NCBI GenBank assembly: GCA_018060845.1 | Contig: JAGOVG010000007.1 | Span: forward strand, 1-44,959 | Origin: Candidatus Woesebacteria bacterium | GTDB taxonomy: Bacteria > Patescibacteriota > Microgenomatia > UBA1400 > UBA12108 | Direction of reading: 5' to 3' | Length of the DNA stretch: 44,959 bases | In this document: positions 1 through 44,959 of the stretch, piece by piece | Layout of the letters: each line of letters opens with the position of its first letter | How positions within the stretch are numbered: the stretch's first letter is position 1 | Made by a program: the position numbers and the translations under genes | The notes under the pieces: model-generated | Told to the model about the DNA's origin: nothing | Databases searched by the model: none | The model's input: only the letters and a program-made list of their open reading frames with translations

Positions 1-2
1 TT

Positions 3-125
3 GTTGAAGACTGGCTAAACCACACACCTAGAAAGTGTCTAGGCTACATGACGCCGTATGAGATAATAACTAAGGAACTAGAACAGATTAAAAGACAAGG
101 TGGTGCGTTTCAAGTGCGAATGTAG
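3..125 (+). mobile_element. C-terminal end of an IS30-family transposase (partial, runs in from the window edge)
   Basis: Frame starting at 3 reads VEDWLNHTPRKCLGYMTPYEIITKELEQIKRQGGAFQVRM*, matching the IS30-type C-terminal pattern LNxxPRKxLGYxTPxE followed by an xAxQx tail. Too short for the ORF track. Confidence 0.8.
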
Positions 126-153
126 GTTCATTTTTATTCATTCGAATATTGTC

Positions 154-618
154 TCATAGCTGTCCAGAAATCAGCTCAAATGCTGAGTCTACTAGTTCCT
201 GGGTTTTAGGCAAAAAATCCAACTTCATAATCTCATCATGAGAAAACCAACCCCAATCATTCGTTTCACGCTCTCGATCATGATTAAGATCTGGCTCTTG
301 CGTGCCGATATCTACTAAATAAGCAATAAGAATTACTTGAAAATCCATATCCTCGTCACCTTCTGCCTTTGTCCAGTAATTGGTTCGGACTATCGGGTGT
401 GGATAGATAATCGTCGCTTTAACATGCAGCTCTTCCCATAATTCTCTTATTACTGCCTGCTCTACATTTTCACCCACTTCAAGCTTGCCACCAGCTATCT
501 GCCACTTATTGTGCCATGAACGATAAGTTGGTGCGTTGCGTTTTGTAAGTAGGACTTTTTGATGATCAGAAGAAATAGGTATACCTAATGCAACTACTAT
601 TTGCTTTGCTGAGTTCAT
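154..618 (-). CDS. NUDIX hydrolase
   Basis: Nudix box GGKLEVGENVEQAVIRELWEE. Confidence 0.9.
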   Translation of the reverse strand: MNSAKQIVVALGIPISSDHQKVLLTKRNAPTYRSWHNKWQIAGGKLEVGENVEQAVIRELWEELHVKATIIYPHPIVRTNYWTKAEGDEDMDFQVILIAYLVDIGTQEPDLNHDRERETNDWGWFSHDEIMKLDFLPKTQELVDSAFELISGQL

Positions 619-1169
619 AGCCCTAGCTCCGGGGCTATTTCTTGCATAGCTTTAAGCACAGTTGGGACGTGCTCGGTCCATAGGTCGACACCTAATTCTT
701 TGGCACCCTCTTCGACCTCGGCGCGGTTAACTCCGGCAGCAAAACCTTTATCTTTCCATTTCTTTTTAATACTACTCACTTCGACATCCGCTATCTTTTT
801 GCTAGGTCTAACTAGTGCGGTTGTGGTGATGAGCCCAGTTAGTTCGTCACAGGCAAATAAAGCCTTTTCCATATTGGAGTCACGAGATACACCAGTCCTG
901 GGTGCATGTGACTGGATGGCGCGAATGATTGCCTCTTCTACACCTATCTCACGCAAGATAAGTGACCCCTTCATTGGGTGACCTTCTAAATCCGGGTGTA
1001 TCTCCCAATCAAAGTCGTGAAGCAGGCCAACTACTCTATATGTCTCCTCATCTTCGCCAAACTTTTTTGCATAGGCCGCCATAGCTGCCTCAACTGCCAA
1101 CATGTGACGAACGAGGTTTTCGTTCTTTACGTACTTTCTAACTATTGCCAGTGCTTGATCACGATTCAT
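615..1169 (-). CDS. HD/HDIG-domain metal-dependent phosphohydrolase (COG2316-like)
   Basis: RHMLAV...GLLHDFD...SH...ACDELTG motifs; ATGA overlap with the downstream NUDIX gene. Confidence 0.85.
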   Translation of the reverse strand: MNRDQALAIVRKYVKNENLVRHMLAVEAAMAAYAKKFGEDEETYRVVGLLHDFDWEIHPDLEGHPMKGSLILREIGVEEAIIRAIQSHAPRTGVSRDSNMEKALFACDELTGLITTTALVRPSKKIADVEVSSIKKKWKDKGFAAGVNRAEVEEGAKELGVDLWTEHVPTVLKAMQEIAPELGL

Positions 1170-1180
1170 AGTGCTCCTTT

Positions 1181-1900
1181 TTAAAATGGCATTATTGTTA
1201 AATCTTGGATGTCGCTGTGTTCACTCTGATTAGCGATGAGACTAACTAAGCGAGTAATGTCTGAGACTTCTAGCATTTGGGGTACTTTACCGTTCCATAT
1301 TCTTTTACGTCTCTCTAATTCTTCTTCGTCAAAGAAATCTGTTTTTATCATCCCAGGACATAGCGTGCTAACTTTGATTCCAAATGGTGCTAGCTCAGCC
1401 CTGATCGCCTGTGAGTAGCCCATGACCCCAAACTTAGTCGCACTATAAAATTCGCCGTTTGCAAATGCGACTTTGCCTGAGATAGATGCAACGTTAATTA
1501 TTAAACCTGTTTTAGCTTCTTTCATGATTGGGACAACATACTTTGTAAGCAAAGCTACGCCCACTATGTTGGTTGTGATCATCTGCTCAAAACGAGCTAG
1601 ATCAAAAGTATCGACATCGCGAAAGTAGCCAATGCCCGCGTTATTAACAAGTATATCTACCTGTCCAAATTTTTCTTTGACCTGTTTCACAACCGCTGCT
1701 ACGCTATCCTCCTTCGTAACATCCCCTTCAACGACCAAAAATCTATCTGCGTCATATTTGAGGGATAGCTCAGCCTCTAGCTTAGACACTTGGCCGCTGT
1801 TGCGTGAAAAAGTAGCAACAGACATGCCGTCTGCGAGTAGTTGGTCCACTACCCCATGACCTATTCCTTTTGTCCCACCACTGACTAAAGCTACTTTCAT
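1181..1900 (-). CDS. Short-chain dehydrogenase/reductase (SDR)
   Basis: GGTKGIG Rossmann motif, NNAG, YSATK catalytic motif. Confidence 0.95.
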   Translation of the reverse strand: MKVALVSGGTKGIGHGVVDQLLADGMSVATFSRNSGQVSKLEAELSLKYDADRFLVVEGDVTKEDSVAAVVKQVKEKFGQVDILVNNAGIGYFRDVDTFDLARFEQMITTNIVGVALLTKYVVPIMKEAKTGLIINVASISGKVAFANGEFYSATKFGVMGYSQAIRAELAPFGIKVSTLCPGMIKTDFFDEEELERRKRIWNGKVPQMLEVSDITRLVSLIANQSEHSDIQDLTIMPF

Positions 1901-1909
1901 ATATCTCCT

Positions 1910-2698
1910 TTATAACGGATTAGGAATATCAATAAATTCTACTTCTAGTTTGTCGCCATAATAGGATTTTAGTTTTTTGCCTAACTCTTGGACACCAAAT
2001 ACTTCGGTAGCGTAGTGGCCAGCTGCATAGTAGTTGTATCCTACCCCCTCAGCCTGCGCGATCCCTGGCTCTATAATCTCACCCGAGATGTGTGCATCGA
2101 TCTTTTTGTCGATTATTTCAAAGAGTGACCGATCATATGGTTTTGCACCACCGGTGCAGACTCCAATTCTTTTGACCATCTTGGGTCCGCCATAAACTGT
2201 AAACACATCGTGAGTAGTGATCTCCGCTAGACGGGTAGCCAAAACTGTCGCGCTAATCGGATTATCGAACTCAGCAACAATCCCCCAGTCATCGTAGTAT
2301 GACTCAGTGGTTATAGTCGCCCCCAACTCCTTAGTAATAGTTGCGTTGTTACCAAACTCTCTTTGCGCATCGAGGCTATAGTGATAACCGGCGACCGTTA
2401 AGTTATTTGCAAAAATATATTTTAGATCTCGCTGCAATCCACTATGTATACGGGAAGCAACAATGTTGTGTGAGGTTAGATCTAGCCCGTGATGAGCTAG
2501 GCAAAACTGAGCGCCAGAGGCTACTGCTTCGGTTAGAAAGTCGTGAGTGAGCGAGACGCCGAGTGCGATCTTTTTGACATCACCTTCACCATGTATCTGG
2601 ACGCCGTTACTATAGATGTCTTTTAATCTCGCTCGAGCGATGAGCTCGACTCCGATCAAATCTTCTATCTTACCGATGAGATCGTCTCTTTTGACCAT
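1910..2698 (-). CDS. Nif3-like/DUF34 dinuclear metal-centre protein
   Basis: AHHG, YHYSLD, GHYATE motifs typical of NIF3/YbgI. Confidence 0.9.
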   Translation of the reverse strand: MVKRDDLIGKIEDLIGVELIARARLKDIYSNGVQIHGEGDVKKIALGVSLTHDFLTEAVASGAQFCLAHHGLDLTSHNIVASRIHSGLQRDLKYIFANNLTVAGYHYSLDAQREFGNNATITKELGATITTESYYDDWGIVAEFDNPISATVLATRLAEITTHDVFTVYGGPKMVKRIGVCTGGAKPYDRSLFEIIDKKIDAHISGEIIEPGIAQAEGVGYNYYAAGHYATEVFGVQELGKKLKSYYGDKLEVEFIDIPNPL

Positions 2699-2699
2699 G

Positions 2700-4148
2700 T
2701 TATTCTTTTTCTGGGCGCATCAGAGGGAATGCAATCACTTCGCGGATAGCCCAGGTGTTAGTGATAAACATAATTAGTCGATCGATACCGTAGCCGATAC
2801 CCCCGAGTGGTGGACAGCCGTACGAGAGCGCAGTTAAGAACTCTTCGTCCAGAGGCTGCGATTCATCATCACCTGCTTTCATATTCTTTTGCTCGTTTTC
2901 AAAGCGCTCTCTTTGCTCGTGCTCAGAGACTATCTCGCTCCAACCGTCAAAGATTTCTTTGCCACCGATGTAGCACTCAAACCGCTCTACCCGACCCGGC
3001 TTTGACCGGTGAGTCTTACTAAGTGGTGATACTTCTACAGGATAGTCGATGACCCAGGTAGGCTGAACGAGGTTGGGGGTGACTAAGTGGTCATAGATAG
3101 CAAAGAGTGCTTTGTTACGAGAGTAGACTCCAGTAACCTGGAATTTGTGCTTTTTAATTATCTCTTTGATCTCCTCATCACTCACTGTCTCCCATTCGAT
3201 CCCAGCATATTCTTTGAGTGCTTCGTCGATTGTAATTGTCCTCCATTTGGGCGAGAGATCTACCATCTCTTCTCCTACTTTTAGCTTGAGATCACCAGTT
3301 ACTTTGTTTACCACATACTTAGTTAGCGCCTCGGTGCGCTCCATGATCCGGTGATAATCTGCATATGCTTCGTAAAACTCCATCATAGTGAACTCTGGCT
3401 GATGAGTCTGGTCCATTCCTTCGTTGCGGAAGTTTCGGGCGATCTCAAAAATCCTCTCGTACCCACCGACGATCAAGCGCTTGAGATATAGCTCGGGAGC
3501 AACCCGGAGATACATGTCCTGATCTAGTGCGTTGAGATGGGTAGTAAAGGGCTTGGCGTTAGTTCCACCATATAGATTTTGCAGAATTGGGGTATCTACT
3601 TCGTAGTATCCTTGTGACCAGAGGTATTCACGAATGGCCTGGAGCGTTGCCCAGCGAACATCAATAATCCTCCTAGCCTCAGGATTTAAGATTAGGTCGA
3701 GGTATCGCTGACGGAAGCGATCTTCTTTGTCTTTTAGACCATACCAACTATCGGGGAGTGGCTTCATTGACTTGCCTAGGAATGTTAACTCCTCTACTTT
3801 GAGGGTTAGCTCGCCTGCTTGGGTTTTGAAGGTAGTGCCTGATACACCAACAAAATCACCGATATCTAAGAGCTTGACTACTTCATAACTGCTCTCGCCA
3901 ATATCGGCAAGTGATGCAAAGACCTGCACGTGCCCCTTATCGTCCCAGAGATCCATAAAAGTAATCTTGCCTTGGCGACGATATCCCTTAAGACGGCCTG
4001 CCACCATGACTTTTTGGTCGATATCGGTACAGTCCGAGGTCTTGTGGGTAGGTGAATAGATGGGTGGATTCACGTTTACACCAAGCGCTACTAGTTTTGC
4101 TAGTTTGTCTCGTCTAACCTGGATTATTTGTTCTTCGCGTGTTGCCAT
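2700..4148 (-). CDS. lysS: Lysine--tRNA ligase (class II)
   Basis: OB-fold N-terminus, RFRQRYLDL, FRNEG motif 2, HQPEFTMMEFY, GIGYGIDRL motif 3. Confidence 0.98.
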   Translation of the reverse strand: MATREEQIIQVRRDKLAKLVALGVNVNPPIYSPTHKTSDCTDIDQKVMVAGRLKGYRRQGKITFMDLWDDKGHVQVFASLADIGESSYEVVKLLDIGDFVGVSGTTFKTQAGELTLKVEELTFLGKSMKPLPDSWYGLKDKEDRFRQRYLDLILNPEARRIIDVRWATLQAIREYLWSQGYYEVDTPILQNLYGGTNAKPFTTHLNALDQDMYLRVAPELYLKRLIVGGYERIFEIARNFRNEGMDQTHQPEFTMMEFYEAYADYHRIMERTEALTKYVVNKVTGDLKLKVGEEMVDLSPKWRTITIDEALKEYAGIEWETVSDEEIKEIIKKHKFQVTGVYSRNKALFAIYDHLVTPNLVQPTWVIDYPVEVSPLSKTHRSKPGRVERFECYIGGKEIFDGWSEIVSEHEQRERFENEQKNMKAGDDESQPLDEEFLTALSYGCPPLGGIGYGIDRLIMFITNTWAIREVIAFPLMRPEKE

Positions 4149-4181
4149 ACTTTGTTCTCCTTATTCGTGTAGTATATCAAC

Positions 4182-4203
4182 AAAAATCCCGCCTTGGCGG
4201 GAT
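4182..4203 (-). terminator. Intrinsic terminator-like hairpin between greA and lysS
   Basis: ATCCCGCC (4186-4193) / GGCGGGAT (4196-4203) perfect inverted repeat, followed on the minus strand by a T run (A's at 4182-4186). Confidence 0.7.
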
Positions 4204-4228
4204 GTTGATACATTTCCCTCCAAGTTAA

Positions 4229-4693
4229 TTAGTGGATTTTTTTGATTTTGTAGATTACTTTGCCAGCTGGAGCCTGAAACTCGACAGTCTCACCCTTTTT
4301 CTTGCCGACGAGTGCAGTGCCAAGAGGGCTAGTGTGACTAATCTTTTTCTTCATTGGATCTGCTTCCCATTCACCGACTATTTCGTATGTGTGTTCTTTG
4401 CCACCCAATTCGACTGTGACGCGACAACCAATGTTAATCGAGTCGCTAGCCTTAGTCTCGACCACATAGGCGCGTGCCACAATATCTTCGAGTTCTTCGA
4501 CGCGTCCTTCGAGGAACGAGAGCTCTTCGCGGGCGGCATGGTATTCGGCATTCTCGGAGAGATCACCAAAATCGCGAGCACGAGCGACACGCTCAATCGC
4601 TGCTGGGAGCTTGACGTTTTTTAGTTCGGATAGCTCTAGCTTTACTTCGGCTAGACCATCTTTGGTGAACTGGATTTTGATTAGATCTGTCAT
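4229..4693 (-). CDS. greA: Transcription elongation factor GreA
   Basis: GDLSENAEYHAA, ISHTSPLGTAL motifs. Confidence 0.97.
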   Translation of the reverse strand: MTDLIKIQFTKDGLAEVKLELSELKNVKLPAAIERVARARDFGDLSENAEYHAAREELSFLEGRVEELEDIVARAYVVETKASDSINIGCRVTVELGGKEHTYEIVGEWEADPMKKKISHTSPLGTALVGKKKGETVEFQAPAGKVIYKIKKIH

Positions 4694-4808
4694 TGGGGCA
4701 TGATAGCAAATCCCAATTGAGAGTCAATACACCCATAGTACACATGGTTGTAGTTTGATAATTTAAGTCTATATTGAACTTAGGTAAGTATATTAAGGAG
4801 GGATTGGT

Positions 4809-5177
4809 ATGACAGGATATATTGGTAATATTGAAGAGTTAGTAATTAAAAATAATCACTTTCGTCAGGTACTCTATACAGGAGTGCGTGCGCAGCTGGT
4901 CGTCATGAGCCTGTTACCTGGTGAGGATATAGGGGTCGAGACCCATGGGCATGTTGACCAGTTCTTTCGGATCGAAGCGGGGACGATTGAGATTACGATG
5001 AATGGCCAGGTAAGTACGCTGACTGCCGGGATGGCGGCGATAGTGCCAGCAGGCACTAAACACAATCTAGTAAATATAGGGACGAGTGTGGCTAAGATGT
5101 ACACTCTTTATTCGCCACCTAACCACCCGGCCAATACGGTCCACCCGACCAAAGCAGATGCAATGAGAGCGGAGTAA
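4809..5177 (+). CDS. Cupin-domain protein
   Basis: ETHGHVDQFFRIEAG and PAGTKHN cupin motifs; SD-like AAGGAGG upstream. Confidence 0.9.
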   Translation: MTGYIGNIEELVIKNNHFRQVLYTGVRAQLVVMSLLPGEDIGVETHGHVDQFFRIEAGTIEITMNGQVSTLTAGMAAIVPAGTKHNLVNIGTSVAKMYTLYSPPNHPANTVHPTKADAMRAE

Positions 5178-5245
5178 CTAAGCGCAGTTACTAATCGGTA
5201 CGTACTAGACAGTTCTAAACTTAGATTGGTATAGTGTTTAGTTAT

Positions 5246-5575
5246 ATGAAGAAAATAATCCTTGGTGTGCTGTTAGTCGCTACTATCGGTGGTGCTTATA
5301 TGTTTATGAGCAAAACGGCGCCCACTACCCCATATTCAATGGAAGAAATAGCAAAACACAGTAGTCGCGAAGATTGCTGGATGGCAGTTGAGGGTAAGGT
5401 CTATAACGTAACTGGCTATATTTCTAGTGGGATGCACAAAGGAAAAGATGCAATCCTAATGGGATGTGGCAAAGACGCAACAGAGATATACAACAATCGC
5501 CCTAACGGTAGTGGTGCTCACTCCAAACTAGCTCGCGAGGTAATGTCTAAATTTGCTATCGGTGTCGTCAAATAG
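5246..5575 (+). CDS. Membrane-anchored cytochrome b5-like heme/steroid-binding protein
   Basis: N-terminal hydrophobic anchor; DCWMAVEGKVYNVT, HKG and GAHS heme-ligand pattern. Start placed at ATG 5246; the ORF track starts at GTG 5234. Confidence 0.8.
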   Translation: MKKIILGVLLVATIGGAYMFMSKTAPTTPYSMEEIAKHSSREDCWMAVEGKVYNVTGYISSGMHKGKDAILMGCGKDATEIYNNRPNGSGAHSKLAREVMSKFAIGVVK

Positions 5576-5578
5576 TAA

Positions 5579-6244
5579 TTACCACTTAATCTCTTCTTTG
5601 CCGACTAGACTCAGGTAGTCATCACATTTGCTAAAAGGACGAGATCCAAAGAACCCAGTGTGTGCAGAGAATGGTGATGGATGAGGAGAGTTGATCACTA
5701 GGTGGCGTGTCGAGTCTATAACTTCTCCCTTTTTCTGAGCGTAGGCACCCCAGAGAATAAAGACAAGATTTTCTTTTTGGTCGGACAGAGTTTTGACTAC
5801 TGCATCGGTAAACTGCTCCCACCCCTTCTTTTGGTGAGACCCTGGGGATTTTTCGCTCACGGTGAGAGTCGCATTTAGTAGGAGTACACCCTGGCGGGCC
5901 CACTCCTCCAAGTCCCCGTTGGGGTAAGCGCTTGGGTGGCCCAGATCGCTCTCGATTTCTTTGTAAATATTTTTGACAGATGGAGGGAGTCGGACTCCCT
6001 GGTTTACGGCAAAACAGAGACCATTAGCCTGGCCTGCCCCATGGTACGGATCTTGGCCCAGGATTACCACTTTAACTTTATCAAATGGTGTTAGCTCAAA
6101 CGCACGAAAGATAAACCGAGGTGGTGGGTAAACAGTGCTAGTTGTATATTCTGATCTGACAAAGTCGGTTAGTTCTTTAAAATACGGTTGATCAAACTCG
6201 CCGCTAAGTGCTTTTTTCCAGCTTGGTTCTATTTTTACATCCAT
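5579..6244 (-). CDS. ung: Uracil-DNA glycosylase (family 1)
   Basis: GQDPYHG, GVLLLN, HPSPFS motifs. Confidence 0.97.
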   Translation of the reverse strand: MDVKIEPSWKKALSGEFDQPYFKELTDFVRSEYTTSTVYPPPRFIFRAFELTPFDKVKVVILGQDPYHGAGQANGLCFAVNQGVRLPPSVKNIYKEIESDLGHPSAYPNGDLEEWARQGVLLLNATLTVSEKSPGSHQKKGWEQFTDAVVKTLSDQKENLVFILWGAYAQKKGEVIDSTRHLVINSPHPSPFSAHTGFFGSRPFSKCDDYLSLVGKEEIKW

Positions 6245-6291
6245 AGCTGATATAATATCATCTCATCTTGGCTCACTCACAAAAAAGGCTT

Positions 6292-6312
6292 GCCCTGAGC
6301 TAGCCGAAGGGC
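6292..6312. repeat. Short REP-like palindrome abutting the tRNA 5' end
   Basis: GCCCTGAGCTAGCCGAAGGGC with GCCCT/AGGGC arms; shares CCTGAG...CCGAAGG with the element at 36085-36114. Confidence 0.45.
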
Positions 6313-6384
6313 CCCATCGTCTAGCCAGGTCTAGGACGGCAGGTTCTCATCCTGTTAACATCGGTTCGAATCCGATTGGGGTCA
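6310..6384 (+). tRNA. tRNA-Glu (anticodon CTC); CCA not encoded
   Basis: Folded by hand: acceptor GGCCCCA/TGGGGTC, D stem GTCT/GGAC, anticodon stem GCAGG/CCTGT with loop TTCTCAT, T arm ATCGG-TTCGAAT-CCGAT, discriminator A at 6384. Confidence 0.95.
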
Positions 6385-7855
6385 CATTATCAGATTTTAG
6401 GCCATTAATACCCCGCAATACCTCAAGTACGACAGGGGTTCGATAGTCTAATCCGTCCCAAACCAATTTTTCTGGGAATATCGAACCCTGATAAGCAATT
6501 TTTCCTTCAATGGGTAAACTATCCCACCTATCCTTAATATTTGTGACAAAACTTTTACCAAACTTCGTCAACTCATCAATATTTACTTCTGGTACGGCGA
6601 CCTCTTCGTTTTGTCTTGTTTGCAAAATCATCAATTCTTGCTCATAACCTGTTTTAAGGGTAGTAAAAGTATCTTTATCAATATCATCATCTAATCTCAT
6701 CTCGACTAATCTCTGTTTTTTAGATTCTAATTCCTTAATACGTTTTAATAATTTTTCCTGCTCTGACACACTTGATACAACGTGAGTCGATAATTGTTCC
6801 TTAAAAATCTCGAAATACAAATCAATCGCCTCTTTTTCTGGCTCAATCTTTTCTAGTAAATCGGAGAATTTTGCATGAAGAGTTTTTGACGAATGATTCC
6901 CAGAGTCCCTGTTATGACAGAAGTAATAGCCGTATTTATTACCCCATCTACCCGAAGACATCGCACCAGTAAAAGTATGACCGCAATCGCCAAGTATCAA
7001 ACCTTTAAGAGGAAAGTTTTCATTTGTTGTTTTCCTAATAATGGAAAATTGCTTACCTTGTTTAACCTGCTGACACTTTTCAAAAATATCAGTTGATATC
7101 AAAGGGGTATGTAGACCCTTGCGTAGTTTGTTATCAATTTTGTTACGAGTAAATCCGATGTAGAAAGGGTTTGTAATCAGGGTGACAATTTGTTGTTTAT
7201 AAAATTTAAGTTTTGTACCACGATGATTGTAGGTCGCAGTTTTATTGAGTTTGTGAGCAATCGCATGAAAACTATATAACCCTGTAGCATATAAGTTAAA
7301 TACCTCACGTATAGCATGACTACAGGCTTCATCCTCTTTCGCTACGGACAGTCGTTCACCCATGTTTTTTGGCAGGTAGTAGCCAATAGGGGGATTCCAG
7401 GGGAATAGTCCTTGCTCAAGTCGTCTTATCATGCCTAGTTTAGTCCGTTCAATCCTAATATCGTTGTCATACTCGTTCACGGCGGCGAGGATGCCCTCAA
7501 TCAACTTTGGTGACCCATCTTCACCAATATTTTCAGTAGCCGAGCGGAGGCGGATGTTTTTCTTTAGTAGTTTGCTTCTTAGATAGTGATGGTGTTCCTG
7601 TGACCTCGCAAATCGGTCAATCTTAAATACAACAAGAACGTCAAATTTTTTGTAGTTTTGGTCACAGTAATCGAGTAACTCAGCCACACGTTGAAGATTA
7701 TTTTTATTTGCTGATATAGCCTCATCAGTTACAACATCAACTACATCAAGATTTTGCTTGTTACAATACGCCCTACAAACCTGTTCCTGAGTCGCTAGGG
7801 ATGTATTAGAAACTTGTTTTTCGTCTGATATACGAAGATAGACTACTGCCTTCAT
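6347..7855 (-). CDS. Large serine recombinase (integrase)
   Basis: MKAVVYLRIS with catalytic Ser, KIDRFARS, recombinase domain (PPIGYY), Zn-ribbon-like LKGLILGDCG...YYFC, coiled coil. Probable start ATG 7855; the ORF track extends to 7897. Last codons lie antisense within the tRNA. Confidence 0.93.
   Translation of the reverse strand: MKAVVYLRISDEKQVSNTSLATQEQVCRAYCNKQNLDVVDVVTDEAISANKNNLQRVAELLDYCDQNYKKFDVLVVFKIDRFARSQEHHHYLRSKLLKKNIRLRSATENIGEDGSPKLIEGILAAVNEYDNDIRIERTKLGMIRRLEQGLFPWNPPIGYYLPKNMGERLSVAKEDEACSHAIREVFNLYATGLYSFHAIAHKLNKTATYNHRGTKLKFYKQQIVTLITNPFYIGFTRNKIDNKLRKGLHTPLISTDIFEKCQQVKQGKQFSIIRKTTNENFPLKGLILGDCGHTFTGAMSSGRWGNKYGYYFCHNRDSGNHSSKTLHAKFSDLLEKIEPEKEAIDLYFEIFKEQLSTHVVSSVSEQEKLLKRIKELESKKQRLVEMRLDDDIDKDTFTTLKTGYEQELMILQTRQNEEVAVPEVNIDELTKFGKSFVTNIKDRWDSLPIEGKIAYQGSIFPEKLVWDGLDYRTPVVLEVLRGINGLKSDNVTPIGFEPMLTG
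6375..6386 (+). repeat. att core, left copy (ATTGGGGTCACA)
   Basis: Overlaps the last 10 nt of tRNA-Glu; exact second copy at 11869-11880. Confidence 0.8.
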
Positions 7856-8006
7856 AAATAACCCTAGGCAGGATATTTTTAATAATGGCTTGTTCAACGG
7901 CTATTTTAGCAATATTCTCGAGATTAGCCATCCATAATAGCAAAGCATCATCAGACACTTGAGCATACTTAACACCAAGAATATCGCGAACCCTATCAAT
8001 CGTCAT
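7806..8006 (-). CDS. Small protein coupled between Rep and integrase; candidate recombination directionality factor
   Basis: MTIDRVRDILGVKYAQVSDDALL...; overlaps the Rep stop and the integrase start. Function is inferred from position only. Confidence 0.55.
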   Translation of the reverse strand: MTIDRVRDILGVKYAQVSDDALLLWMANLENIAKIAVEQAIIKNILPRVIYEGSSLSSYIRRKTSF

Positions 8007-8994
8007 GAGCAATCCTATGAATTTTAGGAGGTAAACCAGCAGTTAAGGTAATCTCAATATCATCAGAATCAGGGTTATCAACTTCGTCAAACAAGAATCC
8101 CAAATTCTTCTTCTGTAGTAATAATTTAAGTTTGTCTGGGGATAAATCACTAAAAATGCGTTTACCAACTCTATCTGGCCTAGTACACGACCTACTAACC
8201 GAGTATCTACGTTCAAAATACTTAAATCCGCCAATAGGATTACCTTTATGAGTATCAATCCCATCAACAATATAATTAAGTACGTATCTGCTAATACGGT
8301 TTACACTTTTCACCTTTTCAATGTGGATATCGATACCGCCTCCAATATGCATCCATACCTTCCTGATAATCTCAGCAGGTAAAAATTGATTTAATAGGAT
8401 ATGAAGGTGGGCAATACCAGTACCAGGTTGAAATTGTAGAACCCAGATATATTTTAGGATGTTTACTTGTTTCTTTAACTCAAATTTATAAAATCGTTTC
8501 TTCTTGGTGCTGTAATAGGTAAACTTATTACGCTTAAGGGTTACAACCAGGTGATTAAACTTTTTGGTTATGTACTCATGCGTTTTGTTTACCCCGTTAC
8601 CAAAATACTCAAGGGGAATCGTTTTGGGGTCAAGAGTTAAGACCAAGTGATACCAAATATCATTAAGTAAAGCAATATTAAGTAATAGATACTTGAGTCG
8701 CAGGGCCTTTTTAATCTGACACCTGGGACAAGTCCAGGAATTACACCCAATCCTTTTGACGTTAATCTGTGCGAGTCTTTTACCCTCATAAACCATGAAA
8801 GCAATTTTTCTAGACTCGCAAAATCGCGGAGGGATAAGTCTAGTCTTAAATTTACGCCCATATAGTTTGGTTTTGATTTGACGAATCCATTCCTTCTGGG
8901 AGTCAGTCTGTTGAGATGATCTATTATTAGTCAAGACTAGTACCTGCCGCTTCGCGTCAGGTAAGGGGGCACATGGGGATTCCGTCTTTTTCAT
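7996..8994 (-). CDS. HUH-superfamily rolling-circle replication initiator (Rep)
   Basis: Cys cluster CNSWTCPRC, motif I HLVLTLDP, motif II QFQPGTGIAHLHILL, motif III-like SRYVLNY. Confidence 0.8.
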   Translation of the reverse strand: MKKTESPCAPLPDAKRQVLVLTNNRSSQQTDSQKEWIRQIKTKLYGRKFKTRLIPPRFCESRKIAFMVYEGKRLAQINVKRIGCNSWTCPRCQIKKALRLKYLLLNIALLNDIWYHLVLTLDPKTIPLEYFGNGVNKTHEYITKKFNHLVVTLKRNKFTYYSTKKKRFYKFELKKQVNILKYIWVLQFQPGTGIAHLHILLNQFLPAEIIRKVWMHIGGGIDIHIEKVKSVNRISRYVLNYIVDGIDTHKGNPIGGFKYFERRYSVSRSCTRPDRVGKRIFSDLSPDKLKLLLQKKNLGFLFDEVDNPDSDDIEITLTAGLPPKIHRIAHDD

Positions 8995-9056
8995 GACGGA
9001 ATCCTAAAAGAAAAGGCTCAGAAAATATAACCAGATAACCTAGGAGTAAATGATAT

Positions 9057-9815
9057 TTACTTAAAACGCTTTGAGTATTTTGCTATACGTTCCTTGTAGT
9101 GTAGTATCTTATTGCTCACCCAGGCATAATCACCAATATACTTATGGCTTGGGTATTTGTCTGACAATTTAACTGATATTTGCTTGGCAGATAATCCATG
9201 CTGGTACATCTGAAACACCTCATCAATGAGTTTAATGTCCTTTAATTTATCTTTAAGGATTGGGGATTGAAGTAAATAGCGACTATTCCATTTTTCAATC
9301 TCGTCCCAATTCATATTTACCCATTCAATAAACTCAGTTTTAGAAACAATGTGTGAAAAAGTAATACCAGTAAGTTTTTGATGGTTTTCTTGAGTATATT
9401 GCATATACTCACCAATCTCTGCGTTATCAGGGAAGTACCTTATATCTGGGAATTTACTTATATCTATTACTGGAAAAATGTCATAGCGGATAAGCATCAT
9501 TATTGAATCCGCAAGACCATCCCACAAGTCATAGTCCATAAGTAACCCTATGACAAAATCACGGTCAGAAGCAAAAAATTGATGAATATCTTGGTTAATA
9601 TCTGCTACAACCCAACTTTTAGTCTCACCATAATACACACTTTCCTCGCGCATACCGGCTATAAACTTCTGAAAATTGGGGGAATTTAACAGGGCTGTAA
9701 CAAGAGATACTGTTTCTTTGTTGGGTTTGAATGCTTTCTTGTAAATAAACTTAATATCAGGGGGTATGCCATCGATTAAAGGTTTTACAAAAGTAATATC
9801 AGTAAGTTTAATCAT
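9057..9815 (-). CDS. Hypothetical protein with a possible C-terminal helix-turn-helix
   Basis: Long open frame; C-terminal LSAKQISVKLSDKYP...YAWVSNKILHYK looks HTH-like. Start ATG 9815 or 9845. Confidence 0.6.
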   Translation of the reverse strand: MIKLTDITFVKPLIDGIPPDIKFIYKKAFKPNKETVSLVTALLNSPNFQKFIAGMREESVYYGETKSWVVADINQDIHQFFASDRDFVIGLLMDYDLWDGLADSIMMLIRYDIFPVIDISKFPDIRYFPDNAEIGEYMQYTQENHQKLTGITFSHIVSKTEFIEWVNMNWDEIEKWNSRYLLQSPILKDKLKDIKLIDEVFQMYQHGLSAKQISVKLSDKYPSHKYIGDYAWVSNKILHYKERIAKYSKRFK

Positions 9816-9869
9816 AAGGGAATCCCAAGCCTGTCTTGCAACCAAACCGCTGTACCAAGCAAAAGAGGC

Positions 9870-9937
9870 TTTTTTAACATCTGCGGGGATTTTACCACGG
9901 CAGAGCCGTGGTAGCAGGGGGAGCAGATGTTAAAAAA
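9870..9937. repeat. Two-tier inverted repeat (15-bp outer arms, 9-bp inner arms)
   Basis: TTTTTTAACATCTGC (9870-9884) / GCAGATGTTAAAAAA (9923-9937) enclosing TACCACGGC-AGA-GCCGTGGTA (9893-9913). Confidence 0.9.
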
Positions 9938-9972
9938 ACAATGTATGTCCGAACCTCAGTAATTTAAGTAAA

Positions 9973-10857
9973 TTACTTTTTGATAGACAAATATTTTTCC
10001 TTAAAAGTATTTAATGAATTTTGCATTGTATTTTCAAAAAAATTACGCAATATATAAAAAACCCAATCAGGGACTAAAGGCCCTTTTCTATAAATATAAA
10101 TACTATCTTGTATGTTTCTCAACTCATCAATCTGTAAATTGTGGTCATTAACCAAGACAGATTCGGAAAGTTTACTAATTTTTGTTTCTAATCCCGCACG
10201 ATTGATAGAGTCTGAGTTGAAATCTCTAGCTTCTTGTATGCCCATGACATAACTCGGTATACAAGGTAAAACTAATACAAGTATAAAATCATATACAGTT
10301 AAGCCAAATTTAATACCAATTATGATTGTTGAAAGAAAAAATATTAATATAATTAATGACAATAATAATGAGAATATTCTTTTAAGTCTCCAATCCCAAG
10401 CAAGATTACTACGTTGGCAAAGCAAAACATCTAGAGGATACGGAAATCCTGATACATCACCGTACCAGTCCTTTAGAAGTTCCATATCTCCTTCAAATTT
10501 TTTACTACCATAAATAATGCTTTCTTCAGAGGGTTTTTCCCCGGCTAGAGCATAATTCCACGACATGCGGAATAGTCCCGTATCAATTTCTTCCTGTATA
10601 TTCACAGCCAAATTAACTATTTTTTTCTCAATATTCTGCAATATAAAAGATGCTATTACCCACAAAGAGCTCATAACGCCTGCTGTTATCTTAGTAGAAG
10701 GATACAAAATTACTAATAGAGGGGTAAATATTGCAAAAAATATTGATATTAATAACCTAGAATTATGTAGTTTTTTCCCCACACTATAGAAATATCTTTG
10801 TGAGGCCAGTCTATCAATATTTTCTCTTTGATTTTGATTTACAGAAATATAAGACAT
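9973..10857 (-). CDS. S-4TM (SMODS-associated 4-TM) putative CBASS effector
   Basis: Two TM pairs; QEEIDTGLF, KDWY, LLCQRSNLAWD and VPDWVFYILR motifs recalled for the S_4TM family. Start 10857 is 1 nt after the CD-NTase stop; the ORF track starts at 10890. Confidence 0.8.
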   Translation of the reverse strand: MSYISVNQNQRENIDRLASQRYFYSVGKKLHNSRLLISIFFAIFTPLLVILYPSTKITAGVMSSLWVIASFILQNIEKKIVNLAVNIQEEIDTGLFRMSWNYALAGEKPSEESIIYGSKKFEGDMELLKDWYGDVSGFPYPLDVLLCQRSNLAWDWRLKRIFSLLLSLIILIFFLSTIIIGIKFGLTVYDFILVLVLPCIPSYVMGIQEARDFNSDSINRAGLETKISKLSESVLVNDHNLQIDELRNIQDSIYIYRKGPLVPDWVFYILRNFFENTMQNSLNTFKEKYLSIKK

Positions 10858-10858
10858 A

Positions 10859-11731
10859 TTAGTAATAATATGATGGAAATTTTTCTGCAAAAATCAAATT
10901 CCACCAATAAAATGAATCAGATATATTGTTAGCGTTTTCGCACGACTTTGCATTTACCGCTCTTGTATACGCGGTATTAAGCTTAGAAAGAGTTTCTGTT
11001 TTAGCGTTTTCAGTTTTTAACCCATCAATGTATCCACCTACTCCAACAGGGTCAATTATTTTTGCTAAATTAATATCAATTAAATACTTAAAAACATCTC
11101 TAATATCAATAGAATATATGATAGAGTCTTGGGTGGAAATGTACTTAGCGGTGCGCATTTCTAAATAAAAGGAAGAAATAGGAACATTATTGTAAAATTT
11201 CCATGCTTTAATAAATCTGATTAGAGGTTTTACTTTAAAACCGAGTGACTCATTCAGTTGAGTTACGTACTTATTGTTAGCCATTGGGCTAGACTTCATC
11301 CAAGACCCATATGTATCAGGAATATCATAAATATTAACTCCATTCTCAGTTTTCATATAATCAGATGGAATAATTTCAGTAGTTTCAGATGCCTTACTGC
11401 CAAAATCAACAACCACTGCTGGACTATCTACATAGATATTAGAGCTAGGAAATCTAGTTTGTAATGCTTCTTTAACTTTTCTTAATGAGGTAATAGAATT
11501 ATCAGATAAATTTTCCCTTGGTATTACAGAAAAATAATCTGTATCACTATAGCCATTTACATTAGTCCCATTACCTATAGAGCCTGTTCTAAAGAAATTA
11601 GTCATGCCAAAATTATTCTCTAAACAAGCTTTAATAGAGGCTCTATGACTTTTGACTGCTTCAGACTCACTATTTACAATTTTTAACTTTTCGTGGAAAT
11701 CTCGAAAACCTTCATCAATAGTCCGTGGCAT
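10859..11731 (-). CDS. cGAS/DncV-like nucleotidyltransferase (CD-NTase, SMODS domain)
   Basis: GS-x11-DTD (GSIGNGTNVNGYSDTD), third acidic residue in TEIIP, KPLIRFIKAWK...PISSFYLE helical lobe. Confidence 0.88.
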   Translation of the reverse strand: MPRTIDEGFRDFHEKLKIVNSESEAVKSHRASIKACLENNFGMTNFFRTGSIGNGTNVNGYSDTDYFSVIPRENLSDNSITSLRKVKEALQTRFPSSNIYVDSPAVVVDFGSKASETTEIIPSDYMKTENGVNIYDIPDTYGSWMKSSPMANNKYVTQLNESLGFKVKPLIRFIKAWKFYNNVPISSFYLEMRTAKYISTQDSIIYSIDIRDVFKYLIDINLAKIIDPVGVGGYIDGLKTENAKTETLSKLNTAYTRAVNAKSCENANNISDSFYWWNLIFAEKFPSYYY

Positions 11732-11868
11732 AAGTTTAATAATTTGTATTCTGTAAGAACTCTATTATATTACAACTGTAAATAGATGTAGCACTTCACA
11801 TATTAAATCCTCTCGAAATCGATAAAATCTCTCTAAAGAGAAGGAAAATATGGTTCACGTTTTGTATA

Positions 11869-11880
11869 ATTGGGGTCACA
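11869..11880 (+). repeat. att core, right copy (ATTGGGGTCACA)
   Basis: Exact match to 6375-6386; lies just upstream of the CD-NTase gene. Confidence 0.8.
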
Positions 11881-12007
11881 CATCTCAGATGTCTAGAACT
11901 AACCTGTTAGGATTAGAAGAATATATCGTCGATGTCAAACATTTCACCGCCACTATTTTGAAAATTTACTTCCATTACCCTTACTAGCCGTATAATCTCA
12001 CTAAATT

Positions 12008-12744
12008 ATGGAGAAAGTCGGCATTAAACAATATCGAGGATTACCGTGTGCATGGTGTGGTGAAAAATATCACGACCGCGCTCATGTACCTACTAAGTTT
12101 TTAATTCCAAAAGACGAACGGAATAACCCTAAGTGGCCAATATTACCTTCATGTCGGAAGTGTAATGAAGGGCTAAAGCTAGATGAAGAATGGTTAACTG
12201 TTCATTTTTGTTCTCTACTCTATGACTATTCTAAAGTTGCCAAGAAAATGTTTGACGGACCTGTGACTAAACATTTTCAGAAACACAGGTCAATTGCGAG
12301 TAGATATAACAAATACTTAAGCTTAGTGGAGCTTAAAGTTAATGACATTTCATTAGGCTTAAAAACTAGAATTGATATGAGCCAGGAAGATTGGAATCGA
12401 CTTGAACGTGTTGCAGAAATGTTTGCCAGAGGACTTTACTACTGGCATAATCTGCAAACAGCACAAAAACTAAAGGCCAAGGTAGTCTACCTTACACCAA
12501 AGAGATTTAAAGACTTTAGTCACCATATTAAGTCACTAAAAGTATATCCGATATTCCCTATTACTTTTGAATATGCATATGGCTATGTGTCTACAACTGA
12601 AAAGCAGCTTTTGTAATTATGATTTATGGAAAACCTGCTTTTCAGGTACTACTTATAGCAGGTAATAAATACGACAAAATGGAGTCAAAAGTAAAACTAG
12701 GTGAAGTTGTGCGAACAAGTGAGCCAAGTATAGAAATATACTAG
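12008..12744 (+). pseudogene. HNH endonuclease-like gene interrupted by a -1 frameshift near 12601-12604
   Basis: CAWCG...RAHVP...PSCRKCN. Frame 0 stops at 12616, but the -1 frame continues AAFVIMIYGKPAFQVLLIAG...SIEIY* to 12744. Confidence 0.6.
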
Positions 12745-12838
12745 CAGAGGACTTATAGCTCTTATCAATAACTAAGCTTAATCTCCTTAATACCCTATAA
12801 CTGTATAGTAAAGACTTATTTTGCTATAATTCCTGTTC

Positions 12839-13582
12839 ATGAAGCGCGTATTCGAATCTAGGAAAAGTAATACATTTAGTCTCAGTGTAGGGGTTGGAGA
12901 TCGCGATATCAGCACCTGGGAGGAAGAAGCATCAAGTCTTGATTATATTATCGCTAATCAAACTTTCCCCAAGGCTACTACCAAGGTCTTATTAGGTAAA
13001 AATGCCAACCCAGGAAATATTAAAAACACTGTTGAAAGCTTTGCAGGACGAGCTAGCGTGATTGATACAATGTTCTTCTTCTTCAGTGGTCATGGGCTAC
13101 CGGACAGTATTAATCTAGCGAGAGGTAAAAGCACTTTAGATTATCCAAAGGATAATCTTTTTCATGACCTCTCACTTTTTCCTGGAAGAAGAATTGTAAT
13201 ACTGTCTTCTTGCCACGGTGGTTTTCAGAGTATTTCCCCGAACACCTTGCTAGTCACACCTTCACAACAAGAAACCCATGCTTTTGGAAGGAGATTTTTT
13301 GTGGATGTTCTACATGAGTTCATCGACGCGAGCCATGCACCCCACGCACTTACATACTTGATAAACAGTTTCTTAACTAACTATCATAACCGTCCTTACG
13401 GACCACTGAATGACCGAGTTTGGGAACAAGATCCCCACCATCCAGATTTAGATATTTATAAGGTTGAAAAGGAAACTGGCCAAATATTGCTAATGAACTA
13501 CCAAAGAGCTTTTGTATTATCAAGCATCTTAGGGGATGGGACGATTTTACGTGTCGATCCAAAATGCTATTTTCCTCGCTAA
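12839..13582 (+). CDS. Caspase-like (peptidase C14/clan CD) protein
   Basis: FFFFSGHG (His) and IVILSSCHGG (Cys) in caspase/metacaspase order; extended -10 TGcTATAAT 8 nt before the ATG. Confidence 0.65.
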   Translation: MKRVFESRKSNTFSLSVGVGDRDISTWEEEASSLDYIIANQTFPKATTKVLLGKNANPGNIKNTVESFAGRASVIDTMFFFFSGHGLPDSINLARGKSTLDYPKDNLFHDLSLFPGRRIVILSSCHGGFQSISPNTLLVTPSQQETHAFGRRFFVDVLHEFIDASHAPHALTYLINSFLTNYHNRPYGPLNDRVWEQDPHHPDLDIYKVEKETGQILLMNYQRAFVLSSILGDGTILRVDPKCYFPR

Positions 13583-13774
13583 TCAATAGTGTTATTCCCG
13601 TACTACAGATAAGTACATCCCCCATGTCAAATCTGCGAACTCATATTTACTTCCGAAGAGGATACTGTTTAATCTACTAAATACATGTCATAAGAGAATA
13701 GACAAAACAAACCAATTAGATGTGAGATAATCTGTTTTGGTAGTAGTAAAAATCGCTCTCACAATAATAGTTTT

Positions 13775-14113
13775 ATGAAATATCAAATCAAAAGTATCTC
13801 CAAAATCCCACTAGAGGGAACGCACGATTTACCTAACTCTAGGCAGACGCTAGCTACTACCAGTGATGTTATAACCAATAATCTTGATGCACTGACTAAA
13901 GGGATTCTGGCAGCAGGCAAAGTATGGGACTGGCATAGCCACGAAGAGTATGACGAATTATGCATAGTCATAAAGGGTACTGGTAAATTTTATTGGGAGG
14001 ATGAGGTGCGCGAATATAAGAACAATGATGTAATCATCATCCCAGCAAAAGGTAAACATAAAATCGAGGCAACAGAAGATAGTGAATTTTACTTTGTCAG
14101 AATTAAAGTCTAA
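13775..14113 (+). CDS. Cupin-domain protein
   Basis: WHSHEEYDELCIVIKG and PAKGKH motifs. Confidence 0.9.
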   Translation: MKYQIKSISKIPLEGTHDLPNSRQTLATTSDVITNNLDALTKGILAAGKVWDWHSHEEYDELCIVIKGTGKFYWEDEVREYKNNDVIIIPAKGKHKIEATEDSEFYFVRIKV

Positions 14114-14128
14114 ATTTAAGTACACTAT

Positions 14129-14989
14129 ATGAATTGGATTGTCGCAAGCATACTCATGCTCGTTAGCTCTGTTGGGTTGTATTTGTTTGTGCGAAAAAGT
14201 AATACGCTTAAGACCCCACAGCAGTTAAACAACCTAGCCATGTTTTTGGTACCGGTCGTAGTCTATCTGATAATGACTGTGGGTACTCCCACTGATTTTG
14301 TACTAGAACCTTTTGAATATTTGTTGATAATCATCCAAGCGATATTCTTTAGTTATCTTGGCAACGTATTTTCACTAAAAGGTATCGAATACGCTCCCAA
14401 CCCTGGGTACAGCTTAACTATCTCTCGAAGCTATGTTGTCTTTACTGCTATTGCGTCTATCTATCTTTTTGACTCTCCACTTACAACTAAGTCAGTCATC
14501 GCAATTGTTTGTATTATTATATTTGCAGCTTTGATAGCAATCGATAAGGACAGAGATAAACTAGGATCTAATGCAGCATGGCTCCCCTATACAATTGGGG
14601 CGTTTTTTTGTGCTGGGTTCTCGGCGCTATCTTCTAAATACCTACTTAACGTAGGTGTGCCGATACTCACTAGGCTCCTCTACTCAATGTTATTAGTCAC
14701 TATACTGATCGTTGGCGAAATAGTAGTTAAGAAAGTAAATTTAAAAAATACTTCTAAACCTCAACTCTTAACTCTACTCATGATAGGTATTTTTGGAGCG
14801 AGCTTTAACTACTTTATGCAGGTAGCTTTTGACCTAGCACCAAATGTGGGCTATGTTAACGCCACAAACGCTGCCTCTATATCACTGCTAACTATTATGT
14901 CGTATTTAGTTTTTAAGGATGAGTTGAGTATAAAGAAAATGATTGGGATTGTCGGAGTAACTACTGGCTTGATACTACTATTTGTCTGA
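14129..14989 (+). CDS. EamA/DMT-family transporter
   Basis: About 10 TM helices in two repeats; C-terminal FKDELSIKKMIGIVGVTTGLILL. Confidence 0.85.
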   Translation: MNWIVASILMLVSSVGLYLFVRKSNTLKTPQQLNNLAMFLVPVVVYLIMTVGTPTDFVLEPFEYLLIIIQAIFFSYLGNVFSLKGIEYAPNPGYSLTISRSYVVFTAIASIYLFDSPLTTKSVIAIVCIIIFAALIAIDKDRDKLGSNAAWLPYTIGAFFCAGFSALSSKYLLNVGVPILTRLLYSMLLVTILIVGEIVVKKVNLKNTSKPQLLTLLMIGIFGASFNYFMQVAFDLAPNVGYVNATNAASISLLTIMSYLVFKDELSIKKMIGIVGVTTGLILLFV

Positions 14990-15038
14990 TTACTCTTGAA
15001 GTAGGTATGAATACACTATATAGCAGTAAGTCTACAAA

Positions 15039-15656
15039 TTAGTTATCTTTGACTTTAGCAACTACCTGAATCCATTTGTCATCGATAACTCTGGATATCA
15101 ACATAGTATATCCAGATTTATACATGATTTGTGTGAGTAAACCTTCATCATAATATTGGAAATCACGCTCAAATCCCCTGCCTCTTGCTTCTCTCTGAGT
15201 ACCCTCTCCTTTGAGCACACTAAGAAAAACTATTTTACTGCCAGTTAGATGTTGTTTTGCTCTTGCTAGAAAGTTTGTTGTCTCATCTGGTCCAAAGTGG
15301 ACAAATACAGCGTTAGCATAAATAGCATCGAAGTTACCAGGTAATTCTTCGCTCTTTGCATCGAAAATAGTGGCATCTAGCCCTTTATCCTTGCATCTTG
15401 AGACAAACCCAGGGACAAAATCACTTGCTTTTACGATGTATCCTGCACTTTGCAGAGCCAAAGCATCCTCACCTGCTCCAGAGCCAATCTCGAAAATACT
15501 GGAACCAAAAGGAATATACTTAGTGAGAAGCGCAAGCCTGTCTAACATCGAACCTCCTCCAACTTCTTTTGTTTGTTTGGCTTCGACATATTCAGCGATG
15601 TGTTCGGTGTACTGTCTAAGATTAAAACGATCGTCTATGCTCATATTTCTCTCCAT
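15039..15656 (-). CDS. Class I SAM-dependent methyltransferase
   Basis: FEIGSGAG motif I, FDAIYANAVFVH motif IV. Confidence 0.9.
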   Translation of the reverse strand: MERNMSIDDRFNLRQYTEHIAEYVEAKQTKEVGGGSMLDRLALLTKYIPFGSSIFEIGSGAGEDALALQSAGYIVKASDFVPGFVSRCKDKGLDATIFDAKSEELPGNFDAIYANAVFVHFGPDETTNFLARAKQHLTGSKIVFLSVLKGEGTQREARGRGFERDFQYYDEGLLTQIMYKSGYTMLISRVIDDKWIQVVAKVKDN

Positions 15657-15729
15657 CCAAACATGTTGATTAATAAGAATTATACATTCAGATCATATTA
15701 TTGTGTCTAAGCTATTTGTCTGACTGTAA

Positions 15730-16806
15730 TGAATAAGTCCCGATACATATTGGAATCCTAAAGAAAGGATTCTAATCATGAAAACTGGTGTATCCATGCG
15801 CCTGCGCTCTGGCGCTCTTGTTCCCTTGAGGTACACTTCCCTGATGAAAACATGGGAAAATGCACTGTCGTTCGACCGATCCGACATCGCCAAATATCGG
15901 CTACATGTACTTAAGTTTTGGGAGACTCATGGCAGATTGGCTACCGAGTCTGCTTTTGGAGTTAAAACAAGCACTCTTTATCTGTGGCGAGCGAAGCTCG
16001 CCACCACTCAAGGGAAACTAATCTCTTTAATACCCAAGAGTACCCGCCCCAAGACTACTCGCCGAATGGAGATGGATGAGAGACTAGTAGAGTTTATTCG
16101 CTCTATTAGGGAAGAGTATGGAAATGTTGGCAAGGAAGCGATTAAAACACTTCTTGTTGCCTACGCCAACTCGTTAGGACTCTCTGGGTATGGCGCCACT
16201 AAGATCGGCCGAATTATTAAACGCAATCATTACTTCTTTGAAGGAAAAAAGGTTGTAAAGAGACGTCTTGCCAGAGCTAATCGAGTAAAACGTAGTCCTA
16301 AACCGAACGCTCCTGGCTATATCGAAGTTGATTGCATCACAGTCTATGTGGAGGGACAGAAGAAGTACTTTGTAACTGGAATTGATGTCTATACTAAGCT
16401 CGCAGGCGCTCACCTCGTATCCCACCTAAACTCACGCAACACGAGAGACTTCTTAATATCCTGGCAAGAGAGCCTCCCTTACAAGATCCATACCGTTCAA
16501 ACTGATAATGGAAGTGAGTTTTTAGCCGACTTTCATAAGTATTTAGAGAGTGTGGGGATAACTCACGCCTTTATCTACCCCCACTCTCCCAAGATTAACG
16601 GCTATATAGAGCGTTTTAACTGGACAATTCAAAACCACTACGTTAACAGATGCACCCCACTCTGGAGTGGCCAGACCGAGCTCGCTAGACACAAACTAGA
16701 GAGATTTCTTCACTGGTATAATGAGGTACGACCCCATCAATCTCTAGGTTCATTAACACCTGCTGAGTTTACAAGCCAATATTCCAATATGTATGCGACC
16801 TGAACA
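15730..16806 (+). mobile_element. IS481-like insertion sequence with flanking target duplication
   Basis: 14-bp perfect IR core ATACATATTGGAAT (15743-15756) / ATTCCAATATGTAT (16781-16794); TG...CA ends; direct repeat TGTAA(T) at 15725 and 16807. Confidence 0.8.
15778..16803 (+). CDS. DDE (integrase-core) transposase, IS481-like
   Basis: N-terminal HTH, IEVD, QTDNGSEF, NGYIERFN (DDE triad), YNEVRPHQSLGSLTP. Confidence 0.92.
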   Translation: MKTGVSMRLRSGALVPLRYTSLMKTWENALSFDRSDIAKYRLHVLKFWETHGRLATESAFGVKTSTLYLWRAKLATTQGKLISLIPKSTRPKTTRRMEMDERLVEFIRSIREEYGNVGKEAIKTLLVAYANSLGLSGYGATKIGRIIKRNHYFFEGKKVVKRRLARANRVKRSPKPNAPGYIEVDCITVYVEGQKKYFVTGIDVYTKLAGAHLVSHLNSRNTRDFLISWQESLPYKIHTVQTDNGSEFLADFHKYLESVGITHAFIYPHSPKINGYIERFNWTIQNHYVNRCTPLWSGQTELARHKLERFLHWYNEVRPHQSLGSLTPAEFTSQYSNMYAT

Positions 16807-16884
16807 TGTAATTGATCCTATAGCTGTTTGTGAGATAATATCTCTCGATTAGTTGTGAATAAATATTAATCCTAAATACAATTT

Positions 16885-17274
16885 ATGAATTACGAACACT
16901 TAGTAGTGGGTAAGTTTTTTGTCCCTACTGGATACGAAAGTAAAAAATTACTAGTAGCTGAGATGGATCTAGAAGTTGCTGCATACAGATCAACTAAAGG
17001 CAGAAGTAATTTTTTTACACTTGAGCCTTTGTGTCCATTTGAAACTTGTACCCGTAAAATTGAAACAGGTGACTCGTTTAGAGGATACTTAGTATCAGCA
17101 GAACAATCTGTCTCAACTCTTGTAACACATTTGAGACATTTTCACCCTCCGCTTAACACATCTACACTAACCACGCTGGAAAGTGAGATGGCATGGAATG
17201 CTGCAGGAAAGTACTATAAACTGATAGTAGTAGGAATGAACGAACTCCTAGAGCATGCTCTCGCCGAAAAGTGA
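16885..17274 (+). CDS. Hypothetical protein with CPFETC...HLRHFH (possible Zn finger)
   Basis: 129-aa ORF filling the gap between the IS and glgA; Cys/His pairs. Confidence 0.55.
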   Translation: MNYEHLVVGKFFVPTGYESKKLLVAEMDLEVAAYRSTKGRSNFFTLEPLCPFETCTRKIETGDSFRGYLVSAEQSVSTLVTHLRHFHPPLNTSTLTTLESEMAWNAAGKYYKLIVVGMNELLEHALAEK

Positions 17275-17304
17275 GCTCGCTCAACACTAGAGTACAATAG
17301 GTAC

Positions 17305-18828
17305 ATGAAGATATTGTTTGTAACGGCTGAGGTGGGACCATTCGTATCAGTAGGTGGGCTATCACAAGTATCATATTTCCTCCCTAACTCACTTCTAAAA
17401 CTCGGCGATGATGTACGAATATTCACCCCAAAATTTGGCGCCATGGATCCACCAAAATCAGAAAATGAAGCTGAGGATAAAACGCTAAATAAACATAGGT
17501 GGCCTCTAAAGATGGAGCTCGAGGGACTGCATGTCCCACTACGAGTAAACAATGATAGTGATGACCTAATATGCAACGTTAAGTCACATCACACACGAGG
17601 GCGGGTTAAGACATATTTTTTGGAGAATAGAGAATATTACGAACTGCGTGCTAACGTTTTTGGGTACCGCGATGACCACATTAGATTTTTGCTCATGAGT
17701 AAGGGGTGTTTGGAATGGCTCCTAGAAGAGAGTGAGCATGGTAGCGGATGGTGGCCTGATGTTATTCACTGCAACGACTGGCACAGCGCGTATTTGATCG
17801 AGCTAGCCAAAAGGTCTCCACGATACAAAAGTAAATTTAGCGATGTCAAAATAGTTTTGACTGTGCATAACTTTGTATACCAAGGCAACTTTGATTATAA
17901 GTACTGCAATATCGAAGACCGAGATGATGGCAAGCGCGCCCTCCTACCACTACTGGACCCACGTATGCATACGCAAAATCCACTACTCCGAGGCATTCTC
18001 CATGCTGATGCAGTGAGTACGGTCTCTTCGACTCATGCCAAAGAAGTCTTAACCGAAGAGTACGGCGAGGGCCTACACCTAGTATTGCAAAAGCGAAAAT
18101 CTAGACTGGTTGGAATACTTAATGGATTGGACACTAATACTTTTGATCCAAAAAAAGATACATCAATTAAAGCGAGGTTTGACCTGAGCAATTATGAGCA
18201 TGCTCGCACTGTTAACAAGCGAGCACTGCAGAAAATATTTATGTTACCTAACAAACCCAATGCATTCCTCATTGGTTATGTAGGGCGCCTAGCACAGCAA
18301 AAAGGAATTAACTTAATAACCTCGATGCTGCCACACCTACTAACAGAGTACCCCAATATTCAACTTGTCGTGCTCGGTGGAGGTGACGAAGCAGACCGAA
18401 CAAAACTTATGCAGCTGCAAAAGCTATACCCTGAGCAGATAGGACTACATCTGATGCCAGACTTCCTCATGCCACGCAAGGTATTTGCAGGAGCAGACGG
18501 ACTACTACTACCGAGTATGTTTGAGCCAGGTGGGATCGTGGCGCTCGAGTCGCTACGATATGGCGCAGTACCGATAGTGCGGCGAACTGGTGGCTTAAAC
18601 GATATTATCACTGATTTTGAGCCAACAAGCATGAGTGGAAACGGATTCTCTTTTACTAGTAAAACTGATTGGGCACTGTATGGTGCCATTGTCCGTGCCC
18701 TTACTACATTTCAGAACAAAAAAGTATGGGCTCGATTGGTCGAAAACTGTTTGCGAGCCGATTTTTCGTGGGAACATGTAGCCTCAGAGTACCAAAAATG
18801 GTACCGACAGGTTAGGATAGAGGGATGA
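17305..18828 (+). CDS. glgA: Glycogen/starch synthase (GT5)
   Basis: IHCNDWHS, GILNGLD, GRLAQQKG, PSMFEP, YGAVPIVRRTGGL. Confidence 0.93.
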   Translation: MKILFVTAEVGPFVSVGGLSQVSYFLPNSLLKLGDDVRIFTPKFGAMDPPKSENEAEDKTLNKHRWPLKMELEGLHVPLRVNNDSDDLICNVKSHHTRGRVKTYFLENREYYELRANVFGYRDDHIRFLLMSKGCLEWLLEESEHGSGWWPDVIHCNDWHSAYLIELAKRSPRYKSKFSDVKIVLTVHNFVYQGNFDYKYCNIEDRDDGKRALLPLLDPRMHTQNPLLRGILHADAVSTVSSTHAKEVLTEEYGEGLHLVLQKRKSRLVGILNGLDTNTFDPKKDTSIKARFDLSNYEHARTVNKRALQKIFMLPNKPNAFLIGYVGRLAQQKGINLITSMLPHLLTEYPNIQLVVLGGGDEADRTKLMQLQKLYPEQIGLHLMPDFLMPRKVFAGADGLLLPSMFEPGGIVALESLRYGAVPIVRRTGGLNDIITDFEPTSMSGNGFSFTSKTDWALYGAIVRALTTFQNKKVWARLVENCLRADFSWEHVASEYQKWYRQVRIEG

Positions 18829-20441
18829 ATAGACCAATCGCCTATTTTTGTGCAGAGTACGCGCTCAGTGACGAGCTACAGATTTATGCCGGTGGTCTCG
18901 GAGTCCTAGCTGGTGACTATGTGAGAGAAGCAGGAGATTCGGGACTGCCATTTGTGGCAGTAGGACTGTATTATGCGGGCGGGTTCGTACATAAAGAATT
19001 ATCTAATGAAGGGCTAGTGGTTGACCTACATAATGGTAAGAGACCAGAAGATGCGGGACTAATCTTAGTCAAAGATGAGACGGGCGCGGCAGTTAAGGTA
19101 AAAATCCCAATTGCACAGAGTATAGTCACTGCCCAGATATGGCTTTACAAATATAAAACTGCCAAAGTATATCTTCTAGATACCAAGGTTAGCGAAAATA
19201 GCGAGGCAGACCAGCGGATCACAGAAACACTGTATATTACCGATAAAGAAGTAAGGCTAAAACAAGAGATCGTGCTCGGGATCGGGGGACTCCGAGCCCT
19301 ACTCTCGATGGATATCCACCCCTCTTTCTACCATCTAAACGAAGGACATTCTGCACTACTAATATATGAGCTAATTCATCATGAGATGAAAGAACACAAC
19401 CTAGACTTTGATGGTGCCAGGGCGCGGGTACGTGAGCGAGTCTTGTTTACTAACCATACTCTAGTGACTGCAGGCAACGATGTCTTTAGTAATGATCTAG
19501 TGTCACTCCTCTTAACCAAATATGCCCAAGAGATAGAGATCCCAGTTAAGCAGCTGGTTGACCTAGGGCTAGTACAGCAATCCTCTACTTTTTCGATGAC
19601 TATCCTGGCTATGCGAGCAGCAGACCGGGTCAATGCAGTGTCCAAACTACATGCAAAAAAAGCCAAAGAAATATGGAGTGATCACCCAATGACGCCGATT
19701 ACTAATGGGATCCACCTGCCGACCTGGGACAGAGTAGGAGATAACGAGATGTGGAGTCAGCACCAAGTGAACAAGCAAAAACTATTGCAAGTGATCAAAG
19801 AGCAGACTGGAATGCAGTGGGGTGAGAATGATCTACTACTAGGTTGGGGGCGAAGAATGGCCAGGTATAAGAGGCCACTGGCACTAGTTGAGCGCCTCAA
19901 GCAGTTTGGCGAGATGGCTCGTGACAACGCGCAACCTATTAGAGTTGTGTTTGCTGGTATTGCCCACCCAGCAGATACTGATGGAAAAGAACTACTAGAG
20001 GAGCTGCAGTACCGCCTATCGTCTGACCTAAGTGGTGTTGCCGTATACCTACCTCACTACAACCTTGAGTTAGCGAGTCTCATGACTAGTGGCTGTGATG
20101 TCTGGATAAATACACCAGTTGTTGGTTTTGAAGCATGTGGGACTAGTGGGATGAAGGCTGCCTTAAACGGAGTACTCCCACTATCGACGCGTGATGGGTG
20201 GATGGATGAGGTAGAGATGTATGGAGTCGGCTGGGCCTTAACAGACACAGACCTCACACAGAACATGCTAGACACACTAAGTGATCAGATACTACCACTG
20301 TATTATGCAAAGAAAGAGTCGGGTATCCCTGAACAATGGGTCGGTATGATGAAGAATGCACGCGAACTTATCCAGAACGAGTTCTCGATGAGTCGGGCGA
20401 TGAAGCAGTACCTAGAACTGATTAACTACTCTAGTTCCTAA
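18825..20441 (+). CDS. glgP: Alpha-glucan (glycogen) phosphorylase, compact form
   Basis: YAGGLGVLAGD, HLNEGH, EACGTSGMKAALNG (PLP lysine); ATGA overlap with glgA. Confidence 0.93.
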   Translation: MNRPIAYFCAEYALSDELQIYAGGLGVLAGDYVREAGDSGLPFVAVGLYYAGGFVHKELSNEGLVVDLHNGKRPEDAGLILVKDETGAAVKVKIPIAQSIVTAQIWLYKYKTAKVYLLDTKVSENSEADQRITETLYITDKEVRLKQEIVLGIGGLRALLSMDIHPSFYHLNEGHSALLIYELIHHEMKEHNLDFDGARARVRERVLFTNHTLVTAGNDVFSNDLVSLLLTKYAQEIEIPVKQLVDLGLVQQSSTFSMTILAMRAADRVNAVSKLHAKKAKEIWSDHPMTPITNGIHLPTWDRVGDNEMWSQHQVNKQKLLQVIKEQTGMQWGENDLLLGWGRRMARYKRPLALVERLKQFGEMARDNAQPIRVVFAGIAHPADTDGKELLEELQYRLSSDLSGVAVYLPHYNLELASLMTSGCDVWINTPVVGFEACGTSGMKAALNGVLPLSTRDGWMDEVEMYGVGWALTDTDLTQNMLDTLSDQILPLYYAKKESGIPEQWVGMMKNARELIQNEFSMSRAMKQYLELINYSSS

Positions 20442-20472
20442 TACTCATACTAATTCTGCTAAGATATTAACA

Positions 20473-20892
20473 ATGAGTACGATAAAGACTTTGGTTACCG
20501 ACACACCAGTACCCTCATATGTCGCAAGCCTGGGTGATGAGTTACGGAGGAGTGAAGCGACAGAACTCCTCAAGATTTTTAATCTTGCAACTGGAATGGA
20601 GCCAAAAATGTGGGGAACGAGCATCGTTGGCTATGGCTCATATCACTACAAATCAGAGCGGAGCAGACAGGAGGGTGACTGGCCACTGACGGCATTCTCG
20701 ATGCGCAAGAGTGCAATCTCGATCTATATCATGCCAGGATTTGATAAATATGCAGAACATCTTTCGAGACTAGGTAAACACAAAGCAGGGGTTGGGTGCC
20801 TATACATTAAGAGGCTGAGTGACGTTGACCCTACTGTGCTATCTACTATTATCAATAGCTCATTTAATGAGATGAAAGGTAAATATGAATAA
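20473..20892 (+). CDS. DUF1801 (YdhG-like) protein
   Basis: PKMWGTSIVGYGSYHY, LGKHKAGVGCLYIKRL. Confidence 0.85.
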   Translation: MSTIKTLVTDTPVPSYVASLGDELRRSEATELLKIFNLATGMEPKMWGTSIVGYGSYHYKSERSRQEGDWPLTAFSMRKSAISIYIMPGFDKYAEHLSRLGKHKAGVGCLYIKRLSDVDPTVLSTIINSSFNEMKGKYE

Positions 20893-21331
20893 GACACTAG
20901 CTGTAACTCTAGGGATCCTGGTTATTATTGGCATTAGTATATCAGCATATACTCCGAAGCAAACAGAAGTCGCGACTCAAACTGAGACTAGTACTGACAC
21001 AAAAAATGACGTGGTTACAACCGGTGGGACCTACGAAAGTTATGCTCCAGAAAAACTAGTAAATGCTGAGAGTGGCAGGGTTGTGTTATTTTTTCATGCC
21101 TCGTGGTGCCCGACATGTCGTGCACTAAACTCTGATATCGAGGCGAGCGTATCTGAGATCCCAGTAGATGTCACTATTCTAAAAACCGATTACGATACCG
21201 AAACAGAGCTTAAGAAAAAGTATGGTGTAACTACTCAACACACCTTGGTTCAGGTGGACAAGGGTGGGAATATGATAACCAAATGGAGTGGTGGCTCGAC
21301 ACTCGAGAGCATAATCGCAAAACTAAAATAA
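20885..21331 (+). CDS. Membrane-anchored thioredoxin-like protein
   Basis: N-terminal anchor, FHASWCPTC, YGVTTQHT. Confidence 0.9.
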   Translation: MNKTLAVTLGILVIIGISISAYTPKQTEVATQTETSTDTKNDVVTTGGTYESYAPEKLVNAESGRVVLFFHASWCPTCRALNSDIEASVSEIPVDVTILKTDYDTETELKKKYGVTTQHTLVQVDKGGNMITKWSGGSTLESIIAKLK

Positions 21332-21332
21332 T

Positions 21333-22673
21333 ATGATATTTCTAATAATCTCTATCTTAGCTGGAATACTAACAGTACTAGCGCCATGCATCCTCCCTCT
21401 ACTTCCGATTGTTGTCGGATCATCGGCCGAAGGGGACCGCCGACTATCTACGAGGTCAATCGTGGTAATCTCATCACTCTCTGTATCAGTGATCGTGTTT
21501 ACGCTATTACTTAAAGCGTCTACCCTGTTAATTGCTGTCCCGCAGAGTTTTTGGAACACTTTGTCTGGCTCTATTTTGATCCTAGTGGGTTTTGCCATCA
21601 CCCTACCCAACTTGTGGTCGAGAGTTACTTTTCTACAAAAAATTACTGACTTGGCTAATAGATTAATGGGAATAGGCCGTCAGAAGAATAATTATGTAGG
21701 GGACATGCTAACTGGTGCAGCGCTCGGACCGGTCTTTACCACCTGCTCGCCTACATATCTTTATATAATTGCTACTGTCCTACCGATAGGAATAGTCGAA
21801 GGGACGATATATCTCCTAGGGTTTACGGCTGGGCTCGCGCTCTCACTCCTGCTTATTGCAATATACGGCGGTGCGCTCGTCAAAAAATTTACTAATCATA
21901 TGACTGCGACAGTTAATGTAAAGCGTGGCTTTGGTGTTCTAATTATCCTAGTCGGTCTTGCGATTATGAGTGGGTACGACAAAAAGATCGAGACAGCAAT
22001 CCTAGACGCAGGCTACGGTGCGACTATTAATATAGAAGAGAGCTTGATCGAGCGGTTTGCGCCTAGTAGCATTAGAGAAGATAAGATATTAATGAATAAG
22101 GAAACTATGACAAACAGCAACTACAAAACAATTACACTAGCAGGTGGGTGCTTTTGGTGTACCGAAGCCAATTTTCAGGAACAACCTGGAGTAGTTGATG
22201 CAGTCTCTGGCTATACTGGCGGAACATCAGCTGATGCTGATTACCTGACTGTTGCCAAAGGCAAGACGCGTCATCGCGAGTCAGTACAGATCACATATGA
22301 TCCAGCAGTTATTACCATAGAACAGATATTAGATATTTACTGGTCACACATGGATCCAACAGACACAGAGGGTCAGTTTGCCGATCGTGGATACCAATAC
22401 ACAACCGCCATCTATTACCATGACGACGAGCAACAGAAAGCAGCTATAGACTCAAAATATAGACTAGCTGAGAGTGGTCTCTTTGAAGAGGCGATTGCGA
22501 CCGAGATATTGCCACAGACAGAGTTCTACCCAGCCGAAGAGTATCATCAGGACTACTACAAAAAAGCCGGTGAACACTATGAGCGTTACAAAAATGGATC
22601 TGGCAGAGCTGGATTTATCGAAGAGACCTGGGCAAAGGATGCAGCGATCAAGTTTTTGGAATCAGAAAAGTAA
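21333..22673 (+). CDS. CcdA/DsbD-type transmembrane electron transporter fused to methionine sulfoxide reductase MsrA
   Basis: N-terminal LAPCILP and FTTCSP redox cysteines among TM helices; C-terminal AGGCFWC, HRESVQI, GQFADRG, AEEYHQDY. One continuous 446-aa frame. Confidence 0.88.
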   Translation: MIFLIISILAGILTVLAPCILPLLPIVVGSSAEGDRRLSTRSIVVISSLSVSVIVFTLLLKASTLLIAVPQSFWNTLSGSILILVGFAITLPNLWSRVTFLQKITDLANRLMGIGRQKNNYVGDMLTGAALGPVFTTCSPTYLYIIATVLPIGIVEGTIYLLGFTAGLALSLLLIAIYGGALVKKFTNHMTATVNVKRGFGVLIILVGLAIMSGYDKKIETAILDAGYGATINIEESLIERFAPSSIREDKILMNKETMTNSNYKTITLAGGCFWCTEANFQEQPGVVDAVSGYTGGTSADADYLTVAKGKTRHRESVQITYDPAVITIEQILDIYWSHMDPTDTEGQFADRGYQYTTAIYYHDDEQQKAAIDSKYRLAESGLFEEAIATEILPQTEFYPAEEYHQDYYKKAGEHYERYKNGSGRAGFIEETWAKDAAIKFLESEK

Positions 22674-22682
22674 ATTGTTGAG

Positions 22683-23273
22683 CTATTTGTTTCTTTTATC
22701 TTTAATGGCTTTAGAGAGTAAATATGGCGTAATAGAATAAGCAACTATAATTACAAACCATATTTTTAAAGTGAATATTGCATACTCAAATAATCTGTAG
22801 ATTGTCTCTGTAAAATCTCTGCCTACGACAACGAAACCCGATTCGTTTGAACCCTCTACAGTATATGAAGCAACGGCTATTGCTTGCTTGTTGTCCCACG
22901 ATGGAGACCAAATATGTTTATTGACTTCCCAATCAGCTTTTACTACCAACTTTTTAGGAATGGTTGGAACATTTTCTCCAAAAACTCCTGTGTTATATGT
23001 TGTATTACCTGATTCATCTAATAAGAATATATATGGTTGTTTACTAAATATTCCATCTACTGGTTGAGGGATTATCCCTTCGCTGATCATATCTTCTATA
23101 CTCGCTCCTCCAGTCAAGTTGAATGCAAAACGCTGAGCCAAACCAATTTGAGGATCAAATGCAACAGTATATAGAAGCTTGAATGAGTAGACTAGCTGTA
23201 TAGCTAAAAATAATGTGATTAATAGAATCTGTGACTTGTATGTTGATATATTCTTTAGAATTGATTTGATCAT
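22683..23273 (-). CDS. Hypothetical membrane protein (two TM segments around a sensor-like domain)
   Basis: TM - soluble domain ending FVVVGRD - TM. Confidence 0.6.
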   Translation of the reverse strand: MIKSILKNISTYKSQILLITLFLAIQLVYSFKLLYTVAFDPQIGLAQRFAFNLTGGASIEDMISEGIIPQPVDGIFSKQPYIFLLDESGNTTYNTGVFGENVPTIPKKLVVKADWEVNKHIWSPSWDNKQAIAVASYTVEGSNESGFVVVGRDFTETIYRLFEYAIFTLKIWFVIIVAYSITPYLLSKAIKDKRNK

Positions 23274-23278
23274 ATATA

Positions 23279-23572
23279 TTATTTTATCAGAGCGCCGACA
23301 AAATCGATCAAAGGAAAGAGTGTCCGTACCTCACCCCAGAATTTCTCGGATAGTCTAGCAGAGTAAGTGGCGTTATTCCCCTTTTCCATGGTGTTACAGA
23401 GCCTACGGTCCCAGTCTTCGATGATCCGCCGGACCGCCATACCTTGTTCGTTAAAGATAACTTGATTAGCTTTTTTGTTTTCTTTGTAGAGATTGTGGAT
23501 AAATAAGAAGTCGTCAAAAACCTTCTTGTTCTCTTCGCACATCTTTTTGAAGTATTCTTTGTATTTGACCAT
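23279..23572 (-). CDS. Hypothetical protein
   Basis: 97-aa helical ORF tightly packed within the operon. Confidence 0.7.
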   Translation of the reverse strand: MVKYKEYFKKMCEENKKVFDDFLFIHNLYKENKKANQVIFNEQGMAVRRIIEDWDRRLCNTMEKGNNATYSARLSEKFWGEVRTLFPLIDFVGALIK

Positions 23573-23573
23573 A

Positions 23574-24521
23574 TTAAGCTTGTCCTATCTCGATAACTAC
23601 AAAGATAACATAGATTAGGAGTAAGATAAATGATTCTTTTTGAGTCAACTTTTTCTCTGACCTGATGAAAATATAGAATAAGACTAAGGTAGATACTAGG
23701 ATAATAATCCTAACTAATGCCTGATTAGGCAACTGGATACCACCTTGAGTAAAAATTGCAAAGATGCCTATCAACAAACTATTAGCGGCTGCCGAACCAA
23801 TATAGTCCGCTAGAGCGATGTCTGATTTGCCACTTAGTACCGAACGAAGCACTAGTGAGAGCTCGGGGATATTAGTGCCGAGCGCTACGATAACTAGCCC
23901 TACCACAAAAGGAGACCAGTTAAAAGTATAAGCAAAAAACTCGGCAGAATTGACCATATAAGTCGAGGCGACCAAGATGACGCCTAGACCGACGAGGATC
24001 TTGAGGAAGCGATGCTTAGAACGTTCTTTGGCACCACTAATGCGCTCAAGTATTTTTTCGTACAAACTCTCACGACGAGATAATGCTATGAACAATACTA
24101 TATATAGAGCTACTAGCAAAAATCCTTCCCACATGTGCAGCGATCGGTCTGCTATTAGTAGAGCTGGAGCTAGGATCGTAGAGAGTGCTAGGGCGAGCTG
24201 AGGGCGGTGAAGAGTCTTGGGTAGTGCAACACTATGACCAAAGACCCCCAACAGGGGGATTATGAGTAAAAATATAACTAGTGTTGCACCTATTAGGTTG
24301 CCTATCGCAATCGGGGATTCGCCCCTAGACACAGCAGTCGCACCTATCGAGAGTTCTGGCAGTGAAGTCATGAGTCCTAAAATAAAAAAGGAGATAGTAA
24401 AAGTCGAAATGTTAAGAGATTTGGAGAGCGATGTTACCGCGCCAACTACTAGGCCTGTTCCCCACCATAGAGCGAGGGCTGAGACTAAAAAAATACAGAG
24501 CTCTATTAGGAGGTCGGACAT
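23574..24521 (-). CDS. Ca2+/cation antiporter (CaCA, YrbG-like)
   Basis: Duplicated alpha repeats GLMTSLPEL and ALGTNIPEL. Confidence 0.9.
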   Translation of the reverse strand: MSDLLIELCIFLVSALALWWGTGLVVGAVTSLSKSLNISTFTISFFILGLMTSLPELSIGATAVSRGESPIAIGNLIGATLVIFLLIIPLLGVFGHSVALPKTLHRPQLALALSTILAPALLIADRSLHMWEGFLLVALYIVLFIALSRRESLYEKILERISGAKERSKHRFLKILVGLGVILVASTYMVNSAEFFAYTFNWSPFVVGLVIVALGTNIPELSLVLRSVLSGKSDIALADYIGSAAANSLLIGIFAIFTQGGIQLPNQALVRIIILVSTLVLFYIFIRSEKKLTQKESFILLLIYVIFVVIEIGQA

Positions 24522-24533
24522 CGATCCCCTTTA

Positions 24534-24980
24534 TTACTTAATCTTAACTTTGCTCAACTTCATCATCCCTATCCCTTGTACAAAATCTAGAACTACAGCG
24601 AGAGCAACTACGACAACCCAACTACTAACCCCAAAACCATAGATATCAGCAAAACGGGTAACACCCCAAACAAGGACAAGGTTGGCGATAAAGTATAGCC
24701 CCATCCATTCTTTGTCTGTGAGATTTCGCTTATTCTTCCATTCGTAGTAATAGACGAGTGGAATAATGGCGGTTAACCAAATGGATAGTTCGGTGGTTGC
24801 TAGCATGAGAGCCCAAAAAGGAGTGAGTGACATCGTGCCTAGCACAACGTGCATGGGGAAGAGGAAATTGGCAATATAGATCACTAGCATATTAACTAGC
24901 CCTACTGTCAAAAATGAAAATAGGAGCATTAGCGAATTTTTGGCTAGTACTTCGCGTTCATTCAAAATTAATTTGACCAT
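24534..24980 (-). CDS. Hypothetical 4-TM membrane protein
   Basis: Four hydrophobic segments; in the lon operon. Confidence 0.65.
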   Translation of the reverse strand: MVKLILNEREVLAKNSLMLLFSFLTVGLVNMLVIYIANFLFPMHVVLGTMSLTPFWALMLATTELSIWLTAIIPLVYYYEWKNKRNLTDKEWMGLYFIANLVLVWGVTRFADIYGFGVSSWVVVVALAVVLDFVQGIGMMKLSKVKIK

Positions 24981-25026
24981 ATAGAACTCCTGAACCTAGG
25001 TATTAATAGTATTAGTTTAGCAGGTT

Positions 25027-27399
25027 TTAAGAAACGAATGCTAGAGCGAGGACTTCATCAATTGTTTTGACACCATGAAATGTTAAATCGTCCCGGACTT
25101 CTTTTGGTATTTTTTCGAGGTCTTTGGTGTTTGCATCTGGATGAATAATCTCTTTAAGACCTGCCGCGTGTGCAGCGATCACCTTTTCTTTGAGCCCACC
25201 GATCTCGAGCACCCTGCCGCGGAGCGTGATCTCACCAGTCATCGCAACGGTCTTTTTGACTTTGCGGCCGGTTAGCGCAGAGACTAGTGCAGTTGCCATG
25301 GTAACACCGGCTGATGGACCATCTTTTGGTACGGCCCCCTCTGGTACATGGATATGGATATCCTGAGTTTTGTAAAAATCGCTCTTTAGATCAAAATCTT
25401 TGTAGTGAGTACGTACGTAGCTATAGGCGGCACTCGCACTCTCTTTCATTACCTCACCGAGCTGGCCTGTGATCTGGATCTTGCCGCTTCCTGGCATTAA
25501 GGAGACTTCGATAAATAGGATCTCGCCACCAACGCTAGTCCAGGCGAGTCCAGTTACTGTCCCAACGGTGTGCTTTTTCTCGGCTTGGTTGTCGCTGTAG
25601 CGAGCGGGACCTAAGAACTTGGCGATGTTGCTGGTCGTAATAGTGGGGGTAGTCTTGCCACTGGCGAGACTCCTAGCTACTTTGCGGGCTAGGCGGGCGA
25701 GCTCGCGCTCGAGCGCACGAACGCCGGCTTCGCGAGTATAGAGCCTGATGATGCTTTTGATTAAAGTATCACTTAGCTTTAGTTCCGAGGATTTTAATCC
25801 GTTCTTTTCGGCGACTTTACTAACTAGATAGTTTTTTGCGATATGAAATTTTTCGAGCGAGGTATAGCTACTAAAGCGAATAACCTCTAGGCGGTCGCGG
25901 AGCGCGGAGGGGATAGTGTCTAACATATTGGCAGTTGCGATAAACATGACCTGAGAGAGGTCGAGAGGGATCTCTAGATAGTGATCACTAAACTCGCTAT
26001 TTTGTTCTGGGTCGAGGGCTTCGAGGAGCGCTGCGCTTGGATCTCCTCGAAAATCATTGCCGATCTTATCTATTTCGTCGAGCATAAAGACTGGATTCAT
26101 GGACTTGGCACTTTTGACACCCTCGACAATCCGGCCTGGCATAGCACCGACATAAGTCTTTCGGTGACCTCTGATCTCGGCTTCGTCACGAATCCCGCCG
26201 AGACTTACTTTGACAAAGCGACGCTTGAGCGAGCGTGCAATTGACTTGCCCAGACTAGTTTTGCCGACGCCAGGTGGACCCACAAAACATAGAATAGTAG
26301 GAAGTGACACACCATCTTTTTTCTGAGATTTGGATTTTTTTAGTTTCATGACAGCTAGATATTCAAGAATGCGCTCTTTGACTTCGTCGAGGCCATAGTG
26401 ATCGATGTTTAAGATACGCTCGGCTGACTTTAGCGAGACGTGGTCAGGGGTGACATTACCCCAAGGCATCTCTAAAACATTCTCTAAATAGGTGCGCAAA
26501 TATCCGGACTCTGGGTTGTGGGAGGACATGCGCTCTAGACGCGAGAATTCTTTTTGTAGTTTTTCTTTGTGTTTCTTGGGTAGCTTGAGTTTGTCTATCG
26601 CATCTTGTAGCTCGTCGAGCTCTTGTTCTTCGGGATCGTTGTCCTCGCCGAGCTCAGCTTTGATGGTAGCTAGGCGCTCGCGGAGCACCGACTCCTTCAT
26701 GCTTTTACTAAACTTGGCCTGAGTCTTGCTCGCGATACTCTTTTCGATCTCTAGGACTTTGATCTCTTTGGTGAGTAAATCGTTGATCGCATATAGTCTG
26801 ACTTTTAGATCCAATGTTTCTAGTAGTTTTTGACGAGTAGTGGTGTTTACGTTTAATACGGCTGCGATCTGATCAGCTAGCTCACTAGCTGAGACCCCAC
26901 CCATTAGCCGCATAAAGTTGGTAAACTCGACACTCTTGCCCATGCCTACAGCATCTTTGAAGAGTGCGCTGACCCGCCTACCCAGTGCCTCTAGCTCCTC
27001 ATCAAAAATCTTGGATTCTTTGATCTCTTCGACTTCGGCTAGCTGGACATTGTCTGTTGTTGTAATGTTTATGAGTTTGACACGCTTAATACCTTTGACT
27101 AAGACATTTAACTCATCATCATTTTTGAGTGTCCGTTCGACACTGGCTAATGTCCCGATAGGATATAAATCCTTGGCGGTGGGTGCATCTATCTCACTAT
27201 TTTTTTGGGTAAAGATGGCGATATGCTTGGGGTTGGTGGCTAGTGCCTGATTGATCGCACTAATTGATTCTTTGCGAGCAAAAGTGAGGACGATCTCATT
27301 GGTCGGGAAGATGACAACATCGCGAACAGGAACTATTGGGACAAAGTGTCTGGTCGGGAGCGTGGCTGGCAAATCTTTTGAGTATATTGTATCTGTCAT
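25027..27399 (-). CDS. lon: Lon ATP-dependent protease
   Basis: LON N-domain, GPPGVGKT, DEIDK, PKDGPSAG catalytic Ser, GGLKEK. Confidence 0.98.
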   Translation of the reverse strand: MTDTIYSKDLPATLPTRHFVPIVPVRDVVIFPTNEIVLTFARKESISAINQALATNPKHIAIFTQKNSEIDAPTAKDLYPIGTLASVERTLKNDDELNVLVKGIKRVKLINITTTDNVQLAEVEEIKESKIFDEELEALGRRVSALFKDAVGMGKSVEFTNFMRLMGGVSASELADQIAAVLNVNTTTRQKLLETLDLKVRLYAINDLLTKEIKVLEIEKSIASKTQAKFSKSMKESVLRERLATIKAELGEDNDPEEQELDELQDAIDKLKLPKKHKEKLQKEFSRLERMSSHNPESGYLRTYLENVLEMPWGNVTPDHVSLKSAERILNIDHYGLDEVKERILEYLAVMKLKKSKSQKKDGVSLPTILCFVGPPGVGKTSLGKSIARSLKRRFVKVSLGGIRDEAEIRGHRKTYVGAMPGRIVEGVKSAKSMNPVFMLDEIDKIGNDFRGDPSAALLEALDPEQNSEFSDHYLEIPLDLSQVMFIATANMLDTIPSALRDRLEVIRFSSYTSLEKFHIAKNYLVSKVAEKNGLKSSELKLSDTLIKSIIRLYTREAGVRALERELARLARKVARSLASGKTTPTITTSNIAKFLGPARYSDNQAEKKHTVGTVTGLAWTSVGGEILFIEVSLMPGSGKIQITGQLGEVMKESASAAYSYVRTHYKDFDLKSDFYKTQDIHIHVPEGAVPKDGPSAGVTMATALVSALTGRKVKKTVAMTGEITLRGRVLEIGGLKEKVIAAHAAGLKEIIHPDANTKDLEKIPKEVRDDLTFHGVKTIDEVLALAFVS

Positions 27400-27402
27400 A
27401 AT

Positions 27403-27429
27403 CTAGCAGTGTATCGCATAGAGTGCTAA
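27403..27429 (-). promoter_or_regulatory. CIRCE-like HrcA operator over the lon promoter
   Basis: Minus strand TTAGCACTC-N9-CACTGCTAG: one perfect half-site, one 6/9. Overlaps TTGACT(27431-36)-17-TACACT(27408-13) and ends 3 nt before the lon ATG. Confidence 0.7.
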
Positions 27430-28112
27430 GAGTCAATGTTAATCTGTCGCGCCTCACCAGGTTTTAAATCTCCTAGTTCCCACTCCCCTAGCTTAGTCCT
27501 GATTAGCTGGATGACGGGGTAGGACACTGCTTCGCACATTTTACGGATCTGGCGATTGCGACCTTCGTGGATGGTGATATCGATCCAGGTGTTATTTGGT
27601 TGTTTTTCGACTATTTCAACTATAGCCGGCGCGGTCTTTTTACCCTCAATTACTACCCCAGACTCTAAATATTTGACGGCTTTGGCAGTAATGTTTCCCT
27701 TAACTAAGACGCGGTAGGTTTTATTGGTTTCGTATTTTGGGTGAGTCAACTTTTGGGCGAGTTCGCCATCATCGGTTAAGAGCATGAGTCCCTCTGAGTC
27801 GTAGTCGAGACGGCCGACGGGATACAGACGCTTCTTTGATTTGACCAAACTAGTAACTGTACGGCGACCGTCGGGATCCGAAGTGGTCGAGACAACTTGC
27901 CTGGGCTTGTTGACTAGGTAATAGACGTGTCCGGCGGGTGCATGCAGTTTTTGACCTCTCACAACAACCTGATCAAGGGTAGTGTCGATTACCTGACCAA
28001 TACCTGCTCTCTTGCCATTTACCGTGACTAAGCCATCCTGGATCAAGACCTCGCTCTTTCTCCTAGAGGCAATCCCGCAGTTAGCCATGAATTTGTGCAA
28101 TCTCATTTTCAT
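27426..28112 (-). CDS. rRNA pseudouridine synthase, RsuA/RluB family
   Basis: S4 domain, GRLDYDSEG catalytic Asp, IHEGRNRQIRKM. Confidence 0.95.
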   Translation of the reverse strand: MKMRLHKFMANCGIASRRKSEVLIQDGLVTVNGKRAGIGQVIDTTLDQVVVRGQKLHAPAGHVYYLVNKPRQVVSTTSDPDGRRTVTSLVKSKKRLYPVGRLDYDSEGLMLLTDDGELAQKLTHPKYETNKTYRVLVKGNITAKAVKYLESGVVIEGKKTAPAIVEIVEKQPNNTWIDITIHEGRNRQIRKMCEAVSYPVIQLIRTKLGEWELGDLKPGEARQINIDS

Positions 28113-28124
28113 AGAGTTATTATA

Positions 28125-28153
28125 CCACCCTACGCCTGGAGGCTACGGAGTGG
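28125..28153. repeat. Short intergenic palindromic element
   Basis: CCAC-cctac-GCCT-gg-AGGC-tacgga-GTGG nested arms; resembles dispersed CTACGC...GCTACGG elements. Confidence 0.35.
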
Positions 28154-28212
28154 CGCCGCACTATGAGGTATTTTGATATAGACGAAGACTGGTACAATAC
28201 TTTTAACTACCT

Positions 28213-29232
28213 ATGAAGTATTTAACGACTATTATCGCTATCCTACTGCTACCGCTCGTGTTTGTTGCCAATCGCATCATTCCGTTGCCCGATACAGTCG
28301 GGCGAGTAAGTAGTGTTACTGATCCTAGATCTGAGCCGCTGCCACACCGCGAAGTCACTTTGATCACTAATACTGGCAGTATCCACGCGCTCTCATATGA
28401 CGGGACCAATAACACCAAAGTAGGCGAACTAGTGAGTTACAAAGATGAGGGTGGAGTCTTGATAATCGGCGAGAAGTATAGACTACCGAGTCTAGTATCT
28501 TTAACCCTGCTCTTTGTTATCGTAGTACTCCTGGTTTCTGGTATGCACGGAGTCAGGTCACTACTCGGACTCGTGTTTTCTTTTGTGGTGATCTTCAAGT
28601 TTGTGCTGCCACAGATAGTAGCTGGGAGTAATCCAATAATTATTGCGCTACTTGCGAGCGTTGTAATACTGATGGTCTCTTACTTTTTGTCGCATGGGAT
28701 TAACTCAAAATCGGTCATTGCTATCATCGGCACACTGGGAGCACTGATTGTCACAGGGCTACTGGCGATTATCTATGGCAATCTAGCAGGACTGACGGGG
28801 CTAGGGAGCGAAGAAGCGGGCTTTTTGCTCGACACTTTGCCGAGAGAGAGCTTTTATAAACTCTTACTTGCTGGGATGATTATTGGGTCACTCGGAGTAC
28901 TGGATGATATTACGATCTCCCAAGCCTCGATAGTTGAGGAGTTAAAGGGTGCCAACCACCGACTAGGGATGGGTGAGCTATTTTTGCGAGCGATGAGGAT
29001 AGGTCACGACCATATAGCATCACTAGTTAATACACTAGTACTCGTATACGCGGGCAGTGCGCTACCACTACTGCTCTTATTTGTTGTTTCACAAATCGGA
29101 TATGTTGATCTACTAAACTATGAGGCACTGGCCGAAGAGATAGTGCGCACGCTAGTCGCCTCTATTGGTCTTGTGGCTGCAGTACCACTGACTACTCTCA
29201 TTGCCAGTTATTGGTATGGTAGTCGAAGATAG
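28213..29232 (+). CDS. YibE/F-family membrane protein
   Basis: GSLGVLDDITISQ, HIASLVNTLVLVYAGSALPL, EEIVRTLVASIGLV. Confidence 0.92.
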   Translation: MKYLTTIIAILLLPLVFVANRIIPLPDTVGRVSSVTDPRSEPLPHREVTLITNTGSIHALSYDGTNNTKVGELVSYKDEGGVLIIGEKYRLPSLVSLTLLFVIVVLLVSGMHGVRSLLGLVFSFVVIFKFVLPQIVAGSNPIIIALLASVVILMVSYFLSHGINSKSVIAIIGTLGALIVTGLLAIIYGNLAGLTGLGSEEAGFLLDTLPRESFYKLLLAGMIIGSLGVLDDITISQASIVEELKGANHRLGMGELFLRAMRIGHDHIASLVNTLVLVYAGSALPLLLLFVVSQIGYVDLLNYEALAEEIVRTLVASIGLVAAVPLTTLIASYWYGSRR

Positions 29233-29235
29233 CTA

Positions 29236-29979
29236 TTATTCGTGGTGAGAGATTAGTGACATTAGGACGATGCCTAGGATAAACATTGCGACTGTCGCAA
29301 TAGTTTTGTTAGTAGTTTTTCCTTCTTTGAGCTCGGGGATCAGGTCAGCTGAAGCGATATAGATAAAGCCGCCCGCAGCAATAGGGATGAGATAAGAGGC
29401 AAAGATGACTGTGCCGTGAGATAGTAAGTAACCAACTATTCCACCGAGCACAGCGGTGAGTGAGACAGATAGATTAGCGATGAGTGCGCGTGACCGCGTA
29501 AAACCGGAGTGGAGCAATACCCCAAAGTCACCAATCTCCTGCGGGATCTCATGCAGCGCTATCGCAAATAGTGCCACAAATCCCAGTGCGTCTCCTGCTG
29601 CAAATGAAGCAGCAATTAGAAGTCCATCAATAAAATTGTGAATCGCATCACCAAGCAAGTTCATGTAGCCAATGGTGTGTTTGGCGAGGTGTGCCTCGTC
29701 GTGACAGTGGCGCCAGTGCAGAACTCGCTCTAGCAAAAAGAATGCGATAAAAGAGAAGAGTGCGAGCTGAAAGACTAAATGTACATCCATACTCTCGACA
29801 CTCTCTGGCAAGAGATGGAGGAAAGAAGCGCCGAGCATAGTGCCGGCAGAGAGCGAGACTAGTGGTAGTAGAAATTTGTTGAGGACAGCTGGCTTGATAG
29901 AGATTGCGAGGACGCCAATGAGGGAGCCAGAACTAATGAGTAGAGTAGCGCCGATAATAGATAATAGTTCGGTGTTCAT
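29236..29979 (-). CDS. ZIP-family metal transporter
   Basis: HLLPES, His-rich loop HWRHCHDEAH, IHNFIDG, LHEIPQEIGDF. Confidence 0.95.
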   Translation of the reverse strand: MNTELLSIIGATLLISSGSLIGVLAISIKPAVLNKFLLPLVSLSAGTMLGASFLHLLPESVESMDVHLVFQLALFSFIAFFLLERVLHWRHCHDEAHLAKHTIGYMNLLGDAIHNFIDGLLIAASFAAGDALGFVALFAIALHEIPQEIGDFGVLLHSGFTRSRALIANLSVSLTAVLGGIVGYLLSHGTVIFASYLIPIAAGGFIYIASADLIPELKEGKTTNKTIATVAMFILGIVLMSLISHHE

Positions 29980-29982
29980 AAG

Positions 29983-30396
29983 TTAACCTTTCTGTTGACA
30001 ACTCTTGCAGAGCCCAAATAATTCGAGTGCGTGGCGGGTAATACTAAAGCCCTTTTCGACTATGATTTTCCCCATCATACTTTCTAGATTTTCATCCTGT
30101 ACCTCGGCGACTTTGCCACAGCTCTCGCAGACGGCGTGGTGATGATGGTCGTGCAGATATTCGTAGCGAAACTTGCCCTCCTGAAAATCGACTCTGGTTA
30201 AGAGATTGGCTGTTGCCAACTTTTCGAGGGTCCGATAGATTGTAGCGAGGTGGGCGGTACTACCTACTTTTTTTGCAACATCTGCAACAGTTAGCGGTGA
30301 GTTGGCATTGAGACAAATATCGAGGACTCGTGTTCTGGCAGCTGTTGCCTCGATCCCAGCTTCTTCTAATAATTGTCTAGTGCGAATGTTTTGCAT
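29983..30396 (-). CDS. Fur-family regulator (Zur-like by context)
   Basis: ATIYRTL, HDHHHHAVCESCG, GLCKSC. Confidence 0.93.
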   Translation of the reverse strand: MQNIRTRQLLEEAGIEATAARTRVLDICLNANSPLTVADVAKKVGSTAHLATIYRTLEKLATANLLTRVDFQEGKFRYEYLHDHHHHAVCESCGKVAEVQDENLESMMGKIIVEKGFSITRHALELFGLCKSCQQKG

Positions 30397-30424
30397 TTGT
30401 ATATTCTACTGCGAATTGATCGCA
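30381..30424. promoter_or_regulatory. Two imperfect TGCGAA-N3-TTCGCA boxes flanking the fur/zur -10
   Basis: TGCGAA-tgt-TTTGCA (30381-30395) and TGCGAA-ttg-ATCGCA (30410-30424), one mismatch each; minus-strand TAGAAT (30403-30408) 6 nt before the ATG. Confidence 0.6.
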
Positions 30425-31308
30425 GATGCAAATGCCTGCTCAAGCTGCCCTTTGTTTAGATTGGTCCCGATTACTAGGATCGCTGTATTGTAGTCACTCT
30501 CTGCAAGTTCTGTTTTTCTAAAATCAACGCGACTACCTACTTTTTGTAGCAGAAACCTATCACTATATCCTTTGACTCGAAGAACGTTGTCGGTTAATTG
30601 TGATAGTACTGCTGATAATTTGTTAATGTCGTGAGGTACATTACTAAGGTAGTAGTATTGGTCATAAGCAGCGTGAGAGTGGTTATGGTCTACCTCGTCA
30701 TGCATGTGCGGGGCTAGTGGTGGGTCAAAGATAATACTGGTCTGAAAGCTACTATCCCAAACAAACGTTTTGGTACCGAGGCCAATTGATGAGACCCTTT
30801 GCAGTAACCTGTCGAGATCTTCTTTTGTGTGGTTCTGAGTCTTTGCGAGGATGGCATAATCGGCCTCGGCTATTTGAGACATAACTAGGGGATGATCATG
30901 AGAGGATTGATCAAAATTGTCTGAGTCGACTACTGCCACTACCGTATCAAGAGTAATTAAATCAGAGAGTGTGGAGCTAGTTAAGGTAGCGCGGACAGGA
31001 TCTGGATCTGAGAGTCCCGATGCTTCGATGATGAGATATTCGGTAGAAGGTGCGTGCTCGAGAGTATAGCGGATCACCCGAGGTAGGTCGACATTCGCAA
31101 CACAACACAAGCAGCCTCCTGACAATTCGGAGACCATACCCATTCCTTTGACCTCGACAAACTTTGATTCGAGCTTGATGTCGCCAAATTCGTTTAAGAT
31201 GAGAGAGATCTTTTTGTCTGGATGATCACTTAGAATCTGGTTGATCAGGGTAGTTTTGCCAGAACCTAGGAATCCAGTAATTAAGATTGTTGGAATAGGA
31301 TTAGTCAT
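30406..31308 (-). CDS. CobW/COG0523 G3E metallochaperone GTPase
   Basis: GFLGSGKTT, GGCLCC (CxCC), IEASG, His-rich HMHDEVDHNHSH. Probable start MTNPIPTIL at 31308; the ORF track starts at 31377. Confidence 0.92.
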   Translation of the reverse strand: MTNPIPTILITGFLGSGKTTLINQILSDHPDKKISLILNEFGDIKLESKFVEVKGMGMVSELSGGCLCCVANVDLPRVIRYTLEHAPSTEYLIIEASGLSDPDPVRATLTSSTLSDLITLDTVVAVVDSDNFDQSSHDHPLVMSQIAEADYAILAKTQNHTKEDLDRLLQRVSSIGLGTKTFVWDSSFQTSIIFDPPLAPHMHDEVDHNHSHAAYDQYYYLSNVPHDINKLSAVLSQLTDNVLRVKGYSDRFLLQKVGSRVDFRKTELAESDYNTAILVIGTNLNKGQLEQAFASAINSQ

Positions 31309-31741
31309 TATCTTTAAGACTACCACAACTCTCGCACTTACCGTCTTTGTAGTGTCCTCCACAATCGCAGTGCTCATGCCCAGCGTGGGAGTCTACTCCC
31401 AGCACATCTTGCATACCATAATAATTAGTTTGATTATAAGATTCGGAAAATATAGTGTGCGATGCCGAAAAGGTATTTGTTAAAGTTGAATGCTGCGAAC
31501 ACATGCACAATAACTGTTGAGAGATTGCCATATCTTGAATATCGTATATGAGACTCATGTCATATGAGTTTTCAGTGTTATCGACTGCCTCTAGCCAACT
31601 GAGCGTCTCTGCAAAATGGCCGCGCGACTCATCTTTGATGACTGACTCTTCTACTGCAACTGGTGTCTCGACGAGTCGGAAAAAGTCTCCAATCAGATCA
31701 TCTGATTCGACAGGTGTCATAGTAGTATATTCGACTGTCAT
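31301..31741 (-). CDS. Hypothetical acidic protein with a Cys/His-rich C-terminus
   Basis: LCMCSQH and SHAGHEHCDCGGHYKDGKCESCG; stop overlaps the CobW start (ATGACTAA). Confidence 0.7.
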   Translation of the reverse strand: MTVEYTTMTPVESDDLIGDFFRLVETPVAVEESVIKDESRGHFAETLSWLEAVDNTENSYDMSLIYDIQDMAISQQLLCMCSQHSTLTNTFSASHTIFSESYNQTNYYGMQDVLGVDSHAGHEHCDCGGHYKDGKCESCGSLKDND

Positions 31742-31747
31742 ACAATT

Positions 31748-32572
31748 TTAGCGATGTGAGTCTACCACCCGACTAAATCTATCTCCCGCTTGATACTTAA
31801 CTACTTCGTGATAGGCCATGGCCTGTAATAGCTCTAAGGCCCCGGATTGAGTTGCAGTGAGAGGACTTAAGATAGATTTTTTATCCAGAATGTCTTGATC
31901 AACGAGTTTTCTAGGGAAAACTATTGCCAAGTCAGGCTGAGGATCAATCTCGGTTACTGGTCTTCGGACAGTAATCGGTATTGGTAGCAGAGCAATATCA
32001 TCTGGAGTATTCTTTGATATGATGCTAGCCATTAAACGACTCTGCTCCCATTCGTCGGCGATATGGACCTGACGATTTACGTCGCCAGCACTCACGAGTT
32101 TGGCTGCACGACTAGGAGATATTGCGGTAGACATAACGCTACCCAAATGTCTGGGATCCGCAACCCCTGCAAACCCCGGACTACTATGATCACCAACTGT
32201 TGCGAGTTGTGAGAGAGCCGACGCGGTACTCACTAATTCATCCAAGTTAAGTTTATCTGGCTTAGCGGGATTGAGATGATCCGGAGTCCAAAAACCATTA
32301 CTCGTAACCTTGCCAATCTGAGCTAATACTAAGCGGCCATCCTTGTAGCTAGAATCTGGATGTACTACACCATAAGCCAAGTAATTTTTTGAGTCTTTGA
32401 TAACACAGATTGACCCGATCCCGAGCCCTAAGACCAGCTGGATGCCGAGCTGATCTAATTTGGTACCACCTGCACCACGCTCTTTAATGCTTTGAACTAT
32501 ACTGCTTTCAAGACCGAGTAAGTTTGGTTTACTATCTATGAGCCGGGTAGGCTTGATGATCTCTCCACCCAT
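31748..32572 (-). CDS. Hypothetical protein, first gene of the leftward metal operon
   Basis: 274-aa ORF, 6 nt from the next gene; no family recognised. Confidence 0.7.
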   Translation of the reverse strand: MGGEIIKPTRLIDSKPNLLGLESSIVQSIKERGAGGTKLDQLGIQLVLGLGIGSICVIKDSKNYLAYGVVHPDSSYKDGRLVLAQIGKVTSNGFWTPDHLNPAKPDKLNLDELVSTASALSQLATVGDHSSPGFAGVADPRHLGSVMSTAISPSRAAKLVSAGDVNRQVHIADEWEQSRLMASIISKNTPDDIALLPIPITVRRPVTEIDPQPDLAIVFPRKLVDQDILDKKSILSPLTATQSGALELLQAMAYHEVVKYQAGDRFSRVVDSHR

Positions 32573-32619
32573 GAGAGAGTCCTTTGCGATATAGTATTTC
32601 GTGTAATTCAGTATTAGTC

Positions 32620-32660
32620 ATATGCGAATGGTTCGCATATTATATTGCGAACTGTTCGCA
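32620..32660. promoter_or_regulatory. Tandem perfect palindromic operators TGCGAA-N3-TTCGCA (candidate Fur/Zur boxes)
   Basis: ATATGCGAA-tgg-TTCGCATAT (32620-32640) and TGCGAA-ctg-TTCGCA (32646-32660), overlying the minus-strand promoter TTGACA(32663-68)-18-TATAAT(32639-44). Confidence 0.75.
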
Positions 32661-32702
32661 TTTGTCAACACAGTAGAAAAGGGGACTGGTATAATAATGT
32701 TT

Positions 32703-33218
32703 ATGAAGATTCCTTGGAAGTTAATAGCGACTAGCACAGCGTGTCTTGGAGTTCTAGCCACACTACTAATGTACAGACCGCATACACATGATACCGAGCA
32801 TGTCCACTATCACGCCGGGTTCAAAGTATATATTGATGATCAGCTACAGGACTATTCTGGGTACCAGCATATGAACTACACCCCATGCTCGCTGCATGAT
32901 GAAAAAAAATCTCCAGCCGAGGAACAAATGGAAAAAGCTCATCTTCATGAGAATGTGGGTGACGTAGTGCACGTTCACCGAGAGGGAGCTGTCTGGGGTG
33001 ACTTATTTGAGAACATCAAAGCTAATTTACCTCAAGATAAAATAGTAAGAGGATTTGTCGATGGCTCAGTGGTAGAGGATATCATGAAGACTCCTATAAA
33101 GCCTTATACTACTGCCATTATCTTGGTTGGTGAGAGTGATGCGAGCCGGAGCGCAGAAGTGGTTTCACGCGAACACATTGAAGAAGTAGAGAAAAAGAGT
33201 GAGCTATGTGGGACTTAG
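32703..33218 (+). CDS. Exported/anchored His-rich hypothetical protein
   Basis: N-terminal hydrophobic segment, HTHDTEHVHYHAGF, AHLHE...VHVH, terminal ELCG. TGgTATAAT 7 nt before ATG 32703; the ORF track start at 32622 lies in the operator and is unlikely. Confidence 0.75.
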   Translation: MKIPWKLIATSTACLGVLATLLMYRPHTHDTEHVHYHAGFKVYIDDQLQDYSGYQHMNYTPCSLHDEKKSPAEEQMEKAHLHENVGDVVHVHREGAVWGDLFENIKANLPQDKIVRGFVDGSVVEDIMKTPIKPYTTAIILVGESDASRSAEVVSREHIEEVEKKSELCGT

Positions 33219-33712
33219 TTTAATAAGTAGATAGCGAGATTTAGAAGAGCCGCAAAACTAACCCAAGCAAGATATGGGTATAGCAAGTATGCGGCATTTT
33301 TGTTAAGCTTTTTTGATTCCTGAATGGTTCGAACAATAAAGTACCATAAGGCAACAATTTCGACAAAGGCGAGGCCTGGCTCTTTGAAACCAAAAAAGAG
33401 TATAGACCAAAGAGTGTTGAGAACTAGTTGAGCCCAGTAGAGCTGCCAAAAGATTTTAGCTTTTTTGCCAAACTGAAAGCGACGATATACGAGGTAGGCA
33501 GAAATACCCATTAGGGTATAAAGAGTTGTCCAGACAGGACCAAAAAGATAATTGGGAGGACTAAAGAATGGCTTATCTAGTGTGGCGTACCAGGTAGGGA
33601 TGGCGGAGAAAGTAAATAGACTACCAAGCAGGCCAGCAGACTGAGCTAAAACAATGAATAAGAGGAGGAACCAGTAGTTATCTTTGGGTTTGTTCCAGGG
33701 CCAGAAAAACAT
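33215..33712 (-). CDS. tspO: TspO/MBR tryptophan-rich sensory protein
   Basis: WYATLDKPFFSPPNYLFGPVWT, LNTLWSILFFG, PYLAWVSFAALLN. Confidence 0.95.
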   Translation of the reverse strand: MFFWPWNKPKDNYWFLLLFIVLAQSAGLLGSLFTFSAIPTWYATLDKPFFSPPNYLFGPVWTTLYTLMGISAYLVYRRFQFGKKAKIFWQLYWAQLVLNTLWSILFFGFKEPGLAFVEIVALWYFIVRTIQESKKLNKNAAYLLYPYLAWVSFAALLNLAIYLLN

Positions 33713-33733
33713 ATATTTTTAGTATACGCTAAT

Positions 33734-34024
33734 TTATGACTCGTCGATACGCATAAAGCGAGAGATAGTCTCCCCATCCCATTCTACTGATTCTAACCAA
33801 GAATCAAGATTACGCACAAAGGGAGGAGCATCGGTCCTAGCTACATCCTGGTAGACCACACATACCTTTTGACTGTCCTCCTGTATCGCTAGCATTAAGA
33901 CTTTGTATTTACGCTTGGGATATTTATAGTGGCGGTAGGTGGCGCCCACGACGACATTCTTTGAGGCATCAAAGAGGAGTTTGTTTAATGCTTCATGATT
34001 TTGGTGAGAATTGTTTTTCATCAT
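33734..34024 (-). CDS. DUF1653-family protein
   Basis: YRHYK...YKV...VVYQ...FVR. Confidence 0.8.
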   Translation of the reverse strand: MMKNNSHQNHEALNKLLFDASKNVVVGATYRHYKYPKRKYKVLMLAIQEDSQKVCVVYQDVARTDAPPFVRNLDSWLESVEWDGETISRFMRIDES

Positions 34025-34635
34025 ATGGCTAGGATTTTTTGATCGTCTCCGTTGACTATCATTACCTGATCATCCCGCAGGAGTGTTAGCTTATCACCCC
34101 ATTTGTTAATAGTCTCTTGTTCTCTGTCTGCATACTTAGGCTTGCCACTATGAGGGTGTAGCTGAGTATTAATGAGACCAAGGCCAGTATAGTTGGTAAG
34201 CAATGGAGCAGTACTAGGATTGTCAAATGGAATAGCATGTTCAATTGAAGTAGAGAGTACAGCGCTACCTGCTGAACTACCAATATAAATAATCCCTTTA
34301 GAGAGTAACTCTGGCAACACTTTGTCCACCCCTGTTTGGCGCATGTGCCAAAGGAGATAAAAGACGTTGCCGCCCTCAACATAGATGATGTCAAATTTTG
34401 AGAGATCACTTAGCAACTCCTGTTCATTTTTACCTTTGATGTCGTAATCGGTTAGCTTAAAGCCCATCGAGACTAGCTTTTGACGGTTAGAGTCTGCCCA
34501 GGGACGATTATCTAAGGCGTATGGATCGGCGGCTGTTGGGATGTAGGCGAGAGATAGCTCAATGGGTGGTCGAGGAAGTATTGGGTGGATAAGGTCGAGG
34601 GTAGTGCTCGCGAGACTGGTAAGAAAAAGCTTCAT
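34021..34635 (-). CDS. Peptidase E-like (S51) protein
   Basis: YIPTA, YVEGGNVFYL, YIGSSAG nucleophile, PH. Confidence 0.9.
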   Translation of the reverse strand: MKLFLTSLASTTLDLIHPILPRPPIELSLAYIPTAADPYALDNRPWADSNRQKLVSMGFKLTDYDIKGKNEQELLSDLSKFDIIYVEGGNVFYLLWHMRQTGVDKVLPELLSKGIIYIGSSAGSAVLSTSIEHAIPFDNPSTAPLLTNYTGLGLINTQLHPHSGKPKYADREQETINKWGDKLTLLRDDQVMIVNGDDQKILAI

Positions 34636-34640
34636 TCTTA

Positions 34641-35456
34641 CTATTCTATCTTCTTCTGCCCGGTGTATCTAGCGGGAGAAACAACTTGTTTACCTGTCTT
34701 TGATTCCAGTTCGACTCGAGCTGCGCGTGCCACACCACCACCTTTCTTCGCAACCGCTCTGTTTTGGTCAAAAGTAATGGGTTCGACTTTTTTGGAGATT
34801 TCTTTTGTCGATTCTTCGGCTAGCATGTTAAGCACTAACTCTAAGTTGGTCATATTATCTCGGAGATTTTCTTTTTTTAGGTCTTTGTATTTCTTGTATG
34901 ATTTGGTGGTAATCCCAGCCCAGGCAAATGTGATGTCGTCTGTCAAAATAGCGAACTCTTTACCTTGCTTTACGCCACGATGCTCCCATTCATCAGTTAA
35001 TCCTTTGCGAACTTCGATACTCTTTAGTCGCATATTGATCCAATCGTCACTCCTACCCTGTCTTTTGTAGGTAGCTAGTGCGCGGTGGATCGCTCGCTCA
35101 GGATCTACGCTCTCTTCTACACGTTCGTAACCCACTCTGGCTAACCATAGTTTAAATGGCTCGGCATTTTTGCTTGGTATAGATTGGATAATCCTAAACA
35201 TTGTCTCTGTGTCTGCACAGTCGGTGAAATATTTTTTTCCGTCTGAGGCCACTAATTTCAGTTGGTTACACTTTGTAACCACCTCACTATTTTCTTCTTT
35301 TAGTCTGATTTTTAGCACCTTCCAGTAATTGCGAGGATCTGAGGACTCACTAAGTGCCCCAACCACATCAACTACAGAGAAGTACCACAACTCTCTAGCA
35401 TCATCCCAGTGTCTACGTATCTGCTTACCCTCGAATATTGCTAGTGCGTCTACCAT
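34641..35456 (-). CDS. BRO-N domain DNA-binding protein
   Basis: WYFSVVDVV, IIQSIPSKNAEPFKLWLA, NLRDNMT. Confidence 0.85.
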   Translation of the reverse strand: MVDALAIFEGKQIRRHWDDARELWYFSVVDVVGALSESSDPRNYWKVLKIRLKEENSEVVTKCNQLKLVASDGKKYFTDCADTETMFRIIQSIPSKNAEPFKLWLARVGYERVEESVDPERAIHRALATYKRQGRSDDWINMRLKSIEVRKGLTDEWEHRGVKQGKEFAILTDDITFAWAGITTKSYKKYKDLKKENLRDNMTNLELVLNMLAEESTKEISKKVEPITFDQNRAVAKKGGGVARAARVELESKTGKQVVSPARYTGQKKIE

Positions 35457-35461
35457 ACCAA

Positions 35462-35517
35462 CCCTCCCTTACACTAATAACAGCTCTATTTAATACCGTA
35501 GTATACCCGAATGTCAA
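35462..35517 (-). promoter_or_regulatory. BRO-N promoter with TTCGG-N6-TACGG repeat and shared 15-nt leader
   Basis: Plus strand CCGTA-gtatac-CCGAA (35496-35511) next to -35 TTGACA (35512-17); CCCTCCCTTACACTA at 35462-35476. Confidence 0.6.
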
Positions 35518-35540
35518 CTCCTTGCGTTCCGTAAGAATGA

Positions 35541-35837
35541 TTACTTCTTCAACCCGAAATAGAGCATGAATAGCAGTATCGCTTTTAGGCCGTAGCCAGC
35601 GCTCGGGTCAATTGCGAGCCGTGTTAAGGGTGTCATGCTTCCAAATATTAAGTGAAAGATGATACTAAGCGGCAATACTAAGAGTACCCATTGGAAGTGT
35701 GACAACTGTCGCTTGGTAGGTAAGATAATTTTGTTCAGTGTAGGAACTAGGAGATAGACGCCAACATATGCGAGGGAAAAATCAAAGAAAGCAAATTCAC
35801 CAATTCTGAACGAGCGTAAATATTCGATAGTTATCAT
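35541..35837 (-). CDS. Small hypothetical membrane protein, last gene of the copper operon
   Basis: 98 aa, 2-3 TM; 4-bp overlap with the HMA gene. Confidence 0.7.
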   Translation of the reverse strand: MITIEYLRSFRIGEFAFFDFSLAYVGVYLLVPTLNKIILPTKRQLSHFQWVLLVLPLSIIFHLIFGSMTPLTRLAIDPSAGYGLKAILLFMLYFGLKK

Positions 35838-36073
35838 GTGAGGACAGTATAACCTAGTTTCTCGATTGTTATCTTAAACTGAGTAGGCTTGACCAGTTTG
35901 GGATCATAAACTATCACTGACTCTTGTTTGGCATAACTGGTATTACTAGTGATTACACCATTTATCTCTTCGAGCTCACCGTCGATGTTGAGACTACAAC
36001 TAGCACAGTGGAGACCAGAGAGTTTCAACTTGATTGTGTCACCTGCTGGTTTCCTCTTGAAAAGATTAAACAT
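35834..36073 (-). CDS. HMA-domain metallochaperone (CopZ-like)
   Basis: GLHCASC. Confidence 0.92.
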   Translation of the reverse strand: MFNLFKRKPAGDTIKLKLSGLHCASCSLNIDGELEEINGVITSNTSYAKQESVIVYDPKLVKPTQFKITIEKLGYTVLT

Positions 36074-36084
36074 AAAAATTTATA

Positions 36085-36114
36085 ATCCTTCGGTTCACTT
36101 TGTTCACTCAGGAT
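36085..36114. repeat. REP-like palindrome with an internal GTTCACT direct repeat
   Basis: ATCCT-tcg-GTTCACT-tt-GTTCACT-c-AGGAT; minus strand reads CCTGAG...CCGAAGG as at 6292-6312. Confidence 0.45.
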
Positions 36115-36126
36115 GATTTAGCGACG

Positions 36127-37170
36127 CTAAATCACCTCCATCACACCTGAGTACATCCCCATACTGCAAGAGTAAGTATATTTACCTTTTTTCTCGGGAG
36201 TAAATTTGTGAACTTTGCTATCGATTGGCTTTAGGATGTCATATATATCAAAAGCTTTGAATGTAAAAGCAGTCGCACAACTATAGACCTGACCGTCTGT
36301 TGCCAAAGTTAGTTCAACTGGAGTACCAGCTTTGACCCGGAAATATTTTGGCGTATATCCACCATTACTCACTGAGAGAGTTACTTTTTGGACTCCGTTT
36401 TCTAGTTTGACACTCTTATCTTGCTGAGTGTCTGTGGGTGATTGATCATACGGTGGGAGCAGTCGTACTAGTTGTGGACCTAGTCGCTGCAGTGAATACG
36501 GACTATCAGTAACTTGGAGGATCCCGTTAAAACTACTGACAGCCATAAAAATAAGAAGTAAAGCAGCTAGTCGTAAGAAGTCGCGACGCCAAACTTCGGA
36601 TAGTCTAGATGTACTGATTCCGATCAAGAAAAAGAGTGGGACCGTGCCTAGAACAAACGAGCCCATGGTCAGAGCACCCATAACAGCAGAGCCTGTTGAT
36701 AAGGCCACTACCGCCATAGCTTGAGTGACGCCACATGGTATAAAGACAGTTAAGAAACCAAGAATGCTGGGAGCTATGAGACTAGCACTTCGCTCATTGT
36801 TTTTTAGTAATCTATACGCCCATTTGGGAGGTTGAAAGGAAAGATATCTAAAGACGGGATGAATGTCTAATAAGTTAAGTGCTGTTGCAAACATAAATAA
36901 GGCGGCTAGACCCTGGAACATTAATTTTGCTGTGAGTGAGAGCTCGACAACGCTTCCGAGCGCTCCGAGCAAAGCTCCGAGTGCTAAGTGGCTAATTAGT
37001 TTGGCAGTGAGAAAAGCAGAGACTGGGGCAATGTCGTCTGACCCGAGTCCAGGGTTTGAAGCTACTTTCTTTTGATTGGCAATCACACTCGCTAGTAACC
37101 CCCCCTGCATGGCTGCACATGTGACACCACCTGAGGTTAAGCCTGTTAGAAAAATTAGCCAAAGATTCAT
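36127..37170 (-). CDS. DsbD_2/TauE-like membrane protein with a C-terminal cupredoxin-like domain
   Basis: GGVTCAAMQGG, FIPCGVTQ; C-terminal YSC...YSCSMGMYSG. Confidence 0.88.
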   Translation of the reverse strand: MNLWLIFLTGLTSGGVTCAAMQGGLLASVIANQKKVASNPGLGSDDIAPVSAFLTAKLISHLALGALLGALGSVVELSLTAKLMFQGLAALFMFATALNLLDIHPVFRYLSFQPPKWAYRLLKNNERSASLIAPSILGFLTVFIPCGVTQAMAVVALSTGSAVMGALTMGSFVLGTVPLFFLIGISTSRLSEVWRRDFLRLAALLLIFMAVSSFNGILQVTDSPYSLQRLGPQLVRLLPPYDQSPTDTQQDKSVKLENGVQKVTLSVSNGGYTPKYFRVKAGTPVELTLATDGQVYSCATAFTFKAFDIYDILKPIDSKVHKFTPEKKGKYTYSCSMGMYSGVMEVI

Positions 37171-37180
37171 AGTACTCCTA

Positions 37181-39526
37181 TCATATACGAGAAGCCTTTA
37201 AGCGCAAAGAGTTGACAACTACTGAGACAGACGAGAATGCCATTGCGGCACCAGCTATACCTGGATTAAGGAGAATTCCGTAAAGAGGATAGAGGGCTCC
37301 TGCAGCTATGGGAATACCAATAATATTATAGGCAAACGCCCAGAACAAGTTCTGTTTGATAACGCGGAAGGTGAGACGAGATAGTTTGATGGCCTGAGCT
37401 AACCTCTCGAGATTGCCACCTAGCAGAGTGAGACCAGCGGATTCGATGGCCACGTCGGTACCCGTCCCCATAGCTATGCCCACTTCGGCTGTGGCTAGAG
37501 CTGGAGCATCATTGACGCCGTCACCAACCATTGCAACCTTGTATCCTTCAGTCTGCAATTTTTTCACTTCTGAAGCTTTGTCTCCTGGCATAACCTCAGC
37601 TATGATTTTGTCGATACCAACAGTCTTACCTATATGTTGTGCGGTCAATTTGTGGTCACCTGTAAGCATAGCCACTTTGATCCCTAACTTGTGGAGATCT
37701 TTGATGGCTTGTGCAGATTCGTCTTTGAGAGTATCGCTGATACCTAGATAAAGAATAATTTCTTTAGAAGTGGCCAGGACGATCGGGGTGGCACCTACCT
37801 CGGCAAAACTCTCTATGATTTCTCGATCTATTTTGAGACCTAAGCTCTCCATGAGCAGACGATTGCCGGCGTAGTAAAGTACTTTGCGTGCCTGCTTTGG
37901 CAAGTTTACTTTTCCTTGCAAACCCTGACCAGGAATTGATTTGAAATCTGTCACGGGCATGAGAGACAATTTATCAGCCTTGGCTTTGTCGACTATGGCT
38001 TTGGCGAGAGGATGTTCAGAACTGGACTCGAGGGAGGCCAAAACTTGGAGTGCATCTCGCTCTGACATAGTCCCAACTGATTTGAGATTGGTGACAGACG
38101 GTTCACCTTTGGTCAGGGTACCAGTTTTGTCGAGCACAATATAGTTCACATTGCGTAATTTTTCTAAACTCTCGGCATTTTTGACAAGGATACCTAGGCC
38201 CGCGGCTTTGCCCACACCCACAATAATGGCTGTAGGAGTAGCGAGACCGAGCGCGCAAGGACAGGCAATGACTAAGATGCCTACAAAACTAAGAAGTCCG
38301 AGGAGAGGATTGCCGAGGATGGTCCAGGTGATGAATACTACAACTGAGAGGACTAAGACAATAGGGACGAAGACAGCGGAGATTTTGTCCGTTAATTTCT
38401 CGATTGGCGCATGACTACCCTGCGCATTCTCTACCATTTTGATGATTTGGGAGAGCATGGTCCCCTCACCTACAACAGTCGCGCGGAACTGGAACATGCC
38501 CTGCTTGTTTAGAGTGCCACCAATGACTTTGTCTCCAACCATCTTGTCGACGGGGAGGGGTTCACCGGTCAACATGGACTCATCTATACTACTATCACCT
38601 TTGATAATCTCACCATCCACTGGGATTTTAACTCCTGGCTTGATGATCACAATATCACCCAGAACAACTTCGCTAACTGAGATCTCTACTTCCTTACCAC
38701 CCCGCAACACCAATGCAGTTTTGGCTTGGAGGCCTAAGAGCTTTTCAATAGCTTCGCCGGTTTTCAGTTTTGAATTAGCTTCGAGGTATTTGCCAAGAGT
38801 GATAAACCCAATCACTACTATGGTGACATCAAAATAGAGTCCCTCAGGAGCTTGGATTAGAAGTCCTATCTCCGGGAATAGTAGAAGAATACTACTATAT
38901 AGATATGCGACTAGAGTACCAATACCAACTAATGTGTCCATATTTGCTGCGCGATACTTAAGGAAACGAAGAAAGCCTTGGAGATAGGGTTGCCCGATCC
39001 AAAAAAGCATAGGAGTGGCAAATATGAATGAAGCTCGGTTGAAAGCAGTCATAGAGAGGGGGAGTGATGGGATGAGAGAAAGCTGCGTGGAAAGCAAATC
39101 CCAAACCATCAGAAAAAATACAAGAACAGCTATTGGCATAGCAAAATAAGTTTTTTGCTTCAGTTGTTCTAATTCTTTAAGCTTGATCTCCTTCTTGGTC
39201 GGATCAGATCCAACTGGACCCATGTCGTGACCTGCGTGTAGCGAATGATCCATCTTAGACATATCATGACCAGGTTGACCCATAGGGGGATTTGATGCAT
39301 CTATCTTTTTTTCACTCAGCTGATATCCGAGTGGGGAGATCTGAGCGTTGAGTGTCTCAAGTGCAATATTGTCGGAAGTAGAGAGACTAGCTTTCTCTGT
39401 TGCGTAACTTACATCAGCACTAGTAACTCCATCAACTTTGGAGAGTTTTTTCTTAATGATGCTGGCGCAGCTAGCGCAATGCATCCCAACAACGTCGTAC
39501 TCTTTTTTTTGGTTATTATTTTGCAT
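37181..39526 (-). CDS. copA: Cu(I)-translocating P1B-type ATPase
   Basis: GMHCASC HMA, His/Met linker, [25 protein letters not shown] and MAFSS. Confidence 0.96.
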
Positions 39527-40082
39527 ACCACTCCTTTAGATAATTTTGCATTATAGTGATCTCGCTAGTTTGAGTAGTAATAATATTTTTGGCTAGATCG
39601 TGTATCTCAGCTCGATCTGTTGGCAGGAGTACCTGCTTAGCCATTGTTATTGCTCCTTCGTGATGCTTGATCATGGCATCTAGATACCTACGATCAAACT
39701 CAGAGTCTGCACTGCCCAAATCAATAGCCATACTAGGCATCTCTTCACCCATACGCATTTCTATGTGAGCGCTCTCGTTAAACCAGCCTTTACGCCATTC
39801 ATACATTTGATCAATCTCAGAGCTCTGCGCGGTAATAATATTTTGCGCTAACTGCTTGAGTTCTGGGCGCTTAGATTTGGTTAAAACATTTTTGGACATC
39901 GCTATTGCACCATCATGATGCTCGATCATACCAGTTATAAAATCTTCGTCTGACAAAGGTGATTGAGGACCACCTTCCTGTTGAGTCATCTCTTTTTGTT
40001 CTATTGTACTTAACTTATCTGATGTAACTGCAAATATCCCAACAGTTAGGATAAAAAGTAATGAGTGAATAATTATTTTCAT
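39516..40082 (-). CDS. DUF305 (CopM-like) exported protein
   Basis: Two MIxHHxGAIxMA repeats; signal/anchor segment. Confidence 0.9.
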
Positions 40083-40102
40083 TGTTACCTTTCTACTTTA
40101 AT

Positions 40103-40546
40103 TCAATTAATGTAATTTATTTTCTTATTAAAAGTAGCAAGACAACCTTTGCCACAAAAATAATGACGCACACCTCCATATTCGGCGGTGCAGATCGCAG
40201 TGCTCGGAGTCAGTCGCATGTGGCAGATCGGGTCAATTACCTTAGGCTCTGATTCGACAAAAGGCTTGACCTTAGTAAAGTGGTCAACAAAGACAGACAG
40301 ATTAAGTAGAGTGTTCTCTGTTAAGGAGTAGTAAAGCTCTTTGCCCAGTTTTTTGGCGTGCACTAGTTTAGACACCTTAAGATACATTAGATGCTGTGAG
40401 ACAGCTGCTTGGCGTATACCAGTCATTTGCACAACCTGATTAACAGTTAGTTCATGGCCATGCAACAAGCAAATAATCTCTAGGCGCTTTCGATGACCTA
40501 GAGCTTTGAAGAGTTTGGCATTTTTTATGATTTCGGTAGTATTCAT
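40103..40546 (-). CDS. ArsR/SmtB regulator fused to a YHS/TRASH domain
   Basis: FKALGHRKRLEI...AVSQHL...YYSL, then DPICHM...HYFCGKGC. Confidence 0.9.
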   Translation of the reverse strand: MNTTEIIKNAKLFKALGHRKRLEIICLLHGHELTVNQVVQMTGIRQAAVSQHLMYLKVSKLVHAKKLGKELYYSLTENTLLNLSVFVDHFTKVKPFVESEPKVIDPICHMRLTPSTAICTAEYGGVRHYFCGKGCLATFNKKINYIN

Positions 40547-40554
40547 ACCTTAAT

Positions 40555-40576
40555 CATATTCTGTTTTTTGAATATG
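40555..40576. promoter_or_regulatory. Inverted repeat CATATTC-N8-GAATATG over the ArsR-YHS promoter
   Basis: Spans TTGACA(40575-80)-16-TATGAT(40553-58) on the minus strand; the -10 is 6 nt from the ATG. Confidence 0.6.
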
Positions 40577-41125
40577 TCAAATGGGGAAGGAAAGGGTAGA
40601 AATTATTTCAAAATCTTTTTTGTGTTTATCAGAGAGGAAGCTACCTTTTGATAAGATGTCTTCTTTGTGAGCTGATTGATCTTGTACTTCGACCTCAAAA
40701 CCATTGAGACTCCCCTTCTGCGGTGGTGGAAATAGAAGAGGGTCATTTACTACTATCTCTCCTGATTTTTTGACTATAGCTTTCAAATCCTCGTATGGGT
40801 CTAGTTGAGTCTGTACATAATAGAGATTAAGGACCAGATTCTTAGCATGCACGTCGATCACTAGCTGAAAGTCGTTTTCCTCTACTTCGATAGTTGGAGT
40901 ATCAAGTTTTTTAATTAAAAAGTTGCTAATTAACTTATTGGCGGAGTCACGATCGTTTTGACCATAAATAACTAAATCGATATCTCCATGGTCACGAGTG
41001 ATCTTACCAACAGAGAAGTCTAGTCCATACCCACCATAAACTACCATGCGCCATCCTAGCTCACGTGCAAAAACTGAAAAGTCCTTGATTAGCTTTAGAT
41101 CTCTGTCAGTTCTATTTGTGGTCAT
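40577..41125 (-). CDS. Nucleotidyltransferase, aminoglycoside/lincosamide NTase-like fold
   Basis: GGYGLD...TRDHGDIDL. Confidence 0.75.
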   Translation of the reverse strand: MTTNRTDRDLKLIKDFSVFARELGWRMVVYGGYGLDFSVGKITRDHGDIDLVIYGQNDRDSANKLISNFLIKKLDTPTIEVEENDFQLVIDVHAKNLVLNLYYVQTQLDPYEDLKAIVKKSGEIVVNDPLLFPPPQKGSLNGFEVEVQDQSAHKEDILSKGSFLSDKHKKDFEIISTLSFPI

Positions 41126-41127
41126 AA

Positions 41128-41568
41128 CTAGTCTTGATAAGCATTAATTGAGGCAACAAAAAATCCATTATCATCTCCAAATGACAACTGAGCAAATTCT
41201 TCAGCAGTTACCCACTGATAATCGGTGTGCTCGTCGGAGAGCGTCACCTCCCCTTCCCAATCGAAGCATGTGTAACAGACGCCAAAAACATTTAGACCTG
41301 CAAAAAATCCTTTTTCGACATTCATATGGTTGTCTATAAATATCGGACTGAGCGTATGGGCAGTTAGACCTGCCTCCTCTCTAACTTCGCGCCTTATTGC
41401 CTCTATCACCTGCTCACCCTGCTCGTAGCCACCACCTGGCAGATCCCAATTACCACCACGAGAGTGATCATCTCCTGCACGCTTGAGGGCTAATAACTTG
41501 CAATCCTCACCGACAATGATGCATTTTTGGATGAGGCGTACGTTTTGCAATATTTTAGGACTATTCAT
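41128..41568 (-). CDS. NUDIX hydrolase
   Basis: WDLPGGGYEQGEQVIEAIRREVREEAG, LSDEH. Confidence 0.92.
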   Translation of the reverse strand: MNSPKILQNVRLIQKCIIVGEDCKLLALKRAGDDHSRGGNWDLPGGGYEQGEQVIEAIRREVREEAGLTAHTLSPIFIDNHMNVEKGFFAGLNVFGVCYTCFDWEGEVTLSDEHTDYQWVTAEEFAQLSFGDDNGFFVASINAYQD

Positions 41569-41578
41569 TGCTTTTATT

Positions 41579-42562
41579 CTACCGCAGTAAGTTGGTAATT
41601 AGGTGGATCATAATCTCTTTATCAGTCGGGTGACTCTGCGAGATCAGCAGTGCTAATGCAACGATAGTGTTGTCGTTAATAGTGCGCTCCCCAGTCTCGC
41701 GGAAGAGTAGTCCATTCTGAGCTAAGTAGTGGATAAATAGTAATGACCCAGACCTTTTATTGCCATCAATCAAAGGATGGTCTTTGATGACGAAATACAG
41801 AAGATGTGCAGCTTTTTCTTCGACCGTTTTATATAGTTCTTTACCATCGTATGTTTGGTTAATACTGCCGATAATACGATCTAACCCTTCGCCCTCTCGA
41901 TCCATCCCTACAAACTTGGCTGCAGTTTGATTATCAACCAGCTGAGTGACCAACCGACTAATCAGATCTCTTGCCTCGTTTATTGTTAGATGATATTTAG
42001 GTTTGGTCTTGGCTCGAATGCCAATCTTACCCTCGTCATATTTGTGAAACATGATCCAGGAGTGAGCATAATCTGCAATGACTTTTAACATGTCTTTGGC
42101 TTCGCCACTGGTTAATACTGGCGAGCTGAGTGTTTGGTGGATCAAGTTAACTGCACGCTCTAGTTCATCAATCCCTGTATCTTCCAGACGGTTTTTATTG
42201 AGAGTGTAACCATCCAATATATGTTTTCGTAGTACCTGAGTAGCCCAGATCCGAAATTGAGTTCCACGAAGAGATTTGACTCTATAACCGACAGAGATAA
42301 CAACATCGAGATTGTAGTGTTTAACAGAATATTGCTTACCGTCTGCACCAGTTGTCAAGAAATCCTTTACAACTGAATTTTGATCTAATTCTTTTTCCTT
42401 AAAAACATTGCCTATATGCAATGAAATGTTTTGTTTTGTGGTGTTTAGTAGGTTTCTTAGCTGATCTTGTGATAACCAGACAGATTCATCAACAATTGGT
42501 ATCTTTATCTTGTTACCTTTATTGATCTCGTAAATGACTATAGATTTTGACTGGGCAGTCAT
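41579..42562 (-). CDS. RhuM-like domain fused to a Fic/Doc domain
   Basis: SVWLSQ, YNLDVVISVGYRV...FRIWAT (RhuM); HPLIDGNKRSG (Fic motif). Confidence 0.9.
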   Translation of the reverse strand: MTAQSKSIVIYEINKGNKIKIPIVDESVWLSQDQLRNLLNTTKQNISLHIGNVFKEKELDQNSVVKDFLTTGADGKQYSVKHYNLDVVISVGYRVKSLRGTQFRIWATQVLRKHILDGYTLNKNRLEDTGIDELERAVNLIHQTLSSPVLTSGEAKDMLKVIADYAHSWIMFHKYDEGKIGIRAKTKPKYHLTINEARDLISRLVTQLVDNQTAAKFVGMDREGEGLDRIIGSINQTYDGKELYKTVEEKAAHLLYFVIKDHPLIDGNKRSGSLLFIHYLAQNGLLFRETGERTINDNTIVALALLISQSHPTDKEIMIHLITNLLR

Positions 42563-42567
42563 ATATC

Positions 42568-42625
42568 CCCTCCCTTACACTACTAAATATAATCCCAATT
42601 TATACCGAATTATATCCGAAGTCAA
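42568..42625 (-). promoter_or_regulatory. RhuM-Fic promoter with TTCGG-N6-TTCGG repeat and shared 15-nt leader
   Basis: Plus strand CCGAA-ttatat-CCGAA (42605-42620) within TTGACT(42620-25)-17-TAAATT(42597-602); CCCTCCCTTACACTA at 42568-42582. Confidence 0.65.
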
Positions 42626-42628
42626 GTG

Positions 42629-43567
42629 TTATTTTACTTGATTTATCCCACCCTTGCCTCTTGCAACCTGCTCCTGATTTTCTAGATCAATTATTAGCGC
42701 AGTGTGCTCATCAATACCTATTATCTTAGTCGCCGCAGGTAGCTGAGAGATTAGTTTTTCTGCACGGTCCTTTCCTACGTAACAGTAACTAGTATCTAGC
42801 CCTACCCCACCCTCTCTATTATTAAAGTGAGGAATGATAGTAGTAGACCCCCAGATCTCCCTGTATACATCCAGTCCATCGACCCAGTGGAGATCCTCAC
42901 CTACTTTGTAGATCTCATACACTGGGAGTGAGTGAGCAGAAAAAGTGATCGTAGCAGCGGAAGCGAGTATTAATGTTGCGCTACTTTTCACCTGGTAAAT
43001 TATTGCCCTCAATACCCTACTACCCTTCAAGTGCCTAATACCATAGGTGGGAGAACCAGGACCTAGGAAGAGGATATCACTCATCTGGATCTGTTTAACA
43101 TATTCATTATTATCTGCATCGACGCGAGTATTTACGGGGACTACCTGAATGTTTAGGTTAAAGTCAGGGAGAGCTGCGAGCATAAAGTCTTTGATCTCCC
43201 CATAGACCGAACTAACATTTGGTTGAAAGCCAGCCGGCGTAGTAATGAGTGAGATGGTGAGATCACGCTTGCCGAGCTGCAAAAAAGTAGAGCGATAGAT
43301 GTCGACACTGGTTGGGGCTATCTCGCCGGATCCAAAAAGTAGGAGAAATCTTTTTTTGGCGATGACCCCTGCATCCCCTAGCTTCATAACCTCCGTGCTC
43401 CCTCCTGCGACGTCGTTAATGAGATAGCCCAGCGACTCTATATCCTTACGCAGCCGGTCAGCTAACTCAAAATTGCGAGCCAGCTTGGCATCGCTGCGCG
43501 CTGCAACAAGCTCTTTTACTTTTTCATCTACATCATTCCATGGGATATGGGTCGTGACTTTGACCAT
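42629..43567 (-). CDS. CysRS C-terminal (anticodon-binding)-like domain fused to an S51/cyanophycinase-like peptidase domain
   Basis: N-terminal ARSDAKLARNFELADRLRKDIESLGYLIND; then FGSGE, FLGPGSPTY, LASAA, IPHFN, GIDEHTAL. Confidence 0.75.
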   Translation of the reverse strand: MVKVTTHIPWNDVDEKVKELVAARSDAKLARNFELADRLRKDIESLGYLINDVAGGSTEVMKLGDAGVIAKKRFLLLFGSGEIAPTSVDIYRSTFLQLGKRDLTISLITTPAGFQPNVSSVYGEIKDFMLAALPDFNLNIQVVPVNTRVDADNNEYVKQIQMSDILFLGPGSPTYGIRHLKGSRVLRAIIYQVKSSATLILASAATITFSAHSLPVYEIYKVGEDLHWVDGLDVYREIWGSTTIIPHFNNREGGVGLDTSYCYVGKDRAEKLISQLPAATKIIGIDEHTALIIDLENQEQVARGKGGINQVK

Positions 43568-43568
43568 A

Positions 43569-44045
43569 CTAGATCTTGCCAGCTAAGGCAGTATCTATTT
43601 CTTTGAATCTCAATAAAGTATTGGGGTTGATAGTAGAGTTGTAGACTGATGGGTTATTAGTGACCAAAAAACTAAGGTGTCTAATGCCATGTGAGATCAC
43701 ACTCTCAATAGGGATTTCTTTTGGAGCAGGTCGTGTAGGGTCACCCGATTCAATTATTTTAATATCAGAGATCGCAAGACGCGTTGAATCTGTAGCTGAT
43801 AGATCGAAATCGTCAGAATATACTATATAGGTAATTATTGTGGATCCTGCTGGTACATATCTCCAACTGGTCGAGTGACTAATGAGTCTACTTTTTTCGA
43901 TAATACCCGTTGTATGCTTTTGCACTAATAGGAGGACTAAATCGTCTGGATTGTCCGACTTATTGGTAATATCTAGTTCGACTTTTTTGTAAAGGATTTC
44001 TTCGTCTACTATTTTCGTGAGGATTACTTCGAGAAAATATGTCAT
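43569..44045 (-). CDS. Hypothetical protein
   Basis: HSTSWRY...ITY and VISHGIRHLSFL conserved-looking motifs; 1 nt from the next gene. Confidence 0.7.
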   Translation of the reverse strand: MTYFLEVILTKIVDEEILYKKVELDITNKSDNPDDLVLLLVQKHTTGIIEKSRLISHSTSWRYVPAGSTIITYIVYSDDFDLSATDSTRLAISDIKIIESGDPTRPAPKEIPIESVISHGIRHLSFLVTNNPSVYNSTINPNTLLRFKEIDTALAGKI

Positions 44046-44047
44046 AT

Positions 44048-44959
44048 CTAATTATGAATTGTAGCATAGCGAGAGGAGTGAGGGATTAAGCTATTTAGTT
44101 TGTTCAGGATCAGGAGAGGCACCACCGATATCAATACGAATAAGATCTGGAGCATCAAGGGATTGTCAAAACTAAATCCTGCGAGTAGGAGTGTAATTAA
44201 GGGTGTGATACGGCCTATTCCCATAGCTATCTCTCCCAGCGAGAGGACTTGGTTCATGTTATCTTTTATTACTTCGTTGTCATTAACAAGACGGTAGATC
44301 ACTCCCTCGTAATGTAGTGAAAAGCTAGAGTTCAATAGAACGACAGCAAATTGATAAATCATGAAGATTATAAAGTTCCAATTTGTAGCGAGAAGCAGAG
44401 TGACACTCGCAAACATGAATGTAGCTGCGATCGAAATAGCTTGCCTTAGCGAAGTGTCAGGCACTTTACTATATAAATATGCACTAATAATACTTAGGAT
44501 CGTAAAACCAGTTGAAATATAACCCCATCTTGAAACATCACCTACAAACATGAATGTTACAACTCCCAGTATCGCCCACATTGGTCCGTTGTAGATACCA
44601 TAAAACAATCTAGTGGTGAGAAATATTTTAACCTCTTCTATCTCCAGCAAGGAGCGATAAGAGGTAGCGTTAATGCTCGCGCTATTCGTTACGACTGGTA
44701 TTTTTGAGACCAGAATAACTATTAGTACGCCGACAAATAAACTAATTAAATAGCTTACTTCGTATGAACCTAGTGTAGAAATGAGACCGGTTATGATTGG
44801 AACAGACACTATACTCACTGCATTCATTATTGAAGACTTGAGACCTAGAAACCTCGTGGTGTCAGTGTTGTTGGTGACAAAACCTACGATAAGCGAGTAG
44901 CTCATAGCTTGTAGGCCTATACCAGTCCCAGCTAAGATCCCAAAAGGCATAATCACTTT
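44048..44959 (-). CDS. MFS-like multi-pass transporter (5' part outside the window)
   Basis: Many TM helices; the frame is open to the window edge. Confidence 0.75.
   Translation of the reverse strand, partial: KVIMPFGILAGTGIGLQAMSYSLIVGFVTNNTDTTRFLGLKSSIMNAVSIVSVPIITGLISTLGSYEVSYLISLFVGVLIVILVSKIPVVTNSASINATSYRSLLEIEEVKIFLTTRLFYGIYNGPMWAILGVVTFMFVGDVSRWGYISTGFTILSIISAYLYSKVPDTSLRQAISIAATFMFASVTLLLATNWNFIIFMIYQFAVVLLNSSFSLHYEGVIYRLVNDNEVIKDNMNQVLSLGEIAMGIGRITPLITLLLAGFSFDNPLMLQILFVLISVVPLLILNKLNSLIPHSSRYATIHN

What the first reader, a model, noticed from the sequence alone, without database searches (positions are those of the whole stretch)
6375..11880. Minimal integrating, rolling-circle-replicating element carrying CBASS, inserted in tRNA-Glu
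Seen: an exact 12-bp repeat at the tRNA 3' end and 5.5 kb downstream brackets six co-oriented genes: CD-NTase, S-4TM, unknown, HUH Rep, small ORF, serine integrase. I recognised no capsid, terminase, conjugation or partition genes. Inference: a self-excising, self-replicating defence cassette (integrative mini-plasmid or satellite-like element) in a probable CPR host. I do not recognise this Rep + serine integrase + swappable defence-cargo layout as a named element class, making it the best candidate here for an undescribed system.
Basis: partly seen in the sequence, partly recalled or inferred. Interest (0 to 1): 0.85.

Follow-up and report, generated by a model that had tools for sequence, protein, structure and literature searches.

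The report
Mini integrative replicon carrying CBASS defence
A 5.5-kb mobile DNA element sits in the end of a tRNA-Glu gene of a candidate-phyla-radiation bacterium; it encodes a serine integrase and a rolling-circle replication protein, and has a cargo slot that holds the anti-phage system CBASS here and different genes in its relatives.

Summary
An exact 12-bp repeat (6375-6386 and 11869-11880) brackets six co-oriented minus-strand genes: large serine recombinase (LSR), 66-aa ORF, HUH Rep, conserved unknown 'F3', S-4TM and CD-NTase.

Comparison with about 40 related loci shows one family of 4-8 kb elements, almost all in CPR/Patescibacteria contigs.
- In 19 of 19 informative genome loci, Rep is followed directly by an LSR.
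- In 16 of these the LSR reading frame runs into the 3' end of a tRNA gene (Gln, Ser, Asp or Arg; also Glu and Gly in metagenome contigs).
- Far junctions carry a short copy of the tRNA end followed by a conserved element-side arm.

A contig 92% identical in the core (L130) carries one unrelated gene in place of CBASS. This defines a cargo slot between the far att arm and a conserved nested inverted repeat. Sister elements carry a restriction-modification system plus Old, PD-T7-4, or unknown genes.

Integration and cargo swapping are well supported. Excision, rolling-circle replication and cell-to-cell transfer are inferred; no circular form or empty site was found.

I found no paper describing this family. 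It is a new variant of known integrative self-replicating elements (AICEs, IMEs, pipolins, tycheposons). Its unusual feature is serine integrases that target tRNA genes.

The parts
6310..6385 (+). tRNA-Glu(CTC), the integration target. It is intact after insertion.
   Evidence: ARAGORN; Rfam tRNA, 55.7 bits.
6375..6386 (.). attL core, ATTGGGGTCACA (tRNA 3' end). The crossover is confined to about TCAC(A), 6382-6386.
   Evidence: In L034 and L035 the host tRNA and the element copy share only TCAC at the two junctions.
6387..6413 (.). Element-side arm next to the integrase gene (P arm). It is also the 3' end of the LSR coding sequence.
   Evidence: TTATCAG/TTATTAG next to the core is conserved between the window and L034/L035. 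It is the imperfect mirror of the far arm (ATGG-N10/11-(G/T)(T/G)ATAAT), read from the sequence printed.
6347..7855 (-). Large serine recombinase (integrase), 502 aa when integrated. Its stop codon lies inside the tRNA gene.
   Evidence: Pfam Resolvase + Recombinase + Zn_ribbon_recom; phrog_95; catalytic YLRIS motif; 70-72% identical to the L034/L035 integrases, which sit at the same tRNA.
7806..8006 (-). 66-aa ORF overlapping the Rep 3' end and the LSR 5' end. Candidate recombination directionality factor (inferred).
   Evidence: Conserved at 66-67% identity in the same position in L034/L035. ORFs of 60-66 aa occupy the same position in L009, L120 and L121. No family hit.
7996..8994 (-). HUH rolling-circle-type Rep, 332 aa.
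   Evidence: PF23343 5e-6, just under its cut-off; phrog_3419 2e-11. Across 28 homologues the invariant features are C-x2-W-x-C-P-x-C, LTLTLD, AHLH and Y-x3-Y.
9057..9815 (-). Core gene 'F3', 252 aa, function unknown. The C-terminal part is helical and looks like a helix-turn-helix (my reading, not tested).
   Evidence: Homologues sit directly upstream of Rep in the other loci aligned. No Pfam, PHROG or PDB hit. The AlphaFold2 model is poor, pLDDT 45.
9812..9880 (-). 22-codon upstream ORF. Its ATG lies 7 nt after the TGGTAAAAT motif, and its stop overlaps the F3 start codon (ATGA).
   Evidence: Read. In L034/L035 the corresponding ATG is the F3 start codon itself.
9870..9937 (-). Nested inverted repeat: 15-bp outer stem and 9-bp inner palindrome, then TGGTAAAATC (the TGGTAAAAT part is 9889-9897). 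Candidate promoter-operator and/or replication origin. It marks the inner edge of the cargo slot.
   Evidence: The same architecture, with both stems changed compensatorily, occurs in L036, L005, L006, L011, L017, L044 and L048/L049, always on the Rep strand just upstream of F3. As ssDNA it folds at -22.3 kcal/mol, z = -8.75. No Rfam family.
9959..11850 (.). Cargo slot, 1.9 kb, holding CBASS in this element.
   Evidence: L130 is 92% identical to 8679-9958 and 94% identical to 11849-11883, but has an unrelated 0.83 kb in between. GC is 0.31-0.32, lower than in the core.
9973..10857 (-). CBASS effector, S-4TM (four transmembrane helices).
   Evidence: PF18159 2e-67; PADLOC 4TM effector 1e-62.
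10859..11731 (-). CBASS CD-NTase (cyclic oligonucleotide synthase).
   Evidence: PADLOC cyclase PDLC00776 1e-111; SMODS 3e-13. The GSxG...DTD active-site motif is present in the translation.
11851..11868 (.). Far element-side arm (P' arm); on the minus strand it reads TATACAAAACGTGAACCA.
   Evidence: Conserved directly after the core in L130, L036/L120, L034 and L035, with divergent DNA on both sides.
11869..11880 (.). attR core, the second copy of ATTGGGGTCACA.

Best explanation
Window 6387-11880 is an integrated copy of a member of a family of very small (4-8 kb) site-specific integrative elements of CPR/Patescibacteria.

Build. The conserved core is one operon: F3, HUH Rep, a small ORF and a large serine recombinase. 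In the other main LSR clade the small ORF is an unrelated ~57-aa ORF that lies before Rep instead. The element's attachment site lies inside the 3' end of the recombinase gene. As a result, in the chromosome the recombinase reading frame runs into the tRNA gene it targets.

Shown by comparison:
- The recombinase gene sits against the tRNA-Glu(CTC) 3' end, and the tRNA is intact.
- The crossover is confined to the last few bases (TCAC). The element carries its own copy of the tRNA end, which in this host happens to match over 12 bp.
- Cargo sits in a defined slot between the far att arm and a conserved nested inverted repeat. Here the cargo is a two-gene type I CBASS.

Inferred:
- The recombinase, probably helped by the 66-aa ORF acting as a directionality factor, excises a 5,494-bp circle and restores the tRNA.
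- Rep nicks an origin, possibly at the nested repeat, and amplifies the circle by rolling-circle replication, as in pSAM2-type elements.
- The circle reaches new cells by a route the element does not encode: natural transformation, or a helper phage or conjugative element.
- It then reintegrates using the recombinase alone.
- The CBASS cargo (CD-NTase signal, then S-4TM membrane effector) protects the host by abortive infection and so favours retention of the element.
For: Anatomy.

Family:
- 54 Rep homologues, with 56, 657 and 3,725 representatives at E<=1e-30, 1e-10 and 1e-3.
- The 20 closest of the 29 genome loci carrying a Rep relative are nearly all Patescibacteria MAGs.
- Rep is followed directly by an LSR in 19 of 19 informative loci. 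In 16 of them the LSR frame ends inside a facing tRNA gene: Gln 7, Ser 6, Asp 2, Arg 1. Glu and Gly occur in metagenome contigs.
- All LSRs keep the catalytic Y-x-R-x-S motif.

Junctions:
- Seven elements of the other LSR clade have a 7-12 bp tRNA-end repeat followed by a TGGGAC-like motif and TTGGAACTTT. This gives element sizes of 4.0-6.4 kb.
- Five elements of the window's own lineage have GTGACCCC(A/G)A(T/G) followed by TATACAA(A/G)AC..GAA(C/T)CA.
- The L034 and L035 integrases are 70-72% identical to the window's and sit at the same tRNA-Glu(CTC).

Cargo swap:
- L130 has a 92%-identical core with one 240-aa HExxH ORF instead of CBASS.
- L035 carries a TdeIII-type restriction enzyme, a C5 methylase and Old. 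L018 carries PD-T7-4. L034, L036 and L022 carry unknown genes. L017 carries a class II aminoacyl-tRNA synthetase.

Other:
- GC is 0.351 in the element against 0.451 in the left flank.
- A Logan contig from SRR11088367, 100% identical to the window, stops exactly at base 6386, the end of the repeat. This suggests a branch in the assembly graph at the att core.
- The nested inverted repeat shows compensatory changes across the family.
Against: - No circular (attP) form and no empty attB were seen. The degenerate junction pattern found nothing in the JGI contigs.
- The nearest relative without an integrase at this tRNA (L113) has a different right flank, so attB cannot be reconstructed from it.
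- The Logan contig L002 runs through attR without a break.
- The Rep hit to PF23343 is just under Pfam's cut-off. Rep has no BLAST-level relative among GenBank phages, PLSDB plasmids or PDB chains, so its activity is inferred from motifs only.
- The origin is not identified. The invariant TGnTAAAAT in the nested repeat reads at least as well as an extended -10 promoter.
- The element encodes no means of leaving the cell.
- RCR initiators of this kind serve as conjugative relaxases in other small integrative elements.
Confidence: 0.7

Rival explanations
1. It is an integrative mobilizable element (IME). The HUH protein acts mainly as a relaxase that nicks an oriT. The excised circle is then transferred as single-stranded DNA through the mating apparatus of a co-resident conjugative element. 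Any rolling-circle replication is only a by-product of transfer.
For: Most streptococcal IMEs (118 of 144) encode RCR-initiator-type 'relaxases' (Rep_trans, Rep_2, PHA00330, Viral_Rep), and 35 of the 118 lack a coupling protein; the reviewers conclude that the initiator/relaxase distinction is probably not relevant. In sister genomes the same tRNA-Glu carries another LSR element with a DUF87/TraG-like ATPase, a possible helper.
Against: The six window genes and the cargo genes of relatives that I scanned gave no coupling-protein, T4SS or TcpA hit. Conjugation has not been established in CPR to my knowledge. Rep's only family matches are to phage-type replication initiators.
Confidence: 0.17
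2. It is a satellite or a reduced provirus of a small ssDNA (inovirus- or microvirus-like) phage. Rep makes ssDNA circles that a helper phage's virions package.
For: The PF23343 and phrog_3419 matches are to ssDNA-phage initiators. Inoviruses with serine recombinases and tRNA att sites, some in CPR hosts, have been reported. The size range of 4-8 kb fits.
Against: None of the cargo and core proteins scanned across the family hit a pI/Zot ATPase, coat or capsid family. The smallest member (L039, 4.0 kb) has four genes. The Rep family is essentially absent from IMG/VR, with one distant hit, and from GenBank phages.
Confidence: 0.08
3. It is a fixed genomic island, a relic that no longer moves, and the 12-bp repeat is a coincidence or a fossil.
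For: No excised form or empty site was found. The region to the right of the element is also low in GC and variable.
Against: All core reading frames are intact and keep their catalytic motifs. The repeat is perfect. A 92%-identical core occurs elsewhere with different cargo. One assembly breaks exactly at the repeat.
Confidence: 0.05

Closest known systems
[quoted passage not shown]
   Same: Small elements kept integrated in the 3' end of a specific tRNA gene, which stays functional. They carry their own replication initiator (RepSA of pSAM2 is of the RCR type). Tandem insertions at the same tRNA occur.
   Different: AICEs use tyrosine integrases plus Xis, and carry an FtsK-like Tra protein for double-stranded DNA conjugation, spread genes and Kor regulators. 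They are 9-24 kb and live in Actinobacteria. Here the integrase is a large serine recombinase, there is no transfer gene, the elements are 4-8 kb, and the host is CPR.
Streptococcal IMEs with RCR-initiator-type relaxases (Rel_PHA00330, Rel_PF01719, MobT)
   Same: A minimal build of integrase, HUH initiator-like protein and passenger genes. Some lack a coupling protein. The initiator may serve both maintenance and transfer.
   Different: Those that insert at tRNA 3' ends use tyrosine integrases, while the serine-integrase IMEs insert inside protein-coding genes and disrupt them. Different phylum. Whether PF23343 corresponds to PHA00330 was not tested.
Dehalococcoides ssrA-specific genomic islands (DsiB)
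   Same: A serine recombinase of about 540 aa next to attL. Insertion is at the 3' end of a tRNA-like gene (tmRNA) with a 20-bp direct repeat. They form tandem arrays and carry variable cargo.
   Different: They have no replication gene. They have a second small serine recombinase (a CcrA/CcrB-like pair) and a ParB-like gene. The target is ssrA only.
Pipolins and tycheposons
   Same: Integrative elements at tRNA genes with their own replication module and a variable cargo. Pipolins are described as reservoirs of defence systems (abstract listed). Tycheposons have integrase clades that each target a particular tRNA, and a few encode large serine recombinases.
   Different: Pipolins replicate with a primer-independent PolB. 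Tycheposons use primases, helicases or polymerases, and nearly all have tyrosine recombinases. Both are much larger (10-40 kb). Neither has an HUH Rep or an att site inside the integrase gene.
Integrated inoviruses (Tubulavirales), including those reported from CPR
   Same: RCR initiator, sometimes a serine recombinase, direct repeats of 10 bp or more at tRNAs, and a size of 5-10 kb.
   Different: The defining pI/Zot morphogenesis ATPase and coat proteins are absent here and in the relatives examined.
Type I CBASS (CD-NTase plus transmembrane effector)
   Same: A two-gene operon: a CD-NTase with its active-site motif followed immediately by an S-4TM effector.
   Different: Nothing unusual in the system itself. 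The CD-NTase is at most 38% identical to plasmid-borne ones. Its location on a 5.5-kb element in a CPR genome is the unusual part.

Membership tests
Large serine recombinase (phage-type serine integrase) | N-terminal resolvase catalytic domain with the nucleophilic serine | tested here: met
   PF00239 2e-25 over residues 17-163. The YLRIS motif is conserved in all 21 family integrases.
Large serine recombinase (phage-type serine integrase) | Recombinase domain plus zinc-ribbon domain C-terminal to the catalytic domain | tested here: met
   PF07508 6e-13 and PF13408 2e-5; phrog_95 integrase 2e-75.
Large serine recombinase (phage-type serine integrase) | Short identity between attP and attB around a central dinucleotide (no long identity needed) | tested here: met
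   In L034 and L035 the two junctions share only TCAC. In the other clade the repeats are 7-12 bp.
Large serine recombinase (phage-type serine integrase) | Catalyses attP x attB recombination; excision needs a directionality factor | not testable with these tools
   Needs a recombination assay. The 66-aa ORF is only a candidate.
HUH rolling-circle replication initiator | Motif I, HUH motif and catalytic tyrosine(s), in that order | tested here: met
   LTLTLD, AHLHILLN and Y237-x3-Y241 are invariant or nearly so in 28 homologues.
HUH rolling-circle replication initiator | Significant match to a curated initiator family | tested here: inconclusive
   PF23343 scores 27.1 bits against a 27.8-bit cut-off. 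phrog_3419 2e-11 and phrog_3584 7e-8. All 54 homologues except one truncated protein carry precomputed PF23343. No BLAST or PDB-sequence relatives.
HUH rolling-circle replication initiator | A cognate origin with a nick site on the element | tested here: inconclusive
   A conserved nested inverted repeat with an invariant TAAAATC lies upstream of the core operon. The same motif fits an extended -10 promoter, and no nicking data exist.
Type I CBASS | CD-NTase plus an adjacent effector, without Cap2/Cap3 or HORMA/TRIP13 genes | tested here: met
   PADLOC cyclase 1e-111 and 4TM effector 1e-62. The two genes are 1 nt apart, and the slot contains no other gene.
AICE (pSAM2-like) | Integration in a tRNA 3' end that keeps the tRNA intact | tested here: met
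AICE (pSAM2-like) | Tyrosine integrase plus excisionase | tested here: not met
   The integrase is a serine recombinase.
AICE (pSAM2-like) | FtsK/SpoIIIE-like Tra protein for conjugation | tested here: not met
   No such hit in any of the six proteins or in the cargo of the relatives scanned.
Integrative mobilizable element (IME) | Own integration/excision module but no mating-pore genes | tested here: met
   LSR present and no T4SS genes.
Integrative mobilizable element (IME) | Mobilised in trans by a conjugative helper through a relaxase/oriT | not testable with these tools
   Rep could be a relaxase. No helper is identified in the window.
Inovirus/plectrovirus provirus | pI (Zot-like) morphogenesis ATPase and small coat proteins | tested here: not met
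   No Pfam or PHROG hit of that kind in the element or in the cargo genes scanned in relatives. Rep is nearly absent from IMG/VR.
Pipolin | Primer-independent family B DNA polymerase | tested here: not met
   No polymerase domain in any gene.

The most novel reading that the evidence does not exclude
These elements are an undescribed class of minimal integrative rolling-circle replicons specific to CPR/Patescibacteria. Their large serine recombinases are a radiation of integrases that target tRNA 3' ends (Gln, Ser, Asp, Arg, Glu, Gly) and carry the att site inside their own gene. Their nucleotide-defined cargo slot is a main route by which these reduced genomes exchange anti-phage systems. If so, the many unannotated cargo genes would be new defence or counter-defence systems.
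Probability: 0.4. Interest if true: 0.8.

Novelty: new variant of a known kind. Interest (0 to 1): 0.66.

Why it matters
CPR/Patescibacteria make up a large share of bacterial diversity, yet they have almost no described plasmids or integrative elements and very few genetic tools. A 4-8 kb element with a defined attP, a single-protein integrase that targets a conserved tRNA end, its own replication gene and a tolerated cargo slot is the natural blueprint for an integration or shuttle vector for these organisms.

The integrases are also of interest in themselves. [quoted passage not shown] Here a whole radiation of them does so. Related enzymes sit at different tRNAs, and the tRNA stays intact.

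The cargo slot already holds CBASS, a restriction-modification system plus Old, and PD-T7-4 in different members. It therefore offers a compact, well-bounded place to look for new defence genes in genomes thought to be poor in them.

Tried and rejected
1. One degenerate IUPAC pattern covering attL, attR, attB and attP was scanned against the JGI metagenome contigs and found nothing. The window is not in that collection, so the scan gives no verdict on an empty site.

2. Empty attB from relatives. UDG homologues 75-97% identical were traced to contigs.
- L113 has the tRNA-Glu without an integrase, but its downstream DNA is unrelated.
- L115-L118 have a different LSR element at the same tRNA.
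- Several contigs stop at or near the tRNA.
The attB could not be reconstructed.

3. My first reading of L034 was a 10.3-kb element bounded by a 16-bp repeat and carrying AriAB plus PDC-M43. I rejected it. The conserved far arm places the true end at about 5120. The AriAB/PDC-M43 block is therefore a separate island lying between that junction and a 16-bp copy of the tRNA end.

4. Function of F3. A word-based search gave only 2 homologues. A profile search of PDB sequences found nothing significant. AlphaFold2 on a 3-sequence alignment gave pLDDT 45, so I did not fold-search the model.

6. I did not build a covariance model of the nested repeat, because MAFFT put the two sequence groups two columns out of register. 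I used an explicit stem search instead.

7. Inovirus provirus reading: rejected for lack of pI and coat genes.

8. Terminator reading of the hairpin: rejected. The T-run precedes the stem and the A-run follows it on both strands, and the consensus scan lists no terminator there.

9. L004 (4.45 kb) as a circular form: no terminal overlap was found, and its DNA after the LSR is neither a tRNA nor a recognisable far arm. Unresolved.

Full report
**The observation.**
ARAGORN finds one tRNA in the window, tRNA-Glu(CTC) at 6310-6385 on the + strand. Rfam confirms it at 55.7 bits. The 12-mer ATTGGGGTCACA covers the last bases of that tRNA (6375-6386) and recurs at 11869-11880. It occurs nowhere else in the window, even with one mismatch allowed.

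Six minus-strand genes lie between the two copies:
- A large serine recombinase (LSR) at 6347-7855, with Resolvase, Recombinase and Zn_ribbon_recom domains and a phrog_95 match of 2e-75.
- A 66-aa ORF at 7806-8006.
- A 332-aa HUH protein at 7996-8994. It scores 27.1 bits on PF23343 (REP_ORF2-G2P) against a 27.8-bit cut-off, and 2e-11 on phrog_3419, 'rolling circle DNA replication initiation'.
- A 252-aa protein with no family hit at 9057-9815.
- An S_4TM effector at 9973-10857 (2e-67).
- A CD-NTase at 10859-11731 (PADLOC cyclase 1e-111).

None of the six proteins matched a capsid, terminase, Zot, coupling-protein or partition family. GC is 0.351 inside against 0.451 in the left flank.

The repeat alone is only moderately improbable: 5 of 300 random 20-kb sequences gave a match of 12 bp or more to a 40-nt probe around the tRNA end. 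The case rests on the comparative evidence below.

**A family, not a one-off.**
The Rep has 54 homologues in the large protein collection, all but one truncated protein carrying PF23343. In 28 aligned members a C-x2-W-x-C-P-x-C motif, LTLTLD, AHLH and Y-x3-Y are invariant or nearly so. A profile search of 1.84 billion representatives gives 56 proteins at E<=1e-30 and 657 at E<=1e-10. This is a small full-length family inside a wider HUH catalytic-domain superfamily. It has no BLAST-level relative in GenBank phages, PLSDB plasmids or PDB chains, and IMG/VR holds only one distant hit.

In GTDB species representatives the close relatives lie almost entirely in Patescibacteria MAGs: Roizman-, Gottesman-, Shapiro-, Woese- and Levybacteria, WWE3 and Saccharibacteria. 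Of the 20 close genome loci, 19 have a contig that continues past Rep. In all 19, an LSR gene follows directly. In 16 of them the LSR reading frame ends inside a tRNA gene on the opposite strand, whose 3' end faces the LSR: Gln 7, Ser 6, Asp 2, Arg 1. Metagenome contigs add Glu, Gly and more Ser.

Clustering shows a conserved core. Rep is in 21 of 21 loci and the LSR in 20 of 21. A ~57-aa ORF overlapping the Rep start is in 17. The window's 'unknown' protein (F3) is in 10, and in further metagenome loci. An XRE-type HTH protein is in four. So F3 belongs to the element's core, not to its cargo.

**The junctions are real att sites.**
In the commoner LSR clade (catalytic motif YCRKS), seven elements have a 7-12 bp copy of the tRNA end at their far side. 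It is followed by a conserved arm: a TGGGAC-like motif, a few bases, then TTGGAACTTT. The resulting sizes are 4.0-6.4 kb.

The window's LSR belongs to a second clade (YLRIS) with L034, L035 and L009. The L034 and L035 integrases are 70-72% identical to the window's and sit at the same tRNA-Glu(CTC). In this lineage the far junction reads GTGACCCC(A/G)A(T/G) followed by TATACAA(A/G)AC..GAA(C/T)CA in the window, L130, L036/L120, L034 and L035. The DNA on either side is unrelated.

The hosts of L034 and L035 have a different acceptor stem (…CCGGGATCACA). There the two junctions share only TCAC. The element therefore carries its own copy of a tRNA-Glu end, and the crossover is confined to the last bases (window 6382-6386). 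This is the short identity expected of a serine recombinase. The 12-bp repeat in the window is simply a host tRNA that matches the element's copy.

The reconstructed attP has imperfect mirrored arms, ATGG-N10/11-(G/T)(T/G)ATAAT, around TGGGGTCAC (read from the sequence printed).

Because attP lies inside the LSR gene, the protein is 502 aa in the chromosome and would be 517 aa, with a different tail, on the 5,494-bp circle.

Several contigs hold tandem arrays. In L013 and L023 the LSR is followed by an attP-like junction. In L035, L036 and L120 the far junction abuts the 3' end of a second, unrelated LSR gene. AICEs and the Dehalococcoides ssrA islands form similar arrays.

**The cargo slot.**
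Contig L130 is 92% identical to window 8679-9958, which covers the Rep start, F3 and the nested repeat. It is 94% identical to 11849-11883, which covers the core repeat and the far arm. Between these stretches it has 0.83 kb holding a single 240-aa HExxH ORF, where the window has 1.9 kb of CBASS.

The slot is thus bounded by the far arm on one side. On the other side it is bounded by GGTWCGGACATACATTG, about 20 nt before the nested inverted repeat.

Known contents of the slot:
- L035: a TdeIII-type restriction enzyme, a C5 methylase and an Old nuclease.
- L018: PD-T7-4/DUF4145 plus a methyltransferase.
- L009: a DUF4145 protein.
- L017: a class II aminoacyl-tRNA synthetase.
- L005: NUDIX and methyltransferase genes.
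- L034, L036, L022, L016: unannotated genes.

Defence cargo is therefore frequent but not universal. The window's cargo is a plain type I CBASS, with an intact GSxG…DTD motif and the effector gene 1 nt downstream. Its GC of 0.31-0.32 is lower than the core's.

**The nested repeat.**
At 9870-9937 a perfect 15-bp outer stem encloses a 9-bp palindrome (TACCACGGC tct GCCGTGGTA), followed by AAAATC. The same architecture occurs in L036, L005, L006, L011, L017, L044 and L048/L049. In each, both stems have a different sequence yet pair perfectly. It always lies on the Rep strand just upstream of F3. As ssDNA it folds at -22.3 kcal/mol, z = -8.75. Rfam has nothing there.

The invariant part is TGnTAAAAT(C). 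It reads as an extended -10 promoter. In L034 and L035 the F3 start codon lies 7 nt after it, which implies a leaderless mRNA. In the window a 22-codon ORF starts at that point and ends overlapping the F3 ATG. On this reading the inner palindrome would be an operator.

The same site, a hairpin next to a TGATA-like sequence upstream of the rep operon, is also where a rolling-circle double-strand origin would be expected. I cannot separate the two readings, and both may hold.

**Host and surroundings.**
The left flank (UDG, cytochrome b5, cupin, GreA, AspRS, NIF3) is syntenic with many contigs. The UDG has homologues 75-97% identical, and its source names one of them (79% identical) Candidatus Woesebacteria.

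In L113, a related genome, the tRNA-Glu is followed by unrelated DNA with no integrase. In L115-L118 the same tRNA is occupied by a different LSR (577 aa, 24% identical) with a DUF87/TraG-like ATPase. So this tRNA is a hotspot for elements, and the empty site of the window's own strain could not be reconstructed.

A Logan assembly of SRR11088367 is 100% identical to the window. One of its contigs ends at exactly base 6386, the next starts at 6428, and another runs through attR. The break at the end of the repeat suggests a branch in the assembly graph, but it is not proof.

**Mechanism and rivals.**
Shown:
- An integrated, intact element of a conserved family.
- Serine-recombinase att sites at tRNA ends.
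- A swappable cargo slot.

Inferred:
- Excision with the help of a directionality factor. Small proteins of about 60-70 aa play this role for other serine integrases (from my own knowledge).
- Rolling-circle amplification by Rep, as in pSAM2.
- Transfer by a route the element does not encode.

The main rival is that Rep is a relaxase and the element is an IME. This is the case proposed for most streptococcal IMEs, which carry RCR-initiator-type proteins. The two readings are not exclusive. A satellite or reduced ssDNA-phage reading is weaker, because no morphogenesis gene appears anywhere in the family. A dead relic is unlikely given the intact genes and the near-identical core found with other cargo.

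**Comparison and novelty.**
The kind is known. Small integrative elements with their own replication gene sit at tRNA genes: AICEs, pipolins and tycheposons. IMEs with HUH initiators and the serine-recombinase islands at Dehalococcoides ssrA are further precedents.

What differs here:
- The combination of an LSR with an HUH Rep.
- An att site inside the integrase gene.
- tRNA targeting by serine integrases. The Islander paper states this was not known, and serine-integrase IMEs insert inside protein-coding genes.
- The very small size.
- The CPR host range.

Nine full-text searches found no description of this family. Literature search cannot prove absence. I rate it a new variant of a known kind.

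Noticed in passing
window 6347-6386 and 11796-11868: The integrase reading frame crosses the att core. Integrated, it ends inside the tRNA gene (502 aa, tail ...NVTPIGFEPMLTG). On the excised circle it would read on into the far end of the element (517 aa, tail ...NVTPIIQNVNHIFLLFREILSISRGFNM). All 16 relatives with an adjacent tRNA also have an integrase frame that ends inside the tRNA.
   Followed up: partly
window 11881-17300: The right flank is also low in GC (0.36-0.42) and is not syntenic with the related genome L113, except for a cupin gene (13775-14113). It holds unknown ORFs, a weak caspase-like hit (12839-13582), an EamA transporter, a methyltransferase and an rve-family transposase (15778-16803). 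It looks like an accreted variable island next to the tRNA hotspot.
   Followed up: partly
L115:104-4777 (also L116-L118): In a sister lineage (UDG 89% identical) the same tRNA-Glu(CTC) is occupied by a different element. A 577-aa LSR, only 24% identical, also reads into the tRNA, and next to it is an 869-aa DUF87/TraG-like ATPase. This could be a conjugative helper type in CPR.
   Followed up: partly
L034:1248-5130: A 3.9-kb block with an AriAB (PARIS-like) ATPase-TOPRIM gene and PDC-M43A/B lies between a 16-bp copy of the host tRNA-Glu end and the far junction of the Rep-LSR element. It has no integrase of its own. It could be a relic or a hitch-hiking defence island in a tandem array.
   Followed up: partly
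L035:2984-4573, L036:2286-3869, L120:2893-4476: A second LSR (527 aa, about 25% identical) ends exactly at the far att core of the Rep-LSR element. Two unrelated serine-integrase elements therefore sit head to tail at one tRNA-Glu.
   Followed up: partly
L017:1759-3069: The only cargo gene of a 5.3-kb family member is a complete class II (Asp/Asn/Lys-type) aminoacyl-tRNA synthetase. It is 26% identical to the window's chromosomal AspRS.
   Followed up: no
L130:839-1561; L120:1816-2538; L036:1209-1931: A 240-aa protein with an HExxH metalloprotease motif is the sole cargo in L130. In L036 and L120 a homologue (66% nt identity) lies instead in the neighbouring LSR-527 element. The same gene thus appears in two element types.
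   Followed up: no
window 6386/6387, 6428 and 11143-11149: The Logan contigs of SRR11088367 are 100% identical to the window. They break exactly at the end of the att repeat (6386), leave 6387-6427 uncovered, and break again inside the CD-NTase gene. The first break may reflect a mixed population. The other two are unexplained.
   Followed up: partly
L010, L011, L017 (integrases >=55% identical): Closely related integrases of the YCRKS clade sit at different tRNAs: Ser-TGA, Asp-GTC and Ser-GGA. All junctions begin with TGGCGG. The enzymes may recognise a shared ...CCGCCA 3' end rather than one particular tRNA.
   Followed up: no

What the first reader, a model, noticed from the sequence alone, without database searches (positions are those of the whole stretch)
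6347..6386. Integration rewrites the integrase C-terminus; excision would couple integrase to CBASS
Seen: the att core lies inside the integrase ORF. Integrated, the protein ends ...NVTPIGFEPMLTG*, encoded antisense to the tRNA, with the TGA opposite the anticodon loop. Joining the ends by hand gives ...NVTPIIQNVNHIFLLFREILSISRGFNM* (TGA at 11796-11798), ending about 65 nt upstream of the CD-NTase ATG on the same strand. Inference: the circular and integrated forms make different integrase isoforms, a possible directionality or stability switch. On the circle, rep-integrase transcription could read straight into CBASS and raise defence expression in the excised state.
Basis: partly seen in the sequence, partly recalled or inferred. 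Interest (0 to 1): 0.65.

Follow-up and report, generated by a model that had tools for sequence, protein, structure and literature searches.

The report
Serine integrase gene spans own attP
A 5.5-kb mobile element carrying a CBASS anti-phage system sits at the end of a tRNA-Glu gene, and its serine integrase gene runs across its own recombination site, so the enzyme's last residues differ between the inserted and circular forms; this layout is shared by a whole clade of integrases, but in this element the swapped tails look like by-products, not a switch.

Summary
The large serine recombinase (LSR) ORF 6347-7855(-) overlaps tRNA-Glu(CTC) 6310-6385(+). An exact 12-bp repeat (6375-6386, 11869-11880) brackets a 5.5-kb, low-GC element carrying Rep, LSR and CBASS. 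Joining the ends gives the predicted 23-residue alternative tail, which stops 64 nt before the CD-NTase ATG.

The layout is clade-wide. Of 56 homologous LSR loci, 43 run antisense into a tRNA. Conserved protein sequence stops at the crossover valine.

For this element the tails look incidental:
- AlphaFold gives pLDDT below 50 from residue 489.
- tRNA-derived tails in relatives vary from 6 to 64 codons and use three frames.
- Three P arms of this element's type agree for only 30 nt (about 10 codons), then diverge.
- No database protein carries this tail.

The conserved 30 nt holds a T-loop-like GAACC placed 5 bp further out than in the tRNA arm, as in the standard serine-integrase attP/attB model. 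A conserved 66-aa ORF is a conventional candidate directionality factor.

One caveat: a sister subclade keeps an attP-only RTYF motif through purely synonymous changes, so a functional tail is plausible there.

Read-through into CBASS is geometrically possible, with no terminator found, but it is untested. No attP or attB junction was found in public data.

The parts
6310..6385 (+). tRNA-Glu(CTC), the integration target. Its 3' half forms the B arm of attL.
   Evidence: ARAGORN. Conserved at 84-97% in family relatives.
6375..6386 (.). attL core, the left copy of the exact 12-bp repeat ATTGGGGTCACA. The likely crossover is near TCAC at 6382-6385, the tRNA discriminator end.
   Evidence: In relatives, sequence shared between attP-form and attL-form loci ends at GTGA.
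6347..7855 (-). Large serine recombinase, 502 aa from MKAVVY. Residues 495-502 (GFEPMLTG) are encoded antisense to the tRNA.
   Evidence: Pfam Resolvase 2e-25, Recombinase 6e-13 and Zn_ribbon_recom 2e-5. Translation. AlphaFold mean pLDDT is 83, with residues 489-502 below 50.
6387..6416 (-). P' arm of attP/attL, lying inside the last 10 or so island-encoded codons of the integrase.
   Evidence: Position relative to the core. Inferred from the 25-30 bp half-site size of LSR att sites (PMC3783163).
6363..6367 (+). GGTTC of the tRNA T-arm/T-loop. It reads GAACC on the integrase strand and starts 15 nt after GTGA. Proposed zinc-ribbon-domain motif of the B arm.
   Evidence: The role is inferred.
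7806..8006 (-). Conserved 66-aa ORF overlapping the Rep stop and the integrase start. Candidate recombination directionality factor or regulator.
   Evidence: 62-67% identical to the 66-aa ORFs at the same position in L005 and L006. No informative family hit.
7996..8994 (-). Rolling-circle-type replication initiator (Rep).
   Evidence: Pfam REP_ORF2-G2P 5e-6. phrog_3419, rolling circle DNA replication initiation, 2e-11. 54% identical to the L006 Rep.
9057..9845 (-). 262-aa backbone protein of unknown function, conserved in related elements.
   Evidence: 34-42% identical to the 251-aa and 253-aa ORFs of L006 and L005. No Pfam, PHROG or PADLOC hit.
9973..10857 (-). CBASS effector of the S-4TM type.
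   Evidence: Pfam S_4TM 2e-67. PADLOC 4TM effector 1.5e-62.
10859..11731 (-). CBASS CD-NTase (oligonucleotide cyclase).
   Evidence: Pfam SMODS 3e-13. PADLOC cyclase PDLC00776 1e-111 over its full length.
11764..11769 (-). Perfect TATAAT on the cargo strand, 32 nt upstream of the CD-NTase ATG and downstream of the circle-form integrase stop. Candidate -10 box of the cargo's own promoter.
   Evidence: Consensus match only; no matching -35 box was flagged.
11796..11868 (-). Sequence that would encode the circle-specific tail IQNVNHIFLLFREILSISRGFNM*, with TGA at 11798-11796.
   Evidence: Join and translation. No database protein shares this tail.
11851..11868 (-). Conserved part of the P arm. 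Together with the core it forms the 30-nt block TGTGACCCCAATTATACAAAACGTGAACCA. It contains GAACC (GGTTC at 11852-11856 on +), which starts 20 nt after GTGA, 5 bp further out than in the B arm.
   Evidence: 93% identical over 30 nt to sites in G116 and G105, with no similarity beyond.
11869..11880 (.). attR core, the right copy of the 12-bp repeat.
11881..11905 (.). B' arm, the original tRNA trailer (CATCTCAGATG...).
   Evidence: The tRNA-Glu of G022 is followed by CATCTCTGTCGG. Weak support.

Best explanation
Positions 6347-6386 are the integrase-proximal junction (attL) of a 5.5-kb integrative element (6387-11880). The element carries a rolling-circle Rep, a large serine recombinase and a type I CBASS. 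It sits at the extreme 3' end of tRNA-Glu(CTC) in a small-genome, probably CPR, bacterium.

In this clade of serine integrases the crossover point, at the tRNA discriminator end, coincides with the end of the conserved coding sequence at Val491. The gene has no stop codon of its own before the crossover. Translation therefore ends wherever the adjoining DNA provides a stop: 11 codons later in the antisense tRNA when integrated, or 26 codons later in the P arm and cargo leader when circular.

In this element both tails are most likely incidental read-out of the att arms and not a regulatory device. What is conserved on the attP side is the 30-bp P half-site as DNA. It carries a T-loop-like GAACC motif placed 5 bp further from the crossover than the real T-loop in the tRNA arm. 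That is the attP/attB geometry expected if the integrase's zinc-ribbon domain reads the T-loop sequence.

Directionality is probably set, as in other serine integrases, by a small accessory protein; the conserved 66-aa ORF at 7806-8006 is the candidate.

Shown: the anatomy, the two predicted products, the clade-wide layout and the conservation patterns. Inferred: crossover position, zinc-ribbon-domain motif reading, tail dispensability and the RDF role.
For: Anatomy and join.

Foreign origin: island GC is 35.0% against 45.2% in the left flank. The same-genus genome G002 is syntenic up to the tRNA and lacks the island.

Clade-wide layout: 43 of 56 homologous LSR loci that include the 3' end run antisense into a tRNA (Glu 19, Leu 6, Lys 5, Arg 3 and others). 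Tails run 5.7-64 codons and use three frames.

Protein conservation ends at V491.

The L094 attP-form sequence recurs as the attR P arm of the integrated L095, which validates how I read attP forms.

P arms of this element's type in G116 and G105 match 28 of 30 nt and then diverge completely. In-frame tails are 26, 23 and about 37 residues counted from the valine. No protein in the 5.8-billion-sequence collection shares this tail.

AlphaFold: the last helix is 478-485 and residues 489-502 are below pLDDT 50. The attP-form relative P0003 is likewise below 50 from residue 490.

GAACC starts at +15 in the B arm and +20 in the P arm. This matches the 5-bp ZD-motif shift described for LI/A118 integrase (PMC3783163).

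The 66-aa ORF is conserved at 62-67%.
Against: A sister subclade (L094, L095, L100, L130, L102 and the L115 remnant) keeps R-T-Y-F in the attP-only tail. It uses four Arg codons, three Thr codons and two Phe codons, with no non-synonymous change. That points to selection on the peptide, so tails are not always junk in this family.

This window's P arm read in the +2 frame gives YTKREPYFPSL*, collinear with the L094 tail YNEVRTYFQAL*. The tail here could therefore be a frameshifted, decayed version of a once-functional one.

The two comparison P arms come from sites with no adjacent integrase found (none in the 16.5 kb fetched for G105; only a 24%-identical LSR about 16 kb away in G116), so their distal parts may have decayed.

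Low pLDDT does not prove dispensability, and P0003's tail is modelled as a weak helix.

The P' arm shows little mirror symmetry with the P arm.

There are no experimental or read-level data on excision.
Confidence: 0.6

Rival explanations
1. Isoform switch. The circle-encoded integrase, with its own tail, and the integrated-state integrase, with a tRNA-coded tail, differ in activity, stability or directionality, so integration state feeds back on the enzyme as in phage Mx8.
For: The layout is conserved across a large clade, and no member places a stop before the crossover. An attP-only RTYF motif is kept by synonymous changes alone in at least five lineages. Mx8 is a precedent: its attP lies inside int, and integration makes a new 3' end that alters integrase properties (PMC6070905). 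A further precedent is mycobacteriophage integration-dependent immunity (PMC4557955, listed; mechanism recalled from my own knowledge). P0003's tail is modelled as a short helix.
Against: This element's tail lacks RTYF and is out of register with it. It is not conserved beyond the P half-site among the three P arms of its type. No database protein carries it. Integrated tails vary widely in length and frame. Both tails are low-confidence and lie outside the fold. A conventional RDF candidate exists.
Confidence: 0.2
2. Transcriptional coupling. On the excised circle, Rep-integrase transcripts read across attP into the CBASS operon and raise its expression, whereas the integrated copy relies on a weaker promoter of its own.
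For: All six genes are co-oriented. Only 64 nt separate the circle-form stop from the CD-NTase ATG. No terminator-like site is present on the minus strand in 6200-12100. The 191-nt junction RNA is less structured than shuffled controls, z = +1.36. The same co-oriented layout, with an 85-nt gap to the first cargo ORF, is seen in L095. The neighbouring host gene at 12008 is divergent, so the integrated operon gets no host read-through.
Against: There are no transcript data. A perfect TATAAT lies between the integrase stop and the CD-NTase ATG, which suggests an autonomous cargo promoter. In attP-form relatives L100 and L130, a GC-rich hairpin follows the integrase stop directly. Terminator rules for CPR bacteria are unknown. 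Excision itself is undemonstrated.
Confidence: 0.15
3. Fixed, decaying island. The element no longer excises, and the odd 23-residue circle tail is the result of a small indel in an untranslated P arm, so the circle isoform is never made.
For: Only the integrated form is seen in four runs. The +2 frame of the P arm is collinear with the conserved tail of relatives, including the stop position. LSR-less remnants of the same element type exist in G105, and a decayed attL-like fragment exists in G014.
Against: All six ORFs are intact, and the LSR keeps its near-invariant residues. Both core copies are identical, and the 30-nt P half-site matches relatives. Logan contigs drop rare variants, so absence of junctions is weak evidence. 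A contig in run X1 ends exactly at 6386, as a graph branch at the crossover would produce.
Confidence: 0.1

Closest known systems
Phage-type large serine integrases (Listeria A118/LI, phiC31, Bxb1, SPbeta)
   Same: Same domain set: Resolvase, Recombinase and zinc ribbon with a long coiled-coil insert. Short att sites. A distal arm motif sits about 5 bp further out in attP than in attB, as described for LI integrase. A small adjacent ORF could be the RDF.
   Different: The target is the 3' end of a tRNA gene. The 2014 Islander paper states that serine integrases were not known to target tRNA genes (PMC4383910), and I found no later report in the held library. The gene spans attP, so its C-terminus depends on integration state. 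The host element is a 5.5-kb rolling-circle Rep element, not a phage.
Myxococcus phage Mx8 integrase (IntP/IntX)
   Same: attP lies inside the int coding sequence. Integration creates a gene with a new 3' end and an altered C-terminus (PMC6070905). From my own knowledge, the Mx8 attB sites are in tRNA-Asp genes.
   Different: Mx8 Int is a tyrosine recombinase, and a large C-terminal segment is exchanged, with a demonstrated functional effect. Here the enzyme is a serine recombinase, only a short segment predicted to be disordered is exchanged, and no functional effect is shown.
SSV-type 'suicidal' integrases of archaeal viruses and plasmids
   Same: The recombination site lies within the integrase ORF, so integration changes the gene (PMC7253208 abstract; PMC4383910).
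   Different: SSV integrases are tyrosine recombinases split into two non-functional parts. Here the whole conserved protein stays intact on one side of the crossover.
Integration-dependent immunity of mycobacteriophage BPs and relatives
   Same: An attP inside a coding region changes a protein's C-terminus on integration and so changes its behaviour (PMC4557955, listed; the mechanism is recalled from my own knowledge of the BPs system).
   Different: There the affected gene is the repressor, and the lost tail is a degradation tag. No such tag is evident here.
Type I CBASS (CD-NTase plus 4TM effector) on mobile defence islands
   Same: A full-length cyclase and an S-4TM effector lie in tandem. 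Sister elements carry other defence cargo in the same slot.
   Different: Nothing unusual in the CBASS genes themselves. The unusual part is the carrier and the position of the operon directly behind attP.

Membership tests
Large serine recombinase / serine integrase | N-terminal resolvase-type catalytic domain with the serine nucleophile | tested here: met
   Pfam Resolvase 2e-25 over residues 17-163. Y6, R8 and S10 in YLRISD are invariant or nearly so across 40 homologues.
Large serine recombinase / serine integrase | Recombinase domain plus zinc-ribbon domain with an inserted coiled coil | tested here: met
   Pfam Recombinase 6e-13. Zn_ribbon_recom 1.7e-5, 25.6 bits against a cut-off of 25.3. 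The AlphaFold model has beta strands at 294-322 followed by long helices at 341-388 and 394-419.
Large serine recombinase / serine integrase | Short attP and attB sites with a central crossover and a ZD motif shifted about 5 bp between attB and attP | tested here: inconclusive
   GAACC starts at +15 in the B arm and +20 in the P arm here, and the shift is +4 or +5 in relatives. This is consistent with PMC3783163, but it rests on short motifs, and P'/P symmetry is weak.
Large serine recombinase / serine integrase | Catalyses attP x attB integration; excision needs an RDF | not testable with these tools
   Only a conserved 66-aa candidate ORF was identified. No junction reads were found.
Mx8-like 'attP inside int' architecture | The crossover lies within the integrase ORF, so attL and attP forms encode different C-termini | tested here: met
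   Clade-wide in 43 of 56 loci. The attP form was verified by the L094/L095 pair.
Mx8-like 'attP inside int' architecture | The two forms differ in recombination properties | not testable with these tools
   Indirect evidence here argues against it for this element and for it in the RTYF subclade.
Mx8-like 'attP inside int' architecture | Tyrosine recombinase chemistry | tested here: not met
   The enzyme is a serine recombinase. It works like Mx8 in layout but is not a member of that family.
tRNA-inserted genomic island | An intact tRNA at one end, a displaced tRNA 3' fragment at the other, and an integrase inside | tested here: met
   tRNA at 6310-6385, a 12-bp 3' fragment at 11869-11880, and the LSR inside. 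Low GC. Absent from syntenic G002.
tRNA-inserted genomic island | The empty site or circular form is observed | tested here: not met
   No attB or attP junction appears in Logan contigs of four runs or in the metagenome and viral collections. In G002 the region after the tRNA also differs, so it is not a clean empty site.
Type I CBASS | A CD-NTase plus a single effector, with no Cap2/Cap3 or HORMA/TRIP13 genes | tested here: met
   PADLOC cyclase 1e-111 and 4TM effector 1.5e-62. The other island ORFs are Rep, LSR, the 66-aa ORF and the 262-aa unknown.

The most novel reading that the evidence does not exclude
This element belongs to a large, apparently undescribed clade of serine integrases in ultra-small (CPR) bacteria. 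Members target the 3' tip of many different tRNA genes by reading the universal T-loop sequence with their zinc-ribbon domain. Their gene spans attP, so only the free circular form makes the complete enzyme. The attP-only C-terminal peptide (RTYF in the sister subclade) would act as a built-in sensor of integration state that tunes activity or directionality, a serine-recombinase counterpart of Mx8 IntP/IntX.
Probability: 0.2. Interest if true: 0.75.

Novelty: new variant of a known kind. Interest (0 to 1): 0.5.

Why it matters
Serine integrases are major genome-engineering tools, and how they choose direction is an active structural question. Three features of this clade could matter.
- It targets tRNA genes, a target class long held to be used only by tyrosine integrases.
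- It may recognise the near-universal T-loop sequence, which would suggest portable attB sites in almost any genome.
- Its coding sequence is rewritten by its own reaction, giving a natural test of whether a serine integrase's C-terminal extension matters.

For this window the practical message is more modest. The tail swap is real but probably incidental, and the proposed link to CBASS expression is an untested possibility.

The element is also one of a family of small Rep-plus-integrase carriers that move different defence systems among CPR bacteria, whose mobile elements are poorly known.

Tried and rejected
1. Direct evidence of excision. I laid Logan contigs of runs X1-X4, X21, X22 and X5 on the island and on both junctions. 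Only the integrated form appeared, with no joints or loose ends at either core. Raw reads were not available, and contigs drop rare variants, so this is weak negative evidence.

2. Exact attB and attP junction strings in metagenome contigs and viral contigs: none found.

3. A clean empty site in relatives. The right flank has no DNA match in 60 relatives. G002 is syntenic up to the tRNA, but a different 2-kb segment follows.

4. Finding attR in other integrated loci by direct repeats of 10 bp or more. This mostly failed, as expected if the shared core is only about 4 bp. It succeeded only through P-arm homology (L095, L102).

5. Circularity of attP-form contigs. There are no terminal overlaps, and L100 and L101 merge into a 7.2-kb linear piece.

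6. The IMG/VR search for relatives gave only distant N-terminal hits.

7. P-arm motif search in L141 and L142: nothing found.

8. TGA recoding (code 4 or 25) was considered and rejected, because TGA ends 10 of 45 long ORFs.

9. I first attributed the RTYF conservation wholly to a DNA-level T-loop mimic. The purely synonymous codon pattern, including AGA against CGN, made me keep a peptide-level constraint for that subclade.

10. The primary Mx8 papers (PMC93897, PMC178153) are not held, so I relied on a review.
Full report
**1. What is in the sequence**

ARAGORN finds one tRNA in the window, tRNA-Glu(CTC) at 6310-6385 on the + strand. On the minus strand an ORF runs from 7897 (TTG), or from 7855 (the conserved MKAVVY start), down to 6347. 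It overlaps the tRNA by 39 nt. Its TGA stop is the complement of 6347-6349 and overlaps the anticodon at 6346-6348.

Pfam identifies the protein as a large serine recombinase (LSR): Resolvase 2e-25, Recombinase 6e-13, Zn_ribbon_recom 2e-5.

The 12-mer ATTGGGGTCACA, which is the tRNA 3' end, occurs exactly twice in the window, at 6375-6386 and 11869-11880. By my arithmetic a chance second copy has an expectation of about 0.005.

Six co-oriented minus-strand genes lie between the two copies:
- CD-NTase, 10859-11731 (PADLOC cyclase 1e-111)
- S-4TM effector, 9973-10857 (1.5e-62)
- a 262-aa unknown protein
- a rolling-circle-type Rep, 7996-8994 (phrog_3419, 2e-11)
- a 66-aa ORF, 7806-8006
- the LSR

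The island has 35.0% GC against 45.2% in the left flank. The genome is 0.98 Mb and 96% complete. The nearest named LSR homologue comes from Candidatus Shapirobacteria, so the host is probably a CPR bacterium. TGA is a normal stop here, ending 10 of 45 long ORFs.

**2. The two predicted products**

The integrated ORF ends ...NVTPIGFEPMLTG*. Joining 11868 to the core and on into the integrase gives ...NVTPIIQNVNHIFLLFREILSISRGFNM*. The stop is TGA at 11798-11796, and 64 nt separate it from the CD-NTase ATG at 11731.

**3. The layout is a property of a whole clade**

The closest database homologues (38-85% identity) nearly all end in peptides such as VTPxG[IFV]EP. That is the translation of the antisense of a tRNA acceptor stem and T-loop.

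I collected homologous loci from 286 genomes of the same order and from metagenome contigs. Of the 56 loci that contain the LSR 3' end, 43 (40 non-redundant) run antisense into a tRNA gene. The targets are Glu 19, Leu 6, Lys 5, Arg 3, Ala 2, Gly 2, and Met, Ile and Pro 1 each.

The stretch from the tRNA 3' end to the stop varies from 5.7 to 64 codons. The tRNA is entered in three different frames (27, 9 and 4 loci). The tRNA-coded tails are therefore not selected as peptides.

Protein conservation runs up to a near-invariant valine (V491) and stops there.

**4. attP forms and the crossover**

Some homologues have non-tRNA tails:
- L094/L005/L097: ...NNV|RCYNEVRTYFQAL*
- L100/L101: ...TNV|NVFEKIRTYFKQR*
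- L130: ...SVV|NVFEKIRTYFKSMC*
- L113: ...SLV|SSLSHRWNPYSTVL*

They are attP forms. The 28 nt that follow GTGA in L094 recur in L095, an integrated relative at a tRNA-Glu. There they sit 8.2 kb upstream of the tRNA and directly after a GTGA, which is where attR should be.

In these relatives, sequence shared between attP-form and attL-form loci ends at GTGA. GTGA is the complement of the tRNA's positions 71-74, so the crossover lies at the discriminator end of the tRNA. In this window the shared stretch happens to be longer (12 bp), because the P arm begins with CCCCAAT like the tRNA.

**5. Is the attP-side tail conserved?**

There are two answers.

(a) In the subclade with RTYF, five lineages keep R-T-Y-F. 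They use Arg codons AGA, CGA, CGC and CGG, Thr codons ACA, ACC and ACT, and Phe codons TTC and TTT. There are no non-synonymous differences in those four codons, while the neighbouring codons vary freely. That pattern argues for selection on the peptide.

(b) This window belongs to another P-arm class. A search of the order with the P-arm DNA found two sites, in G116 and G105, that match TGTGACCCCAATTATACAAAACGTGAACCA at 28 of 30 nt. Beyond that point they share nothing with the window or with each other.

Read in the integrase frame, the three tails agree only in the first 10 or so residues (VTP[IS]IQN[VL]N). They then run on for 26, 23 and about 37 residues in total. The G105 site lies 0.9 kb downstream of a tRNA-Glu(TTC) with no integrase in the 16.5 kb fetched, so it is a remnant; the G116 site has no tRNA nearby and only a distant (24% identical) LSR about 16 kb away.

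A search of 5.8 billion proteins using the circle-form tail found only the window's own protein and its integrated 85% relative, matching only the part before the core.

The window's in-frame tail lacks RTYF. The +2 frame of the same DNA reads YTKREPYFPSL*, collinear with the L094 tail YNEVRTYFQAL* down to the stop. So the window's integrase frame is out of register with what may be the ancestral tail frame.

**6. Structure**

AlphaFold2 with a 40-sequence alignment gives a confident model, mean pLDDT 83. Its last helix is 478-485, and residues 489-502 are below pLDDT 50. The attP-form relative P0003 is likewise below 50 from residue 490, although its tail is drawn as a weak helix at 494-503. 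The exchange therefore affects a segment outside the predicted fold.

**7. What the conserved P arm may be**

On the integrase strand, the tRNA arm reads GTGA followed by 14 nt and then GAACC, the antisense of the T-loop region. The P arm reads GTGA followed by 19 nt and then GAACC (GGTTC at 6363-6367 and 11852-11856). In relatives the corresponding motif (TCGGACC, TCGAACA, GGAACC) is displaced outward by 4-5 bp.

For LI/A118 integrase, the zinc-ribbon-domain motif sits 5 bp nearer the centre in attB than in attP (PMC3783163). I infer that these integrases read the T-loop sequence with the zinc-ribbon domain. That would explain how one clade uses at least nine tRNA species. The inference rests on short motifs, and the P' arm shows little symmetry with P.

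**8. Directionality and coupling**

The 66-aa ORF wedged between Rep and the LSR is 62-67% identical to ORFs at the same place in two sister elements. It is a conventional RDF candidate, though no family match supports a function.

For read-through into CBASS:
- No terminator-like site exists on the minus strand of 6200-12100.
- The 191-nt junction RNA folds no better than shuffled controls, z = +1.36.
- A perfect TATAAT at 11769-11764 lies between the circle-form stop and the CD-NTase ATG.
- In attP-form relatives L100 and L130, GC-rich hairpins follow the integrase stop.
- The neighbouring host gene at 12008 is divergent, so the integrated operon needs its own promoter.

Coupling is geometrically possible but untested.

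**9. Is the element mobile now?**

Logan contigs of four wastewater runs carry the integrated form across both junctions, with no alternative joints. In run X1 a contig ends exactly at 6386, which hints at a branch in the assembly graph at the crossover, but nothing more can be said. Exact attB and attP strings are absent from the metagenome and viral collections.

The same-genus genome G002 is syntenic up to the tRNA and lacks the island. However, the next 2 kb also differ, and window 11881-14112 (37.5% GC) looks like an older accessory tier.

**10. Comparison with what is known**

An attP inside the integrase gene, giving a changed C-terminus on integration, is established for Mx8. It is noted for SSV-type integrases as well. 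Both are tyrosine recombinases (PMC6070905; PMC4383910; PMC7253208).

The 2014 Islander paper states that serine integrases were not known to target tRNA genes. My searches of the held library found no later description of tRNA-targeting LSRs or of an LSR spanning its attP. This is not an exhaustive search.

Earlier notes of this scan report the same layout in many other genomes. They agree with what I found independently, but they are unchecked AI notes and not evidence.

**11. Verdict**

The state-dependent C-terminus is real and clade-wide. In this element, however, both tails look like incidental read-out of the att arms, and the CBASS-coupling idea remains a possibility without support.

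I rate it a new variant of a known kind: Mx8-like layout with serine-integrase chemistry and a tRNA target.

Noticed in passing
L005 (1-8498), L006 (1-10862), L095: Sister elements share the same backbone (a protein of about 250 aa, Rep, the 66-aa ORF and the LSR) but carry different defence cargo in the slot behind attP. L005 has an EcoRI-type methylase plus GmrSD. L006 has a HinfI restriction-modification system plus an OLD/AAA_15 protein. Together they form a family of mini defence-island carriers in CPR bacteria.
   Followed up: partly
L154 (G105:C4) 14036-15011: A tRNA-Glu(TTC) is followed 0.9 kb later by a 28/30-nt copy of this window's core plus P arm, and then by a terminator-like hairpin. 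No integrase lies between them, so this is a decayed remnant of the same element type.
   Followed up: partly
L033 / L022 (G014:C20 3363-3386 and 5488-5563): A 24-nt stretch identical to this window's tRNA-Glu 3' end lies 2.1 kb from G014's own tRNA-Glu, which is only 84% identical. It is preceded by sequence reading ...FVTPIGFEP. This looks like a relic attL with an integrase 3' stub.
   Followed up: no
L115 7440-7620 versus L133: In L115 the LSR ORF reads through a whole tRNA-Leu(GAG) and then into a P-arm-like tail, ...TRTYFQNK*. In L133 the same integrase is followed by tRNA-Leu(GAG) and then tRNA-Leu(CAG). The element may carry its own tRNA-Leu between the integrase and attP.
   Followed up: no
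window 6386 (run X1): A 6,289-nt Logan contig ends exactly at the last base of the att core, and the next contig starts at 6428. Runs X2 and X3 cross the junction without a break. This could reflect a graph branch from empty-site reads or from other organisms' tRNA-Glu genes.
   Followed up: partly
window 11881-14112 and 14990-17283: Both segments are absent from the syntenic same-genus genome G002. The first has 37.5% GC and encodes a caspase-like protein (Pfam Peptidase_C14 1.4e-3, PADLOC caspase 7.5e-5) and two unknowns. It is probably an older accessory tier at the same tRNA hotspot. No third att copy was found, even allowing up to 2 mismatches.
   Followed up: partly
tRNA-Glu loci of relatives (L011, L017, L018, L019, L025, L028, L031): In many family genomes the contig ends within a few dozen bases of the tRNA-Glu gene. 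That is what island polymorphism or multi-copy elements at this site would do to assemblies.
   Followed up: no
L006 1154-2737: A second, different large serine recombinase (527 aa) lies just beyond the presumed far end of the L006 island, suggesting tandem elements at the same tRNA-Glu.
   Followed up: no
L004 / G052:C1: The public record is titled 'uncultured Pseudomonadales bacterium'. Its 314,981-bp contig has the same length as contig C1 of a 1.2-Mb genome that the genome tool places in the same order as this window's host. The record title is probably a mislabel.
   Followed up: no
window 9870-9937: A long, interrupted palindrome, with outer arms TTTTTTAACATCTGC...GCAGATGTTAAAAAA and an inner CCACGGC...GCCGTGG, lies between the CBASS effector and the 262-aa gene. 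I only confirmed that the sequence is there.
   Followed up: no
run X22 (soil metagenome) on window 11356-11666: Two low-depth contigs about 97% identical to the CD-NTase gene occur in an unrelated 2024 soil sample, so the cargo, or the whole element, is not confined to the wastewater study.
   Followed up: no
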